NCBI GenBank assembly: GCA_963762145.1 | Contig: CAVXJS010000019.1 | Coordinates: 128,001-192,000, forward strand | DNA from: an uncultured Candidatus Rokubacteria bacterium | GTDB taxonomy: Bacteria > Methylomirabilota > Methylomirabilia > Rokubacteriales > CSP1-6 | Length of the DNA stretch: 64,000 nucleotides | Direction of reading: 5' to 3' | In this document: positions 1 through 64,000 of the stretch, in pieces | Numbering within the stretch: position 1 is the stretch's first letter | Layout: every line of letters starts with the position of its first letter | Program-made: the position numbers and the translations under genes | Notes under the pieces: model-generated | What the model was told of the DNA's origin: nothing | Database searches by the model: none | What the model saw: only the letters and a program-made list of their open reading frames with translations

Positions 1-219
1 GAGGCTCTTCTTGTTGCGGTTGATGTAGCGGAAGTAGGGATTGCGCTCGCTGCCGTCGCCCATGCCGCGCGAGGAGTCGCCCGCGCCGGGCCGCTCGAGC
101 TTGATCACGTCGGCGCCCATGTCGGCCAGGATCATGGTGCAGAACGGGCCCGCCATGTGCTCGGTCATGTCGAGCACCTTCACGCCGTCGAGCGGGCCCC
201 GCGGGTTCCGATCAGCCAT
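1..219 (-). CDS. CoA-transferase family III (CaiB/BaiF), N-terminal part; runs off the window edge
   Basis: Manual translation from ATG at 219: MADRNPRGPLDGVKVLDMTEHMAGPFCTMILADMGADVIKLERPGAGDSSRG...YINRNKKSL, the typical CaiB/BaiF N-terminus. Confidence 0.9.
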   Translation of the reverse strand, partial: MADRNPRGPLDGVKVLDMTEHMAGPFCTMILADMGADVIKLERPGAGDSSRGMGDGSERNPYFRYINRNKKSL

Positions 220-739
220 GGTGTGGGATGCCTCCGATATCTCGCGCGTGGCCCAGCACGTGGGTCACCGCGATCTGGTGGAAGACGGTGGCGAGCGGGC
301 CGACCACGCCCCCCGCCGAGCGGATGCGGCGCGCGAACAGCTCCTCGTCGGCGGCTTCCACCGCCCGGATCGTGGCCGCGCGGTTGGTCTCGAACTCGGC
401 GAGCAGCGCGGCGACGGTCATGCCCTCGCGCTTGGCCACCTGGCGGTCGTTGTAGGCGTCGTTGCCGCCTTTCATCGTGCGGGTGGGCGGCGCCTCCTCG
501 ACCGGCGCGGGCGGCGTGCGGGCGATGTCGATCAGCCGGGGATAGCTCCACTCGATGGACGCGATGTGGGCCAGGATCTGGCGGCCGTTCCAGCCGTTCT
601 CGTAGCGGCCATCCTCGAGGCGGGCCGGGTCCATCGAGCGCACCAGCGCGATGACCTCGTCACGGCTCGCCGCGAGCGCGGCGAGCAGCTCGCGCTTCGT
701 CGGAGCGGGCCCGTCGGGGATCGCGAGGTAGTCGGCCAC
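212..739 (-). CDS. DinB/YfiT-like four-helix metalloprotein
   Basis: W-N-GRQILAH motif and C-terminal HxxxH (THVLGH); overlaps the CoA-transferase start. Confidence 0.75.
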   Translation of the reverse strand: MADYLAIPDGPAPTKRELLAALAASRDEVIALVRSMDPARLEDGRYENGWNGRQILAHIASIEWSYPRLIDIARTPPAPVEEAPPTRTMKGGNDAYNDRQVAKREGMTVAALLAEFETNRAATIRAVEAADEELFARRIRSAGGVVGPLATVFHQIAVTHVLGHARDIGGIPHHG

Positions 740-834
740 GGGGGAAAGAGTGAAGCCATGTCCCGTGGCCTGTCAACCCTGACCGGAAGGTCGCGGACTC
801 GCGCGTCAGGGCGCCCGCAGCTGCGGTGCTCTGA

Positions 835-1335
835 TTAGCTCGTGTAGCCGCGCGCCTGCATGCAGGCCGCGTAGGCGTTACGGTAGCGATCGTTGTGCTT
901 TCCGTTCTCGTTCAAGCCATAGAGCGTCCCGCCTCCGGCGCCCACGAGGGCACCGATGACCGCGCCCTTGCCCGCGCCGCTCCCACCATCGACGACGGCG
1001 CCGCCCGCCGCGCCGACGGCGGCACCCGCGACCGCGCCGATCGCCCCGGAGATCACGGTGTCCTTGGTGTTCTCACGCTGGCCGGCCTGGGCCGCCGCGG
1101 ACTGGTTGCAGGTGTTGATCGCCGACTGCGTCGGCACCCCCGCTGCCGTCGGAACCGCCGGTGACGTGGCCACGCGCGGCGTCGTGCGGCCCGGCGCGAC
1201 GTCGACCACCTTCTTCTCGCTCTGCCCGCCGCTCCAGTTCGCCACGACGAGGCCCGCCGCGAGCGCGGTGGCGACCACGAGAGCCATCCCGATGGTGGTC
1301 AGCTTCCACGGATTCTTCCAGCTGTCAGTGTTCAT
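835..1335 (-). CDS. Glycine-zipper membrane protein (YMGG-like)
   Basis: N-terminal TM segment, GAIGAVAGAAVGAAGG...GKGAVIGALVGAGGG zipper, C-terminal YAACMQARGY; start taken at MNTDSW after an AAGGA RBS. Confidence 0.8.
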   Translation of the reverse strand: MNTDSWKNPWKLTTIGMALVVATALAAGLVVANWSGGQSEKKVVDVAPGRTTPRVATSPAVPTAAGVPTQSAINTCNQSAAAQAGQRENTKDTVISGAIGAVAGAAVGAAGGAVVDGGSGAGKGAVIGALVGAGGGTLYGLNENGKHNDRYRNAYAACMQARGYTS

Positions 1336-1425
1336 GTCTGCAATCCTTCGTGGCCGCGCTATCAGCTTCGGCCGGTGCGGGGCAGTGGGCCTTGGGTTCA
1401 CGGTAGAGGAAGCAGAGGCCTCGGT

Positions 1426-1935
1426 TCAGGGCCGCGCCCCCGCTGAGAAGGTCGCGCGCCGGTTGATGGCGCGACACGGCGCCGTCTTCTCCTTGCATGC
1501 GGGCCACCCCCCACCGCGCGACGAGATCATGATGCGATCCGCGAGCGCTCCCTTTGATACCAGATAGGTCTTGGCAGACTGGGCGCGCTGTTCGCCGACG
1601 CCTCGGCTGAACGGGCTATCCCCCGGCCCATCGGTGTGGCCCTCGATCAGGAGGACCCGAGTCCGATCCCCAAGTAGCCAGAGGGCATGCGCATCGAGGA
1701 TCTTCGTATCGCGCGGCCGGATCTGGGTCGTGCCCGCGGCAAAATGGATGGGTGGGAGGAGATCGTTCGCGACAGGGTCGAGGGCCGATACGACGGCCGC
1801 GCGCGACGGCATCGGCGGGGCCGTCGGGGCCGCCGGCGTTGCGGGGCGAATGAAGGGGGAGCCGGCGAAGGCCGGAGCAAGAGCCAGGACGGGCAGGACT
1901 ACCAGCCACGCGAGGGTCCTGACGTGCGTCGGCAT
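1426..1935 (-). CDS. OmpA-family peptidoglycan-binding protein
   Basis: Signal peptide; IHF, IEGHTD, RAQSAKTYL and NRRA OmpA_C-like motifs. Confidence 0.85.
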   Translation of the reverse strand: MPTHVRTLAWLVVLPVLALAPAFAGSPFIRPATPAAPTAPPMPSRAAVVSALDPVANDLLPPIHFAAGTTQIRPRDTKILDAHALWLLGDRTRVLLIEGHTDGPGDSPFSRGVGEQRAQSAKTYLVSKGALADRIMISSRGGGWPACKEKTAPCRAINRRATFSAGARP

Positions 1936-2009
1936 CTGCGCTCCGTGCCGGACGCTAGCCGGAGCTCGAGCGGACGGGCCTATCGCATCGCGACCAACCG
2001 CCTGTCTCG

Positions 2010-2594
2010 CTAGGCCGGGTCATAGGTCAGCTCGTTCTTGACGGCGCGGACACCGGACACACCACGGGCCAGTTCGGAGGCGCGGGCGCTGGCGCCGATG
2101 TTCGGCGTGACACCCGTGAGGGTGACGACCCCGCCATCGGTCCGGACGTCGATCTTGGTGAGCTGGGTGGTCTTCGCGAGGCTGGCTTCGATCTGGCGCG
2201 TGATGTCCTTGTCGGAGACGTCGGTCGCCTTGCGGTCGCCGACCGGAACGACCTGCAGGTCGTTCTTGACGGCCTTGACGTGCTCGAGGCCGCTCGCGAT
2301 GGATCCGGCCGCGGTCCTCGCCTCGTCCGAATCGACCTTGCCGCGGAGCATGACGGTGCCGCGGACGGTCTCGACGCTGACCTGTCCGCCCTTGACCCGC
2401 TCATCGGCGTAGAGCGCGATCTTGGTCTTGGCGGTCAGCCAGGAGTCGGTCACTTCGGTTGTTGCATCCCGGGCGGCGCTCTTGGCCTTCTGCTCGATCT
2501 TGTCGGTAGTGGATTGGGAGGTCGCGTGCGTCGGCGCGGCCAGGATCGTTGCCATTGCCAAGGCGAAGGCGCCGAGGAGGCCGAGATGGGGCAT
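2010..2594 (-). CDS. Dual BON-domain periplasmic protein (OsmY-like)
   Basis: Signal peptide, then TDSWLTAKTKIAL...VSVETVRGTVMLRG and a second BON repeat IDVRTDGGVVTLTG...VKNEL. Confidence 0.9.
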   Translation of the reverse strand: MPHLGLLGAFALAMATILAAPTHATSQSTTDKIEQKAKSAARDATTEVTDSWLTAKTKIALYADERVKGGQVSVETVRGTVMLRGKVDSDEARTAAGSIASGLEHVKAVKNDLQVVPVGDRKATDVSDKDITRQIEASLAKTTQLTKIDVRTDGGVVTLTGVTPNIGASARASELARGVSGVRAVKNELTYDPA

Positions 2595-2601
2595 CGGCTT
2601 T

Positions 2602-2676
2602 CTACCGGAGCCCGAGGTAGCCGAGAATCGCGAATACGACGACCACGACGCCGATGATGTAGAAGATGTTGGACAT
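2602..2676 (-). CDS. 24-aa single-pass membrane peptide, absent from the ORF track
   Basis: MSNIFYIIGVVVVVFAILGYLGLR*, preceded by a strong AAGGAG RBS and ending 7 bp before the BON gene start. Confidence 0.7.
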   Translation of the reverse strand: MSNIFYIIGVVVVVFAILGYLGLR

Positions 2677-2724
2677 GTGTTTACTCCTTTCAGCTCTCGA
2701 CTGTACTCGGCAGGGAAGCCGAGG

Positions 2725-2759
2725 CCTAGGGGACCTAAGGTACGGGACCAAGGTCCAAT
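2725..2759. promoter_or_regulatory. Tandem palindromic operator-like boxes (GGACC-WW-GGTCC type)
   Basis: GCCTAGGGGACCTAAGGTAC followed by GGGACCAAGGTCCAAT, upstream of the peptide/BON unit; the motif recurs at about 3504, 3946, 7673 and 7808. Confidence 0.55.
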
Positions 2760-2874
2760 GGCACGGCTTGGACCAGGCGCGATGCAGCGCCAGATTGCGG
2801 TGGCTCGTCGAGGAAGAGTAAGGGCCGGGGCGATGTACTCGCCCCGACCCGGGTTGCCTGCCGGTTCTCCCGCG

Positions 2875-3459
2875 CTAACTTCTCGGGCGGACCAGCACCT
2901 CGACTTGCCCGTCCCGCTGCGAGCACGGCTCGGCAGAGTCATTACACTTCGATCGCTGCGTTGCGAAGCCGCCCGTCTCCATGCGGTCGGCGGGGACGCC
3001 GGCGCGGATCAGCGCGTCACGAACGTTGCTGACTCGCTGCTGGCTCAGGGCTACGTTGTACTGATTGGTTCCGCGCAGGAGATCCGTGGATCCGTCGATT
3101 CCGAGCCGGACGGCCGGATTCTGCGTCATGTAGGTCGCGATCTCGGAGACCTTGCTCATCTCGACAGGCCGGATCTCCGCCTTGTCGTAGTCGAAGCGGA
3201 TGTCCTTCAGGGCGGTCCAGCGCGGAACGGCGGCGACGGGACCCTGCGAGCCGGGCATGCCGGGTTGACCCTGCGACCCGGTCAGCCCGGTCTGGCCCTG
3301 GGACCCGGTCATCCCGGCCTGCCCCTGCGAGCCGGTCATCCCGGTCGGGCCCTGGGGACCCGTCATTCCGGTCGCACCCTGGGGACCGGTCATCCCGGTC
3401 GGGCCCGCACAACCGATGGCGAACAGGCCGACTGCTGCAAACCACATTCGATGTCTCAT
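2875..3459 (-). CDS. Lipoprotein with a collagen-like Gly-X-Y repeat and a C-terminal OmpA domain
   Basis: Lipobox FAIG-C, about 19 Gly-X-Y triplets, then [10 protein letters not shown]...IDGSTD...[16 protein letters not shown] OmpA domain. Confidence 0.85.
3235..3405 (-). repeat. 27-bp (9-aa) tandem repeat encoding the collagen-like stalk
   Basis: [54 protein letters not shown]. Confidence 0.8.
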
Positions 3460-3503
3460 CAGGTGATACCTCCACGATCACGCTAGCAGCACGCCGGAGG
3501 CTT

Positions 3504-3525
3504 GCCTATTGGACCAATGGCCAAT
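3504..3525. promoter_or_regulatory. Palindromic operator-like box
   Basis: GCCTATTGGACCAATGGCCAAT, about 50 bp upstream of the collagen-OmpA start. Confidence 0.55.
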
Positions 3526-3530
3526 CAGGG

Positions 3531-3875
3531 TCAGTTCGAGAAGAGGTTCGAGAAGAAGCCCGTGACGCTGCGCCCGACGTTGACGGCGCCATCGCGCGCG
3601 TTGCCCCAGGCGGTCTTCGCCGGCGGCTCGGCGGCCTTGCCCGCGTCTTTGAGTTTTTCACCGCTGTATTGGGCGCCTTCGGAAACCGTGCCGCCTATGC
3701 CCTTGGCGGTCTCTTCGACACCTTCCCCGATCTTGCCGTCGGGGATCTTCTTCGCGCCGCGCTCGACCTGTTCCGTGGCGGCCTTCACCTTCGAGTCGTC
3801 GGCCGCGAGGGCATAGCCGGATGCGAGGAGTGAGAACGAGAATACGAACGCCGTGATCGATGCGAGATAGTTCAT
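3531..3875 (-). CDS. Small exported helical protein of unknown function
   Basis: AAGGAG RBS, signal peptide ending ALA-AD, Lys/Ala/Gly-rich amphipathic body. Confidence 0.7.
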   Translation of the reverse strand: MNYLASITAFVFSFSLLASGYALAADDSKVKAATEQVERGAKKIPDGKIGEGVEETAKGIGGTVSEGAQYSGEKLKDAGKAAEPPAKTAWGNARDGAVNVGRSVTGFFSNLFSN

Positions 3876-3945
3876 CTGGGCTCCTTTTCGTGGCCGTATG
3901 ACCGGCCATACCATACGGCTGAGTCTGGGCCGTTTCGGCCGACCT

Positions 3946-3966
3946 GCCTATTGGACCTTGGCCCAT
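3946..3966. promoter_or_regulatory. Palindromic operator-like box
   Basis: TGCCTATTGGACCTTGGCCCA; shares 13 identical bases (TGCCTATTGGACC) with the site at 3503. Confidence 0.55.
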
Positions 3967-4002
3967 CCGTGGTCCACCGGCCCCCTGCTCGAGGCCACCC
4001 CT

Positions 4003-6819
4003 TTATCCGGCACGCGCCGTAGGCTCAGTGGCTGTCGCGAGGCCGTCACGATCAGCCAGAGATCGCAGGGGCTCGCCGGCGAGCTGGAAGAGCGTGGGCA
4101 AGACCACCAGGGAGGCGGTCAGCGTCGCCGTGGAGCCGATGACCAGCAACAAACCCAGGCTCCACACGCCCCGATGTTGCGCGACGAGCAGGCTGCCGAA
4201 GCCGGTGATGGTCGTGAGGCCGTTGAACATCACCGCCATGACAGTGCTGCGCGCCAGCCGTGATCCCCCGCCGTGCTCCGGCGCCGCGAGGGACCGGAGA
4301 ACAATGTACAGGCCATACTCGGCGGCAGAGCCGATGATGAGCGGCAGCGCCCAGACATTCACGAGATTGAACTTGAGCCCGGCCAGCTCCATGACACCGA
4401 CCGTCCACAGTGTTCCGAGAATCAGGGGCACCATCGCGAGGACGGTCTCCCGCACCCGGCGGATCATGAGCGCTGCGATGCCGGCAACGAGGACGAAGGC
4501 GTACGCCAGCCCCAGCCGGAACGAGCTCTCGATGAGGCGCGTCGCCTCGTACCCGACGACCGGCTGTCCGGTCGCGTTGGGGTCGACGGTCCGCAGCTCC
4601 TCCACGAAGCGGGCCTGGCTCGCGTAGTCCCAGGGGTCGTGCCGGGAGTAGACCTGGAGGAGCATTCGCCCGCTCTTGCCGATGAACCTTCGCCGCAGCT
4701 CTTCGGGCAGGTCGTCGAGCGTGAGCGGCGCCGGCCTTGTGGCAAGCTGGAGCCGCTGCCATTGCGTGGCGAAGTCGTCTGCAAGCCGCGCCTGGTAATC
4801 GGCGAGTGCGACTTCGAGCACGTGTCGCTCGGCGGTCGTGAGCCGTTCGAGAAGGGCAGCCGTCGCTCGAGAAATGACGAGGACCTCTTCCGAGGGCCCT
4901 CCCGGACCGCTTTTCGCTTTCGCGGCGTCCATGCGGCGCTTCAAGGTGTCGAGAGCCCGGGTGAGCTCATGCAGATCGAGGGGACGCGGAGCGCCCACGC
5001 GGACACTGTCGGCCACGTCTGCGAGGCGCTGAAGGAGCGCCAGCTTCTCGGCGTGCCGATCCGGCAACACCGACAAGACGCTCTGGACATCTGAAACGGA
5101 GGGCAGACGCTCGAACGCGGCCTGCTTGGCCTCGAGCTCCGGGAGCGACGTGGCCGTCGATAACGCGGCGAACACGGAGCGTCCCGCCGCGGCGGCCGCC
5201 TTCCTCTCCCAGACCACCGACTCGGTGTCGTTGGCCTGGAGATTCAACAGATTGTAGTCGAAGCTCACGCGTGGCGCGGCCCACAGCGACGCTCCGGTCG
5301 CGCCGACCGCCACGACGACGATGGTCTTCCGATAGCGCGCGAGCCACTCCAGCGCCGGGACCGCGCGCCGGCTGTCGTGGTCCGCCCGCGCCTCCGGCGG
5401 GCGCGCAGCGGCGGGCCGGCCGTCGACCGGCACGAGCAGGGGGGTGTTCTGCCAGCGGTCGATCAGCAACACGGCGGCCGGGAACACGGTCACCATCGAC
5501 AGGAACGAGAGCAGGATCGCCGTGCCGGAGATGAAACCGAAATCGCGGATGCCCTGGAACTCCGCCGTCATCAGGATGTAAAAGGTCACGGCAGCGGTGA
5601 GGGCCCCGAGCAGAATGCCGGGGCCGCTTCGCGCGGCGGTGCGCTCGAGCGCCGCGATGAACGTCCGACCGAGCACGCGCTCTTCTCGATACCGGAAGAG
5701 GAAGAAGGTTCCGTAGTCGGTGCCCAGGCCGACGACGACGGAGATGAACATCATGGAGAGGATGGAGAGCTGGCCGACCAGCAGCGTGATGACACCGAGC
5801 GACCAGCCGAGGCTGAGCGTGAGGACCACGACCATCGCACACGAGGTCAGGAGGTGCCGGAAGGCGAGCAACAACAGGCCGAGGGTGAGCACCAACGCGA
5901 GGGCACTTGCGATTTCGCCGTCCCGGATGGCGGCGCTCAGCTCGTCGCTGAAGAGCGCGGGCGCGCCGGTGACCCCGGCCTCGACCGATGGAAAGTCCTG
6001 GCGGAGGCTTGCGATCGCGCCCCGGACGGCGAGGATCGCCGCGCGCTCCGCGGCGAAGGTGCGCGGCGCGTCGGCGAGGTCGATCACGACGAACAGCAAC
6101 CGCCGGTCATGCGATAGGAAATGGCCGCGGTCGGGGGCGGGGGTGGTAGCGGCGAAGAGGCTCGCCCATGGTGAGCGGTACGGCTGACCGTCGATCCGCT
6201 GCGACATGTGGGTCAGGAGATCGTGAAGCAGACGGTTGGGCGCCGGGTTCGGCTCTTCCTCGGCGCCGGGGCCGAATACTCCGGGCAGGAAGGTGGCGCC
6301 TACGGACTGGTTGATGCCATCGAGCAGTTGGGCGAGCGTCGGGGTGGCGGCAAAGTCGCCGAGCAGGTCTTCGTGGCTGGCGACCGTGTGGAGGGTGTCT
6401 CGCAGCGTGTCTAGCGGCAGGTACAGCAGTGCGTGGGCTTCGAGGCGGTTGGCATCGATGTGATAGCTGATGCGCGCCGTGCCGAGGGCGCCGTCGCGGA
6501 GGAGTCGGGCCAGGCGGGCCGCGTAGGCGGTGGAAGTCTCGACCTCCGAGCTTTGGACAACCACGACGATGTCCTCGAGCTGGCCGAAATCCTCCGCGTA
6601 GTCCTTGTAGAGCGTGGCGTACCGCTCGTGGAGCGGAAGCAGGTGGAACTTGGACGTCTCGAGCGTCAGGGAATGCGCAGCGTAGCCGACGCCGAGCACG
6701 GAAGAGGCGAAGGCCACGAAGACCGTCAGCGCCGGCCGGGCGCAGCAAAAGTTCACGACGCGCTGCAGGAGCCGGCCCGTTAGCGACAGTGCAATCGGCG
6801 GGGATCGCCGTCCAGACAT
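4003..6819 (-). CDS. MMPL/RND-family transporter, HpnN-like (hopanoid/lipid export)
   Basis: Two MMPL halves, AGVTGAPAL, VGLGTDYG, SFDYNLLNLQ...ESVVWE, GFGSLLVAQHRGVWSLG as in hopanoid-associated RND proteins. Confidence 0.85.
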   Translation of the reverse strand: MSGRRSPPIALSLTGRLLQRVVNFCCARPALTVFVAFASSVLGVGYAAHSLTLETSKFHLLPLHERYATLYKDYAEDFGQLEDIVVVVQSSEVETSTAYAARLARLLRDGALGTARISYHIDANRLEAHALLYLPLDTLRDTLHTVASHEDLLGDFAATPTLAQLLDGINQSVGATFLPGVFGPGAEEEPNPAPNRLLHDLLTHMSQRIDGQPYRSPWASLFAATTPAPDRGHFLSHDRRLLFVVIDLADAPRTFAAERAAILAVRGAIASLRQDFPSVEAGVTGAPALFSDELSAAIRDGEIASALALVLTLGLLLLAFRHLLTSCAMVVVLTLSLGWSLGVITLLVGQLSILSMMFISVVVGLGTDYGTFFLFRYREERVLGRTFIAALERTAARSGPGILLGALTAAVTFYILMTAEFQGIRDFGFISGTAILLSFLSMVTVFPAAVLLIDRWQNTPLLVPVDGRPAAARPPEARADHDSRRAVPALEWLARYRKTIVVVAVGATGASLWAAPRVSFDYNLLNLQANDTESVVWERKAAAAAGRSVFAALSTATSLPELEAKQAAFERLPSVSDVQSVLSVLPDRHAEKLALLQRLADVADSVRVGAPRPLDLHELTRALDTLKRRMDAAKAKSGPGGPSEEVLVISRATAALLERLTTAERHVLEVALADYQARLADDFATQWQRLQLATRPAPLTLDDLPEELRRRFIGKSGRMLLQVYSRHDPWDYASQARFVEELRTVDPNATGQPVVGYEATRLIESSFRLGLAYAFVLVAGIAALMIRRVRETVLAMVPLILGTLWTVGVMELAGLKFNLVNVWALPLIIGSAAEYGLYIVLRSLAAPEHGGGSRLARSTVMAVMFNGLTTITGFGSLLVAQHRGVWSLGLLLVIGSTATLTASLVVLPTLFQLAGEPLRSLADRDGLATATEPTARAG

Positions 6820-6822
6820 GGG

Positions 6823-7536
6823 TCACCGGGCCAGCTGTCCTCCGGAAGAGCCCGTTGCGGGCGCTGCGAAGCCGATTTGGCGTGATCTGAGTCTTGCCAC
6901 CAGGGCTTCATAGGAATCGGTCCGGACGACCTTGTTGAATTGTGATCGGTAACTCGCCACGAGGCTGATGCCGTCGATGCTGAGGTCGTAGACTTGCCAG
7001 CGGTCCCGGGGGCGGTGCATCCGGTAGTCGAGCGACATCCTGCCGCCTTTGCCGAGGAGGAGCGTCGTCCGCACGACGGCCTGGGACCCATCAACCACGT
7101 CATCCTGGAAGGTCATCTCGGAGTTGTACTGGTCCACCTTGGAGATGTACGTGCGCTGGAGGAGCTCGGTGAACAGGCGAACGAACTCTTCACGTTCGGC
7201 CGGCGTGCGCTGGGCCCAGTGTTGCCCGAGGGACCGCTTCGCGGTCTCGCCAAAGTCGAAGATCTCGTCGGCAACCTTGTTGACCGCGGCGCTGCGCTCA
7301 TTGAACTTGGTATCGCCGCTCAGCGCCGGGTCCCTGAGGATCTTGACCACCCGTTCGACTCCATCGCGGAGCTGATCGGTGGGGGGGCCTGCCCACGCGC
7401 CCTGAACCCAAGGGAGCGCGAAGAGCGCTAGCAGGATCAGGAGAACCGTGTGTAGAACGACCGTGACAGTCGGCGCGGATACCGAGGCGTCACGGAGCGT
7501 GCACCGCTTCGTCGGGGAGTTCCGGTATGGAGCCAT
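6823..7536 (-). CDS. MlaC/Ttg2D (HpnM-like) lipid-shuttle protein
   Basis: IFDFGETAKRSLGQHW...EFVRLFTELLQRTY...WQVYDLSIDGISLVASYRSQF; GGAGGAG RBS before ATG 7536. Confidence 0.9.
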   Translation of the reverse strand: MAPYRNSPTKRCTLRDASVSAPTVTVVLHTVLLILLALFALPWVQGAWAGPPTDQLRDGVERVVKILRDPALSGDTKFNERSAAVNKVADEIFDFGETAKRSLGQHWAQRTPAEREEFVRLFTELLQRTYISKVDQYNSEMTFQDDVVDGSQAVVRTTLLLGKGGRMSLDYRMHRPRDRWQVYDLSIDGISLVASYRSQFNKVVRTDSYEALVARLRSRQIGFAAPATGSSGGQLAR

Positions 7537-7672
7537 TGTCTCCTCCCACTCCAGCAGCTGGAGGATGCCGGATCTGATCCACTGCTCGGCGGTCTCGGTG
7601 ATGACGACGTCATCTCCTCCGTGCGGCTCGGCACCTGTTTTTGCCTCCACATTAAGGCTCCGTCGGAGGGCC

Positions 7673-7698
7673 GCCTAGTGGACCTTGGTCCAGTAGGT
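7673..7698. promoter_or_regulatory. Near-perfect palindromic operator-like box
   Basis: CCTA-GTGGACC-TT-GGTCCAG-TAGG upstream of the MlaC-MMPL operon. Confidence 0.6.
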
Positions 7699-7807
7699 GG
7701 CCGCCATCTTTCGGCAGCATCTCGCCCTTGCCGACCTCAGTGTTCGCCTGTGTTGCTTCGCGTCAACGAGTGGCGAGGCCCAGGAGGGGTTGGGCTTGCG
7801 GGGGAGG

Positions 7808-7825
7808 ATTGGACCAAAGGCCAAT
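7808..7825. promoter_or_regulatory. Palindromic operator-like box
   Basis: ATTGGACCAAAGGCCAAT upstream of the PilZ gene. Confidence 0.5.
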
Positions 7826-7864
7826 ATGTGACGTTCCTACTGGGCGGTTAGCGTCATAGGAAGG

Positions 7865-8338
7865 ATGCAGCCAACGTTGACGGCATCCCATCGCATTCCG
7901 GAGGAGGCCCACATGCATGCACGGCCCGGATCTGGAACAGATGGTTCAACCGCTACACGCCATGTCCACTCAGACGCGGCACTTCGAGCTGGAGAGAGAT
8001 ACGGCACTCAGCGGGCCCCACGGCGATACCCGAGATTCAGCGTGTCGTGGCCCGTGGTGGTGGAGGCCGGGAAGCGTTTCTTTCTCCTGCAAACCGTCAA
8101 TGTGAGTGGCCGCGGGGCCAGGGTGAGGCCGACGGAGCGGCTCGGTGAGGGTAGCGTCGCCAAGCTGCACTTCCACCCGCCCAACGGGGCGTCGCTCGAT
8201 GTCGAAGCGATCGTCTGGCGTGTCGACCGAGACGGCTTGGCGTTCTTCTTCACCGACGACTACCAGCGACGCCTGGGCACCCTGCTCGCGCAGGTCGCCG
8301 GGGCTCCCCCGGAATTGTGGACGTCCACGCTGACCTAG
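7865..8338 (+). CDS. Stand-alone PilZ-domain (c-di-GMP receptor) protein
   Basis: RRYPR (RxxxR) and NVSGRG (D/NxSxxG) motifs; the true start may be ATG 7913 after GGAGGAGG. Confidence 0.85.
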   Translation: MQPTLTASHRIPEEAHMHARPGSGTDGSTATRHVHSDAALRAGERYGTQRAPRRYPRFSVSWPVVVEAGKRFFLLQTVNVSGRGARVRPTERLGEGSVAKLHFHPPNGASLDVEAIVWRVDRDGLAFFFTDDYQRRLGTLLAQVAGAPPELWTSTLT

Positions 8339-9279
8339 ACCGGCCCGCGAGGTCGAGGTGGAGGTAGAGTCCCGGCGCGCTGTGTCTTGGGGCTGCCGTC
8401 GCTCGCGGTGCTGCCGATGGCCACGCCGCCCAGCACCAGCACGATCGCGATGATGAGCGAGAGCGTGAGTGGCTCGCCCAGCCAGAGCGTCGCGGTGATC
8501 ACGCTGACAACCGGAGTGGCGAGGAGTCCAAGCGACGTCGTGACGGCGGGGAGATGGCGGCTGGCGGTCGCGGTTGCCCAGTACGCAACCGCGGTGCCCA
8601 CGATGCCCAGGTAGAGGAGGAGTACGACGAAGCTGGGACTCCATTCCCCCGGGGCTGGCGGCGTGGTCGAGAGCGCGATCGGGACCAGGAGCAGGGTCGC
8701 GAGCAGCGTCTCCCACGGGATGAGGGCGAAGGGTGTCGAGACCCAGCGATGAGCCCGGATGTGGAGGATGCTGATGGCCCAGAGCAGCGCGCCGGCCAGG
8801 ATGGCCAGATTGCCCAGGACCACCGCGCGGTCGGTCCAGTCGAGGGCGAGCGGATTGAAGAGCGTGACGAGCCCGGCCAGGCCGACGAGCACCCCGATCA
8901 GGCGCCTGGTCGTGAGCGGCTCGCGCAGGAGGAGCGCCGCGCCCGGCGTGACCCAGAGCGGCGTGGTGTAGGCGAGCACCACGGTGCGGCCGGTCGGCAC
9001 CAGGCCCAGCCCCCAGCTCGCGAGGAGGTTGAAGCCGACCATGTGCAGGAGCGTGATGCTCAGCAGCACCGGGAGATCTTGACGCGGGGGTAACGTCACC
9101 CGGCCACGCCACGCGGCGATCGCGAAGAGCGCGAGGGTGGCGATGGCCGAGCGCAGCGTCACCGCCCAGAGCGGCGAGAGCGTGGTGAGCACCACCTTGT
9201 TGACGGGCCACGTGAGGCCCCAGGCCGCGATCACGATGACCAGCGCCAGGAGGCCCTGGCGCCGCGGGGTCGAAGGCAC
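8335..9279 (-). CDS. DMT/EamA-family transporter
   Basis: About 10 TM helices in two EamA repeats (AWGLTWP...YTTPLW...REPL, LWLGEPL). Confidence 0.9.
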   Translation of the reverse strand: MPSTPRRQGLLALVIVIAAWGLTWPVNKVVLTTLSPLWAVTLRSAIATLALFAIAAWRGRVTLPPRQDLPVLLSITLLHMVGFNLLASWGLGLVPTGRTVVLAYTTPLWVTPGAALLLREPLTTRRLIGVLVGLAGLVTLFNPLALDWTDRAVVLGNLAILAGALLWAISILHIRAHRWVSTPFALIPWETLLATLLLVPIALSTTPPAPGEWSPSFVVLLLYLGIVGTAVAYWATATASRHLPAVTTSLGLLATPVVSVITATLWLGEPLTLSLIIAIVLVLGGVAIGSTASDGSPKTQRAGTLPPPRPRGPV

Positions 9280-9395
9280 GGCGGATCAGCCGCGACGCTG
9301 GCGATGAGCGAGGGCGCGAGGCATCGAGCGCGATACTGCCGCGAGCGGCGGCGCGACGTCAAGGCGGGCCCCGGCCCGAGCGTTCAGCGGATCGC

Positions 9396-10509
9396 TTACC
9401 CCTCGGTCGCGCTCACCCTCACGGACCGGCCCGTGGCGGAGGACCGCTCGATCGCGTCGATCAGCTTGTGGCGCTGGACGGCGAGGTCGAAGTCGACGTC
9501 GAAGGATCGACCGGCGCGCCAGGGCGTCGGCCATGCGCGCGTAGGCCTGGGCGACGTTGTAGGGCTGGCCGCCCGGCGTGCCCTCCGGAGCGAGCCGGTA
9601 CTTGGCCGGCACCGGCATCGGAGCCATGGGCTCCTTGCCCTTGCCCGCGTGCACCTGGTTCGGTCCGATGCTGAGCGAGCCATCGGCCCGGATGACCAGG
9701 GCGCCCTCGCGCCCGTAGATCTCCATCCGGTTGCCGCTGGGATTCGAGGGAACGGCGGCCACGTTGACCGTGACCTCGGCGCCGCTCACCATGCGGCCGA
9801 CCACGTTGATGCTGTCCGGCGCGTCGACCGGGACCGGCTTGCCCTCCAGCGTGTGCCACTCCGGGATCCGGGTCGACACGCGGGCCGAGACCTCGGCAAA
9901 CTCGCCGAGCACGGCGCACAGGGCGTCGATGGCGTGGCCGCCCGCGATGGTCAGCGTGTTGGCGCCGTTGGCGCGTGCGCCCTGCCAGATACGGCCGGGG
10001 CCGCGCTGGAGCTGGGCCTGGGCAGCGGTGGTCAGGCTCGCGGTGAGCACCTCGCCGATGGTGCCTGCCTTGACGAGGTCGGCCGCGTACAGGATCGTCG
10101 GGTCGCTGCGCGCCTGCAGACCAACGACGGTCCTCACGGCGCGCTGGCGGGCGAGCCCGGCCATTTCTTCGGCCTCGGCCAGATTCGCGCCGAGCGGCCA
10201 CTCGCAGAACACGGCCTTGCCGGCCTGCAGGCCGGCCATGACGAGGTCCCGGTGCCCGGGCACCCGGACGCAGACGACGAGGAGGTCGACGTCCGGGGCC
10301 GTCGCCATGTCGCCGAACCGGTGGAACGCCCGCTCGGCGCCGAACGCCGCGGCCGAGGCCTTGGCCGTGTCCTCGTGCGAGGTGCAGACCGCCTTCAGCT
10401 CGTAGCGAGGCAGAGCCTTCAGCGCGGGGACGTGGGCGTTGGCTCCCCAGCCGCTGCCCCCCTGCGTCACGGTCGCTCCCACGATTCCCACGCGTATCTG
10501 GTCCGTCAT
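9396..10509 (-). CDS. Gfo/Idh/MocA-family oxidoreductase (frameshift near 9520)
   Basis: VGIVGA Rossmann start, AGKAVFCEWP, GGHAID; the C-terminus DFDLAVQRHKLIDAIERSSATG is in a second frame. Confidence 0.85.
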
Positions 10510-10525
10510 CGGAACCTCCAAGGTG

Positions 10526-11135
10526 TCATGTCTCGGCGGGAGCTGCCGGCTCGCCGAGCGACAGCATCAGCCGATTGGCCCAGTTGAAGAACGCCGCGGC
10601 ATGGATCACGTCGGCGATCGCCAGATCGTCGAGCCCCGACGCGGCGCAGGCGCTCCACATGCTCCGGCCCGAACGTGATCGGCGTCGCGGTCAGCGCCAC
10701 CGAGGCCGCGACGATGGCGTTCCAGCGCTCGCCGAGATCGGCGGTCACGCCGTCGTCGAGCAGGCGCTGCACGTCCGCCTCGCGCTTCGAATAGGTCGCG
10801 GCGTGCCGCGCATGCACCGAGGCGCAGTAGATGCAGCCGTTGAAGCGCGAGGTCGCGGCGGCGGCGAGCTCGCGCTCCGCCCGCGGCAGGCCGGCATCGG
10901 GGTTGTAGAAGATGTCCTTGTCGGTCCGCGTCCGGGCCTCGAGCGCGTCCGGATCGCGCGCGAGCAGGCGGAAATACGGCGACTTCACGCGCGCGGCGTC
11001 CACGAGGCTCGCCATGTGGCGCTCGGTCAGCGCCTCGACCATCAGCGGCTCGAGCCAGGGCAGCCAATCGAGCTGCGCCCGGGTGAAGGCAACGGGAACC
11101 GTGTGGTCGGGCGGAACCAGGACCGTATCGGGCAT
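10526..11135 (-). CDS. Alkylhydroperoxidase AhpD-family protein (Avi_7169-like; frameshift near 10640)
   Basis: RELAAAATSRFNGCIYCASVH (CxxC-H); AFFNWANRLMLSLGEP continues in an alternative frame. Confidence 0.85.
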
Positions 11136-11151
11136 GTCGGGACCTCGCGTG

Positions 11152-11762
11152 TCAGGAGCGGCCGGCCAGGATGCGCAATCCGGCGACGACCCGAATCTGG
11201 AAGGACAGGAAGGCGGCGATCTGGGACAGCGTCACGATATCGGTCGTGGACCAGCCGGCGTCCAGCAGCGCCTGCAGCGCCGCCGGCGCGGCGTCGCGCG
11301 GGTGGAAGACGAGCAGGTGCATGTGCTCGAAGGCCGCGGCGAGGCGCGGGCCCAGCACGCGGCGGGTCTGCCGCGCTCACGCGATAGACGGCCCGGCCGT
11401 ATCCTCGCGGCTCAGCGGACCCGGCGGGGTAGCTGCCATAGGGGCCTTGCGCCCTGGCCTCCGCGATGGCGGCGTCAACCGCTTCGCGCAGCGCCGCCGA
11501 GGCGCCGCTGGCGGCGAGGCCCGCGGCGTAGAACGCCGCGATCGCCGCCTCGCCATGCAGGCCGGTGACGAAGGCTGCCCACCGCGAAGCGCTCCTGCGC
11601 GGTGACGTCGCCGGGGATCTCCGGCGCGAACAGCGCGCGGTAGCTCGCCTGCGCGTGGGTGCGCGCCTCCGGCCGACGGGCGCGGATCGCGTCCAGGGCC
11701 GATCCCGGCGCGATCCCGACCAGCGTGTCGATCACGTCAGCGTCCGTGCCCGGCATGGTCAT
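11152..11762 (-). CDS. CMD (carboxymuconolactone decarboxylase-like) domain protein, Avi_7170-like; frameshifted
   Basis: N-terminal DVIDTLVGI...RPEARTHAQASYRALF and C-terminal HMHLLVFHPRDA...IVTLSQIAAFLSFQIRVVAGL lie in different frames. Confidence 0.75.
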
Positions 11763-11775
11763 CGTCTCCTTGTGG

Positions 11776-12803
11776 TCACGCGACGCGCCGGATCCCCGCC
11801 GCGTCATCGCGCTCCCAGCCGAGCGCGGGCGCCACCACCTCGGCGACCAGCTCGATCGACCGCAGGATGAAGGGATGCGGCGGATCGATCGAATGCACCT
11901 GCACCGTGAAGTCGGTCGAGCGGGCGAGCGCGCTATCCGCCTGGAGCGAGGCGATCACATCGTCCGGTGTGCCGAGATGGACATTGAAGGCGCCGATCAG
12001 GTCGCCGCACCGATCGCACTCGCCGGTCGCGCGGCCCGATCTGGCCAGGCGCGCGCGCTGACGCTCGAGCCCGGCTTCGGCGAAGCGCAGGGCCTCCGTC
12101 GCGGTCGTCGGCGACGAACACGGTGCGCGAGGCGAGGATGCGCGGCTCGCGGCCCTCGGGCAGCGCCGCCAGATAGGCGTCGATCATCGGGTTCTGGATC
12201 TCGGCCAGCGACAGGTCGGGCGCGTCGGCCGGCCGCGGCTGCGTGCGCGACAGCATCAGACCGTCGCCCGCCGCGCCGGCCCGCCTGGCCCCGTCCACCG
12301 TGAACGTCGCCTGCCAGATGCGCTCGACCAGGTGCGGAGTCGACGGATACAGCCGGTCGCCGCCGGGCAGCGGCCGCCCCGCCCAGGCGTCGCGCAGCAC
12401 CTGGAGGTGCCCGGCGAGCAGCGTCCCGCGCTCGGCGCTGTCCAGGCCGAACGCCTCGAACGCCGAGAGGTTGCCGCCCGGCCCGACGCCCACCTCCAGG
12501 CGGCCGCCGGACATCAGGTCGAGCACCGCGGCGTCCTCGGCCACCCGGATCGGCAGCTCCAGCGGCAGGGTCACGATCGCCGTTCCGAGGCGGATGCGCG
12601 AGGTCTGCGCGGCGACCTGCGCCAGGAAGACGAACGGCCCGGGCAGGCCGCCTTCGTCCTCGTGGAAATGGTGCTGGGCGACCCAGGCCGAGTCGAAGCC
12701 GCAGCGCTCGGCATGGACGATCTGCGCGGTCGCCAGCCGGTAGCGCTCGGCCGGCGTCCGCCTGATCGAGCAGGCGGGTGAAGAAGCCCAGGCGCTTCGG
12801 CAT
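11776..12803 (-). CDS. FMN-dependent luciferase-like monooxygenase (KPN_01858-like); frameshifted
   Basis: MPKRLGFFTRLLD, AWVAQHHFHEDEGGLP, PIRVAEDAAVLD, QVHSIDPPH...LRSIELVA spread over three frames. Confidence 0.85.
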
Positions 12804-12880
12804 CGAGGAGACAGTGTCCGAGATCCGCCGGACTACCGCAAGGGTCGCGGTGATAAGATCCCGCCCAGGGAGGCTGTCCA

Positions 12881-13982
12881 ATGGTGACGCTGCTGACGGA
12901 GACGGGTGAGCACGGGGTGACGGGAACGGAGCCCTCGACCGGGGCGCTCTGGGTGTCGGCCAACGACGCGCTCCGGGCGACCGGCTGGGAGGTGAAGCCC
13001 GAGGGGCTCTGCAAGGGCCAGGTCTGCGTGCCGTTGCCCGCGGGGCGGGAACGCGAGCTCGTGGACGGCGGCCGGATCAACCTGGCCGCCCTCTGGCGTC
13101 ATCTCGGCCAGCCCGCGGTGCGGAGCGAGCGCGGCCACGCCTGGGTGCTCGGCGAGAGCGCGAAGGAGCGGAAGGCCGCGCTGCCCTCGCTCGAGGCGCC
13201 CGACTTCGCGCTGCCCGACCCATCCGGCCGCATGCACCGGCTGTCCGACTACCGCGGCAAGAAGGTCTTCCTCGTCACCTGGGCCTCCTGGTGAGGGTGC
13301 CGTCGCGACCTGCCCGGGTGGCAGGCGCTCCAGGAGGAGCTCGCGGGGCATGACTTCGTGGTGATCGCGGTGGCGATGGATAGCCGCGAGGGCGATCCGC
13401 TGCCGTGGATCGACGCGGCGAAGCCGACCTATCCCACGCTGATCGATCGCGAGCATCGGCTGGCCGAGCTCTACGGCATCGTGAACGTGCCGCAGGCGGT
13501 GTGGATCGACGAGGCCGGGCAGCATCGTGCGGCCCGCCGAGTCGGCCGGAGCCTACGAGGGCTTCCGTCAGATGAATCGCGCCACCCGCGAGTTGCCGGA
13601 GGAGGTGGCCCAGCGCACCGCGCGGGCGAAGGCGCTGTACCTGGACGCGATCCGCGACTGGGCGCGCAACGGCGGGCGGAGCGCGTACGCGTTCACCCCC
13701 GAGCAGGCGCGCGCGCACCTGCCCGCGGTCACCGAGGACGCGGCGACCGCGCAGGCCCTGTTCCGGCTCGCCCAGTTCCTGATCCGGCACGGGGAGCAGG
13801 CGGAGGCGGAGCGCTGGATCCGCGAGGCCAGCCGCCTCCACCCGGACTCCTGGTGCATCTGGCGGCAGGGCGCCGGCGTGACCGAGCTGGGCCTCGCCGC
13901 CCAGCCGGACTTCTGGGCCCGGGTGGACGGGCTCGGCGCGAAGCGCTACTACGCGCCGGTGGACATGCCGGGCATGCCCTAG
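12881..13982 (+). CDS. Selenocysteine-containing TlpA/ResA-like redoxin (WASW-U-GC) with N-terminal extension and helical C-terminal domain; separate frameshift near 13520
   Basis: APDFALPD...LSDYRGKKVFLVTWASW-TGA-GCRRDLPGWQAL...VVIAVAMD...LYGIVNVPQAVWIDEAG runs in frame across TGA 13292-13294; SECIS-like hairpin directly downstream. Confidence 0.85.
13305..13328 (+). promoter_or_regulatory. Bacterial SECIS-like stem-loop
   Basis: GCG-(A bulge)-CCTGCC-[CGGGT loop]-GGCAGG-CGC; the G-containing loop starts 20 nt after the UGA. Confidence 0.7.
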
Positions 13983-13994
13983 CCGGCCGTCTCC

Positions 13995-15050
13995 GTGGAG
14001 AGCCCCCGCTTCGGCCTCAACCGCTTCGACTCGCGCTCGGTGGACGCATTTGCGGCCGACGTGTGCCGCGCCGAGCAGCTCGGCTGGGACGCGGCGCTCC
14101 AGCCCGACTCCCAGCTCCGGCGCCGCGACACGTACGTGCTCCTGGCCGCGGCGGCCCGCGCGACCGAGCGCATCACGCTGGGTCCGCTCCTGGCCAATCC
14201 GGTGAACCGGCATCCCACCGTGACCGCGTCCTCCATCGCGACGGTCGACGAGCTGGCGCCCGGCCGCGTGCTCCTGGGCTGGGGGGTGGGGGACACCGCG
14301 GTGCGCCTGGCCGGACTCAGGCCGGCGCGGGTGGCCGAGCTCGAGGCGGGCACGCGGCTCATGCGCGCGCTGCTCGCGGGCGAGGCGGTGGAGGTCGGCG
14401 CGGCGCGGCCGGCGTGCTTGCCGCATCACCGGCCGGTGCCGGTGTGGATCGCGGCGGGCGGGCCGAAGACCCTGCGGATGGCGGGCGGGGTGGCCGACGG
14501 CGTGTTCATCCGGGTCGGGACCCATCCGGCCAACATCGCGACCGCGGTGAGCGCGATCCGCGCCGGCGCCGCGGCGGCGGGCCGCGACCCGGCGTCGGTG
14601 AAGCTCGGCGCGATCTTCCACACCGTCCTGGTCGACGAGCCGGCCCGCGCCCTGACCATGGCCCGCTCGATGGCGGCAGGGTACTACGAGTACTCGCCCG
14701 CGCTCTTCGACCCGCCCGCGCTCCGGTGGACCGGGCCCGATCCGGAGCGGCTCAAGCACGACCGCGGCGTATGGCCCGACTTCCACCACGCGACTGATCT
14801 CGAGGCCAGCGGCAAGGTCGTGGACTTTCTCCCGACCGAGGCCGCCGACGCCTTCAGCCTCCGCGGGGGAACCGGGGAAGTGGCCGAGCGTCTGCTGGCC
14901 GCCCTGCGCGCCGCGCCCGCCACGTTCGAGCACGTCGTGCTGCACCCGATCCCGGACCCGAAGTGGCCCGCGGATCCGGAGCGGGACTACACGGCCCGCA
15001 TCGCCCGCGAGGTCCTGCCCCGCGTCCGCAAGGAGCTCGAGAAGACCTAG
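13995..15050 (+). CDS. LLM-class flavin/F420-dependent oxidoreductase (Mer-like)
   Basis: AEQLGWD...PDSQL...TERITLG...NPVNRHP...VWIAAGGPKTLRMAGGVADG. Confidence 0.85.
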   Translation: MESPRFGLNRFDSRSVDAFAADVCRAEQLGWDAALQPDSQLRRRDTYVLLAAAARATERITLGPLLANPVNRHPTVTASSIATVDELAPGRVLLGWGVGDTAVRLAGLRPARVAELEAGTRLMRALLAGEAVEVGAARPACLPHHRPVPVWIAAGGPKTLRMAGGVADGVFIRVGTHPANIATAVSAIRAGAAAAGRDPASVKLGAIFHTVLVDEPARALTMARSMAAGYYEYSPALFDPPALRWTGPDPERLKHDRGVWPDFHHATDLEASGKVVDFLPTEAADAFSLRGGTGEVAERLLAALRAAPATFEHVVLHPIPDPKWPADPERDYTARIAREVLPRVRKELEKT

Positions 15051-15907
15051 CCGAGCTGCTTGTGGACGAACTCGATGATGCGCGAGATCGTCCGCTCCGC
15101 CGCCGCGGGCTTCTTGCCGATGTAGCCCTCGGCCTCGCCTTCGATCAGCTCGAGATCCACCTGGCCGCCGATCTTCCGGTACCCGGCCACGAAGCGGTCC
15201 AGGTCGGGACGCGGGTGCGCCATGTCGCGCGAGCCCTGGATGTAGACCACCGGGGGCGTCTCGACGGCCTCGCCGCGCTCCAGCGCGAGCGTGGGGTTGC
15301 CCTCGGCCATGGCCTCCTCCGTGCGCCAGTACGCGTCGTGGCCCGGGAGCACCCGATCCACCACGTCCGGATACGGAGCGCCCCCCGCCTTCAGCGCCTT
15401 GGCGTAGCGGTAGCGCGCGAGCGGATCGATGACCGGCCAGCAGAGCACCGCGCACTTGACGCTGCCGTCCACGGGCGGGGAGCCGGCGGGCAGGGGCAGG
15501 GCGGCGTACTTCGGATCGCGCGGCTTCATGGCCAGCAGCATCGCCTGGTGCGAGCCGCTCGAGGCCCCCATGAGCCCGACCTGGTCCGCGCGCCCACGGA
15601 ACTCCGCCGCGTGGCTCTTGAGCCAGCGGACGCCGTAGCTGATGTCCTGCAGCGACCCCGGATACGAGGCCTCGGGGGGCTGGCGGAAGTCGAGCGCGGC
15701 CACGACCACGCCACTCCGGGCCAGCGGCTCGTTCATGATGGTGTCGTTCGTCCGGTCGCCGCGGCTCCAGGCCCCGCCGTGCAGCTCGACGATCATCGGG
15801 AAGGGGCCGTCGCCCCGGGGCACGAACATCCGGGCCAGGAGGGGGTGGTCTCCGTGACGGAGGTACTCCACGTCTCGGACGTCGATCTCGTGGCCCATGG
15901 TCGCCAT
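15047..15907 (-). CDS. Alpha/beta hydrolase (HSL-like esterase fold)
   Basis: HGGAW oxyanion motif and GASSG nucleophile elbow; AAGGAG RBS. Confidence 0.85.
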   Translation of the reverse strand: MATMGHEIDVRDVEYLRHGDHPLLARMFVPRGDGPFPMIVELHGGAWSRGDRTNDTIMNEPLARSGVVVAALDFRQPPEASYPGSLQDISYGVRWLKSHAAEFRGRADQVGLMGASSGSHQAMLLAMKPRDPKYAALPLPAGSPPVDGSVKCAVLCWPVIDPLARYRYAKALKAGGAPYPDVVDRVLPGHDAYWRTEEAMAEGNPTLALERGEAVETPPVVYIQGSRDMAHPRPDLDRFVAGYRKIGGQVDLELIEGEAEGYIGKKPAAAERTISRIIEFVHKQLG

Positions 15908-16022
15908 GGCGGCACTCCTTTGTGAGAGAGGGTCGGGGGTCGGTGTCGGCGCGTATGATACACCCGGCCGAGGCGGTGTGCGGGGTTGCCAGCCGGGCCC
16001 GCTTCGCTCCATACTTTTCGCG

Positions 16023-17885
<1,863 letters not shown>

Positions 17886-17893
17886 TCCCGCGG

Positions 17894-19756
17894 CTACGTC
17901 GAGGCGGCGCGGCGCTCTCCGATCGGGGTGTCCGCGCTCGGCGCCATCGTGATCTGCGCGGGGTGCTGATCCGGTGAGGGCATCGCGAGCCCCAGGACCG
18001 TCTGCAGGTGCTGGAGCGTCTCGACCAGCGTGACCCCCAGCTGGTTCGCGCCAGCCGCCTCGAGCTGGCGGCGGGCAGGTCCCGCGGGCTCGCGCAGTCC
18101 CCAGCGCCCCACCACGATGCGGAGCTCGGGGCAGCACGCGCGAAGCCGCTTGCAGAGGTAACGCGTGTGCGTGGCGAGGCCGCTCGCGGGTAGCGCACCG
18201 AGGCACACGACCGCGGGCTGGGCCTTCTGGACCAGGGCCACGACCTCCGAGGCCAGGAGGTGGGGCGAGGTGACCTCGAAGGTCCCGCGCGTGGGATCCA
18301 CGAGGTGACCCAGCATCACCAGGCCCAGCTCGTCCGCCTCGTCGAGCACCGGGATGGCGAGGACGTGGGGTTTCCGGGAGTGCTCCTCCGGCGGCCGCTC
18401 GGCCGCGTCCGGGCCCTTGGCGGCGCGGGCCGCTTCACGCGTGGCGTGGAGCTCCTCGACGATCCGGCGCGTCGCCCGCCAGATGGAGCGCTGGGTCGAC
18501 TCGGGCAGGAGGCTCCGTCGGCAGTCGCGCCGGGCGTGCATGAGGGCGGGCAGGATCACGGTGTCGTAGACCGCCTCGATCGGGTGATCCTTCGCGTACT
18601 CGGCGACGATGCGCGCCGCCTCCACCTCGTCCTCCGCGAGCAAGCGCTGGTAGTAGGCGGCGGCCGGAGCGATGGGCGAGACGTCGGCCATCAGGATCCC
18701 GATGAACTCCATGCCGGGGACGTGCTTGGCGAGGACGACCAGGCACACCGTGAGGGGCGTGGCCAGCAGCAGCCCGATCGGCCCCCAGAGCCAGGCCCAG
18801 AACGCGACGGAGCAGATGAGCGCCACCTGGGAGACGCCCGCGCTCTGCCCGTACAGCAGCGGCTCCAGCGCGAAGCTGCACAGGGCTTCCAGAAAGACGA
18901 AGAGCCCGGCCACCAGCAGCGGCTGCTGCCAGGTCGGGAACTCGGCGAGGGCGAAGACGATCGGGATCAGCGCGCCGATCCAGACCCCGACATAGGGGAT
19001 GAAGCGGAGCACCGCGGCGAGGAAGCCCCAGAGCGGCGCATAGGACACGCCGAGCACGAGGAGGCCCAGCGTGACCCCGAGACCGAAGCTGGCATTGATG
19101 AGGGTCTGCATCACGAGGTAACGGCTGATTCGCTGCGAGGCCTCGTCGATGGCCCGGGTCGTGGTGATGAGGCGCCCGTAGCCGCCGAGCCGGATGAGCC
19201 GGTTGCGCAGGTCCTCCCGCTCGATGAGCATGAAGATGACGAGCACGATCACCGTCGCGGCGCCGCCCAGGCCTTCGATCAGGGTGGGCAGCTGCCAGAG
19301 ACCGGTCGGCCGGGACTGCACGACGACCGGAGCGGCCGGCGCGCGCGATCCGGCCGGGGTCGTCTCCTTCTGCAGCTCCTTGGCGACCTGGCTCGCCGCG
19401 GTCTGGGCCTTCTCGATCGCGCCGCCGCGCCCCAGCTTGCGGACGTGCGCGATCTTGGCGATGAGGTTGTCGCGGTACGCCGGGATGTGGACGGAGAGCA
19501 CTGCGATCTCCCGGGTGAGCATCCACGCGACCCCGCCGAGCGTCGCGAAGAGCATGGTCACGACCACCCCGACCGAGAGGGCGCGGCCGAGACCCAGCCG
19601 CGTGAGCCAGCCCACCATCGGGTGCACCATGAACGTGAGCAGCATCGCGAGCGCGATCGGGATCAGGAGGCCGCGGGCAAGGTAGAGCGCGGCGACGATC
19701 GCGATCACCCCAACGACGACCAAGAACGGCTTCACCGAGTCGGAGACGTTGGGCAC
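17894..19756 (-). CDS. AI-2E (PerM) family transporter with a C-terminal cytoplasmic Rossmann-like extension
   Basis: LIPIALAMLL, RISRYL, LRFIPYVG, FWAWLWGPIGLLLATPLT; start uncertain (GTG 19756 or 19735). Confidence 0.88.
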   Translation of the reverse strand: MPNVSDSVKPFLVVVGVIAIVAALYLARGLLIPIALAMLLTFMVHPMVGWLTRLGLGRALSVGVVVTMLFATLGGVAWMLTREIAVLSVHIPAYRDNLIAKIAHVRKLGRGGAIEKAQTAASQVAKELQKETTPAGSRAPAAPVVVQSRPTGLWQLPTLIEGLGGAATVIVLVIFMLIEREDLRNRLIRLGGYGRLITTTRAIDEASQRISRYLVMQTLINASFGLGVTLGLLVLGVSYAPLWGFLAAVLRFIPYVGVWIGALIPIVFALAEFPTWQQPLLVAGLFVFLEALCSFALEPLLYGQSAGVSQVALICSVAFWAWLWGPIGLLLATPLTVCLVVLAKHVPGMEFIGILMADVSPIAPAAAYYQRLLAEDEVEAARIVAEYAKDHPIEAVYDTVILPALMHARRDCRRSLLPESTQRSIWRATRRIVEELHATREAARAAKGPDAAERPPEEHSRKPHVLAIPVLDEADELGLVMLGHLVDPTRGTFEVTSPHLLASEVVALVQKAQPAVVCLGALPASGLATHTRYLCKRLRACCPELRIVVGRWGLREPAGPARRQLEAAGANQLGVTLVETLQHLQTVLGLAMPSPDQHPAQITMAPSADTPIGERRAAST

Positions 19757-19768
19757 AACGGAAGGAAC

Positions 19769-19784
19769 AGCAAGCGATGTGCCA
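19769..19784 (-). promoter_or_regulatory. sigma54 (-24/-12) promoter
   Basis: TGGCAC-ATCGC-TTGCT, a consensus match upstream of the AI-2E gene. Confidence 0.75.
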
Positions 19785-19900
19785 CGCCTCGCCGTAGCAA
19801 AACAAGCGGAATGGCGACGGTCGCCAGTGCGGCCGGTAGTTTCTTCGCGGTAACTCCGACGCGGGCACAGGGCAGTGACCGCGCCCGCCGCCACGGCTAC

Positions 19901-20956
19901 CTAGGCGTGATCGTGATGGTGTCCGTGCTGGTAGTGGGCGCGCAGGAGATCGAGGCCGAAGTCGCGCCGGGGATCGTGCCAGACCGAGTGGATGTGGTTG
20001 GCGTTGTTCTGGGTGTTGTCGTACTCGATCAGGAGGGTGGGCCCGTGCAGCCGGTAGTAGTGCGCGCGGCCCGCGTCGAGCGGTCCGGCCCAGGCGAAGT
20101 GCACGCGCTCGAGCCCGGCCTCGCGCATGCGCAGGAGCTCCTGCTCGGCCAGCTCGCTGCGCATGTTGCGCGCGTACTCCTCGATGAGCCGGCCCGCGAG
20201 GGTCCGCTGATCGCCGGTCATGTCGGCCAGCGCGAGGCCCGCGGGCGTGGCGAGGCTGTCGGCGCGGCCCGGCCCGGCGACGATGTCGCCGAGCGACTCG
20301 GCCGCGATGACGGTGCGGGCGCGCTGGGCCTCGCTCAGGCTCTGGGCGAGGGCCCGGCCCAGATCCTGCTCGGCCGCGAGCGTGCGCTGTCCCTTCTTGG
20401 GCCCCGACGGCACCTCGGCGGGGTTCGCGCCCAGGAAGGCCGGGGTCATCGCCACCGGCTGGCCCGGCACGAGCGTGAAGTTGAGCGAGAGATGGTGGCC
20501 TTCGACGCGCCAGCCCCAGGGCGCGGCGGCGCCCGGGTTGCCGAAGACGGTGAAGGCGTAGTTCTCCGGATCGCGCGAGAGGCCGAAGGTCTCGATGCGC
20601 CGGAGCACCTCTTCGAGCTGGATGACGTTCGTGGCCTTGGTGTAGCCCACCGCGCTCAGGCTCGCCTTCATCAGCTCGTGGGCCGCGGCGCGCGCGGGCG
20701 CGGGCATCGCCTTGAAGGCCACGCCCTCGCGGCCGCGCGGCACGTAGTGCCAGTTCAGCCGCTCGCGGTCGCCGATGGGAAACACCGCCCGCCGGCGCGC
20801 CTCCGCCGGCAGCGCGCCCAGGAACGCGAGCGCGGAGCCCGCCATGGCCACCCGCGCCGCGTCGCCCGGCTGGGCGAGCGCCGGGCGCGGGAGCGCGCCG
20901 ACGGCCGCGCTCGCCGCCAGCCCGTGCAGCAGCCGGCGGCGGCTCAGTCGGGACAT
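19901..20956 (-). CDS. Tat-exported DUF3500-family protein
   Basis: SRRRLL Tat signal; WHYVPR.R.G, WGWRVEGHHLSLN, YYRLHGP, NHIHSVWHDP..DFG.DLL..HY...HHH. Confidence 0.85.
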   Translation of the reverse strand: MSRLSRRRLLHGLAASAAVGALPRPALAQPGDAARVAMAGSALAFLGALPAEARRRAVFPIGDRERLNWHYVPRGREGVAFKAMPAPARAAAHELMKASLSAVGYTKATNVIQLEEVLRRIETFGLSRDPENYAFTVFGNPGAAAPWGWRVEGHHLSLNFTLVPGQPVAMTPAFLGANPAEVPSGPKKGQRTLAAEQDLGRALAQSLSEAQRARTVIAAESLGDIVAGPGRADSLATPAGLALADMTGDQRTLAGRLIEEYARNMRSELAEQELLRMREAGLERVHFAWAGPLDAGRAHYYRLHGPTLLIEYDNTQNNANHIHSVWHDPRRDFGLDLLRAHYQHGHHHDHA

Positions 20957-20960
20957 GCGA

Positions 20961-21617
20961 TCAGGAGTACTTGACGGTGCATCCGTAGGCGCGGGTGACG
21001 GGCGTCTTCACCGGCTGGCCGGCCGCGACCGCGTCGAGCGCGGCCCGCACGTAGTTGTTTGCGCCCTGCACGTCCGCGCGGCGGGACGTCGGCCGGTCGT
21101 CGATGGCCCCGGCGTAGACGAGCACGCCCGCCTTGTCCACCACGTACATGTGCGGCGTGTTGGTCGCGCCGTACAGCTTGCCCGTCGCGCCCTTGGTGTC
21201 GAGCAGGACCGCGGTGGGCGCGGCCTTGCGCGAGGTCGTCAGCTCGTCGGCCTGGGGCGGCGTCACGTAGCCCTGCGTGCCCTCCACCGAGGAGATCATG
21301 GTGAGCCACACCACGCCCTGGCCCGTGGTGTCCCGCTGCAGCGCCTGCATGTTGCCGCTGTCGTAGTGCTTCCGCACGTAGGGGCAATCGTGATTCGTCC
21401 ACTCGAGCACCACCATCTTGCCCTTGTACGTGCCGAGGCTCACCGGGGAGCCATTGGTCGCGTTGACCGTGAAGCCGGGAGCCGGCTCGCCCACCTTGGC
21501 GGTCGCGGCCCACGCGGGACGCGTTCCGAGGAGGGCGGAGGAGGCGGTGCCGGCCAGGACGAGGCCCGTGCCGGTGCGGGTGAGGAAGCTGCGGCGTCCG
21601 ATCAGCTCTGCGCTCAT
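20961..21617 (-). CDS. Tat-exported AhpC/TSA redoxin (Prx-like)
   Basis: GRRSFL Tat signal; LEWTNHDCPYV, YGATNTPHMY, YAGAIDD, C-terminal YGCTVKY. Confidence 0.88.
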   Translation of the reverse strand: MSAELIGRRSFLTRTGTGLVLAGTASSALLGTRPAWAATAKVGEPAPGFTVNATNGSPVSLGTYKGKMVVLEWTNHDCPYVRKHYDSGNMQALQRDTTGQGVVWLTMISSVEGTQGYVTPPQADELTTSRKAAPTAVLLDTKGATGKLYGATNTPHMYVVDKAGVLVYAGAIDDRPTSRRADVQGANNYVRAALDAVAAGQPVKTPVTRAYGCTVKYS

Positions 21618-23740
21618 AGCGTCTCCTTGTCGAAGGCTTCGATGATGGTTCCCTCACTCAGGATCTGCGGAAGCACGCGGGGCTCGGCCGTGACGGCGCC
21701 TCCGGCTCGCGCGGGATACACGACGTACAGCGGGACACCGCTGCGGCCGAAGGACCCGAGCGCCGAGGCGATCTCCGCGCTGCGGCTGGTCCAGTCGGCC
21801 TTGAGGTACACGACGCCCTTGCGGGCGAAGGCCTCGGCCACGGCCGGAGAGCCCAGGGCCACGCGCTCGTTCACGAGACAGGTGATGCACCAGGCCGCGG
21901 TGAAGTTCACGAACACCGGCTTGCCCTGCTCGCGCAGCTCGGCGAGCCGGCGCGGGGAGTAGGGCTCCCAGGCCGCGGCCCCCGGCGCCGTCGCGGGAGC
22001 CGGCGGGCTCGCCGCCGCGAGCGGAGCCAGCGCGATCGCGGCCACCACGCTGGCGAGCGCGAACCCGGTGGCGACGCGGCGCCAGTGCGGCGCGGCGCCC
22101 CGCGCGGCGTGGTGCAGCCAGGCGCCGAAGCCGATCAGCAGCAGCCCCACCAGCACGAGCGCCACCCCGTCGGGCCCGGCCTGGCGGCTGACCACCCAGA
22201 CGAGCCACGCGACCGAGGCGTAGAGCGGGAAGGCGAGCGCCTGCGAGAGCCGCGTCATCCACGGACCCGGGCGCGGCAGGAGGCGTCGCCACGCCGGGAC
22301 CAGGCTCAGCGCGAGGAAGGGCAGGGCCAGGCCGAGCCCCAGGGCCTCGAAGACCGCGAGCGCCGCCGCCGGCGGCTGGGTCAGCGCGTAGCCCACCGCC
22401 GCGCCCATGAAAGGTGCCGTGCACGGGGTGGCGGCGATGGTGGCCAGCGCGCCCGTGAAGAAGGAGCCTCCGTAGCCGGGCCGGGCGGCCAGCCCATGGC
22501 CCACTCCGGTGAGGCGGCCGCCGATGACGAGGAGCCCGGAGAGGCTCAGGCCCAGCGCGAACAGCACATAGGCCAGGGCGGTGACGACCAGGGGGGACTG
22601 GAGCTGGAAGCCCCAGCCGATCTTGGCCCCTCCCGCGCGCAGGGCGAGCAGCGCGCCCGCGAGCGCCGCGAAGCAGACCAGCACGCCGGCGGTGTAGACG
22701 AGCCCGTGTCGGCGCACGACGCCGGGCGAGACCTCGGCGTGGCCGACGAGGGCGAGAGCCTTTACCGAAAGGACAGGTAGCACGCATGGCATGAGATTCA
22801 AGATCAGGCCGCCGGCCACCGCCAGCCCCATCGCCGCCAGCAGGGACAGCGACGGCCCGCCGGCGCCCTTGGCCGCCACGGCCTTGATGGCGAAGGCCTG
22901 GCTGACCAGGCCCTGGTCGAGCTTCTCGCGGATCACGAGCACGCCGTCGAGGTCGTCGTCCGCAGCCTCGGGCAGGAGGCCGCGCGCCGCGCGCAGCTTG
23001 ATCCCATCCGGCGCGATGGTCACCTCCTGGGTGGCCGCGTGGTCCATCACGCCCCAGCGGCCCGGGAAGAAGACGATCTCCGCGATGCGCGAGGCCTCGA
23101 GCCCTGGGGCTGCGACCGATACGGTCACCGCCTCGGGGGTCGCGCTCAGCGAGGCGGGCCAGGGGCTCGGCCCGGGCACCGCGCGGCGGGTCCGCTCGAT
23201 CGCGGCGGCGCCGGCGCCGGGCGCGGGCTTGCCGGCGACGACCGGCAGGGTCAGGGTGACGTCGGCCTCTTCCGGGATGCAGATCTTCTCGCAGACCAGC
23301 CACGCGGCGTGGCCTCGCAGGGTGACCGGCGCGCCGGGGGTCAATCCGGCGGGCGCGGTCAGCCGGGTGAGCAGCACGACCTCGCCGGTGTAGCCGTAGC
23401 TCATCAGCGGGCCGACCGGCATGCGCTCGGGCTGCGGGAAGACGAGCGGGCCGGCTTGCCAGCCCGTGGGGAGGTCCCAGTCCAGGACGGGGGGCTCGCC
23501 CGAATCGCCGGGGTTGGTCCAGTACGTATGCCAGCCGGGCGCGATGCGCTGGCGGAGACCCACCCAGAAGGACGCGCCCGGCTCGATCGAAGCGCCCTCG
23601 CCGAGCAGAGTGACGGCGACCCGCGGCGGGCCGGGCGGCGCGGGGGTCTTGACGGTGGGCGCGCGCGTCGGCTCGGCGGCGAGGCCCGAGCCGGCCAGCG
23701 TCCCGATCAGCAGCGCGGCGGCGAGGATCCGGATCGCCAT
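21614..23740 (-). CDS. dsbD: DsbD/ScsB-type thiol:disulfide interchange protein
   Basis: N-domain WHTYWTNPGDSG...CEKIC, TM LNLMPCVLP and ATPCTAP, C-terminal FTAAWCITC. Confidence 0.9.
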   Translation of the reverse strand: MAIRILAAALLIGTLAGSGLAAEPTRAPTVKTPAPPGPPRVAVTLLGEGASIEPGASFWVGLRQRIAPGWHTYWTNPGDSGEPPVLDWDLPTGWQAGPLVFPQPERMPVGPLMSYGYTGEVVLLTRLTAPAGLTPGAPVTLRGHAAWLVCEKICIPEEADVTLTLPVVAGKPAPGAGAAAIERTRRAVPGPSPWPASLSATPEAVTVSVAAPGLEASRIAEIVFFPGRWGVMDHAATQEVTIAPDGIKLRAARGLLPEAADDDLDGVLVIREKLDQGLVSQAFAIKAVAAKGAGGPSLSLLAAMGLAVAGGLILNLMPCVLPVLSVKALALVGHAEVSPGVVRRHGLVYTAGVLVCFAALAGALLALRAGGAKIGWGFQLQSPLVVTALAYVLFALGLSLSGLLVIGGRLTGVGHGLAARPGYGGSFFTGALATIAATPCTAPFMGAAVGYALTQPPAAALAVFEALGLGLALPFLALSLVPAWRRLLPRPGPWMTRLSQALAFPLYASVAWLVWVVSRQAGPDGVALVLVGLLLIGFGAWLHHAARGAAPHWRRVATGFALASVVAAIALAPLAAASPPAPATAPGAAAWEPYSPRRLAELREQGKPVFVNFTAAWCITCLVNERVALGSPAVAEAFARKGVVYLKADWTSRSAEIASALGSFGRSGVPLYVVYPARAGGAVTAEPRVLPQILSEGTIIEAFDKETL

Positions 23741-23751
23741 CGCGACCGGAC

Positions 23752-24213
23752 CTACGGGCGAGGCTTCACCTTCTCGAAGAGCGGCAGGTACTTGCCGTAC
23801 CCCTCTGCTTCGAGCTTGGCGACGGGGATGAACCGCAGCGCCGCGGAGTTGATGCAGTAGCGCTGACCGGTCGAGGGGGGGCCGTCCGGGAAGAGGTGGC
23901 CGAGGTGGGAGTCACCCTCCGCCGAGCGGACCTCGACGCGGCGCATGCCGTGGGAATTGTCGGCGTGCTCCTTGACCGTCTCGGTCTCCAGCGGCCGGTC
24001 GAAGCTCGGCCAGCCGGTGCCGGAATCGAACTTGTGCAGCGACGAGAACAGCGGCTCGCCCGTCACCACGTCCACGTAGATGCCCGCCTCGTGATGGTTC
24101 CAGAACTCGTTCCGGAAGGGCGGCTCCGTGGCGCTGCACTGCGTGACGTTGTATTGTTCCGGGGTCAAACGGGTCTTGAGATCGGCATCCGTCGGGCGCT
24201 TGGTCGTGGCCAT
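23752..24213 (-). CDS. msrB: Peptide-methionine (R)-S-oxide reductase
   Basis: [37 protein letters not shown]. Confidence 0.95.
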
Positions 24214-24246
24214 GGCAACCGCAAGTATAACCCCGGGAGGCAAGTC

Positions 24247-25137
24247 ATGAGTGACGAGATCAGCATCCAGTTCACGCGCTTCTCCGCCTTCTACTCGCCC
24301 CTGATCGCCACGATCGCGGGCGGCTTCCTCCAGCAGGAAGGGTTCGCGCCGAAGCACTCCATCGCGCCGCTGGGCAAGTCGGCCATCGACGGGGTGGTGG
24401 CCGGGACCGTGCACGTGTGCCAGTCGGCCCCGTCCCAGGGCTTCGGGCCCCTCGAGAAGGGCCAGGCTCCGCCCGCGGTGCACTTCGCTCAGATCAACGA
24501 GATGGACGGCTTCTTCCTGACGGGGCGCGCGCCGGATCCGGCGTTCTCCTGGAAGAAGCTCCAGGGCAAGCGGGTGCTGGTCGACCACGGCGGCCAGCCG
24601 CTCGCGATGTTCAAGTACGCCTGCCACAAGAGCGGGCTCGACTTCGCGAGCATCGTGGCCGTGAACGTGCCGAGCGACCAGATGGACGCGGCGTTCCGGA
24701 AGGGCGAGGGGGACTACATCCACCAGCAGGGACCGGCGCCGCAGCAGCTCGAGCACGATCGCGCCGGGCACGTCGTCGCCTCGGTCGGCCAGGCCATCGG
24801 GCCGGTGGCGTTCTCGAGTCTGGCCGCGACGCGCGCGTGGCTCGACACCGACATGGCGCGGCGGTTCATGCGGGCCTACCGCAAGGCGCGCGGCTGGCTG
24901 CTCGCGACGCCCGCGGCGGACGTGGCGAAGGCCGAGGCCTCGTTCTTCCCGGAGATCGACCCGGCGGTGCTCGCCGCCACGATCGCCTACTACCAGAAGC
25001 TCGGCTGCTGGACGCCCCACGTCGAGATCACGCGGCCCGCCTTCGAGGTCGCGCTGGACGTCTTCGAGCATTCCAAGCTCATCACCAAGCGCCACCGCTA
25101 CGAGGACGTGATCGCGCCCCCACCCGCCGCGAGCTGA
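24247..25137 (+). CDS. NMT1/THI5-like (SsuA-type) substrate-binding protein
   Basis: AFYSPL..., [26 protein letters not shown]; no obvious signal peptide. Confidence 0.75.
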
Positions 25138-25205
25138 CCGGGCGCCAGTTTCTGGCCGCTTCGAGCGCGGGCTCCGCCCGCGCAATCCCGCTTTTGGGGG
25201 AGGTC

Positions 25206-25230
25206 CGGAAGGGGGGCAAAGCCCCCTCCG
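25206..25230. terminator. GC-rich hairpin between convergent genes (terminator or REP-like)
   Basis: CGGAAGGGGGGC-AAA-GCCCCCTCCG imperfect stem. Confidence 0.45.
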
Positions 25231-25234
25231 GGTA

Positions 25235-26473
25235 CTACCGTCCGGTCGGGAGCTGGTCGAAGGGCAGATCGCGGTCCACGCGTACGTCCTGGGGCAGGCC
25301 GAGCACGCGCTCCGCGATGATGTTGCGCAGGATCTCGTCGGTGCCCGCGGCGATACGCCCGCCCGGGGTGGACAGCAGCGACTCCTGGAAGGCCGCGCGC
25401 AGCGGGGCGGTCTCCTTGTCCATGATCACGCCGCCCATGTCGAGGAGATCCATCGCGAACGAGGCGATGTCCTGCGCCTTGGGCGCGTTGACGAGCTTGC
25501 CGATGGAGTTCTCCGGGCCCGGCGTCTCCCCGCGGGAGAGCGCGGTCATGGTGCGGAAGCGCGTCAGCCGCACGCCCTGCGTCTTCACGTAGAGATCGGC
25601 GAGCCGCTCGCGCACCGCCGCGTCGGCGATCGCGGGGCCGTTCTCGAGCTGCGTGACGCGGGCGAGGCCGAAGATCTCCTCGAAGTCGGGCCCGCGCAGG
25701 TCGCCCGAGGTAAGGCGCTCGTTCATCAGGGTGGTGATGGCCACGCCCCAGCCCGCGCCGACCGCGCCCAGACGCTGGGTGTCGGGGATGCGGACGTCGG
25801 TGAAGTAGACCTCGTTGAAGTGCGACGCGCCCGAGATCTGCTTGATCCGCCGGGTCTCGATGCCCGGCGACTTCATGGAGAGGAAGAAGAAGGTGAGGCC
25901 CTTGTGCTTGGCCGTCTTGGGGTCGCTGCGCGCGACCAGGATCGCCCAGTCCGCCCAGTGCGCGCCCGAGGTCCAGATCTTCTGGCCGTTGATCACCCAG
26001 TCGTCGCCGTCGCGCACGGCGCGCGTGCGCAGCCCGGCCAGATCGGAGCCCGCCCCCGGCTCGGAGAAGAGCTGGCACCAGACCTCGTCGCCGCGCAGGG
26101 CCGCCGGCGCGTAGCGCCTCTTCTGCTCGTCGGTGGCGTAGGCGAACAGGGTGGGCATGCACATGCCGAGGCCGATCTCGAAGTAGCCGCGCGGCACGAG
26201 GAACCGCGACTCCTCCTGGGAGTAGATGACCTGGTAGATCGGCGGCAGGGCGCGGCCGCCCCACTCCGAGGGCCAGTGCAGCGCCGCGAAGCCGGCCTCG
26301 GCCTTGCTGCGCTGGAAGGCCTGCGCGCGCTCGAGGCCATCCCAGCCCTCGCGGCCGGGGTAGCGGCTCTGCCAGGTCTCGAAGGCGCCACGCTTGGGCT
26401 CGGCGTGGGCGGCGAGCCACTGCCGCACCTCCGCGCGAAACGCCGCTTCTTCCCGCGTGTCGTCGAAGTCCAC
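25235..26473 (-). CDS. Acyl-CoA dehydrogenase (catalytic subunit of a pair)
   Basis: [47 protein letters not shown]. Confidence 0.92.
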
Positions 26474-26482
26474 GATGCGCTC

Positions 26483-27595
26483 CTACGCCGCCCCGGCTTC
26501 GAGCCGGGTGACGAGCAGATCCTTCCAGCGACGAGCGCTGCCCAGCATGAGGCCGGTGAGCTTGGCGCGCCGGTAGTGGAGGTGGCAGTCGAACTCCCAG
26601 GTGAAGCCCATGCCGCCGTGCACCTGGATGTTCTCCTTGGCCGCGTGGTAGTAGGCCTCGCTCGCGGCGACCCGCGCCGCCGCGGCGGCGACGCCGAGCT
26701 CGGGCGCGTCCTTCGAGAGCGCCCAGGCGCCGTAGTAGGCGTTCGACCGCGCGAGCTCGATGCCCACGTACATGTCGGCCAGCTTGTGCTTGATGGCCTG
26801 GAACGACGCGATCTGCCGCCCGAATGCGAAGCGGCCGAGCGCGTACTCGCGCCCCATGTCGAGCGCGGCCTGCGCGCCGCCGATCTGCTCGAAGGCGACC
26901 AGCACCGCCGCGCGGTCCAGCAGCCGCCCCACCAGCGGCCAGCCCTGGCCGGCCGCGCCCAGGGGCTCGGCCGCGGCGCCGTCGAGCGCGATCCGCGCGT
27001 GCGAGCGGGTCGGGTCCACGGTGGCGAGGCTCGTGCGCGTGACTCCGGGGCCGGCGAGATCGAGCAGGTAGAGGTCGGCGGGACCCTTCGCCGGCGCGGC
27101 GAGGACGATCGCGAAGTCGGCCACGTCGCCGTCCATCACCGGGGTCTTGATTCCGGTCAGGCGGGCGCCGTCGGCGCGGGTCGCCAGGTTGGCCGGCGTC
27201 GTCACCCGCGGGCCCTCCGAGAGCGCGAGGCAGCCAATGGCCTCGCCCTGCGCGATGCGCGGGAGCCAGCGCTTCTTCTGCGCGTCGCTGCCCGCGATCC
27301 GCAGCGCCTCGCCGGCCAGGTAGATCGTGGAGGCGAACGGGGTGGGGGCCAGGCTCCGGCCCAGCTCCTCCGCGATGACGCAGAGCTCGAGGTAGCCGAA
27401 GCCGGCGCCCCCGTGGGTCTCGGGAATGGCGGTGCCCATCCAGCCCATCTCGCCCATGCCTTTCCAGAGGTCACGGTCGTAGGGCGCGGCGCCCTCGAGA
27501 ATGCGGCGGACGCGCGTCGACGAGGCGTGCTCGCCGAGGAACTTCCGGGCCTGCTCCCGGAGCGATTTCTGGTCGGGCGAGAAGTCGAAGTTCAT
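26483..27595 (-). CDS. Acyl-CoA dehydrogenase (partner subunit)
   Basis: RFAFGRQIASFQAIKHKLAD, IQVHGGMGFTWE. Confidence 0.92.
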   Translation of the reverse strand: MNFDFSPDQKSLREQARKFLGEHASSTRVRRILEGAAPYDRDLWKGMGEMGWMGTAIPETHGGAGFGYLELCVIAEELGRSLAPTPFASTIYLAGEALRIAGSDAQKKRWLPRIAQGEAIGCLALSEGPRVTTPANLATRADGARLTGIKTPVMDGDVADFAIVLAAPAKGPADLYLLDLAGPGVTRTSLATVDPTRSHARIALDGAAAEPLGAAGQGWPLVGRLLDRAAVLVAFEQIGGAQAALDMGREYALGRFAFGRQIASFQAIKHKLADMYVGIELARSNAYYGAWALSKDAPELGVAAAAARVAASEAYYHAAKENIQVHGGMGFTWEFDCHLHYRRAKLTGLMLGSARRWKDLLVTRLEAGAA

Positions 27596-27660
27596 GGCGC
27601 GAGGATCATACCAAAGGCGCTTGCCATGCGGGCGCGCGTCTTTCAGAATCGGTGCCTCAA

Positions 27661-27695
27661 CCCCTCACCCTGCCTCTCCCCAACGGGGAGAGGGG
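27661..27695. repeat. REP-like palindromic intergenic repeat
   Basis: CCCCTCACCCTGCCTCTCCCCAACGGGGAGAGGGG; same unit as at 57650-57720. Confidence 0.65.
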
Positions 27696-27713
27696 GAGAA
27701 GACGGAGGCGGAC

Positions 27714-28810
27714 ATGCGGGCGACGGCGGCGGTGCTCTACGAGGTCCGGAAGCCGGTGGTGGTGGAGGACGTGGAGGTGATGGATCCGGGGCCGCACGAG
27801 GTGCTCGTGCGCTGGGCGGCCAACGGAGTCTGCCACAGCGACCTGCACGTGATCACCGGAGACTATCCGCATCCGCTGCCGGTGGTGCTCGGGCACGAGG
27901 CGGCCGGGGTGGTGGAGAAGATCGGGGCGGGCGTCGAGACGGTGAAGGCGGGCGATCACGTCTGCTCGAGCTATATCCCGTCCTGCGGGCGCTGCGCCTA
28001 CTGCATCGGGGGGCAGCCCACCATGTGCGCGCTCCGCGACAAGCCGCGGTGGTTCATGCTCGACGGCACCTCGCGCTTCCGCCGGAACGGCCAGCCTCTC
28101 CACCACTTCCTGCAGGTGGCGGGCTACGCGACCCACGCGGTGCTGCCCGAGCAGAGCGTGATCCCGATCCGGGCGGACGCACCGCTCGACGTGGTGTGCC
28201 TGGTGAGCTGCGGCGTGCTCGCGGGCGCCGGGCCCGTGTTCAACCGGGCCAAGGTGCCGCCGGGGGCCAGCGTCGCGGTGTGGGGCTGCGGCGGGGTCGG
28301 GCTCAACACGATCCAGGCCGCGCGCATGCTGGGCGCGGGCAAGATCATCGCGGTGGACGTGATGCGCCAGAAGCTGGCCTGGGCCGAGGAGTTCGGCGCC
28401 ACGCACGTCGTGGATGCCGTCCAAGGAGGATCCGGTCGCCGCGGTCCAGAAGCTCTCCGGCACCGGCGGAGTGGACTTCACCTTCGAGGTGGTGGGCACC
28501 CAGAAGACCATCGAGCAGGCGCGTCCTGGCCACCCACCGCGGCGGCACCTGCGTGATCGTGGGCGTCTCGCCCGCGGGGACGCGGGTCTCGCTCGATCCG
28601 TCGCTCTTCCTGCAGCAGCGGGTGCTCACCGGCTCGTCCTTCGGGGGCGGCCACCAGCGCACCGACGTGCCGATGCTGATCGACCTCTACATGTCGGGCA
28701 AGTACAAGCTCGACGAGCTGATCAGCCGGCGGCTCCCGCTGTCCGAGCTCAACGAGGGCTTCGACCTGATGCTGCAGGGCGAGGTGAAGCGCAGCGTGAT
28801 CGTGTACTGA
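27714..28810 (+). CDS. Zn-dependent alcohol dehydrogenase (class III-like); frameshifts near 28420 and 28520
   Basis: GVCHSDLH, GHEAAG, CGRCAYC...C, GCGGVG; C-terminal YKLDELIS...RSVIVY in another frame. Confidence 0.9.
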
Positions 28811-28837
28811 GGCGCCGCTCCGGCTGACCGACGGGGC

Positions 28838-30247
28838 CTAGCGGGGATCGATCGGGGTCGCCATCGGGGCGCGAGCCTCGATGGCTGCCGCGGCGTCCAG
28901 GCAGAGATCCTCGCGGAAGCGGCCGGCGGTGATCTGCACGCCCATCGGCACGCCGTCGGCCAGCCCGGTGGGCACCGCGACCGCGGGCAGCCCCAGCACC
29001 GGCACCGCCATCTGCATGATCTGGGCGCGCATGATCCGCCGGGTCGTGTCGACGTCGATCCGGTCGAGATCGACCGGAAACGCCGGCTCGTTCGAGCTCG
29101 GGGTGACCACGATCGGCCGCTCCTCCAGGAACAGCTCCCACAGCCGCAGGACCCGGTCGCGCTGGGCCAGTCCGTCGAGGACATCCCGCAGCTCGCGGGG
29201 CGGATGGACGGCCCGCCAGAGCCCCAGGGCTTCCTGGATTCCCGCGTCCCCGTACTTGGCGGCGGCGGGCTCCAGCGCCGCGATCACGTCCTCCATCCCG
29301 ATGGCGGCCCAGAGATCGGCCACCGCGCCGAGCTCGGGCGGCTCCACTTCCTCCACCGCGTATCCCGCCTCCTCGAGCCAGCGGCCGGCCTGACGCACCG
29401 AGGACGCCACCTCGGGCGCCACGCCGCCGCGGCGGGCGGGGTCCACCACCAGTGCGACCCGAAGCGGGCGTGCGACGGGCCGGCCGTCGAGCGGGACGGT
29501 CGCGCAGCGCGGATCGTTGGGATCGGGGATCGCCATGGCGGCGAAGGCCGCGCGCGCGTCGCGCACCCGCCGCGTCAACGGGCCCTGGACGGCCATGAGC
29601 TGCGACGAGATCGTGCGGAGGACGGTCGAGGTGAAGTTCCACGACGGGACTCGGCCGTAGCTCACCCGGAGGCCGACCAGCCCGCAGCAGTAGGCCGGGT
29701 AACGCACCGAGCCCGCGATGTCGTTGCCGTGGCCGATGGCCCCGATGCCGGTCGCGGTGGCCGCGGCGGCGCCGCCGCTCGAGCCGCCCGGCGTGCGCCC
29801 GGGATCCCACGGGTTCAGGGTCGCGCCGTGCAGCGCGTTGTCGGTGAACCAGCGCATCGAGAAGGCGGGGGCGTTGGTGCGGCCGATGACGATCGCGCCG
29901 GCCCGGCGCAGGTTGGCCACCACCGGGTTGTCGCGCGTGGCGACGAGATCCTTGAAGGCGACCACCCCGTTGTCGGTGGGGCAACCGGCCTGGTCCACGT
30001 TGACCTTGGTGGTGATCGGCACGCCGTGGAGCGGGCCGACCGCCGCGCCGCGGGCCAGGGCCGTGTCGGCGGCCGCGGCCTCCGCCTGGGCCTGCTCGTG
30101 CAGTGGCCGCACCACCGCGTTGATGCGCGGGTTGACCGCGTCGAGCCGTGCGAGCGCCGCGCTCACCACCTCGCGGCAGGAGACGTCGCGGCGGCGGATC
30201 ATCTCCGCCAGCTCGACCGCGTCGAGGCGCCAGAGCTCGGCGGCTAT
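28838..30247 (-). CDS. Amidase signature family enzyme
   Basis: GPLHGVPITTK, TPGGSSGG, GNDIAGSVRYPA; the apparent start codon is ATA after AGGAG. Confidence 0.9.
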   Translation of the reverse strand: MAAELWRLDAVELAEMIRRRDVSCREVVSAALARLDAVNPRINAVVRPLHEQAQAEAAAADTALARGAAVGPLHGVPITTKVNVDQAGCPTDNGVVAFKDLVATRDNPVVANLRRAGAIVIGRTNAPAFSMRWFTDNALHGATLNPWDPGRTPGGSSGGAAAATATGIGAIGHGNDIAGSVRYPAYCCGLVGLRVSYGRVPSWNFTSTVLRTISSQLMAVQGPLTRRVRDARAAFAAMAIPDPNDPRCATVPLDGRPVARPLRVALVVDPARRGGVAPEVASSVRQAGRWLEEAGYAVEEVEPPELGAVADLWAAIGMEDVIAALEPAAAKYGDAGIQEALGLWRAVHPPRELRDVLDGLAQRDRVLRLWELFLEERPIVVTPSSNEPAFPVDLDRIDVDTTRRIMRAQIMQMAVPVLGLPAVAVPTGLADGVPMGVQITAGRFREDLCLDAAAAIEARAPMATPIDPR

Positions 30248-30299
30248 GGCCGGCTCTCCTGCGGGGAGCCGCCGAACGTCAGGGGCGGACGGGCCGGGC

Positions 30300-31690
30300 T
30301 CACGCCGCGGCCTCCGGGCACACCTCCGGAATGGTCTGGTCCAGCACCGAGACGATGCGGTCGATCTCGGGGCGGGTGAGGACGAGCGGCGGGGCCAGCA
30401 CGATGGTGTTGCCGAGGTGGCGCGCCGCCGCCCGAGCGGCCCGACGATCACCCCGCGCTCCTGGCAGCGGTCCACCAGCTTCTTGATCTGGGCGCGCGGG
30501 CATGATCGCCTTGGACTTGCGGTCGACGACCAGCTCGACGCCCGCGTAGAGGCCCTTGCCCCGCACGTCGCCGACCCACGGGTGGCGCATCAGGGTCTTG
30601 AGCCCGTCGAGGAGATAGGCGCCGTTCTCGGCCGAGCGCTGGGCCAGCTTCTCCTCGAGCAGGATCTCGATGTTGCGCAGGGCCACCGCCGCGGCCACCG
30701 GATGGCCGCCGTAGGTGTTGACCTGGTTGACCTGGCGGTTCTCGGACGCCTCGCCGATGAAGGACTGTGAAGACGCGAGTTGCGCACCACGGTGGCGGCC
30801 ATCGGCAGGTACGCGCTCGAGATGCCCTTGGCCACCGTGACGATGTCGGGCTTCACGCCCGCAGTGCTGGTGGGCGAAGAGCTCGCCCGGTGCGGCCGAA
30901 GCCGTTGATGACCTCGTCCACGTGCAGGAGGATGCCGTACTGCTTGCAGAGGTCGGCCACCGCGGGCAGGTAGCCGTCGGGAGGAACCGCTACGCCCGAC
31001 CGCGCTCATGACCGGCTCGATGATGACCTCGGCCACCGTCTCGGGGCCCTTCGCCCTGGATCGTCGTCTCCATGTTCTTGACGCAGGCCAGATCGCAGCT
31101 CGTGGGCTCGAGGCCGAAGGGGCAGCGGTAGCAGTAGGGCGGCGCCACGTGCACGAACTCGTTGCCGGAGAGCGGCTCGAACTTCATCTTGCGGTCGCCC
31201 ATGCCGCCCGCGGCCAGCGTGGCCAGCGTCGTGCCGTGGTAGCCGTAGTACCGGCTGATCGTCTTGTAGCGGTTCTGCTGCGGGTACTCGTGGCGCGGCG
31301 TACTGGCGCGCGAACTTGAACGCGGCCTCGTTGGCCTCCGAGCCCGAGCTGACGAAGTAGACGTGGTTGTCGCCGCCGAGCAGCCCGTTGACCTTCTCGG
31401 CCAGCGCGGCGGCGGGCAGCGTTCATCGCGGTGTGCGGGTAGTAGGAGAGCTTGCGCATCTGCTCGGCGGCCACGTCGGCGAGCTCGGTGCGGCCGTAGC
31501 CGATGTTCACGCACCAGAGCCCGGCCATGCCGTCGAGGTACTCGCGGCCGTCGGCGTCGACCACCGTCGAGTCCTTGGCGGAGACGATGACGAGCTGCTG
31601 CTGCTCGAGCTGCTTGTGCGGCACGATCGGGTGGATGACGTTGTCGAGGTCTTTCCTGACGACAACCGCGCGCTGGTCGGGGGTGGGCAT
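30300..31690 (-). CDS. Class III aminotransferase (omega-amino acid type); multiple frameshifts
   Basis: YLDGMAGLWCVNIGYGR, SGSEANEAAFK, YHGTTL, DEVINGFGRTG, PDIVTVAKG, GDVRGKGL across frames. Confidence 0.85.
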
Positions 31691-31710
31691 GGGGGCCTCC
31701 TGGTTGATGC

Positions 31711-33297
31711 CTAGCTCGAGACTTCCTCGGGTCGCAGCCGGAGCTTGGGGGCGTAGAACGAGGCCTCCTGGGCGCCGCGGAGGCACTGGCGCGTGAACTC
31801 GATCAGGTGGTGGCTGACCACCGCGGCCTGGATCATCTCCTCGGCCTGCCCGGCCCGCAGCGCGCGACCGGCGACGCGCCAGAACGTGGCGCGGTAGTCG
31901 CCGCGGATGCCGATCTGCCACACGATGCGCCCGAGGAGGGCCAGCCCGGACGCCACGTTGCGCCACGATGCCCGCTGCCGGTTCCGCGGATAGGCCGGGC
32001 GCTTCCGGACGGTGCGGGCCAGGTGGTGGGCGAAGCGCCGGTAGATCGCCTCCGGCGCGTAGGCGGCGCCGATGCAGCGCCGCCACATGTCGAGGACCTT
32101 CGCCTCGGGGAGCCGGAAGACGACGTTGGACTCGCGGCCGCCGTCCGCGAGAATGCGCCCCTCCCGGGCCAGCCGATCCCACAGCGGGGTCTTGGGCAGG
32201 GCGTAGAGGATGTTGATCGTCAGCATCGGGATCTGCGAGGCCTCGATGAAGTCGATCAGGTGTCCCGCGGTCGCCTCGGTGTCGGTGTCGAGCCCGAGGA
32301 TGATGCCCGAGACCACCTCGAGCCCGTACTCGTTCAGCCGGGCGACCGCCTCCAGGATCGGCATGCGGAGGTTCTGGTCCTTCGACATCGAGCGGAGCGC
32401 GTCGGGCTCGGGCGTCTCGATCCCGCAGAACACCGCGTAGAACCCGGCGTCGCGCATCAGGGCGAGCACCCGCTCGTTCTTCGCGATGTTCAGCGTGGCC
32501 TCGCACGCGAAGCGCACCGGGAACCGGTTGCGGCGCTGCCACTCGACCAGGTGGGGGAGCAGCTCCAGCGCGGCCTTCTGGTTCGCGATGAAGTTGTCGT
32601 CCACGAAGTAGATGGTGACCGCGCCGCCCGCCACCAGCGCGTCGAGCTCGGCCAGCACCTGCGCGGCGGTCTTGAGGCGTGGATTGCGCCCGTAGAGCGC
32701 GGGGATGTCGCAGAACTCGCACGAGTAGGGGCAGCCGCTCGAGAACTGGATGCTCGAGATGAAGTACTGGGGGAGCTGGATCAAGTGGTAGGCGGGCAGC
32801 GGGAACTCGGTCAGCGGCGTGCGCGTCCCGGTATCGAAGCGGAGCTGCTCGCGCGGCCGGCCGGTATGCCCGTCGAGCCATTCGATGATCGCGTCGGTCG
32901 AGTCGCCCATCTCGCCAACCTGGATGAGATCGGCGCCCGGGTAGTGCTCCGGGCAGCCCGAGACCGAGGGGCCGCCCAGCACCACCGGCTTGCCCAGGCG
33001 GTGGGCGCGCGCGATGACGTCCTCGATGAAGGGGCGCTGCACGTGCATGCCGGAGAGGAAGATCGCGTCGGCCCAGGCGAGCTCGCCGGGGCCGGCCTCG
33101 CGCGCGTTCTCGTCCACGAAGCGCACCTCCCACGACTCGGGCAGGTAGGCCGCGATCACCAGCAGCCCCTGGGGCGGCATGAAGGCGCGGATGCGCCCGC
33201 CGAAGAGCGGGTAGGAGTAGTGGAACGTGCCGAAGGACGGCGCGTACCGCGGCGAGACGCAGAGGATGCGCCGGCGGTTCAGAGGCGCGTAGCTCAT
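31711..33297 (-). CDS. hpnP: B12-dependent radical SAM methyltransferase, hopanoid C-2 methylase HpnP
   Basis: RRILCVSPRYAPSFGTF..SYPL, AFMPPQGLLVIAAYLP, SGMHVQR, SSGCPYSCEFCDIPALYGRNPRLK, EVVSGIILGLDTD, SHHLI, ASFY: resembles HpnP along its full length as I recall the family. Confidence 0.85.
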   Translation of the reverse strand: MSYAPLNRRRILCVSPRYAPSFGTFHYSYPLFGGRIRAFMPPQGLLVIAAYLPESWEVRFVDENAREAGPGELAWADAIFLSGMHVQRPFIEDVIARAHRLGKPVVLGGPSVSGCPEHYPGADLIQVGEMGDSTDAIIEWLDGHTGRPREQLRFDTGTRTPLTEFPLPAYHLIQLPQYFISSIQFSSGCPYSCEFCDIPALYGRNPRLKTAAQVLAELDALVAGGAVTIYFVDDNFIANQKAALELLPHLVEWQRRNRFPVRFACEATLNIAKNERVLALMRDAGFYAVFCGIETPEPDALRSMSKDQNLRMPILEAVARLNEYGLEVVSGIILGLDTDTEATAGHLIDFIEASQIPMLTINILYALPKTPLWDRLAREGRILADGGRESNVVFRLPEAKVLDMWRRCIGAAYAPEAIYRRFAHHLARTVRKRPAYPRNRQRASWRNVASGLALLGRIVWQIGIRGDYRATFWRVAGRALRAGQAEEMIQAAVVSHHLIEFTRQCLRGAQEASFYAPKLRLRPEEVSS

Positions 33298-33352
33298 GCG
33301 CATCAGGCGCGGGGAGAGGACAGGAACCGAGACGACCGCGCGGCCGGTCCGC

Positions 33353-34241
33353 TCAGGCGGAGCTCGCGGCGCCGGCGGGCTGCTCGATGTCGAGCGTGGT
33401 GACCCGGCGGAGCTCCCGGCGGTACTTCGCGTCGTCGAACGGGCGCGCCCGGTGCATGGTGGCGCGGTTGTCCCAGATCACGAGATCGCCCACGCGCCAC
33501 TGGTGGCGGTAGACGAACTCGGGCCGGGTGGCGTGCTCGATCAGGTCGCGCAGCAGCAGGCGGCCCTCGGGCACCGGCCAGTCGATGATCCGCGACGCGT
33601 GGGAGGCGACGTACAGCGAGCGGCGCTTCGAGCGCGGGATCGTCCGGATGAGGGGATGGATCGCGCCCTTGAGCGCGTCCTGCTCGCTCTCCGAGAACTC
33701 GAAGCCGAGCGTCTGGCGGGAGTGGGCGATCGAGTGGTGCACGCGAAGCCCCTCCAGGCGCGCCTTCTCCTCGTCGGGGAGCGCGTCGTAGGCCGCGCGC
33801 ATGTCCGCGTACTCGGTGTCCGCGTCCACCGGGGGGACGACCTTGGCCGAGAGCATCGAGTACCGGCCGGGCGGATCCTGGAAGGAGGCGTCGGTGTGCC
33901 AGAGCCGGTTGCCGAGCCCGTACATCCGCCGGCGGCTGTCGGACCTCATGATCTCGCCGTTCTCGTCGAGGTTCGAGATGTCGCCGAGCGCCTCGTTGCC
34001 GAACCGGTTCTTCTGGATCGCGCTGCTACCGAGCTTGGTGTGGAGCGCTCCGTCCAGTCGCTGGGCGAAGTCGAGCTGCTCGGCGATCGGTGAAGGGCTG
34101 GTCGTGGAAGACGAGGACCGCGTACTCGTCCATGCCCGCGCGGATCTCCGCGAGGGTCTCCGGATCGTGGACCCGGCGCAGGTCCACCGGGCCGACCTCG
34201 CCGACGAAGTGCGGGTGAAGCTTGCGGAATGTCAGGGCCAT
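33353..34241 (-). CDS. TauD/TfdA-family Fe(II)/2-oxoglutarate dioxygenase (TfdA-like); frameshift near 34080
   Basis: NRLWHTDASF (HxD), YVASHA, WDNRATMHRA. Confidence 0.9.
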
Positions 34242-34357
34242 GACATGTCTCCCGCCACGAATCTAGGCCGACCGGGCCGGGGAGTCAAGCAAACGGTCGG
34301 TCCCGTCGACAAGCCGCGCGGGACCGTGCCAAGATGCGCGCCGGGAGGCGACCTGAC

Positions 34358-35290
34358 ATGAACGTCGGATTCATCGGACTGGGACTCATGGGCGCCAGCA
34401 TGGCGTCGAATCTGCAAACCGCCGGCCACGCGCTGTTCGTGCACGACGTGCGGAAGGCGGCCGCCGCCCCGCATCTGAGCGCGGGTGCGGTCTGGAAGGA
34501 CAGCCCCCGCGCGGTCGCCGAGGCCGCCGAGGTGGTGTTCACGTCGCTGCCCGGCCCGCCCGAGGTCGAGCAGGTCGCCATCGGGCCGGACGGGCTCCTC
34601 CACGGCGTCCGCGCGGGCTCGGCGGTCTTCGATCTTTCCACCAACGCGCCGGCCCTGGTGCGGCGGCTCGACGGGCTCTTCGGGGCCCGCGGAGCGCATG
34701 TGCTCGACGCCCCGGTGAGCGGGGGGCCGACGGGCGCGCGGACGCGCCGGCTGGCGATCTGGGTGGGCGGCGAGCGCGCGGTGTACGATCGCTACCGCCC
34801 GCTGCTCGAGGCGATGGGCGATCAGCCCTACTACGTGGGCCCGGTGGGCGCGGGCGCGGTGGCCAAGCTCGTGCACAACTGCGCCAGCTTCACGATCCGC
34901 GCCGTGCTGGCCGAGGTGTTCAGCATGGGCGTGAAGGCGGGCGTGGCCCCGGAGCTGCTCTGGCAGGCGGTGCGCCAGGGCAACAGCGGTCGCCGGCGCA
35001 CCTTCGACGTGCTGGCCGAGAAGTTTCTGCCCGGGGAGTTCGAGCCGCCGTCCTTCGCGCTCCGGCTGGGTCACAAGGACGTCTCGCTGGCCACCGCGCT
35101 CGGTCGCGAGGTCGGCGTGCCGATGCGGCTGGCCAACCTGGCGCTCGAGGAGATCACCGAAGCGCTCGGCCGCGGCTGGGGCGACCGGGACTCGAGCAGC
35201 TTCATGCTGCTGGAGGAGGAGCGCGCGGGCGTGACGATCAAGGTGCCCCGGGAGCGCCTCCAGCAGATCCTCGAGCAAGACGGACGGTGA
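34358..35290 (+). CDS. 3-hydroxyisobutyrate/tartronate-semialdehyde dehydrogenase family
   Basis: GFIGLGLMG, LDAPVSGG, AKLVHN, FALRLGHKD. Confidence 0.9.
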   Translation: MNVGFIGLGLMGASMASNLQTAGHALFVHDVRKAAAAPHLSAGAVWKDSPRAVAEAAEVVFTSLPGPPEVEQVAIGPDGLLHGVRAGSAVFDLSTNAPALVRRLDGLFGARGAHVLDAPVSGGPTGARTRRLAIWVGGERAVYDRYRPLLEAMGDQPYYVGPVGAGAVAKLVHNCASFTIRAVLAEVFSMGVKAGVAPELLWQAVRQGNSGRRRTFDVLAEKFLPGEFEPPSFALRLGHKDVSLATALGREVGVPMRLANLALEEITEALGRGWGDRDSSSFMLLEEERAGVTIKVPRERLQQILEQDGR

Positions 35291-37326
35291 AGCGGCCCGG
35301 GCTCGCGCTGCTGGGCGCGCTGATGCTCTGGCCGGCGGCGGCCAGCGCGCAGGCGCCGCCGAGCCCCGCGCTGACGAGCTACGTGCAAGGTCTCGACGCG
35401 CTCCGGCAGGGCCGCTACGACGAGGCGGCCGCGGCCCTCGGCCGCGCGGTGCAGGCCGGGCCGGATCCCTCGTTCGTCCTGGCCCGCGGGGTGGCGCAGT
35501 GTCTCGGGGAGAAGCCTCGCGAGGCGATCGCCGACTTCGAGCAGGCCAAGCGGGCGGGACTGCGCTCGCGCGAGGCCGATCTCTGGATCTACACCGCGCA
35601 GATGATGAGCGGAGGCCGCGAGCGGAGCAGCCTCGACAACAAGGGCCGCGGCGGGCAGGGCTGGTTCGGCGGGGCGCCCGGCCACGTCATCCAGGGACGC
35701 GACGACTACCCGACCGACTACGCGTCGTTCGTGTACTACGAGATGGCGACGCCTTACAGCAAGGGCGTGACACCGGCGGTGCGGCACGCGATGCGGCAGG
35801 CCGGCGCCTGGTTCGCCAACCGCGCGGCCACGCGCGCCGACCTGGCCCCCGTGCACCTCGCCCGCGCCCGCGAGCTCTTTGCTCAAGGGAGCTACGCGGC
35901 GGTGCTCGACTCGCTCGCGTTCGTGCGCGGGGTGTACCCCGCGAACGCGGACGTGCACGCCTACTCGGGTGGCGCGTGGCTGCAGCTCGGCCGGTCGGCG
36001 AGCGCGCGGCGCGAGCTGACCATCGGGCTGACGCAGCAGACCCGCGCCCCCGACGTCTACGTGAGCCGTGCGGTGGCGGCGGCGCGCCTGGGTGATGGCG
36101 CGCGCGCCCGCTCCGATCTCGAGACCGCCTCGCGGTACGACGCCGCCCTCGGCGCCCGGGTCCGCGCGCAGGTCGAGAAGGAGATCGCGGCGGGCCGGGC
36201 GGACGGCCAGCCGGAGTCCCTGCTGGCGGCGCTGGAGTCGAGCGCCCGCGGCGGCGCGCCGCAGGAGACGCTGGTCGGCCAGGCCCTGACGCTCCATCGG
36301 GCGCTGGCGCCCCGGCGTCTCCGCTACGACGAGTGGTACCAGGACCGCATGCGTGAGCTGGAAGACGCTCAGCGCGCCCCGCCCAAGTCGCCGCCGCCGT
36401 ACGTGGCGCTGGCCCGCTTCCTGATCGAGGAGGCGAACCTGGCGTACCGCGGCGAGGACGTCGAGCCGCGGCAAGGGCCGCAACCCTTCCGCTGGCAGCT
36501 CTCGCGCCAGGCCGAGCTGCGCCGCGCGGTGGTGGTGTGCGACGAGGCGCTGGCCGCGCAGCCCGGCCACATCGGGGCCCAGACCGCGAAGGCGATCGCG
36601 CTGGTGCGCCTGGGCGACGCGGCCACCGCCGAGCAGATCGTCAACCGCGTGCTCGCCGACGCGCCGCAGAACCCGGAAGCCCTCCGGCTGCGGGGGAAGT
36701 TCCTGGTGGAGCGCGCGGGGGCGCTGTACGCGCAGGCCGCTGCGCTCCGCGCCCCGCGCATCGAGACCAGCTCGCATACCGAGACCCGCTCCGACGGGGT
36801 CTACCGCGTGACCCAGACGACCTACCATGCCCCCACCGGCGACGCCCTGGCGCAGGCGGCCCAGCTCGAGGCCCAGGCCGCGGAGCTGATGCGCGCCTCG
36901 CGGGCCGCGCTCGCCGCCGCGCTCGCGGTGCTCAAGGACACCTTCGAGGGCGACATGCTCCAGGCCGAGGTGGACTTCGCGGCGGGCCGTCACGAGGCGG
37001 CCTTCGCCGATCTGCAGAGCGCGCTCCGGCGACAGCCGCGCTCGCTCGACGCGGCGGCGAGCACGGACGAGGCGGGGCGCGAGATCTCGGTCGCCCTCGT
37101 CAATCGCGACCGCGACCTGACCGCGACGATCGAGGTGACGGGGGCGGACGTGGCGGGGCCGGTGCGAGTCTGGGAGGTGAACGGGCCCGACGTCGGCGCG
37201 ATGAACTCGTTCGAGGCACCGCGCCGCGTGGACGTGCGTGAGAGCCGGGCCACCGCGCGGAGCGGCGGGCTCGACCACGTGTGCCCGGCGCACTCCATCA
37301 CGATCCTGCGCCTGACCGCCCGCTGA
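35287..37326 (+). CDS. Exported TPR-repeat protein with a C-terminal GH51 arabinofuranosidase-C-like beta domain
   Basis: Signal peptide and several TPR helices; the last ~95 aa (LDAAAS...VALVNRD...NSFEAP...PAHSITILRL) resemble the Alpha-L-AF_C domain. Confidence 0.7.
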   Translation: MKRPGLALLGALMLWPAAASAQAPPSPALTSYVQGLDALRQGRYDEAAAALGRAVQAGPDPSFVLARGVAQCLGEKPREAIADFEQAKRAGLRSREADLWIYTAQMMSGGRERSSLDNKGRGGQGWFGGAPGHVIQGRDDYPTDYASFVYYEMATPYSKGVTPAVRHAMRQAGAWFANRAATRADLAPVHLARARELFAQGSYAAVLDSLAFVRGVYPANADVHAYSGGAWLQLGRSASARRELTIGLTQQTRAPDVYVSRAVAAARLGDGARARSDLETASRYDAALGARVRAQVEKEIAAGRADGQPESLLAALESSARGGAPQETLVGQALTLHRALAPRRLRYDEWYQDRMRELEDAQRAPPKSPPPYVALARFLIEEANLAYRGEDVEPRQGPQPFRWQLSRQAELRRAVVVCDEALAAQPGHIGAQTAKAIALVRLGDAATAEQIVNRVLADAPQNPEALRLRGKFLVERAGALYAQAAALRAPRIETSSHTETRSDGVYRVTQTTYHAPTGDALAQAAQLEAQAAELMRASRAALAAALAVLKDTFEGDMLQAEVDFAAGRHEAAFADLQSALRRQPRSLDAAASTDEAGREISVALVNRDRDLTATIEVTGADVAGPVRVWEVNGPDVGAMNSFEAPRRVDVRESRATARSGGLDHVCPAHSITILRLTAR

Positions 37327-37329
37327 CGG

Positions 37330-38556
37330 TCAGCCCTCGGCCGCGACGGTCTTGAAGGCGCGCTCCGCGGCCTCGAGCGTGCGCGCCACGTCCTCCTCAG
37401 TGTGGGCCGCCGACACGAACCAGTTGTGGGTGGGGTGGGCGTAGGCGCCGCCCGCGGTCACCAGCCCGCACCAGCGGCGCGTGCGCCGCCGCTCGGGGTC
37501 GTCGACGAAGCGGATCACCGGCATCGCGGGCTGGCCGACCGGCATCAGCGGGACGCCGTGGCGCCGCGCCTGCTCGGCGAGGCCGTCGCACAGGAGCGCG
37601 CCGGTCCGCTGGATGCGCGCGATCGCGTCGGTGCGCGCGAGGACGTCGAGGGTGGCCAGCGCTGCCGCGAAGGAGGCGCTCGCGAAGAAGAACGAACCGG
37701 TGAAGTAGATGCGCTCGGCGGCCGGGCGGAGCGCCTCGCGCGCGAGGCCGGCGGAGAGGGCGTGGCCGTTGGCGATGGCCTTGGAGTAGCAGATCAGGTC
37801 GGGCGCGGCCCCGAAGTGCTCGCACGAGCCGCCCAGGTTGAACCGGAAGCCGGCGCGCACGTCGTCCATCGCGAAGAGCGCGCCGTGAGCGTCGCAGAGG
37901 GCGCGGAGGCCCGCGAAGAAGCCGGGGGCGGGGGCCGCGCCGGTCACGTGGTCGAACGGGGCGGTCATCACCACCGCGATCTCGCCCGGGTGCGCGGCGA
38001 ACAGGGCGCCGAGCTCGTCGAGGTCGTTCCACGCGAACTCGAGCAGGTCGTCGCGATAGTGCGCGGGCACGCCGGGGAGGTGGGGGAGGGCCCACGGGCG
38101 CGCGGCGTGGTAAGCGCCCCGGACCCGGGCGATCCGCGGCCGGCCGGTATGCCCGCGCGCCACGTCCACCGCCCAGCTCGTCGCGTCCGCGCCGTTCTTG
38201 CCGAAGACGGCGAAGTCCGCGCGTGGCGTGACGGCGACCAGCCGCTCCGCCAGCTCCACCATGCGCGGGCCCGGCAGGGGTAGGCAGTCGCCGCCGGCCC
38301 GCTGCTCGGCCACCGCCGCCTCGATCGCGGGGTGACCGTACCCCAGGATCATGGGTCCATAGGCGCACATCCAGTCGACGTACTCGTTGCCGTCGACGTC
38401 CCAGACGCGGGAGCGCTCGGCGCGGGCGAGGAACCGGGGATGCTCCTCCCCGAGGGCGGCGCCGTTCTGGTGGCCGTAGACGCCGCCCGGCATGACCCGC
38501 CGCGCGCGCTCCCACAGCGCGTGGCTCGCGGCGAGGCGGGGGGACGGAGTGTCCAT
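37330..38556 (-). CDS. Class III aminotransferase, glutamate-1-semialdehyde aminomutase-like
   Basis: VMPGG, WDVDGNEYVD, KNGADAT, DDVRAGFR, YSKAIANG. Confidence 0.85.
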   Translation of the reverse strand: MDTPSPRLAASHALWERARRVMPGGVYGHQNGAALGEEHPRFLARAERSRVWDVDGNEYVDWMCAYGPMILGYGHPAIEAAVAEQRAGGDCLPLPGPRMVELAERLVAVTPRADFAVFGKNGADATSWAVDVARGHTGRPRIARVRGAYHAARPWALPHLPGVPAHYRDDLLEFAWNDLDELGALFAAHPGEIAVVMTAPFDHVTGAAPAPGFFAGLRALCDAHGALFAMDDVRAGFRFNLGGSCEHFGAAPDLICYSKAIANGHALSAGLAREALRPAAERIYFTGSFFFASASFAAALATLDVLARTDAIARIQRTGALLCDGLAEQARRHGVPLMPVGQPAMPVIRFVDDPERRRTRRWCGLVTAGGAYAHPTHNWFVSAAHTEEDVARTLEAAERAFKTVAAEG

Positions 38557-38593
38557 CGCCGGGCATGATAGCACCCGGCCGCGGACAGCCGCG

Positions 38594-38983
38594 CTAGCGC
38601 TGCTCGAGGCCCAGCGCCATCACGGTCGCCTGATCCGGGCGGCCGGTGACGCGGAGCCCATGACGGCGCTGGAAGGCGCGCAGCGCCTCCGCGGTATGGG
38701 TGTTCATCATCGCCTCGGTCGGCCCCGCGGAATAGCCCCGCTCCTTCAGGGCGGCGCGCACCGCCCGGAGGCGCTCCTCGTATCGGGTCACCAGTACCGA
38801 CGGCTGGTGCTGGCGGGAGTACTCCATCCGGTGCATCAGGTCGCGCTCCCAGCGGCCGGTCATGGTGAGCCCGATCTCGATGACCCCGTACACCACGAGC
38901 ACCGCGAGGCCCGCGACGAGAGGAAAGAAGACCACCGGTCGAAGGATGTGCCGCCGTAGCGGGCCGCTCAGTTGGTCGATCAT
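38594..38983 (-). CDS. Membrane-anchored peptidoglycan-binding domain protein
   Basis: TM segment plus PG_binding_1-like LKERGY..G...TAEALRAFQRRHGLRVTG..D. Confidence 0.75.
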   Translation of the reverse strand: MIDQLSGPLRRHILRPVVFFPLVAGLAVLVVYGVIEIGLTMTGRWERDLMHRMEYSRQHQPSVLVTRYEERLRAVRAALKERGYSAGPTEAMMNTHTAEALRAFQRRHGLRVTGRPDQATVMALGLEQR

Positions 38984-38996
38984 GCCGAGCGGCAAT

Positions 38997-39012
38997 TGCA
39001 ACCGGTGTGCCG
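38997..39012 (-). promoter_or_regulatory. sigma54 (-24/-12) promoter
   Basis: CGGCAC-ACCGG-TTGCA just upstream of ATG 38983. Confidence 0.6.
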
Positions 39013-39118
39013 TGGGCGAGGCCTCGAAAGTCGGGGAAATTCGCGGGTCGTCCGGCGCGAGGAGTTCCCGGCGGAAGAAACTACCGAGAACGGAATGACC
39101 GGCAGCTGCGCGCGGGTG

Positions 39119-40006
39119 CTAGAGGTGCGGGAGAACGGTGGAGGCGAAGAGCCAGGTGCCTTCGGGCCGGGGCACGTCGGCGAAGTTGACGGTGAGCCGG
39201 CGAGCGCCCTGCTTGATGATGCCCCGCATCGTCTCGGTCACCTGGGCGGGGGTGCCGACGATCTGGATGTCGCTCAGCGAGCGGGTGCCCGGCGCCTTCT
39301 TCAGGCGCGCGATCTCTCGCTCGTTCTCCGCGATCAGGATGCCGACGCGGACCACCTGCTCGATCGTGTCGTAGTCGCGTCCCACGTCGCGACAGTGGGC
39401 CTTGAGCACTTCCTGCTTGTGGGCGTAGGCCTCCGGCCCTTTCCAGACGTAGTTCCACCAGTCGGCGTGCGCGGCCACCACCCGCAGCAGGTACTTCTCG
39501 CCGGAGCCGCCCACCATGACCGGCGGCACCGGGCTGGGCCGCGGCTCGCAGTAGGCGCCCGAGATCTGATAGTGCTCGCCGCGGTACTCGGCCGGCGCTC
39601 CGGCCCACATGCCCCGGATCAGCTCGATGGCTTCCGCCAGCTGGGCGATGCGCACCCGGGCGGGCGGGTAGGGAAAGCCGTAGGTCCGGTACTCCTCCTC
39701 GTTCCACCCCGCGCCGATGCCCAGGATCACCCGCCCGCCCGAGAGGGCCTGCGCGGTCGCCGCCATCTTGGCCAGGTGGGCCGGGTTGCGGAAGCTGTTG
39801 CAGAGCACCTCGTGGCCGCAACGCTTGTCGGGATAGCGGGCCAGCGCCCAGGTGAGGAGCGTCCAGCCCTCCGCCACCTTGTGGGCGCCGTACTGCAGGT
39901 GGTCCGGCATCCAGAGGATGTCGAAGGGCGAGACGGTCTGGTCGAAGTACGGGAAGGTGTCCTCGACGAGCCGCGACCAGATGTTGAGCCCGACGGGAAC
40001 CGCCAC
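39119..40006 (-). CDS. LLM-class flavin-dependent oxidoreductase
   Basis: LWMPDH, FRNPAHLAKMAAT, LGIGAGW, VGGSGEK...ADWWN. Confidence 0.88.
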   Translation of the reverse strand: MAVPVGLNIWSRLVEDTFPYFDQTVSPFDILWMPDHLQYGAHKVAEGWTLLTWALARYPDKRCGHEVLCNSFRNPAHLAKMAATAQALSGGRVILGIGAGWNEEEYRTYGFPYPPARVRIAQLAEAIELIRGMWAGAPAEYRGEHYQISGAYCEPRPSPVPPVMVGGSGEKYLLRVVAAHADWWNYVWKGPEAYAHKQEVLKAHCRDVGRDYDTIEQVVRVGILIAENEREIARLKKAPGTRSLSDIQIVGTPAQVTETMRGIIKQGARRLTVNFADVPRPEGTWLFASTVLPHL

Positions 40007-40017
40007 GGTGGGAGCCG

Positions 40018-40998
40018 CTAGCCGCGGAAGTGGCGGCGGTCGCCCGCCCGGAGCCAGAGGCGCACGAGGTGCCGCCGGTCCTCGGGGCGCTCGGCGTCCT
40101 GGTACGGGGTCCGGCCGTGCACGATCACGCGGTTGTTCAGCACCTGGATCTGGCCGCGCTCGATCCAGAGATCGAGGCGATGGGCCGGATCGCTCAGGAA
40201 CGCGTCCATGAGGCGCACCGCCTGCGCGCCGTCCGCGTCGAGCGCCCGGCCGGTCTTCTCGTAGCCGCGCACGATGTGCCGGGCGTTGAAGCGAGTCCGG
40301 AGGCCGCTCTCCCACGCGAACACGGGCCGGAAGTTGGTCGCGGCCGCGTCCGCCGCCTGGTACTCCTGATGATCGCGGTAGAACGCTTCGTACAGGCGGC
40401 GCAGGAGCGCGGGATGCTCGCTCAGGAAGTAGTTGTGGGCGGCGGCCGCGCTCGACACGATGCTCATGCCGCCGGCCCGCGCCGGCCGCAGGCAGAAGAG
40501 GCTCACGTAGTTCGGCGGCGCTTCGCCCATGCTGCTGTCGGTGTGCATCTCGAGCCCTTCCGGAGTCAGCGCCGCCCGCGTGTCCTGCGTGTACTCCTGT
40601 CCGTCGTGGCGGACATCGTAGATGACGGTGCCCTTCCACTCCTGCGCCACCGGGGGCTCGAGGAAGCTCATCAGCAGCCAGTACAACGCGATCGCCTCGT
40701 CGCGGCTCATGGCGTCCACCGGGAGGCGGTCGAGCATCACGAAGCCCGGGCCCTCGTCGAGCCGGCGGCGGACCTCGCCCATCCACTGCGCGGTGGCCGC
40801 GAGCGGGAAGTGCTCGGGCAGCAGCAGGAGAGTCGGAACCGGCGCTCGACGCAGCTCGGCGAGGGCGCGCTCCAGCTCGCTCAGCACCGCGGCGGGGATC
40901 CGGATCAGGTAGCAGTCGGCGGCCAGCGTCGGGCCGTGCCAGGCCGCGGGCTCCGGGATGAGGGCGGAGAGCATGGCGGGCGCCTCGGTGGTCGTCAC
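40018..40998 (-). CDS. TauD/TfdA (clavaminate synthase-like) dioxygenase
   Basis: LEMHTDS (HxD), LFCLRPA..GG.S, NNRVIVHGRT, RHLVRLWL. Confidence 0.88.
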   Translation of the reverse strand: MTTTEAPAMLSALIPEPAAWHGPTLAADCYLIRIPAAVLSELERALAELRRAPVPTLLLLPEHFPLAATAQWMGEVRRRLDEGPGFVMLDRLPVDAMSRDEAIALYWLLMSFLEPPVAQEWKGTVIYDVRHDGQEYTQDTRAALTPEGLEMHTDSSMGEAPPNYVSLFCLRPARAGGMSIVSSAAAAHNYFLSEHPALLRRLYEAFYRDHQEYQAADAAATNFRPVFAWESGLRTRFNARHIVRGYEKTGRALDADGAQAVRLMDAFLSDPAHRLDLWIERGQIQVLNNRVIVHGRTPYQDAERPEDRRHLVRLWLRAGDRRHFRG

Positions 40999-41167
40999 GG
41001 CTCCGTATTCTAGCAGCCCACGCCGGCGCGCTGGGCCTTTACCTGGTCGGGGCGAAGCGCTAGCATGGCGCCGGCTCAGGGCGGACCCGTACGCGTCCGC
41101 GGGAGAAGAACCCGCAGCACCCAGGGTCCAGAGACCCAAGGGGAGGATCGCCATGATAGGAGCCTCG

Positions 41168-42409
41168 ATGACGCGGCTGATCGTCCGGACGATCGTCGCC
41201 GTCAGCGGTCTCGCGCTCGTCGCGTGGCCGGCCATTGCTCAGCAACCCACCTCACCACCGGCTGAGCCTCCGAAGCAGGAGGAGGTGCCCTTCTGGGCCA
41301 TCGGCCGACCCAAGGACGGGCCGGGCGCGCAGATGGCGCCGGTGCCCGCGTTCCCGATCCCGACGCCGGCCGACAAGCTGCCGATCTCGAAGATGAAGGT
41401 CCCCGCCGGGTTCAAGGTCGAGCTGTTCGCGGCCGAGGTCTTCGACGCGCGCGGGCTCCGGCAGGGCGACAAGGGCACCGTCTTCGTCAGCTCGCTGTTC
41501 GGAGCGGGCAAGATCTACGCGCTCGTCGACAAGGGCGGGAAGCGCGAGGTCAAGGTGATCGCCGAGAAGCTGATGCTCCCGAACGGGATCGAGTTTCACA
41601 GGGGCTCGCTCTACGTGGCGACGCCGAAGGAGATCACCCGCTACGACGACATCGAGGCCAAGCTCGACAATCCGCCCGCGCCGGTGAAGATCTACGACCA
41701 GTTTCCGGGCGAGGTGCCGCACGGCTGGAAGTTCATCAAGATCGGCCCCGACGGCAAGCTCTACGCCCCGGTGGGCGCCCCCTGCAACATCTGCGAGCCC
41801 GACCCGGAGAAGTACGCGAACATCCGCCGCATGAACCTGGACGGCAGCGGCGTGGAGATCGTGGCGCGCGGCGTGCGCAACACGGTGGGGTTCGATTTCC
41901 ATCCGAAGACCGGGGAGCTCTGGTTCACCGACAATCAGCGCGACTGGCTCTCCGAGGATCTGCCGCAGGACGAGCTGAACCGCCTCGCCAAGTCCGGCCA
42001 GCACTTCGGGTATCCCTACTGCCACCAGGGCGACTTCGCCGACCCGCAGTTCGGGTGGGGGAAGGCGTGCGGCGATTTCGTGAAGCCCACCCTGCTGCTG
42101 GGGCCGCACTCGGCTCCGCTCGGCATGCGGTTCTACACCGGCAAGATGTTCCCGGCCAAGTACCACAACGCCATCTTCATCGCGCGCCACGGGCCCTGGA
42201 ACAAGACGAAGAAGTACGCGGCCGACGTGGTGGCGGTCTTCCTCAACCCCAACGGCACCGTGAAGTCCATGGAGCCGTTCCTCACCGGGCTCGTGGAGAA
42301 CAACACCTATCTCGGCCGTCCGGTGGACGTGCTGGTGATGAAGGACGGCTCGCTGCTCGTCTCCGACGACCACGCGGGGGCGGTCTACCGCATCAGCTAC
42401 GGCAAGTAG
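41168..42409 (+). CDS. PQQ-dependent sugar/sorbosone dehydrogenase family (beta-propeller)
   Basis: HGWKFI..GPDGKLY..VGAPCN, GVRNTVGFD, HSAPLGMRFY, GRPVDV...LVSDD. Confidence 0.9.
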   Translation: MTRLIVRTIVAVSGLALVAWPAIAQQPTSPPAEPPKQEEVPFWAIGRPKDGPGAQMAPVPAFPIPTPADKLPISKMKVPAGFKVELFAAEVFDARGLRQGDKGTVFVSSLFGAGKIYALVDKGGKREVKVIAEKLMLPNGIEFHRGSLYVATPKEITRYDDIEAKLDNPPAPVKIYDQFPGEVPHGWKFIKIGPDGKLYAPVGAPCNICEPDPEKYANIRRMNLDGSGVEIVARGVRNTVGFDFHPKTGELWFTDNQRDWLSEDLPQDELNRLAKSGQHFGYPYCHQGDFADPQFGWGKACGDFVKPTLLLGPHSAPLGMRFYTGKMFPAKYHNAIFIARHGPWNKTKKYAADVVAVFLNPNGTVKSMEPFLTGLVENNTYLGRPVDVLVMKDGSLLVSDDHAGAVYRISYGK

Positions 42410-43035
42410 TGACCGCCCGGCGCGGGTCGGGGACGAGGTGGCGATCGTTCCCGGCCCGCGCCCTCGTGCCCGGCCTGCTGGCGGCGCTGCTGCTGCCGGT
42501 GGGCTCGGCGCATGCGCAGTCGGTGGACGAGCGGTTCCAGGTCTGCCTGGCCTGCCACGGTGCCGACGGCCAGTCGCGCATTCCCGAGACGCCGTCCCTC
42601 GGCGGTCAGCCCGGCTTCTTCGTCATCGCCCAGCTCTTCCTCTTCCGGGAGGGCCGCCGCGACAACGCAGCCATGGTCGCTGCCGCGAAGGGCCTCACCA
42701 ACGACGACCTCCGGGCCTTCGCCGAGCGCATCACCCGGCTGCCGCCCCCACCGCCCCCGGAGGATCCCCCGGATCCGGCCCGCTTCGCCCGCGGCCGGAC
42801 GCTGACGCTCCGCCACCCCTGCGGGGTCTGCCACAACCCGGACTTCTCGGGGCGGGAGCAGATGCCCCGGCTCGCCAATCAGCGCGAGGAGTACCTGCTC
42901 AGGACCATGCGGGAGTACAAGAGCGGCACCCGGCTGGGCTACGGGGGGGCCATGGCGCAGGAGCTGGCCGGACTCAGCGACCAGGATCTCATCGACCTCG
43001 CCCACTTTCTCGCCCACCAGAAGCCAACTAACTGA
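42409..43035 (+). CDS. Di-heme c4-type cytochrome c
   Basis: Signal peptide and two CxxCH motifs (CLACH, CGVCH); GTG overlaps the upstream TAG. Confidence 0.9.
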   Translation: MTARRGSGTRWRSFPARALVPGLLAALLLPVGSAHAQSVDERFQVCLACHGADGQSRIPETPSLGGQPGFFVIAQLFLFREGRRDNAAMVAAAKGLTNDDLRAFAERITRLPPPPPPEDPPDPARFARGRTLTLRHPCGVCHNPDFSGREQMPRLANQREEYLLRTMREYKSGTRLGYGGAMAQELAGLSDQDLIDLAHFLAHQKPTN

Positions 43036-43058
43036 TCAGCAAGACCAGGTCCGCGAGC

Positions 43059-45407
43059 CTATGGCCGTGCTGCAGCAGTGGCGGCGCGCAGCGCGTGCCA
43101 GACGCGCGCGGGGGACATCGGCATGTCCAGCTCTCGCACCCCGCGGCCGGCGAGGGCGTCGAGCACCGCATTCACGGCGGAGGGTAGCGCCCCGGCCACG
43201 CCCGACTCGCCGGCGCCCTTCACGCCCAGCGGATTGGTGGTGCAGGGCACCCCGTGGTGCCCGACCCGCAGGGCGGGGAGGTCGTCGGCGCGCGGCAGCA
43301 GGTAGTCCATGAACGAGGCGGTCAGCAGCTGGCCGTCCTCGTCGTACACGACGTGCTCGCCCAGGACCTGCCCCAGGCCCTGGGCGATGCCGCCGTGGAT
43401 CTGCCCCTCCACGATCGTCTCGTGCACCATCCGCCCCACGTCGTCCAGCGCCGCGTAGCCCACCACCGCGACCCGTCCCGTATCCGGATCCACCTCCACC
43501 TCGGTGACGTGGCAGCCGTTCGGGAAGCTCATCTGGGGGGAGACGAACTTGGCCGTGCTGTCCAGGCCGTCGACGAGCTCGGGCGGGGCGTTCGGCAAGG
43601 TCCGCGCCCGGACCGCCAGCTCGAGGAGGTCGATCGCGCGGTCCGTGCCCTTGACGCGGAAGCGCCCGTCCGCGAACTCGACGTCGGGGACGGCCGCCTC
43701 GAAGTGATGCGCCGCCGCGTGGCGCCCCTTGTCGATGGCGGCCTCGCAGGCCATCACGGCTGCGCTGCCCGCCATCATCATGGACCGGGAGGCCACGCTG
43801 GGCGTGCCCGCCGGCACCAGGTCGCTGTCGCCCTGCACGAGGCGCACCGCGGAGGCGTCGATGCCGAGCCGGGCCGCGACCAGGAAGGGGAACGTGGAGA
43901 GGTGGCCCTGGCCCATCGGCTGGGCGCCGGTGTGGAGCGCCACCGTGCCGTCGTCGGCGAAGCGCAGCTCCACGACCTCGTCGAGAATGCCGCCCGCGAC
44001 CTCCAGGAAGCAGGCCAGGCCGATGCCGCGCAGGCGGCCGGCCCGCTCCGAGGCCGCGCGCCGCTGCGGGAACCCCGGCCAGTCGGCCAGGACCAGCGCC
44101 CGGTCCATGATCGTCTCGAACTCCCCGCTGTCGTAGACGGGGCCGTTGGGCGTGCGATAGGGCATGGCGGCGGCCGGGATCAGGTTGCGCCGCCGCAGCT
44201 CGACGCGGTCCACGCCGGTGGCCCCGGCCGCCTGATCGATCAGGCGCTCGATCAGGTAGAGCGCCTCCGGGCGCCCGGCCCCGCGATAGGGCCCGAGCGG
44301 CGCCGCGTTGGTGAACGCCAGGGTGACGTCGATGGCGATCGCCGGGATGCGGTACACGCTCGACAGGCAGTTCTTGGTGTTGTTCGTCCCGAACACCGCC
44401 GCGAACGCGGTGACGTACGCGCCGATGCCGACCCGCGTGCGAACGCGCAGGGCCAGGAAGCGGCCGCGCGCGTCGAGCGCCAGCTCTCCCTCGAGCATGC
44501 CGTCGCGGCCGTGCGTGTCGGCCAGGAAGCTCTCGACGCGGGTCGCGCGCCACTTGACGGGCCGGCCCACCCTCCGCGCGGCGAAGAGCAGGGCCGCGTA
44601 CTCCGGGTAAGCCTGCACCTTCATGCCGAAGCCGCCGCCCACGTCGGGCGTGATCACGCGGAGCTGCGAGGGCGGGATCTTGAACACGCCCTCGGCCAGG
44701 AGCCGGCGCACCACCGCGACGCCCTGGGTGGAGGCGGTGAGGGTGAAGCGCTGGGTGGCCTCGTCCCACTGGCCGATCGCCGCGCGCGGCTCGAGCGCGG
44801 AGGGCGCCAGCCGCGTGTCGTGCAGGCGCACCCGCGCCACGTGCGCGGCCCCGCGCATCGCCACGTCCACCGCGGCCGCGTCGCCGTCGGTCCAGTCGAA
44901 GGCCACGTTGTCCGGCGCCTCGGGCCAGATCGGGTGCGCGCCGGCGGCCAGGGCGCGGTCCACGTCGGCGGCCGCGGGCAGCGGGTCGAGCTCGACCCGC
45001 ACGAGGGCCGCGGCGTCGGCGGCCTGGGCGGCCGTCTCGGCGACCACGATGGCGACCGACTCGCCCACGTAGCGCACGCGGTCCACCGCGAGCGGGGGGA
45101 TCGGAGCCGCCGCGAGGGGTTTGCCGCCGCGGCCGGGGAAGGCGGCGGCGGGTGGGATCGCGCCCAGCCCCGCCGCGGCGGCGTCACGCCCGGTCAGGAC
45201 CGCGAGCACGCCCGGCGCGGCGAGCGCCCGGCGTGTGTCCACGGCGCGAATGAGGCCGTGAGCCACGGTGGAGCGGGCGAACGCGGCGTGGACCTGGCCG
45301 GGCAGGTCCACGTCGTCGGTGAAGCGGCCGCGGCCGGTGAGGAGCGGACCGTCCTCGCTGCGCCGCCCGCCGGCCGCGGAGCCGAAGCGCAGCGAGGACT
45401 CGGTCAA
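43059..45407 (-). CDS. Xanthine dehydrogenase-family molybdopterin-binding subunit (CoxL form II-like)
   Basis: LTGRGRFTDD, VGGGFGMK, PYRGAGRPE, GQGH, KGAGESG; TTG start overlaps the aldolase stop. Confidence 0.88.
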   Translation of the reverse strand: MTESSLRFGSAAGGRRSEDGPLLTGRGRFTDDVDLPGQVHAAFARSTVAHGLIRAVDTRRALAAPGVLAVLTGRDAAAAGLGAIPPAAAFPGRGGKPLAAAPIPPLAVDRVRYVGESVAIVVAETAAQAADAAALVRVELDPLPAAADVDRALAAGAHPIWPEAPDNVAFDWTDGDAAAVDVAMRGAAHVARVRLHDTRLAPSALEPRAAIGQWDEATQRFTLTASTQGVAVVRRLLAEGVFKIPPSQLRVITPDVGGGFGMKVQAYPEYAALLFAARRVGRPVKWRATRVESFLADTHGRDGMLEGELALDARGRFLALRVRTRVGIGAYVTAFAAVFGTNNTKNCLSSVYRIPAIAIDVTLAFTNAAPLGPYRGAGRPEALYLIERLIDQAAGATGVDRVELRRRNLIPAAAMPYRTPNGPVYDSGEFETIMDRALVLADWPGFPQRRAASERAGRLRGIGLACFLEVAGGILDEVVELRFADDGTVALHTGAQPMGQGHLSTFPFLVAARLGIDASAVRLVQGDSDLVPAGTPSVASRSMMMAGSAAVMACEAAIDKGRHAAAHHFEAAVPDVEFADGRFRVKGTDRAIDLLELAVRARTLPNAPPELVDGLDSTAKFVSPQMSFPNGCHVTEVEVDPDTGRVAVVGYAALDDVGRMVHETIVEGQIHGGIAQGLGQVLGEHVVYDEDGQLLTASFMDYLLPRADDLPALRVGHHGVPCTTNPLGVKGAGESGVAGALPSAVNAVLDALAGRGVRELDMPMSPARVWHALRAATAAARP

Positions 45408-46183
45408 TTCCGGAACGAGGAGTCGGTTCGGTCCAGCCGGCGCAGGAGGCCCGGCCACACGAGCTTGCCCTGGCCGCCGTTGCGGCGCTGGTTGGCCACC
45501 GCGTTGGCGTAGCCCTTGTCCATGACTTCCTTGGGGACCGAGATCAGCTCGCCGCCGCCGGACTGGGCGCGCACCTGGATCTGGCAGGAGGCCTCGAGGT
45601 AGTACATGTTCACGAAGGCGTCGGCCACCGTCTCGCCCACCGTCAGCAGCCCGTGGTTGCGGAGGATCAGGCAGCGGTTGTCGCCCAGGTCCGCCACCAG
45701 GCGCGGCTTCTCGTCCTCGTCGAGCGCGGGCCCCTCGAAGTCGTGGTAGCCCACGCTGTTGAGCACGAACAGCGAGTGCTGCGAGATCGGCAGGAGGCCG
45801 GCCCGCTGGGTGGCGACCGCGACCCCGTTCGCGGTGTGGGTGTGGAGCACGCACTTGGCGTCGTGGCGGGCGCCGTGGATCGCGCTGTGGATGATGAAGC
45901 CGGCCGCGTTCACGTTGAACGGCGAGTCCTGCACCTTGTTGCCGGCCTGGTCGATCTTCACCAGGCTCGACGCGGTGATCTCATCGAAGAAGAGGCCGTA
46001 GGGGTTGATCAGGAACTGGTCCTCGGTGCCGGGGACGCGGGCCGAGATGTGAGTGAAGACGAGGTCCTCCCAGCCGTAGCGCGACACCAGGCGGTAGGCG
46101 GCGGCCAGGTCCACCCGGACGGCCCACTCCTCCTCCGATACCTTTCCCTTGAGCGACGGAATCTCGAGCGTGGTGGCGGTCAT
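45404..46183 (-). CDS. Class II aldolase/adducin family protein
   Basis: THISARVPG, FIIHSAIH, HTHT, LRNHGLLT. Confidence 0.92.
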   Translation of the reverse strand: MTATTLEIPSLKGKVSEEEWAVRVDLAAAYRLVSRYGWEDLVFTHISARVPGTEDQFLINPYGLFFDEITASSLVKIDQAGNKVQDSPFNVNAAGFIIHSAIHGARHDAKCVLHTHTANGVAVATQRAGLLPISQHSLFVLNSVGYHDFEGPALDEDEKPRLVADLGDNRCLILRNHGLLTVGETVADAFVNMYYLEASCQIQVRAQSGGGELISVPKEVMDKGYANAVANQRRNGGQGKLVWPGLLRRLDRTDSSFRN

Positions 46184-46196
46184 GGGGTCCTTTCGC

Positions 46197-47345
46197 TCAG
46201 CGAAGGTTGTAGAGCTTGACGACGTTGTCGTAGGTGATCTTCTTCTGGACGCGCTCGGGCAGGTTGCCGAGGTTCTTCTCGAGGTGCCGGCGCGAGTCGG
46301 GCCACACGCAGTCCGGGTGCGGGTAGTCCGCGCCCCAGATGATGTTGTCCTCGCCGATCAGCGGGATGATGGGCTCGAGGAACTGGTCCTGCTGGTAGGT
46401 CACGTAGCCTTGCCGCCGGAAGTAGTCACTCGGCTTCATCGAGAAGCCGAGGCCGCGGGCCCGGTCCTCGTACTCGGTGTCGAAGCGATCGAACACGTAG
46501 GGGAGCCAGGTCACCCCGGACTCGCCCAGCACGAACTTGAAGTCGGGATACTTCTCGCACGCCCCGGAGGTGATGATCGAGACCAGCACCTCCATCGTGT
46601 CGAGCTGGAAGAGCGAGGAGCGCACCAGGCGCCACTGCAGCATGTACTGCTGCTCCATCGCGGGGGAGTCGGGCGCGCGCAGGGCCTTGAAGCCGGTCGA
46701 GTGGAACGCAATCGGGAAGTGGCACTCGGCCGCGGCCTCCCACAGTGGATACCACTCGTGCTGGTAGAGCGGGATGCTCATGCTCTTGAAGCCGAGGTCG
46801 CCGCCCTTGAGGCCCATCTTGGCGCAGCGCCGCACCTCGGCCGCGGCCACCTGCGGATCGTTGCTGGGCACGATGGCGAGGGGAAAGATCCGGTTGGGGT
46901 CCGACTTCTTGGCGAAGTCGGCGGCCCAGTCGTTGTAAATCGCGTTGGCCCAGGCCCGACGCTCCCCGCTCGCGATCATGTCGTTGATCATGAGGCAGCC
47001 GTACACCACCTCGGCGTCGAGACCGTCGCGGTCCAGGTCGGCCAGCCGCAGCTCGGGCGTGGTGGGCCGGGGCCGGGCGCCCGCGCGATGGTCCCACTCG
47101 AAGCCGCACGAGGCCATCTCGTCGATGCGGGCGAAGGCGCCGGGGGTGCGCTTGAGGAAGCCGGGGCCCACCCCGTTCCACATCCCCTTGTCCTGCGCCT
47201 CCACGAACCAGTGGCAGCCGTCCTCCAGCTCCTCCACGCGGGGCACCAGGAGCTTCCACTTCGAGGGCGCCTGGCTGGACCAGAGGTCGGGTGGGCAGTA
47301 GGTGAGGTCGATGTGGTTGTCGCCGGAGATGAGCCGCTCTAGCAT
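46197..47345 (-). CDS. Amidohydrolase family protein (Amidohydro_2)
   Basis: ISGDNHID, YNDWAADF, WGADYPHPD. Confidence 0.9.
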   Translation of the reverse strand: MLERLISGDNHIDLTYCPPDLWSSQAPSKWKLLVPRVEELEDGCHWFVEAQDKGMWNGVGPGFLKRTPGAFARIDEMASCGFEWDHRAGARPRPTTPELRLADLDRDGLDAEVVYGCLMINDMIASGERRAWANAIYNDWAADFAKKSDPNRIFPLAIVPSNDPQVAAAEVRRCAKMGLKGGDLGFKSMSIPLYQHEWYPLWEAAAECHFPIAFHSTGFKALRAPDSPAMEQQYMLQWRLVRSSLFQLDTMEVLVSIITSGACEKYPDFKFVLGESGVTWLPYVFDRFDTEYEDRARGLGFSMKPSDYFRRQGYVTYQQDQFLEPIIPLIGEDNIIWGADYPHPDCVWPDSRRHLEKNLGNLPERVQKKITYDNVVKLYNLR

Positions 47346-47420
47346 GACGCCCTCCTTGGCCGGGTGGGGAGCAACCTGTCGCGGTGATCGTACTCCCGAA
47401 GCATCCGCCAGGACAAGAGA

Positions 47421-48128
47421 CTACTGGCGGGCCGCGCCGCCCCTCCGGGACAGCAGGTCGAAGTAGGTCCTGTCGCGCCGCCTGGCCACCAGGTCGAGCG
47501 GGGTTTTGCCGTCCTTGCTCCGGAGGGTCGGGTCCGCCCCGTGGCGCAGGAGCATCTCGATGTGCCGGCGGTCGCTGTTCTTCTTGAGCACCATGTGCAG
47601 CGCGGTCACGCCCTTGCTGTTCTGGAAGTTGACGTCGGCGCCGTGGCGGAGCAGCCGCTCGGCGGCCGAGAAGCGGCTCCACTTGATCGCGCCCAGGAAT
47701 GGGGTCTCGTCCTCGACGACCGGGTCCAGCGACGCGCCGCTCTTCACCAGCAGGTCGATGGCCTCCAGATTGTCCGCGAAGGCGGCCGCCCACAGCGAGT
47801 TCTCCGGGGTCGAGCCGTGCTTCAGGAGAAACCGGGCGAGCGGCAGGTTGCTGCCCCGCGAGATCGCGTACCAGAGCGGGGTCGCCTGGAACGCGCCCTC
47901 CGCGAAGGCGGGCGCGTTGACGTCGAGGCCGGCGTCGAGGAGCCGCCTCGCCAGGGCGAGCGCGCGGGCGCTCGTTCGGGGATCGGCGGGGAGGCTGCAG
48001 AGGAAGTGGAGCAAATTGCGGCGGCGGTCGTCGACGGCGCGGATGAGCTCGGGCTGTGCGTGGAGCAACCCGGCGACCGCGTCCGCGTCGAGGGCCTTGA
48101 TGGCCTGGAAGAGTCGCGTCTTGCTCAT
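47421..48128 (-). CDS. Ankyrin-repeat protein
   Basis: TPLWYA, TPFLGA, GVTALH, GKTPLD ankyrin repeats. Confidence 0.88.
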   Translation of the reverse strand: MSKTRLFQAIKALDADAVAGLLHAQPELIRAVDDRRRNLLHFLCSLPADPRTSARALALARRLLDAGLDVNAPAFAEGAFQATPLWYAISRGSNLPLARFLLKHGSTPENSLWAAAFADNLEAIDLLVKSGASLDPVVEDETPFLGAIKWSRFSAAERLLRHGADVNFQNSKGVTALHMVLKKNSDRRHIEMLLRHGADPTLRSKDGKTPLDLVARRRDRTYFDLLSRRGGAARQ

Positions 48129-48150
48129 GGTGGGCGGGCTCCCTTGGAGG

Positions 48151-50874
48151 TCAGCCGGTGTTGCGCAGGCCGGCCGCGATGCCGTTGATGGTCACCACGA
48201 TGATCTCGCGGTGCTGCGCGGCCTCGTCGCCATCCTGGTCCGTCAGCGCGCGCAGCCGGCGAAGCATCTCCACCTGGAGGTAGTTCAGCGGGATCCACGT
48301 ACGGGTTCCGCAGGTGCACCGAGCGCTGGATCACCGGGTCGCCGTCCATCAGCTCGGCGTGGCCGGTGGCGCGCAGGATGGACTCCCGCGTGCGCACGAA
48401 CTCGCTGCCGATGCGCGTGAACACCGCGGTGGCCAGCGCCCGGCTCGGCACCAGCTCCGAGTAGAGCGCGGCGATGCCCATGTCGGCCTTGAGCAGGGAC
48501 ATCTCCGCATTGTCCAGGATGGCCCGGAAGAATGGCCAGCCCGCGTACATCTCCCGCAGCCGGCCCGCGTCCGCGCGGGCCAGCGCGGTGCCGAGGCCGT
48601 ACCAGCCGGGCAGGTTGAAGCGGCTCTGCATCCAGGAGAAGACCCACGGGATCGCGCGGACCGCGCTCCGCGTGAGGCCGCCGCGCGCGGCGCACCGCCG
48701 GCCGCGAGCCCAGGCGCAGCCGCGAGAGCTCCTCGATCGGGGTGGCCGCGCGCCAGTACTCGAGGAAGCCGGGCGTGCGCTCGACGAGATCGTGATAGGT
48801 CTCGCGCGCGGCGCCGGCCATGAGATCCAGGGCCTCGCGCCAGGCGGGCGGCGAGCGCCACCGCCGCTTCCGCGTCGTCCGCGGAGGCCAGGAGCACCGC
48901 GCTCACGATCTGCTCGACGTGGCGGTGGGCGAGCGCGGGATCGGCGTAGCGCGAGGCGATGGTCTCGCCCTGCTCGGTCACGCGGAAGCGGCCCTCGCAC
49001 GGTGCCCGGCGGCTGCGCGCGGATCGCGCGCCCGGCGGGGCCGCCGCCGCGCGCCACCGTGCCGCCGCGACCGTGGAAGAGGGTGAGCCCGACGCCGTGC
49101 TCGCGGCAGACGCGCGCGATCGATTCCTGGGCCCGGTAGAGCGCCCAGTTGGCGGCCAGGTAGCCCCCGTCCTTGTTGCGAGTCGGAGTAGCCGATCATC
49201 ACCATCTGCTCGCCGCCGCAGGAGTCCAGGTGCGCGCGGTAGACCGGCAGCGCGAAGAGCGCCTCGAGGGTGCGCGGCGCCGCGTCGAGATCGTCGAGCG
49301 TCTCGAAGAGCGGCACGATCTGCATGCCGGCCGCGCCGCCGGCCCAGCGGGCCAGCAGCAGCACCGTGAGCAGGTCCGCCGGCCCGCGGGTCATCGAGAC
49401 GATGAAGGGGCCGAGCGACTCCCGCCCGTAGATGGCCTGGGCGCGGCCGAGCAGGCGGAAGAGGCGCCAGGTCTCGGCCGGCAGCTCGTCGAGCGCGAGC
49501 GCCGAGATCTCCGAGGCCTTGGGCGCCTCCTCGGCCAGCAGACGCAGGAGCACCGCGGTCGCGGGCCGGCGTCGTCGCGCTCGGCGAAGCCGGTCTCGAG
49601 ACCCAGGCGGGCCAGGATGCTCGCCGAGCGCGGCGGCGAGCCGCCCCGAGTCTTCCCGGATGTCGAGACGAGCCGCGTGCAGGCCGAAGGCCTCGAGCTG
49701 ATGCTCGAGCGCCCGCACCCGGTCGCCGGCCAGCGCGGGCGGGACGCCCTGGGCGACCAGGTCCACGACCTTCCGGACCTCGGCGACGGTGGCGCGCGGC
49801 GGGTGCGGCGCCTCGTCGAGGAGGCGCGCGGTCATGTCCTCGCGCGAGGCCGCCTCCAGGTCGGCGGCGAGCAGGGACAGCGCGAGGCGATAGGGCTCGC
49901 CCGCGTAGCGCTGCTCGAGATAGGCCACGTGCGCGGGCAGGGGCCGGCGCGCGTCGAGCCAGGCGGTCAGGGCCTCGGGCGGCGGGCAGCGCCGGCCGCT
50001 CACGCTCAGCCGCCGGGCGAGGTCCTGCAGCGGAGCGCCGGTGCCGCTCCACCGCGAGCCCGCGATGCAGTCGCAGGGTCTCCGCGGTCAACTCGGTCAC
50101 CACCGAGGGATTGCCGTCGCGATCGCCGCCGATCCACGAGGCCACCGTGAGCCATGCGGGCGGCGGGAGCAGGCCGGGGTAGTGGCGCGCGACCGCCGCC
50201 TCGAGATCGGCGGCGATGCGGGGCACGAGATCCCAGAAGACCTCGTCGACGAAGTAGAGGCCGGTGCGCACCTCGTCGGTGACCGCGGGCCGCGTGGTCC
50301 GCGCGCGGTCGGTCAGCCAGAGCGCGGTGATCTCGGCCTGGAGCCCGGCCAGGAGCTCGGTCCGCTCCCGGGGCAGCAGGTCCAGATCCTGAAGGCGGCG
50401 CAGCCCGTCGCTGATCCGCTGGAGCTTCGAGAGCACGGTCCGGCGCTTGGCCTCGGTCGGGTGCGCGGTCAGCACCAGCTCGATGCGCAGCTCGCGCAGC
50501 AGCGTCGCCATCCGCTCGACGCCGACGCCACGGGCCTGCAGGCGCGCGACCGCCTCGCCGATGGATTCGCCGATCGGCGCCGGGTGCTGCGCGCGCTCGC
50601 GAGCCCGCAGGGCCTGGATGCGGTGCACCTCCTCGGCCAGGTTGATCAGGTCGAAGTAGACTGCGAAGGCGGACGCGGTCGCGCGCGCGGCGTCCGCCGG
50701 GAGATCGGCCACCGCCAGGGGCAGGCGGACCGCCGCGTCCATCTCGCCGGCGCGCCGCGCCTTGGCGAGCGCGCGGATGCGCTCCTCGGTCTCGAAGAGC
50801 GCGACGGACTCCTGGGCGCGGAGGATCTCGCCGAGGGCTTCGCCCAGCAGGTGGATGGTGGCCGAGAGGTCCAC
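48151..50874 (-). CDS. ppc: Phosphoenolpyruvate carboxylase; several frameshifts
   Basis: VLTAHPTE, SWIGGDRDGNP, MIGYSDS, FHGRGGTVARGGGP, RAIPWVFSW, C-terminal GLRNTG. Confidence 0.9.
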
Positions 50875-50921
50875 TGCGGAGCCCTCCCCGTGGCTCGTGT
50901 GGGCTCGCCGCTACGGCCGAG

Positions 50922-52175
50922 TCAAGCGGGCCCGGCGAGCGGGCTCTTGTGGAGCGCGCCGTCCTTCATGATCATCCGGATCGCGGCGCGGTCCTGCAGG
51001 ATCGCGATGTCGGCGAGCGGATCGCCGTCCACCAGCAGGAGATCGGCGAGGGCGCCCGGCTTGACGACTCCCAGCTCGCCGGGAAAACCCATGATCTCGC
51101 CGCCCAGCCTGGTGGCGGCCACCAGCGTCTCCATCGGGGAGTAGCCGAGGACCTTGACGAAGAGCCAGAGATCGCGCGCGTAGGTGCCGTGAGGCGTGTA
51201 CACGAAGCCGTAGTCGCCGCCCGGCAGCACGCGGATGCCGCGCGTGCGCATGCGGGCGATGGTCTCCACGGTGGCGGCCAGCTCGCGCTCGAAGCCCTCC
51301 GCGCGCTCCGGAGTCACGCCCCACTGGCCGTGGGCCTGGGTGAGGTTGTAGGTGATGCCGAGCGCGGGCGCCACGAAGACGCGCTCGCGGGCACCCTCGA
51401 GCGCGTCGAGCGCGGCCTCGTCGCAGTAGTTGGCGTGGTAGATGATCTCGATGCCGTGCTCGACGGCCATGCGCACCGAGTCGCCGCTCCGGCAATGGGC
51501 GCACACGCGGAGCCCGCCCGCCCGCGCCACCTCCATGGCCGCCGCGACCTCGGCTGGGGCCATGGGCGTCAGCTCGGACGACCACGCCGACGTGCCGAGA
51601 TCACCCGAGAGATTCAGCTTGAGCAGGTCCACGCCTTCGCGGGCGAGCAGCCGGCAGACCCGGCGGATCGCGTCGGGGCCGTCGGCCACCCAGCAGAAGG
51701 TCGGTGTCTCGTGGTGCGGCAGGTGGAGCAGGTTGGTGTCGCCCAGGCCGCCGGTCACGGTGATCTCGGGCCCGTTGGCGAGCAGGCGCGGGCCGGGGAA
51801 GCGGCCCGCCTCGATCTCGCGCTTGACCACCACGTCGAGGCGCGGCTTGGCCGCCGCGGCGGAGAGCGCGCTCGTGTAGCCGGCGTCCAGCATGGTGCGC
51901 GCGTTGCGAAGGGTGGCGAGCAGGTGCTCCTCCGGCGGCAGGCGCGTCATCTCGTACGACGTGATGTCGGCGAAGCTGAGGTGCGCGTGCGGCTCGATCA
52001 GGCCGGGCATCAGCGTGGCCCCGCGGCCGTCGAGGACGCGCTCGCCGGGGCGCGGCGTCGCCGGCTCCTTCGTGACGTCGGCGATCTGGTTGCCGTCCAC
52101 GCGTACCGCGCCCGGGAACGGCTCGCGGCCGGAGCCGTCCAGGATGCGTACGTTCGTGATCAGGAGGCTGGTCAT
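50922..52175 (-). CDS. Amidohydrolase family protein (prolidase-like)
   Basis: LMPGLIEPHAH, CAHC, IYHA, PGGDYG, ADLLLVDGDPL. Confidence 0.88.
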   Translation of the reverse strand: MTSLLITNVRILDGSGREPFPGAVRVDGNQIADVTKEPATPRPGERVLDGRGATLMPGLIEPHAHLSFADITSYEMTRLPPEEHLLATLRNARTMLDAGYTSALSAAAAKPRLDVVVKREIEAGRFPGPRLLANGPEITVTGGLGDTNLLHLPHHETPTFCWVADGPDAIRRVCRLLAREGVDLLKLNLSGDLGTSAWSSELTPMAPAEVAAAMEVARAGGLRVCAHCRSGDSVRMAVEHGIEIIYHANYCDEAALDALEGARERVFVAPALGITYNLTQAHGQWGVTPERAEGFERELAATVETIARMRTRGIRVLPGGDYGFVYTPHGTYARDLWLFVKVLGYSPMETLVAATRLGGEIMGFPGELGVVKPGALADLLLVDGDPLADIAILQDRAAIRMIMKDGALHKSPLAGPA

Positions 52176-52213
52176 GTGAGTCGGAGTCTAGCATCGCGGG
52201 GCGCGGGCGGCGA

Positions 52214-52228
52214 TGGCATCCCTCTTGC
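52214..52228 (+). promoter_or_regulatory. sigma54 (-24/-12) promoter
   Basis: TGGCAT-CCCTC-TTGC, 30 bp before ATG 52259. Confidence 0.65.
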
Positions 52229-52258
52229 GTCCCATCTCGGAACCCAGAGGAGGGACCG

Positions 52259-52432
52259 ATGCCGACCTACCTGATGAGCTGCACCCATTGCGCTTACGAA
52301 GTCGCGTTTCGGACGGAGCCGGATGCGAAAACCGAAGGAGTTCGGCACCTTCTACAGTTCCCGGCCCACGGCGTGAAGGTCACGCCCAGTGAGGATGCCA
52401 TTATCCGGGATGAGGAAAGAGTTACCGCGTAA
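52259..52432 (+). CDS. 57-aa micro-protein with a CxxC...H...H zinc-finger-like pattern, absent from the ORF track
   Basis: MPTYLMSCTHCAYEVAFRTEPDAKTEGVRHLLQFPAHGVKVTPSEDAIIRDEERVTA*, with a GAGGAGG RBS and an upstream sigma54 site. Confidence 0.65.
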   Translation: MPTYLMSCTHCAYEVAFRTEPDAKTEGVRHLLQFPAHGVKVTPSEDAIIRDEERVTA

Positions 52433-52441
52433 TACCCAAAA

Positions 52442-52909
52442 TTACAGGTACTGCCCCGGCTCCCGGAGAGGGTCTCCGGGCGCCGGGGGCAGTCCGCGGT
52501 GCCGGCGCATCTCCTCGATCTCGGCCCGCGCCTGCATCTGCTGCGTCCACAGCGCGGCCTGGATCCCCTGAAAGAGTCCCTCGAGCCAGCCGACGAGCTG
52601 GGCCTGAGCCAGCCGGATCTCGGACTCGGTCGAGCTGCTGTCGAGCGGGATCGTGAGCGTGTCGAGCTCGTCCTGCAGGTCCTTCGACACGCCTTCCTTG
52701 AGCCCCGCGAGCGCCCGCTGGTAGACCTCGCGCACGCGCTGCCGTCCCGCCTCGTCCGGCTTGGACTGGCGGACGTCCGCGAGCATCTCGCGGATCATCG
52801 ACGCGATGCGGATCAGCTTGGCCGGCTGCTCGATCGTCGGCCCTTGCGGGATCTGGGCCGGGAGAACCTCGGGATGCTGGTCCGGATGCGCGTCGTCGTT
52901 GGGCGTCAT
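52442..52909 (-). CDS. bpa: Bacterial proteasome activator Bpa/PafE (DUF2587)
   Basis: EQPAKLIRIASM, ESEIRLAQAQLVGWLEGLFQGIQ, C-terminal GQYL proteasome-docking motif. Confidence 0.88.
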   Translation of the reverse strand: MTPNDDAHPDQHPEVLPAQIPQGPTIEQPAKLIRIASMIREMLADVRQSKPDEAGRQRVREVYQRALAGLKEGVSKDLQDELDTLTIPLDSSSTESEIRLAQAQLVGWLEGLFQGIQAALWTQQMQARAEIEEMRRHRGLPPAPGDPLREPGQYL

Positions 52910-53046
52910 GGCTCCGATGCTACCACGCGCTGCTCCAGGGCCGGTCGCCGTGGATCGGTCGAATCAACACGGTAAGGCGTTCCGCTCCGATGGGGGGCGC
53001 GCGTGGCGCGGGGCGACAAGCGACTGATCTCGTGGGCTTTCCGCGC

Positions 53047-53061
53047 GGGCACGGCCTTTGC
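53047..53061 (+). promoter_or_regulatory. sigma54 (-24/-12) promoter
   Basis: GGGCAC-GGCCT-TTGC, 40 bp before ATG 53102. Confidence 0.6.
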
Positions 53062-53101
53062 GATGTCCGGCCCCAAGACGCGGCACCGAGGAGGAGCGAC
53101 G

Positions 53102-53449
53102 ATGACTCGACGGATCACGACGGGGCTGGCGATGGGCGCGGTGATGCTGGGAGCGATGATCGGATCGGCGGCGCCGGCGCTCGCCGCGATGGCCGCGATC
53201 ACCACGGTGGCCCCGGTCGGCGACGACGTGACGGAAGAAGGCGTGAAGGCCGCGGCCGCGAGCGCGCTGGGACGGGCAGTGCGCGGGGCACAGGCGATGG
53301 GCCTCGACGAGGTCATGCTCAAGAGCATTCGCATGGTGCCGGGGACCGGCGTGGTGGTGGAGATCGTCGCGACCGATCAGGACACGTCTCTGGAGGAGTC
53401 GGCCGCCGAGCGGGAGCCGGTCGCGCCGTCGGGCGCCCCGCGGATCTAG
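53102..53449 (+). CDS. Small exported hypothetical protein
   Basis: GAGGAGG RBS, signal peptide ending PALA. Confidence 0.7.
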   Translation: MTRRITTGLAMGAVMLGAMIGSAAPALAAMAAITTVAPVGDDVTEEGVKAAAASALGRAVRGAQAMGLDEVMLKSIRMVPGTGVVVEIVATDQDTSLEESAAEREPVAPSGAPRI

Positions 53450-53853
53450 CCCTTCCGGGGCTTCTCCGCGACCGGGTAGCCCTTCTTCTTCCACTCCGCG
53501 AAGCCGCCGTCCATCTCCACGACCGCCTCGAGGCCCATCTGCTGGGCCACGTCGGTGGCCAGGGCCGAGCGCCACGCGCCGTTGCAGTAGAAGACGAACT
53601 CCTTGTCGGCGGCGGCGAAGACGTCCTTGTGATACGGGCTGTCCGGATCCACCCAGAACTCGAGCATGCCGCGCGGGCAGTGGAAGGCGCCGGGGATCAT
53701 GCCCTCGCGCTCCAGCTCGCGGACGTCCCGGAGGTCGACGAACACGACCCGGTCGCTGCCGAGACGGCCCTTGGCCTCCTCGAGGCTGATGGTCTTGATG
53801 CGCGACTTGGCCTCGTCCACCATCTGCTTGAATCCCTTGCGTGGGCTCTTCAT
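53446..53853 (-). CDS. Rhodanese-like domain protein
   Basis: VDLRD...GMIPGA...RGMLEFW, active loop YCNGAWRS, GGFAEW. Confidence 0.9.
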   Translation of the reverse strand: MKSPRKGFKQMVDEAKSRIKTISLEEAKGRLGSDRVVFVDLRDVRELEREGMIPGAFHCPRGMLEFWVDPDSPYHKDVFAAADKEFVFYCNGAWRSALATDVAQQMGLEAVVEMDGGFAEWKKKGYPVAEKPRKG

Positions 53854-53867
53854 GGTCGCTCCTCAGG

Positions 53868-54563
53868 TCAGACTTCCAGGTTCTCTCTGCGCACCGCCGC
53901 GTTGGCGGCCAGGTCGGCGGGCGTCCCATCGAACACGATACGCCCGTGGCCCATCACGTACACGCGGTGCGAGATCTTGAGCGCGATCGTCAGCTTCTGC
54001 TCGACCAGGAGGATCGAGACCCCGCGGCTCGCGATCTCGTCGAGGAACCGGCCCACCTGGGTGACCAGCATCGGGGCGAGCCCCTCGGTGGGCTCGTCGA
54101 TGATGACCAGCTCGGGGTCGCCCATGAGGGTGCGGCCCATGGTCAGCATCTGCTGCTCGCCGCCCGACAGTACGCCGGCCAGGTTGTCCTGCCGCTCACG
54201 CAGGTGCGGGAAGAGCGCGAACATGTCGTCGAACGACCAGCGGCCGAACCGTCCCGCGCGTTTCTGGCCGAGCTCGAGATTCTGGCGCACGGTCAGGGTG
54301 GGGAAGACCTGGCGGTCTTCCGGCACGTAGCCGATGCCCGCGTGGGCGATCTGGTCCGGGCGCAGCCCGACCAGGCTCTTGCCCTTCCACAGGACCTCGC
54401 CCACCGGCTCGACCAGCCCCATGATCGCCTTGCAGGTGGTGGAGCGGCCGACGCCGTTGCGCCCGAGCAGGCTCACGATCTCGCCCGCGCGCACCTCGAG
54501 GTGCACGCCCTGCAGGATGTGGCTCTTGCCGTAGAAGGCGTGGAGATCGCGGACGGTCAGCAT
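53868..54563 (-). CDS. livF: Branched-chain amino acid-type ABC ATPase
   Basis: GRNGVGRS, LSGGEQQML, DEPTEGLAP. Confidence 0.9.
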   Translation of the reverse strand: MLTVRDLHAFYGKSHILQGVHLEVRAGEIVSLLGRNGVGRSTTCKAIMGLVEPVGEVLWKGKSLVGLRPDQIAHAGIGYVPEDRQVFPTLTVRQNLELGQKRAGRFGRWSFDDMFALFPHLRERQDNLAGVLSGGEQQMLTMGRTLMGDPELVIIDEPTEGLAPMLVTQVGRFLDEIASRGVSILLVEQKLTIALKISHRVYVMGHGRIVFDGTPADLAANAAVRRENLEV

Positions 54564-54576
54564 CGGAAGGCTCGCA

Positions 54577-55347
54577 TCAGGCGATCTCCGCGGGGACCCC
54601 GAGATAGGCCTCCTGCACCGCGCGGCTGGCCCGGATCTCGGCGGGCGGCCCGGACGCGATGACCTGGCCGTAGACCAGCACGGTCACCACGTCGGCCACG
54701 TCGAAGACCACGCTCATGTCGTGCTCGACCATCACGAGCGTCTTGCCCGCGGTCACGCGGCGGATCAGGGCGACCGCGTGATCGGCCTCGCTGCGGCTCA
54801 TGCCCGCGGTGGGCTCGTCGAGCAGGATGGTGTCGGCGCCGCCCGCGATCGTGATGCCGATCTCGAGCGCGCGCTGCTCGGCGTAGGAGAGGAGGCCCGC
54901 GGGCACGTCCCGGCGTGCTTCCAGATTCACGTCGGCGAGCAGGCGCGCGGCCGCCTCGTTCAGGGCGCGCTCGCCGCCCAGCAGGTGCCAGAACGAGTAG
55001 CGGTAGCCCCGCGACCACAGGAGCCCGCAGCGGATGTTCTCGAACACGGTCATGCGCGCGAAGATCGAGGTGACCTGGAAGCTCCGGGAGAGGCCGCGCC
55101 GGTTGATCTCGTGCGGGGCCAGGCCGTCGAGGCGCCGGCCGTTCAGCTCGATCGCGCCCGAGGAGACCGGGAAGCGCCCGCTGATCAGGTTGAACAGCGT
55201 GGTCTTGCCCGCGCCGTTGGGCCCGATGATGGCGTGACGCGAGCCCCGGGCCACGTCGAGGCTCACGCCCATGATGACCGCGGTGGGCCCGAAGCTTTTG
55301 TGCACGTCGGTCAGGCGCAGGGCAGGCGCCGCGACGGGAGCGCTCAT
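54577..55347 (-). CDS. livG: Branched-chain amino acid-type ABC ATPase
   Basis: GPNGAGKTT, LSYAEQR, DEPTAG, EHDM, VQEAYLG. Confidence 0.9.
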   Translation of the reverse strand: MSAPVAAPALRLTDVHKSFGPTAVIMGVSLDVARGSRHAIIGPNGAGKTTLFNLISGRFPVSSGAIELNGRRLDGLAPHEINRRGLSRSFQVTSIFARMTVFENIRCGLLWSRGYRYSFWHLLGGERALNEAAARLLADVNLEARRDVPAGLLSYAEQRALEIGITIAGGADTILLDEPTAGMSRSEADHAVALIRRVTAGKTLVMVEHDMSVVFDVADVVTVLVYGQVIASGPPAEIRASRAVQEAYLGVPAEIA

Positions 55348-56675
55348 GCCCGCGTCCCCATCGCCTTGATCTCCTCGGTCACCGCGCCCCACGCGGCGCC
55401 GATCCGGCGCATCTCCCCGCGTAGCCAGAGACCGCCCGCGGCCAGCAGCAGGACGGCGGCGATCCAGGGCGTGGCGCTGCGCGGGTCCACCGTGACGCCC
55501 GAGAGGGTCAGGCTCTTGCCCTGGGCCGCGCCGATGGTGAGGAACGAGCAGAGCTCGATCGCGAGCACGAAGCCGACCACCACGAGGAGCGTGGGAACGA
55601 CCAGGCGGGCGTAGGGGCCGGCCAGGCGCCCGAGGCGGCCCGCGCGCCAGATCGGCTGGTGCATCATGACGAGGCCCGCGATGCCGCCCGGGGCGAAGGT
55701 CACCATCATGATGAACAGCACGCCCGCGTAGACCAGCCACGAGTTGGAGAGCAGGCTCACCCAGCTCTGGAGCAGCACGATCAGGACCGCGCCGATGACC
55801 GGCCCCGCGAAGGCCCCGACGCCGCCGATGTAGGTCATGAGCAGCGCGTTGGCGGCCATGCCCCCGCCCACCGTGTCGTAGGTGACGATCTCGTAGGTCA
55901 GGGTGTAGAGCGCCCCCGCGATGCCCGCGAAGAATCCGGAGAGGGAGAATTGGACGAAGCGCACCATGCGCGGGTCGTAGCCCACGAACTGCGCGCGCTC
56001 GAAGTTGTCCCGGCACGCGTTGGCCATGCGCCCGAGCGGGGTGCGCGTGAGGAGCAGCATCAAGGCCACCGCGACCACCGTCCAGGCCACGATCAGGTAG
56101 TAGACCTGCAGCGGCTGCGCGTAGCCCACCCCGAACACGCTACGTCCAATCATGCGATTGGTGCTGACGCCGCCCTCGCCGCCGAAGAAGGTCTGGAACA
56201 TGAGCGCGCACGAGGTGACGAGCTCGCCGATGCCGAGGGTGATCATGGCGAAGGCGGTGGCGCGCTGCTTGGTGGCGAAGTAACCGAAGAGGATCGCGAA
56301 GACGAGGCCGCCGAGGCCGCCCGCGAGGGGCGTCAGCTCGAGAGGCAGCCAGAACGTGCCCGCCTTCACCGCGTTCAGGGTATGCGCGGTGACGTAGCCG
56401 CCCAGCCCCAGGAAGACCGCGTGGCCGAACGAGAGCAGCCCGGTCTGGCCCATCTGCATGTTGTAGCTGAGCGCGAAGATGATCATGATGCCCATCTGGC
56501 TCAGCATGGACACCATGAAGCCGGAGTGCCGCCCGGTGCTCCAGTCGTAGGAGAGATACGGCACCAGCAGTGCTACCAGGAGGGCGATCAGCCACGGCCA
56601 CTGCCGGCCGAGGAAGCCGAGGGTCTGCGACGCGCCCAGAGTGCGGGCGGCGGGTTGGGCGATCGGCTCGCTCAT
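55344..56675 (-). CDS. livM: Branched-chain amino acid-type ABC permease
   Basis: GLLSFGHA, FAMITL, GGEGG, TPLGR...RDN. Confidence 0.88.
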   Translation of the reverse strand: MSEPIAQPAARTLGASQTLGFLGRQWPWLIALLVALLVPYLSYDWSTGRHSGFMVSMLSQMGIMIIFALSYNMQMGQTGLLSFGHAVFLGLGGYVTAHTLNAVKAGTFWLPLELTPLAGGLGGLVFAILFGYFATKQRATAFAMITLGIGELVTSCALMFQTFFGGEGGVSTNRMIGRSVFGVGYAQPLQVYYLIVAWTVVAVALMLLLTRTPLGRMANACRDNFERAQFVGYDPRMVRFVQFSLSGFFAGIAGALYTLTYEIVTYDTVGGGMAANALLMTYIGGVGAFAGPVIGAVLIVLLQSWVSLLSNSWLVYAGVLFIMMVTFAPGGIAGLVMMHQPIWRAGRLGRLAGPYARLVVPTLLVVVGFVLAIELCSFLTIGAAQGKSLTLSGVTVDPRSATPWIAAVLLLAAGGLWLRGEMRRIGAAWGAVTEEIKAMGTRA

Positions 56676-57619
56676 GTGTCGCGGGTGCCCATGAGGCCGC
56701 GCGGCTTCACGAGCAGCACGAGGATCAGCATGAGGTAGGGCAGGAGCGCGCCCACGCGGGGCAGCGGGATCGTCAGGAATTCGGCCAGCGGCGTGGCGGA
56801 CGTCACCGGGAGCCCGACCCGGGCCAGCAGGTCCGCGAACGACACGTCCAGGACCACCGCGAAGGTCTGCACCAGGCCCATGATCAGCGAGGCGATGAAG
56901 CAGCCCGCGAGCGAGCCCAGGCCGCCGAACACCACCACCACGAACACGATCGGGCCCATCGTGATCGCCATGGACGGCTCGGTCACGAGGAAATTGCCCC
57001 CGATCACGCCGGCCAGGCCGGCCAGGGCCGAGCCGCCCGCGAACACGATCGTGAACACGCGGGGCACGTTGTGGCCGAGGGCGCCCACCATCTCGGGATG
57101 CGTCAGGGCCGCCTGGATGACGAGGCCGATGCGCGTGCGCGTCAGGAGGAGCCAGATCGCCACGAACATCAGCGCCGAGATCAGCAGCATGAAGCCGCGG
57201 TAGGCGTGGAAGTTCGAGCCGTAGATCGTGAAGAGGGGGCCGTCCAGCAGGGCGGGCACGCGGTAGGGCACCGGCAGCAGGCCCCACGCCATCTGCACGC
57301 CCTTCTCGATGATGAAGGCCAGCCCGAAGGTGAAGAGCAGCTCTGCGATGTGGCCGTTCTTGTGCACGCGGCGAAGCGCGTACATCTCGATGAGCGCGCC
57401 CAGGAGGCCGCAGATGGCGGGGGCCAGGACCAGGGCGGGCCAGAAGCCGGTGACCCGGCTCACCGAGTATGCGAAGTAGGCGCCCAGCATGTACATGCTG
57501 GCGTGGGCGAAGTTGAGCACGCCCATCATCGAGAAGATGAGGGTGAGGCCGCTCGCCAGCATGAAGAGCAGCATGCCGTAGACGAGGCCGTTGAGCAGCG
57601 AGACGAGGAGGACTTCCAT
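56672..57619 (-). CDS. livH: Branched-chain amino acid-type ABC permease
   Basis: GLTLIFSMMGVLNFAH, VVVFGGLGS, KPRGLMG. Confidence 0.9.
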   Translation of the reverse strand: MEVLLVSLLNGLVYGMLLFMLASGLTLIFSMMGVLNFAHASMYMLGAYFAYSVSRVTGFWPALVLAPAICGLLGALIEMYALRRVHKNGHIAELLFTFGLAFIIEKGVQMAWGLLPVPYRVPALLDGPLFTIYGSNFHAYRGFMLLISALMFVAIWLLLTRTRIGLVIQAALTHPEMVGALGHNVPRVFTIVFAGGSALAGLAGVIGGNFLVTEPSMAITMGPIVFVVVVFGGLGSLAGCFIASLIMGLVQTFAVVLDVSFADLLARVGLPVTSATPLAEFLTIPLPRVGALLPYLMLILVLLVKPRGLMGTRDT

Positions 57620-57649
57620 ATGAAAGAGCCTTCCCACACCTGCTCCCTC

Positions 57650-57720
57650 GCCCCCTCACCCTGCCCTCTCCCCTTCGGTGAGAGGGTTGGGTGAGAGGGG
57701 AGAGGGCCGGGGTGAGGGGC
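57650..57720. repeat. Inverted pair of REP-like units between the binding-protein and permease genes
   Basis: GCCCCCTCACCCTGCCCTCTCCCC ... GGGGAGAGGGCCGGGGTGAGGGGC long inverted repeat. Confidence 0.7.
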
Positions 57721-57737
57721 CTCCTAGTTCCTGAGCG

Positions 57738-58997
57738 CTACGACGACGGCCGCTTCATGTTGCAGGTATTGGGCTGGTCGAGGTCCTTGGGCAGGACGGT
57801 GGTCTCCGTCTTCCAGCCGAGCCCGGTCTTCTCCGAGTCGTACTTCACGCCCTTGGTGAAGACCCCGACGAAGTACTCGCTCAGGATCTGGTGGTCGGCC
57901 TTCCGCATCGTGACCTGGTGGCCGAGCATGTCGGTGATGGTCAGGCCCTCCAGGGCGGCCGCGAACTTGACCGGATCGGCGGAGCCCGCCTTGTTCATCG
58001 CGGCCTGGAGGAACTCGAAGATGGTGCGGAAGCCGCCCGCGTAAAAGTCGAAGTCGTGGGTGGAGCGGAACTGCTTGGTCCAGCCCTCGGTGTCGGGCTT
58101 GTTGGTCTCCACCGCGATGTTCTCGTGGAAGGCCATGACCGAGCGGACCTTGCCGTTGCCGGCGGGGCCGATGGCGGTCGCGCCGCCGCCCAGGTGGGCG
58201 TACATCGTGTAGTAGCGGATGTCGAGGCCCGCGTCCATGCCGCCCTTGATCAGCAGCGTCATGTCGGGTCCCCAGTTGCCGGTGAGCAGGGCCTGGGCGC
58301 CCGAGGCCTTGACCTTCGTGATGTAGGGCGAGAAGTCCTTCACCTTGCCGAGCGGGATCAACTCGTCGCCCACCACCTTGACGTCGGGCCGGAGCTTGGT
58401 GAGGAAGGTCTTCACGTCGCGCTGCACCGACTGGCCGAACAGGTAGTCCTGGTTGAGCAGGTAGACCTTGTTCACGTCCTTGGGCAGGGCGCGCACCATG
58501 GTCTCGGCCTTCATGCCCACGTGCGCGTCCATCCGGAAGTGCCAGTAGCTGCACTTCTCGTTGGTGAGCTCGGTGGCCACCGCGCCGCAGTTGACGTAGA
58601 CGATCCGGTTGGTCGGGTTCCGCTCGTTGTGCTTGTCCACGCCCTCGATGAGGGCGGCCGCGATGTTGGAGCCCGAGCACTGCATGATCACCGGGATGTT
58701 CTGGTCGGTGGCCGCCTTCAGCGCGAGCAGCGCCTCGGAGGGCTGCGACTTGTTGTCGAAGGAGACCAGCTCGAACTTGCGCCCGAGCGCCCCGCCGCGG
58801 CCGTTGATGTAGTCGATGATGTACTTGAACTGCTGCAGGTTCTGGTCGCCGACCTGCGCGAAGGGGCCCGACAGCGGGTCCGTGTACATGATCTTGATCG
58901 TGTTCTGGGCCTCGGCCGGCCCGGCGCCGACGGCGAAGCCGGTGGCCAGGAGAGTGCCCAGCAGGGTGGATATCAGTCGCTTGAGCCGGTCGCGCAT
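57738..58997 (-). CDS. LivJ/LivK-type ABC substrate-binding protein
   Basis: Signal peptide, DPLSGPFA, NQDYLFG, DFSPY..K, TGNWG, MRKADHQ. Confidence 0.9.
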   Translation of the reverse strand: MRDRLKRLISTLLGTLLATGFAVGAGPAEAQNTIKIMYTDPLSGPFAQVGDQNLQQFKYIIDYINGRGGALGRKFELVSFDNKSQPSEALLALKAATDQNIPVIMQCSGSNIAAALIEGVDKHNERNPTNRIVYVNCGAVATELTNEKCSYWHFRMDAHVGMKAETMVRALPKDVNKVYLLNQDYLFGQSVQRDVKTFLTKLRPDVKVVGDELIPLGKVKDFSPYITKVKASGAQALLTGNWGPDMTLLIKGGMDAGLDIRYYTMYAHLGGGATAIGPAGNGKVRSVMAFHENIAVETNKPDTEGWTKQFRSTHDFDFYAGGFRTIFEFLQAAMNKAGSADPVKFAAALEGLTITDMLGHQVTMRKADHQILSEYFVGVFTKGVKYDSEKTGLGWKTETTVLPKDLDQPNTCNMKRPSS

Positions 58998-59105
58998 GAG
59001 GCCTCCTCTTTGAGTGGCGCGGGTCGCGCCGCCGTCCATGATTCGAGCAGGGCGAGGGTATCCCCGTCCGTGGCGCAAGTCAAAGAAGATAGTAGGATAG
59101 CGCTC

Positions 59106-60107
59106 ATGCTCAACGTCCTCGTGACCATGCGCTTCGACCAGGGCCAGCTCGACCGGCTGCGCGCGGTGTCCCCCGAGATCGCGGTGTCGCAGGCCGATCC
59201 GGACGCCGCGGACTACGCCAGGACCGACGTCCTCTACGCGGGCGCGCCGCCCCGCGATCTCTCGCGGGCTCCCGGGCTGCGCTGGGTGCAGCTGCACATG
59301 GCCGGGGTCAACGGGCTCGCCGACCATCCGCTCTACACGGAGACCGCGATCCCGCTGACCACCACCAGCGGCGTGCACGCGGCCACGATCGCGGAGTACG
59401 CGGTGACCATGCTGCTGGCCCTGGCCCACCGGGTGCCCCGCATGGTGGAGTGGCAGCGGCGCGGGGGCTGGCCGCCCGACGAGCGGCGCTGGGAGCTGTT
59501 CGTGCCCGCGGAGGTGCGTGGGGCGACGCTCGGCATCATCGGCTACGGCAGCATCGGGCGCGAGCTGGCGCGCATCGCCAAGGCCGCGTTCGGCATGCGC
59601 GTGCTCGTGACCAAGCGCAATCCGGCGCAGCGGGCCGACGACGGCTACGCGCTGCCCGGCACCGGCGATCCGGAGGGCACGCTGCCCGACGAGTGGCTCG
59701 GCCACGACCGGCTCGACGCGCTGCTGGAGCGCTCGGACGTGGTCGTGCTGTGCGCGCCGCTGACGCCCGAGACCCGGGGCCTGGTCGGCGAGCGGGCGCT
59801 CGCCCGCATGAAGCCCTCCGCGTTCTTCATCAACGTGGGGCGCGGCGCCAGCGTGGACGAGGCGGCGCTGGCCCGCGCATTGCGCGACGGCCGGATCGCG
59901 GGCGCGGCGGTGGACGTCTTCGGCGAGGAGCCGCCTCCCGCGGGGCACCCGCTCTACGCGGTGGACAACGTCATCGTCTCCCCCCACGTCTCCGGCTTCC
60001 TGCCGAGCTACGACGAGAAGTGCTCGGTGCTCTTCGCGGAGAACCTGCGGCGCTTCCTGGCTGGCGCGCCGCTGCTGAACCTGGTAGACCGGGCTCGCGG
60101 CTACTGA
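59106..60107 (+). CDS. D-2-hydroxyacid dehydrogenase
   Basis: GIIGYGSIG, INVGRG, DVFGEEP, SPHVSG. Confidence 0.92.
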   Translation: MLNVLVTMRFDQGQLDRLRAVSPEIAVSQADPDAADYARTDVLYAGAPPRDLSRAPGLRWVQLHMAGVNGLADHPLYTETAIPLTTTSGVHAATIAEYAVTMLLALAHRVPRMVEWQRRGGWPPDERRWELFVPAEVRGATLGIIGYGSIGRELARIAKAAFGMRVLVTKRNPAQRADDGYALPGTGDPEGTLPDEWLGHDRLDALLERSDVVVLCAPLTPETRGLVGERALARMKPSAFFINVGRGASVDEAALARALRDGRIAGAAVDVFGEEPPPAGHPLYAVDNVIVSPHVSGFLPSYDEKCSVLFAENLRRFLAGAPLLNLVDRARGY

Positions 60108-61104
60108 GCGCGACCTGGTCGAGGGTGCACTGGCGCGGCGCCTTGTCGGGCCGCCAGCGCAGGAAGCGGGTGGCGTGACGGAAGCGATCTCCCGTGAAGT
60201 GGTCGTAGCTCACCTCGACGACCAGCTTGGGCTCGAGCGGCTCCCATTCCGCCGAGCGCTCGGTACTCCATCGGCTGGGCCCGCCCGGCGCGCGGCCCGT
60301 GAATCCGGGCGGCTTGATCAGGGGCTCGAGCTTGGCCAGGAGCGTCGTGCGGGCGGCGGCCGGGAAGCCGGACGTGAAGCCGACGTGATGGAGCAGCCCG
60401 TCCGCGTCGTAGAGGCCGAGGAGGAGCGAGCCCACCACCCGCGAGCCCGATGCGAGACGGAAGCCGCCCACCACGCAATCGACCGTGCGGCGGCGCTTCA
60501 CCTTCTGCATGCCGGTCCGCTCGCCGCTCTGGTAGGGCAGGTCGAGCCGCTTGGCCACGATGCCGTCGAGCGTACCGCCCGCCATGTCGAGCCAGGCGCG
60601 CGCCTGGGCCGCGTCCTCCGTGGCGGGGGAGAGCCGGACGTCGTCGCGACCGGCGAGCGCCTTGGCCGCGAAGGCTTCCAGGCGCCGCCGGCGCTCCAGG
60701 AGCGGGCGATCGACGAGCGCCTGGCCCGACGCGTCCACCAGCAGGTCGAAGACGATGAGCACCGCGGGGCGCTCCCGCGAGAGCCGCTCGATCCGGCTCG
60801 CGGCCGGGTGGATGCGCTGGAGGAGATCGTCGAAGGACAGGCGGCCGTCCAGCGGGATGACGATCTCCCCGTCGAGGACGAAGGAGCGGGCGGGCAGCGC
60901 GCGCAGGTGCGCGACCACCTCCGGGAAGTAGCGAGCCAGCGGCTGGCCGTTCTTCGACTGGAGCTCGATCCGGTCGCCGTCGCGGAAGGCGAGGCAGCGG
61001 AAGCCGTCCCACTTGGGCTCGTACTGCCAGCCGGGACCGTCCGGGATCTCGTCCACGAGCCGCGCCTCCATCGGCGCGTAGGGCGGCGCGAGCGGCAGGC
61101 TCAC
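59971..61104 (-). CDS. ATP-dependent DNA ligase (LigC-like)
   Basis: YEPKWDGFR adenylation motif, LDGEIV, DGIVAK, SLLLGLY, RFRH..RFLRWRPDK; the 3' end overlaps the convergent gene. Confidence 0.9.
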   Translation of the reverse strand: MSLPLAPPYAPMEARLVDEIPDGPGWQYEPKWDGFRCLAFRDGDRIELQSKNGQPLARYFPEVVAHLRALPARSFVLDGEIVIPLDGRLSFDDLLQRIHPAASRIERLSRERPAVLIVFDLLVDASGQALVDRPLLERRRRLEAFAAKALAGRDDVRLSPATEDAAQARAWLDMAGGTLDGIVAKRLDLPYQSGERTGMQKVKRRRTVDCVVGGFRLASGSRVVGSLLLGLYDADGLLHHVGFTSGFPAAARTTLLAKLEPLIKPPGFTGRAPGGPSRWSTERSAEWEPLEPKLVVEVSYDHFTGDRFRHATRFLRWRPDKAPRQCTLDQVALSSREPGLPGSAAARQPGSAAGSPRRAPSTSRRSSAGSRRRGGRR

Positions 61105-62078
61105 AGCAGGCGCTCGAGGCGGAAGCGGCCGGTCCGCGCCAGCAGGGGCTTGAACAGATCGCCGTGGCGGGCGATGCGGGCGGCCATGTTGTCCATTCGG
61201 AAGTCCTCGATCCGGAAGCCGTGCTCCACCTCCCGCCACGTGACCGGCGCCGCGACGGGCGCGCGCGGCCGCGGCCGCACCGAGTAGACCGAGGCGAGGG
61301 TGCGCCCCCAGGCGTTCTGGTTGTAGTCCACCAGCACCCGGCCCACCGGCCGCTTCGCGATGCGGTACTCGGCGGTGATCAGGCCCGGACGCGCGGTGGC
61401 GAGCGCCTGGGCGAGGGCCTTGGCCACGCCCCACACCTGCTTCTGGGTCGGTCCCCGGACGATCGGCACGTAGACGTGGATCCCGCGCGAGCCGGTGGAC
61501 TTCGGGTAGCTCGGCATCTTGAGCCCGTCGAGGGCCTCCCGCAGGACCAGTGCGGTCTGCTGCACCTGCTCGAAGTCGGCGCCCTTGACCGGGTCGAGAT
61601 CGAAGTGCAGGTAGTCGGGGCGGTCGGTGTCGTCGCAGCGCGCGTACCAGGGATTCAGGTCGATGCAGCCCAGGTTCACCACCCAGAGGAGCGAGGCCAC
61701 GTCCTGGACCATCGGGAAATCGATCACGCTGCCGGAGCCGTGCTCGATGGCGCAGGTCTCGATCCAGGGAGGCCGCGGCGAGGGCGCGCGCTTCATGAAG
61801 AAGAACGGGGCGCCCGCACCGCCCGGGTATCGCTTCATCACCATCGCGCGGTCCTTCAGGTGGGGCAGCAGCGCCGGAGCCACGTCGAAGTAGTACTGGA
61901 GCAGGTCGCGCTTGACGATGCCCTCGTCCGCCCAGAAGGGCTTGCGCAGGTTGGTCAGCGTGACCGAGCGGCCGCCGATGCGCGCCTCCACCGTGTCGGT
62001 GTCGCGCGGGAGCAGCCGCACGGGAGCGCCCGCCGCCGGCCGCGTGGCGCGCCGCTTCGCCAGGGGACGCGGGCTCAT
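61101..62078 (-). CDS. Stand-alone LigD-type primase-polymerase domain (Prim-PolC-like)
   Basis: LTNLRKPFW, KRYPGG...FFMKRAP, FDLDP, KSTGSRGIH, VLVDYNQN...SVYSVR. Confidence 0.9.
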   Translation of the reverse strand: MSPRPLAKRRATRPAAGAPVRLLPRDTDTVEARIGGRSVTLTNLRKPFWADEGIVKRDLLQYYFDVAPALLPHLKDRAMVMKRYPGGAGAPFFFMKRAPSPRPPWIETCAIEHGSGSVIDFPMVQDVASLLWVVNLGCIDLNPWYARCDDTDRPDYLHFDLDPVKGADFEQVQQTALVLREALDGLKMPSYPKSTGSRGIHVYVPIVRGPTQKQVWGVAKALAQALATARPGLITAEYRIAKRPVGRVLVDYNQNAWGRTLASVYSVRPRPRAPVAAPVTWREVEHGFRIEDFRMDNMAARIARHGDLFKPLLARTGRFRLERLL

Positions 62079-62695
62079 CGCAGGCGCTCGAGCCGGGCCG
62101 GCCGGCTGCCGCGTCGCTCCGCCCCCGTCACCGACACGTAGGCCAGCTCTCGCCCGGCCCGCACGCAGCGCAGGAGCAGGCCGCCCCGGCTCATGTCGCC
62201 CCGGCCGACGAAGTCGGACGGGAAGCGCAGCCGGTCACCGAGAGCCTCGGTGAGCGGATCGACGTACTTGCCGGTGGCCACGCTGCCGAGCAGGACGGCC
62301 TCGGCCGAGGGCGCGAGCGCCGCGGCGAGGCGTCGGGCGTCGCGCCGCAGCGGGCGGTGGTAGCGGACGTCGTCGGCGTCGATGTCCACCTGCGCGAAGG
62401 CGCGGAGGCGTGCCAGGTCCACCGGCTCGTCGGCCCGACGGAGGCCCTCGTTCGGCGTGATCACGTACACGCCGGCCAGTCCGGCGGGCGGCCGGGCGAA
62501 CGTCTGTGCGTAGGCGAGCTTGCCGCGGAAGTAGAGGCCGCTCAGGAACGAGAAGACCTCTCCCAGCGGCACCCCGGGCGGGCGACGGACGCGACGGGCC
62601 AGATCGAAGTCCGCGCCCTCCCGGAAGAGCAGGCCGGCCCGCTCGCCGCCGCAGTGGGCCGGGGAGAGGAGGAAGACGCGCTCGGGCACACTCAT
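62075..62695 (-). CDS. Hypothetical protein translationally coupled within the DNA-repair operon
   Basis: 206-aa ORF with 4-bp overlaps on both sides; FLLSPA, SGLYFRGK, LLGSVATGKY, FVGRGDMSRGGLLLR. Confidence 0.75.
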   Translation of the reverse strand: MSVPERVFLLSPAHCGGERAGLLFREGADFDLARRVRRPPGVPLGEVFSFLSGLYFRGKLAYAQTFARPPAGLAGVYVITPNEGLRRADEPVDLARLRAFAQVDIDADDVRYHRPLRRDARRLAAALAPSAEAVLLGSVATGKYVDPLTEALGDRLRFPSDFVGRGDMSRGGLLLRCVRAGRELAYVSVTGAERRGSRPARLERLR

Positions 62696-64000
62696 CGGCC
62701 CGCGGCCTGGGGCCGACGGGGGCGCGTCCGCCGGGCGCCCGTCGGAGCCACCGCGCGGACGAAGGCGTCGGCGTCGAGGGTATTGAGCACCTCGCCCCGG
62801 CGGACCCAGCCGCGGCGGGCCATGGCCACGCCGTAGCGGAGGTTACGGAGCTCGCCGGTGGCGTGCGCGTCGGTGGAGATGACGAAGCGGATGCCGCGCT
62901 CCCGGGCGGCGCGGACCCACCGCGGCTCGAGATCGAGCCGGTGGGGGTCCCCGTTGATCTCGATCGCCGCGCGTGAGTCCGCGATCACGTCGAGGATCTC
63001 CTCGACGCGGGCCGGGACCGGCGGGCGCGACAGGATCAGACGGCCGAGGGCGTGCCCCCAGATCTTGAAGCACGGGTGCTTCATCGCTCGAATGATCCGC
63101 TCGGTCATGCGATCGGCATCCATGCGGTGCCGCGCGTGGATGCTCGCGATGATCACGTCGAGCCGCTCGAGGATGGCGTCGGGGTAGTCGAGCGCGCCGT
63201 CGGCCAGGATGTCGGACTCGGTGCCCCGGAGCAGACGGACCGACACCCGCTCCTGCACGCGCGCGATCTCGTCCCACTGGGTGCGGAGCCGGTCCGCGTC
63301 GAGGCCGTTGGCGTAGAACGCGGTCGGGGAGTGGTCGGTGATCGTCAAGTAGCTCATGCCGAGCCGGTCGGCGGCGCGCGCCATCTCCTCGATGGTGTGG
63401 CGGCCGTCGGAGTAGTCGGTGTGGCAGTGGACGAGGCCGTGCACGTCGTCGAGCGCGACGAGGTCCTGCGGCAGGGTGCCCGCGCGCGCGGCCTCCACCT
63501 CGCCCGCGCCCTCGCGCAGCTCCGGCGGAATGTACGGCAGGCCCAGACGTCGGTACAGCTGCGCCTCGTCCTGGCCGGCCGCGCGCTCGAGGTCCACGGC
63601 TCGCTCCCGGGCGAGGGGCTCGAGGGCGCGGAGGTGCGCGTCGGAGCCGGTGGCGGACAGGAGGGCCGCGGCCCAACGATCGGGCGTGGTCACGCGCAGC
63701 TCGATCGGGAGACCGGCCACGAGCGTGGCGCGCGCGGTCAGCCCGTCGCGCGTGCCGCGAGAGACCAGCAGTGGAGAGGAGAGCGCGCCATCGAGGGCCG
63801 CGTCGGGCTTGCGCGAGGCGAGCACGACGACGAGGCGATCCACCGTCTCCGTCCACCGGCGCAGGTCGCCGGCCACCTCCGCCGCGGTCACGCCGGGGAT
63901 CGCGCGCAGGTGGGCGAGCACCCGCTCGGCCACGTCGAGGGCGTGGGGCAGCAGCACGCGACTGGGCGCCTTCGTCTCCGTCGCGCTGGTATCGAGGGCC
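62692..64000 (-). CDS. polX: PolX-PHP family DNA polymerase/3'-5' exonuclease, 5'-partial, with degenerate polymerase site
   Basis: ATGS..H, YIPPELRE, PHP motifs HCHTDYSDG, TDHS, STDAH. Confidence 0.9.
   Translation of the reverse strand, partial: ALDTSATETKAPSRVLLPHALDVAERVLAHLRAIPGVTAAEVAGDLRRWTETVDRLVVVLASRKPDAALDGALSSPLLVSRGTRDGLTARATLVAGLPIELRVTTPDRWAAALLSATGSDAHLRALEPLARERAVDLERAAGQDEAQLYRRLGLPYIPPELREGAGEVEAARAGTLPQDLVALDDVHGLVHCHTDYSDGRHTIEEMARAADRLGMSYLTITDHSPTAFYANGLDADRLRTQWDEIARVQERVSVRLLRGTESDILADGALDYPDAILERLDVIIASIHARHRMDADRMTERIIRAMKHPCFKIWGHALGRLILSRPPVPARVEEILDVIADSRAAIEINGDPHRLDLEPRWVRAARERGIRFVISTDAHATGELRNLRYGVAMARRGWVRRGEVLNTLDADAFVRAVAPTGARRTRPRRPQAAGR

Follow-up and report, generated by a model that had tools for sequence, protein, structure and literature searches.

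TlpA, ResA and DsbE (CcmG; cd02966) are thioredoxin-fold proteins that carry a membrane anchor or signal peptide and are extracytoplasmic. The peroxidatic site of peroxiredoxins has the motif P-x-x-x-T/S-x-x-C, and in E. coli YbbN/CnoX a thioredoxin-fold domain is followed by a TPR-like helical domain. A UGC-type redoxin selenoprotein family is already known, both in print since 2008 and as a curated model. The printed version is the UGC-containing Prx-like selenoprotein family (PMC2398784), which according to the available text of that paper comprised, in GOS, 46 sequences with Sec and 855 homologues with Cys and was commoner in non-marine samples. The curated model is NCBIfam NF041054, “ResA-like WAxxUGC motif-containing protein” (WAxxUGC_long, equivalog, 354 positions, cut-off 300 bits). 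Compared by description only, the two are probably the same family: the Prx-like family and the gene described here both have a redoxin of the Pfam PF00578 type, U-G-C as redox motif and numerous homologues with Cys, and the runs that contain our sequence are labelled as soil metagenomes; the N-terminal CxxxxC domain and the TPR-like tail are absent from the available descriptions of the Prx-like family. No papers were found with “WAxxUGC” as a literature term, and the terms sought gave no match in the available text of deep-Sep (PMC12013277), BSepDB (PMC13326102) or Peng et al. 2016 (PMC5029168).

The locus was analysed within a window of 64 000 nucleotides (the whole stretch of DNA; all positions refer to it) from an uncultured Candidatus Rokubacteria bacterium. 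Positions 12881–13982 on the forward strand were read with good confidence as one gene of family NF041054, which probably encodes a selenoprotein of about 366 residues with three domains and a cytoplasmic location; a mechanism is proposed below in conditional terms. A WAxxUGC ResA-like family had been mentioned in the preliminary description of this DNA; it exists as NF041054, and since the gene matches that model, the U-x-C spacing that had been called unusual is in fact the motif by which a described family is defined. Shared with the model are W-A-S-W-U-G-C, nearly the whole profile and, in intact orthologues, the three-part architecture and the length. The gene differs in that its match is spread over two frames (translated profile search: positions 8–192 with 216.5 bits and 192–352 with 78.8 bits, together 295.3 bits against the cut-off of 300). 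Intact orthologues scored 284–325 bits, most of those from the same genus 284–308 bits with the TGA read through, and the cut-off was exceeded in 12 of 41 related genomes; the next-best NCBIfam model was TlpA (60.7 bits). NCBI gives the NF041054 name to a Cys-form relative in Myxococcus qinghaiensis.

The features of the locus are collected in Table 1. As had been described, the ORF that starts at ATG 12881 ends at a TGA after ...VTWASW, and the letters and their translation place W-A-S-W-TGA-G-C at 13280–13300. With the TGA read as U, the sequence WASW-U-GC-RRDLP is obtained and the same frame goes on to encode a redoxin (E 2.5e-19 with Pfam AhpC-TSA and 7.6e-12 with Redoxin), again in agreement with the earlier reading. 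Contrary to what had been supposed, the frame that opens at 12881 breaks off before 13982; the span of 1102 nt is no multiple of 3, and the 367 codons of the gene do not form one continuous frame. Past ...VWIDEAG (about 13519) translation in this frame gives Arg/Gly/Pro-rich text, and homologous sequence, IVRPAESAGAYEGFR..., resumes in the next frame (+1) and continues to the stop codon. Both coding stretches are 89–91 % identical at the protein level to an intact orthologue (89 % for the first stretch, to L038), with further stops absent, and the predicted three-domain protein of about 365 aa was borne out in intact orthologues of 365–367 aa. Only 5–8 % of the sampled words were present in RNA runs X15–X20.

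Table 1. Features of the selenoprotein locus and its neighbours (positions in the window).
Feature	Position	Strand	Basis and remarks
Divergent luciferase-like monooxygenase gene, frame-broken	11933–12793	−	Upstream; extra base at about 12756; Pfam matches in two pieces
Shine-Dalgarno-like GGGAGG	12868–12873	+	7 nt 5′ of ATG; letters read directly; putative function
First coding stretch, frame of ATG 12881	12881–13522	+	Residues 1 to ~214; Sec codon is residue 138
N-terminal beta-rich domain with Cys44 and Cys49 (LCKGQVC)	12881–13180	+	Residues 1–100; alignment, model
Thioredoxin-fold redoxin domain	13169–13685	+	Residues ~97–268 of intact orthologue; spans the frame break
TGA read as selenocysteine U138 in W-A-S-W-U-G-C	13292–13294	+	Translation, codons of relatives, public contigs
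SECIS-type hairpin	13305–13328	+	Comparison with relatives, folding
One extra base in CAGCATC, +1 frame shift	13521–13523	+	Translation, family profile, contigs, relatives
Second coding stretch, next frame	13524–13982	+	End of redoxin, helical TPR-like tail, stop TAG 13980–13982
Luciferase-like monooxygenase gene	13995–15050	+	12 nt downstream; Pfam Bac_luciferase, E 1e-42

TGA 13292–13294 sits where other NF041054 members carry Cys: among 80 named related loci the codon at this position was TGA in 53 and TGC or TGT in 27, the latter including cultured Myxococcus and Pseudorhodoferax. The flanking WASW and G-C-R were invariant or nearly so in 71 aligned sequences, WASWUGC was read in all 20 fetched loci, and exactly one in-frame TGA was found in each of the 39 rows above 170 bits in a profile search of 41 related genomes. 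The preliminary description had named the reads, the homologues and the Sec machinery as the places to check its selenoprotein reading, and none of these checks refuted it. The contigs of four public runs from three studies all have TGA at 13292, with TGC, TGT and TGG absent; none of the homologues stops at WASW, the sequence continuing in frame through either TGA or a Cys codon; and tRNA-Sec, selA, selB and selD are all encoded in the genome. The tRNA-Sec gene (C9:756629–756726) adjoins selA (577 bits) and selB (363 bits), selD is present in two copies, one of them with an in-frame TGA, and the SelA, SelB and SelD matches all exceed the curated cut-offs. That TGA 13292–13294 encodes selenocysteine is thus supported by sequence comparison.

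The hairpin lies where it had been placed, with an upper stem CCTGCC 13309–13314/GGCAGG 13320–13325, a weak lower stem GCG 13305–13307/CGC 13326–13328, a bulged A at 13308 and the loop CGGGT (CGGGU) at 13315–13319, 20 nt past the TGA. In its available description, the bacterial SECIS model of PMC13188914 has a loop of 3–9 nt, an upper stem of 4–16 bp, G in the first two loop positions, a distance of 16–37 nt from the UGA and an MFE of −7.5 kcal mol−1 or below; hairpin 13305–13328, with a 5-nt loop that has G second, a 6-bp stem, a spacing of 20 nt and −16.1 kcal mol−1, falls within these limits. The folding check that had been suggested gave a divided answer: the stem-loop is present, but its folding energy is no lower than expected by chance (z = 0.10; 100 of 200 shuffles folded at least as well) in DNA that here has 70 % G+C. 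Folding energy was accordingly dropped as evidence, and the significance of the hairpin was taken from comparison with relatives. The 6-bp stem was complete in 39/41 distinct Sec forms and in 3/27 Cys forms, and the observed covariation score was reached by none of 500 shuffles; since most of the Sec forms belong to a single phylum, kinship inflates the contrast between Sec and Cys forms as well as the shuffle control. Among 53 distinct Sec-form sequences the upper stem was paired in 316 of 318 cells, the closing pair 13309/13325 being C-G in 47 and U-A in 5. The conserved peptide D-L-P-x-W-Q fixes much of the stem sequence, and an Rfam scan of 13200–13450 returned no match at E ≤ 1.

Two interruptions of the gene, the TGA and the extra base, admit other explanations. 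If TGA 13292 were an ordinary stop, the locus would consist of separate small genes, one for a 137-aa N-terminal protein and one for a downstream redoxin/TPR protein. ORF calling with Table 11 does return 12881–13294 as a 137-aa ORF, public collections contain a cluster of roughly 140-aa proteins from Methylomirabilota, and among the best 120 matches in a public protein collection all 81 close relatives (78–96 % identical) are products of 201–221 aa that begin after the TGA. According to the preliminary description, standard gene callers split the gene into pieces, and the evidence on the TGA bears it out: the codon falls within the active-site motif of a thioredoxin fold, the sequences on its two sides align in one frame to single Cys-bearing proteins (27/80 loci), each of the 39 strongest genome matches has exactly one TGA, and a conserved SECIS-type hairpin goes together with full Sec machinery in the genome. 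A redoxin that lacks its first strands and active site would, moreover, not fold. Separate genes divided by a true stop are therefore highly improbable.

The extra base had only been hinted at, in a suggestion that the reads be inspected at 13520; a frame break does stand there, and it splits the NF041054 match at profile position 192. The base is absent from every near-identical contig spanning 13521–13523 (four public runs, three studies; depths X1 5.84/5.84, X4 7.69/9.89, X5 11.1/11.1, X7 22.3/22.3) and from 5/5 nearest relatives, and VWIDE.G.(I/V)VRP was read in a single frame in 20/20 relatives' loci. A programmed ribosomal frameshift that sets the amount of full-length selenoprotein would account for both frames being open and homologous across the junction, its only point; the shift is not conserved in any of these comparisons, no slippery or stimulatory element was seen in the sequence CAGCATC, and programmed frameshifting was rejected as extremely improbable. 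An alternative is recent pseudogene formation: in this strain a genuine NF041054 selenoprotein gene would have been disabled by a real insertion, its product would be truncated or garbled, and the neighbouring gene would be decaying too. The frame break stands in the assembly as given, and the upstream luciferase-like gene likewise has a break at 12756 and probably a second one near 12100; two or three such breaks thus fall inside 2 kb, a clustering that local gene decay could explain as well. In the same genome rpoB and rpoC are intact over their combined 8 kb; errors are thus not spread throughout, and the breaks occur in a cluster instead of evenly. The public contigs that lack the extra base are about 99.4 % identical to the stretch (9 other letters in 1417 bases); they thus come from another strain. 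Against recent decay stand the absence of the base from all of these spanning contigs, a family match kept in 20/20 same-genus genomes, mostly near full length and in one frame, the high identity of both coding stretches to an intact orthologue without further stops, and the location of 3/5 in-gene differences from the nearest contig on third codon positions, as under continued selection. In each of the four public runs, the long contig that is nearly identical to this stretch also leaves out the base at 12756. Related records with very long contigs (“MFD...”) show isolated frame breaks elsewhere (4/23, compared with 0/57 of the other records; Fisher p = 0.0056), which looks technical; several luciferase-like paralogues elsewhere in this genome are split as well. 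A recent pseudogene is, on this evidence, unlikely, if by no means negligible. The most likely source of the extra base is an insertion error in the assembly, and the organism therefore probably makes the full-length protein. Single-base frame breaks of this assembly can mimic pseudogenes and call for caution.

The domains of this full-length selenoprotein were compared with the known systems by using profiles and a model of an 89.6 %-identical intact orthologue (pLDDT 94.8, pTM 0.92). The redoxin domain scored 69.9 bits with Pfam AhpC-TSA (PF00578; gathering threshold 26), and its model (Foldseek E 5e-11) was superimposed on DsbE 3gl3 (Z 15.8, 139 aligned, rmsd 2.2), ResA 2f9s (Z 15.1, 137 aligned, rmsd 2.4) and TlpA 1jfu (Z 12.8, 137 aligned, rmsd 2.6). 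With these proteins it has in common the thioredoxin fold, the extra elements of their family and the W-before-active-site context (WASW-U/C); the conserved N-V-P stretch would correspond to the cis-Pro loop. In place of their CxxC the present family has U-G-C (C-G-C in the Cys forms), which is one residue shorter, in 70/71 members. The model contains no membrane anchor or N-terminal hydrophobic helix, and residues 1–100 are globular and beta-rich from residue 2; since the N terminus is folded and the model shows no anchor or signal peptide, the protein is probably cytoplasmic rather than periplasmic. Unlike in ResA, TlpA and DsbE, a link to cytochrome c maturation is not evident, and the extra C-terminal helical domain is a feature of the selenoprotein's own. 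Inspection of the active site for a peroxidatic Thr/Ser in register found none (A135 is three residues before U138, and W137 three before C140). In the tail, helical hairpins were modelled at residues 285–329 of the orthologue, and no TPR match reached its Pfam gathering threshold (best 20.2–21.8 bits, cut-offs 23.5–27; 20.2 against 27 for the second coding stretch). A thioredoxin-fold domain followed by a TPR-like domain recalls YbbN/CnoX as generally described, and by analogy this layout suggests binding of a partner protein; the selenoprotein differs from YbbN/CnoX in its TlpA-like redoxin with Sec and in its additional N-terminal domain.

Cys44 and Cys49 of the N-terminal domain are kept in 70/71 aligned family members. 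Modelled alone, this domain reached a pLDDT of 88.1; it matched no Pfam family at E ≤ 1 and nothing in Foldseek at E ≤ 0.001. The best VIA-wide match was a hypothetical Synechocystis protein (Z 5.5, 85 aligned, rmsd 3.5), followed by usher N-domains (Z 4.0–4.4, 76 aligned, rmsd 3.3–3.8); all of the VIA matches are within the stated noise range and thus point neither to a known fold nor to a new one. An ESM Atlas search gave unannotated Actinomycetota clusters of 85–111 aa (0.92–0.95).

In the mechanism we propose, SelB-GTP-Sec-tRNA would bind the hairpin on the translating mRNA and insert Sec at the UGA. Sec138, placed just ahead of the first helix of the TlpA/ResA-like thioredoxin fold, would be the attacking nucleophile and would form a selenenylsulfide with Cys140 (U-G-C), which would then be recycled, possibly by the N-terminal domain through its Cys44/Cys49 pair; a partner protein may be bound by the helical TPR-like tail. 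The one point in favour of the Cys44/Cys49 relay is sequence L091, in which C44, C49 and C140 are missing together. It is a tentative and rather doubtful idea that the 100-residue N-terminal domain represents an undescribed fold and that Cys44-x4-Cys49 acts as a built-in relay for recycling a strained U-G-C selenenylsulfide. Were it true, the protein would be a self-contained two-centre cytoplasmic selenoenzyme and no simple TlpA-like reductase, and in the close Methylomirabilota relatives the gene for this enzyme would stand directly 5′ of a gene for a luciferase-like oxidoreductase.

That luciferase-like gene was the only neighbour found by direct tblastn, directly downstream in 18/80 related loci, all of them close relatives; it is possibly an operon partner, in the close clade only. 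A search for conserved neighbours by clustering stop-to-stop ORFs of the 80 loci was discarded: the top clusters (10–18 loci) consisted largely of off-frame ORFs such as GC-rich DNA yields, and among seven cluster representatives one was a CoA-transferase and the other six matched no Pfam family.

A real selenoprotein that is cut short by ordinary gene calling can thus be recognized from the raw sequence. With all close relatives among the best 120 matches present as fragments, counts of selenoproteins in soil Methylomirabilota come out too low where family rules such as NF041054 are not used. The cultured Myxococcus and Pseudorhodoferax strains that carry the Cys form offer a route to studying the substrate, the U-G-C centre and the CxxxxC domain of this family.

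The source genome G000 (6.26 Mb in 25 contigs, 70% G+C, estimated 88% complete) carries at 12881-13982 a gene whose selenoprotein family has been described and curated before, and which is frame-broken in this assembly besides; the initial observation is real and its selenoprotein interpretation is right. When the TGA ending the ATG-initiated frame was read as selenocysteine (Sec138), translation gave W-A-S-W-U-G-C-R-R-D-L-P and then a redoxin in the same frame (Pfam AhpC-TSA, E 2.5e-19; Redoxin, E 7.6e-12), confirming the in-frame interruption of a redoxin. The NCBIfam model NF041054 ('ResA-like WAxxUGC motif-containing protein', 354 positions) matched the first frame at positions 8-192 (216.5 bits) and a second frame at 192-352 (78.8 bits); the next-best NCBIfam models for the gene were TlpA and ResA at ~60 bits. 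The WAxxUGC family named in the preliminary description thus exists, and the U-x-C spacing regarded there as an oddity is its defining motif, U-G-C.

Coordinates of features in the window and, where a contig is named, elsewhere in G000
Feature	Position	Strand	Remark
ORF start, ATG	12881	+	7 nt past GGGAGG
TGA ending that ORF	13292-13294	+	directly behind ...VTWASW
Hairpin, upper stem	CCUGCC 13309-13314 / GGCAGG 13320-13325	+	from sequence and fold
Hairpin, loop	CGGGU 13315-13319	+	starts 20 nt past UGA
Second stretch, homologous sequence IVRPAESAGAYEGFR...	to TAG 13980-13982	+	next frame, by translation
Divergent luciferase-like monooxygenase gene, frame-broken	11933-12793	-	Pfam match in pieces
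Split luciferase-like matches	C10:172435-173338, C11:224566-225470, C8:64257-64753, C9:190919-191879		examples
tRNA-Sec	C9:756629-756726	-	anticodon TCA (ARAGORN)
selB, selA and tRNA-Sec	C9:751777-756726	-	one cluster
selD	C11:419505-420437		one TGA in frame; SelD probably contains Sec
selD	C14:136744-137655		no in-frame TGA
Redoxin-like matches	C14:170622-170963, C14:214148-214453		one in-frame TGA each; candidates for further thioredoxin-fold selenoproteins

A full-text search of the literature for 'WAxxUGC' gave no result. The published UGC-containing Prx-like family is probably NF041054. In the 2008 GOS survey, 'Prx-like (UGC-containing)', commoner in non-marine samples, is represented by 46 Sec sequences and 855 Cys homologues (PMC2398784), and the list in the 2005 Sargasso study already holds one Prx-like UXC sequence (PMC1088965).

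All components of the Sec machinery searched for were found in G000: tRNA-Sec, the adjoining selA (577 bits) and selB (363 bits), and two selD copies, both over the cut-off. At the TGA itself no other letter was present in contigs of four public soil-metagenome runs from three studies. Across 41 same-order genomes, G000 being one of them, all 39 matches >170 bits contained exactly one TGA each; the gene was present in 20/20 genomes of the same genus, and WASWUGC in all 20 relatives' loci that were fetched. Alignment of the best 80 of 363 relatives, from which the named loci are drawn, gave a Sec/Cys pair at the active-site column, with TGA in 53 and TGC or TGT in 27. By record title, most Sec forms in this set belong to Methylomirabilota or Rokubacteria, and some to SAR324 and Alphaproteobacteria. 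Myxococcus, Pseudorhodoferax and further Betaproteobacteria have the Cys form, as do Acidimicrobiia, Solirubrobacteraceae, Planctomycetes, Verrucomicrobia and Dehalococcoidia. A second and more divergent paralogue, also with a TGA, occurs in some related genomes (locus L025; G003:C338, G004:C67, G008:C5, G009:C23, G024:C160); the L025 copy is ~46% identical and has no AYEGFR..MPE segment (profile positions ~205-233). The selenoprotein richness of the phylum is already known, since a recent review cites a Methylomirabilota genome with 63 predicted selenoprotein genes (PMC13188914).

The hairpin was present downstream of the TGA as previously placed. Its folding energy is no evidence in this GC-rich DNA (z = 0.10 versus shuffles), and Rfam gave no match for the region. 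The six upper-stem pairs were all possible in 39/41 distinct Sec forms versus 3/27 Cys forms, with mean local energies of -13.4 and -6.5 kcal/mol, respectively; the peptide D-L-P-x-W-Q, kept by both groups alike, dictates much of the stem, and the contrast stands nonetheless. The upper stem was paired in 316/318 cells of 53 distinct Sec-form rows, and the closing pair was C-G in 47 and U-A in five, a two-sided change in several lineages. The observed covariation score was reached by 0/500 shuffles; kinship among the sequences inflates both this control and the Sec/Cys contrast. The lower stem (GCG/CGC around a bulged A) is weaker and was unpaired in 9-14 of the 53 rows. The bacterial SECIS model, as given in the review, has a loop of 3-9 nt with a G among its first two positions, a stem of 4-16 bp, a spacing of 16-37 nt and an MFE <= -7.5 kcal/mol (PMC13188914); the hairpin lies within it, with a 5-nt loop whose second position is G, a 6-bp stem, a spacing of 20 nt and an MFE of -16.1 kcal/mol.

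The single frame previously proposed for 12881-13982 did not hold: the span is 1102 nt, not divisible by three, and homology changes frame. Past ...VWIDEAG (~13519) the frame of the ATG degenerates into Arg/Gly/Pro-rich text. VWIDE.G.(I/V)VRP.E lies in one frame in 20/20 relatives' loci; aligned as DNA with each of the five nearest relatives (5/5), G000 has a single extra base at 13515-13523 that no other gap compensates. We consider an assembly error the probable cause. One base at 13521-13523 is omitted by every contig spanning the site in four public runs (depth omitting it: X1 5.84/5.84, X4 7.69/9.89, X5 11.1/11.1, X7 22.3/22.3), the longest such contig (X1, 1888 nt) being nine letters and two gaps away from the window; the second gap is at 12756, a base that the long contig nearly identical to the window also omits in each of the four runs and that breaks the divergent luciferase-like gene upstream. 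Several luciferase-like paralogues in G000 (110 luciferase-like matches genome-wide) are split into consecutive pieces in different frames, so single-base frame breaks recur across the assembly. Among the 80 best loci out of 363 relatives, the gene was frame-broken in 4/23 'MFD...'-titled records (L069, L103, L105, L107) versus 0/57 others (Fisher p = 0.0056); contigs in these records reach 4 Mb, and the records appear to be long-read assemblies. In L069 the following gene contains breaks as well.

A genuine break in a recent pseudogene is unlikely by comparison, although rpoB and rpoC are intact in G000, which means that the breaks are clustered here, and the public contigs without the extra base belong to a slightly different strain. 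A programmed shift is highly improbable. In the divergent luciferase-like gene upstream, the start MPKRLGFFTRLLD... and Pfam positions 17-235 fall in different frames, and the C-terminal third is absent from the latter.

The claim that gene callers split the gene was upheld in a collection of 5.8 billion proteins, where 81 of the 120 best matches were fragments of the part behind the TGA (201-221 aa, 78-96% identical, 55-60% query coverage), named 'hypothetical protein', 'TPR repeat protein' or 'AhpC/TSA family' at source. The other 39 were full-length (361-384 aa, all 49-57% identical), with names including 'TlpA disulfide reductase family protein', 'redoxin domain-containing protein' and 'peroxiredoxin'; one from Myxococcus qinghaiensis is named 'ResA-like WAxxUGC motif-containing protein'. 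Genes 65-100% identical to the query orthologue also occur in MAG records titled Acidoferrum, Limnocylindria, Deferrimicrobiaceae, Verrucomicrobiia, Nitrosotalea, Binatia and Dormiibacterota (L045, L047, L049, L053, L056, L063, L064, L074); Rokubacteria-titled genes are equally identical, and these titles look unreliable, through mislabelling or mis-binning.

The modelled structure is that of L045, the nearest orthologue with an intact frame (L038 encodes the same protein), which shares 89.6% identity with the two pieces in the window; the alignment used for it held 71 family members (pLDDT 94.8, pTM 0.92). Residues ~97-268 form a TlpA-like thioredoxin fold, matching DsbE 3gl3 (Z 15.8, 139 aligned, rmsd 2.2), ResA 2f9s (Z 15.1, 137 aligned, rmsd 2.4) and TlpA 1jfu (Z 12.8, 137 aligned, rmsd 2.6). 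Sec138 lies directly N-terminal to helix 139-153; in thioredoxin-fold enzymes the attacking cysteine sits just before that helix. The active site of 70/71 members is one residue shorter than CxxC sites. Canonical peroxiredoxin sites carry Thr or Ser three residues before the reactive residue; the translation has neither there, so the site is not of this kind. Residues 1-100 form a beta-rich domain without a Pfam match at E <= 1, a Foldseek match at E <= 0.001 or a convincing solved relative (best VIA match Z 5.5, 85 aligned, rmsd 3.5, within the noise range). Unannotated Actinomycetota clusters of 85-111 aa in the ESM Atlas (feature scores 0.92-0.95 versus L045:3001-3300) may represent this domain on its own. 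The C-terminal region is helical, and its TPR matches fall below threshold. As the protein has no N-terminal hydrophobic segment, its location is probably cytoplasmic, in contrast to that of ResA and TlpA.

C44, C49, U/C138 and C140 occur together in 70/71 family sequences. The sole exception, L091:3001-4098 (titled SAR324), reads W-A-S-W-U-G-A, lacking C140, with C44 replaced by S and C49 by I, and keeps the TGA and SECIS stem; the joint loss in this single sequence hints at a functional link between the N-domain cysteines and the active site. In 18 of the 80 best loci out of 363 relatives, every one of them from a close relative, a luciferase-like oxidoreductase gene follows ~10-40 nt downstream; an operon link, if there is one, is therefore confined to this clade.

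Family, TGA/Cys correspondence, conserved hairpin, Sec machinery and fold are established for the gene. In the mechanism that we propose, Sec would be inserted at the UGA in a SelB-dependent manner, Sec138 would attack a substrate disulfide or oxidised sulfur, and the resulting Sec138-Cys140 selenenylsulfide would be recycled by Cys44/Cys49 or an external thiol system, while the TPR-like tail may recruit a partner protein.
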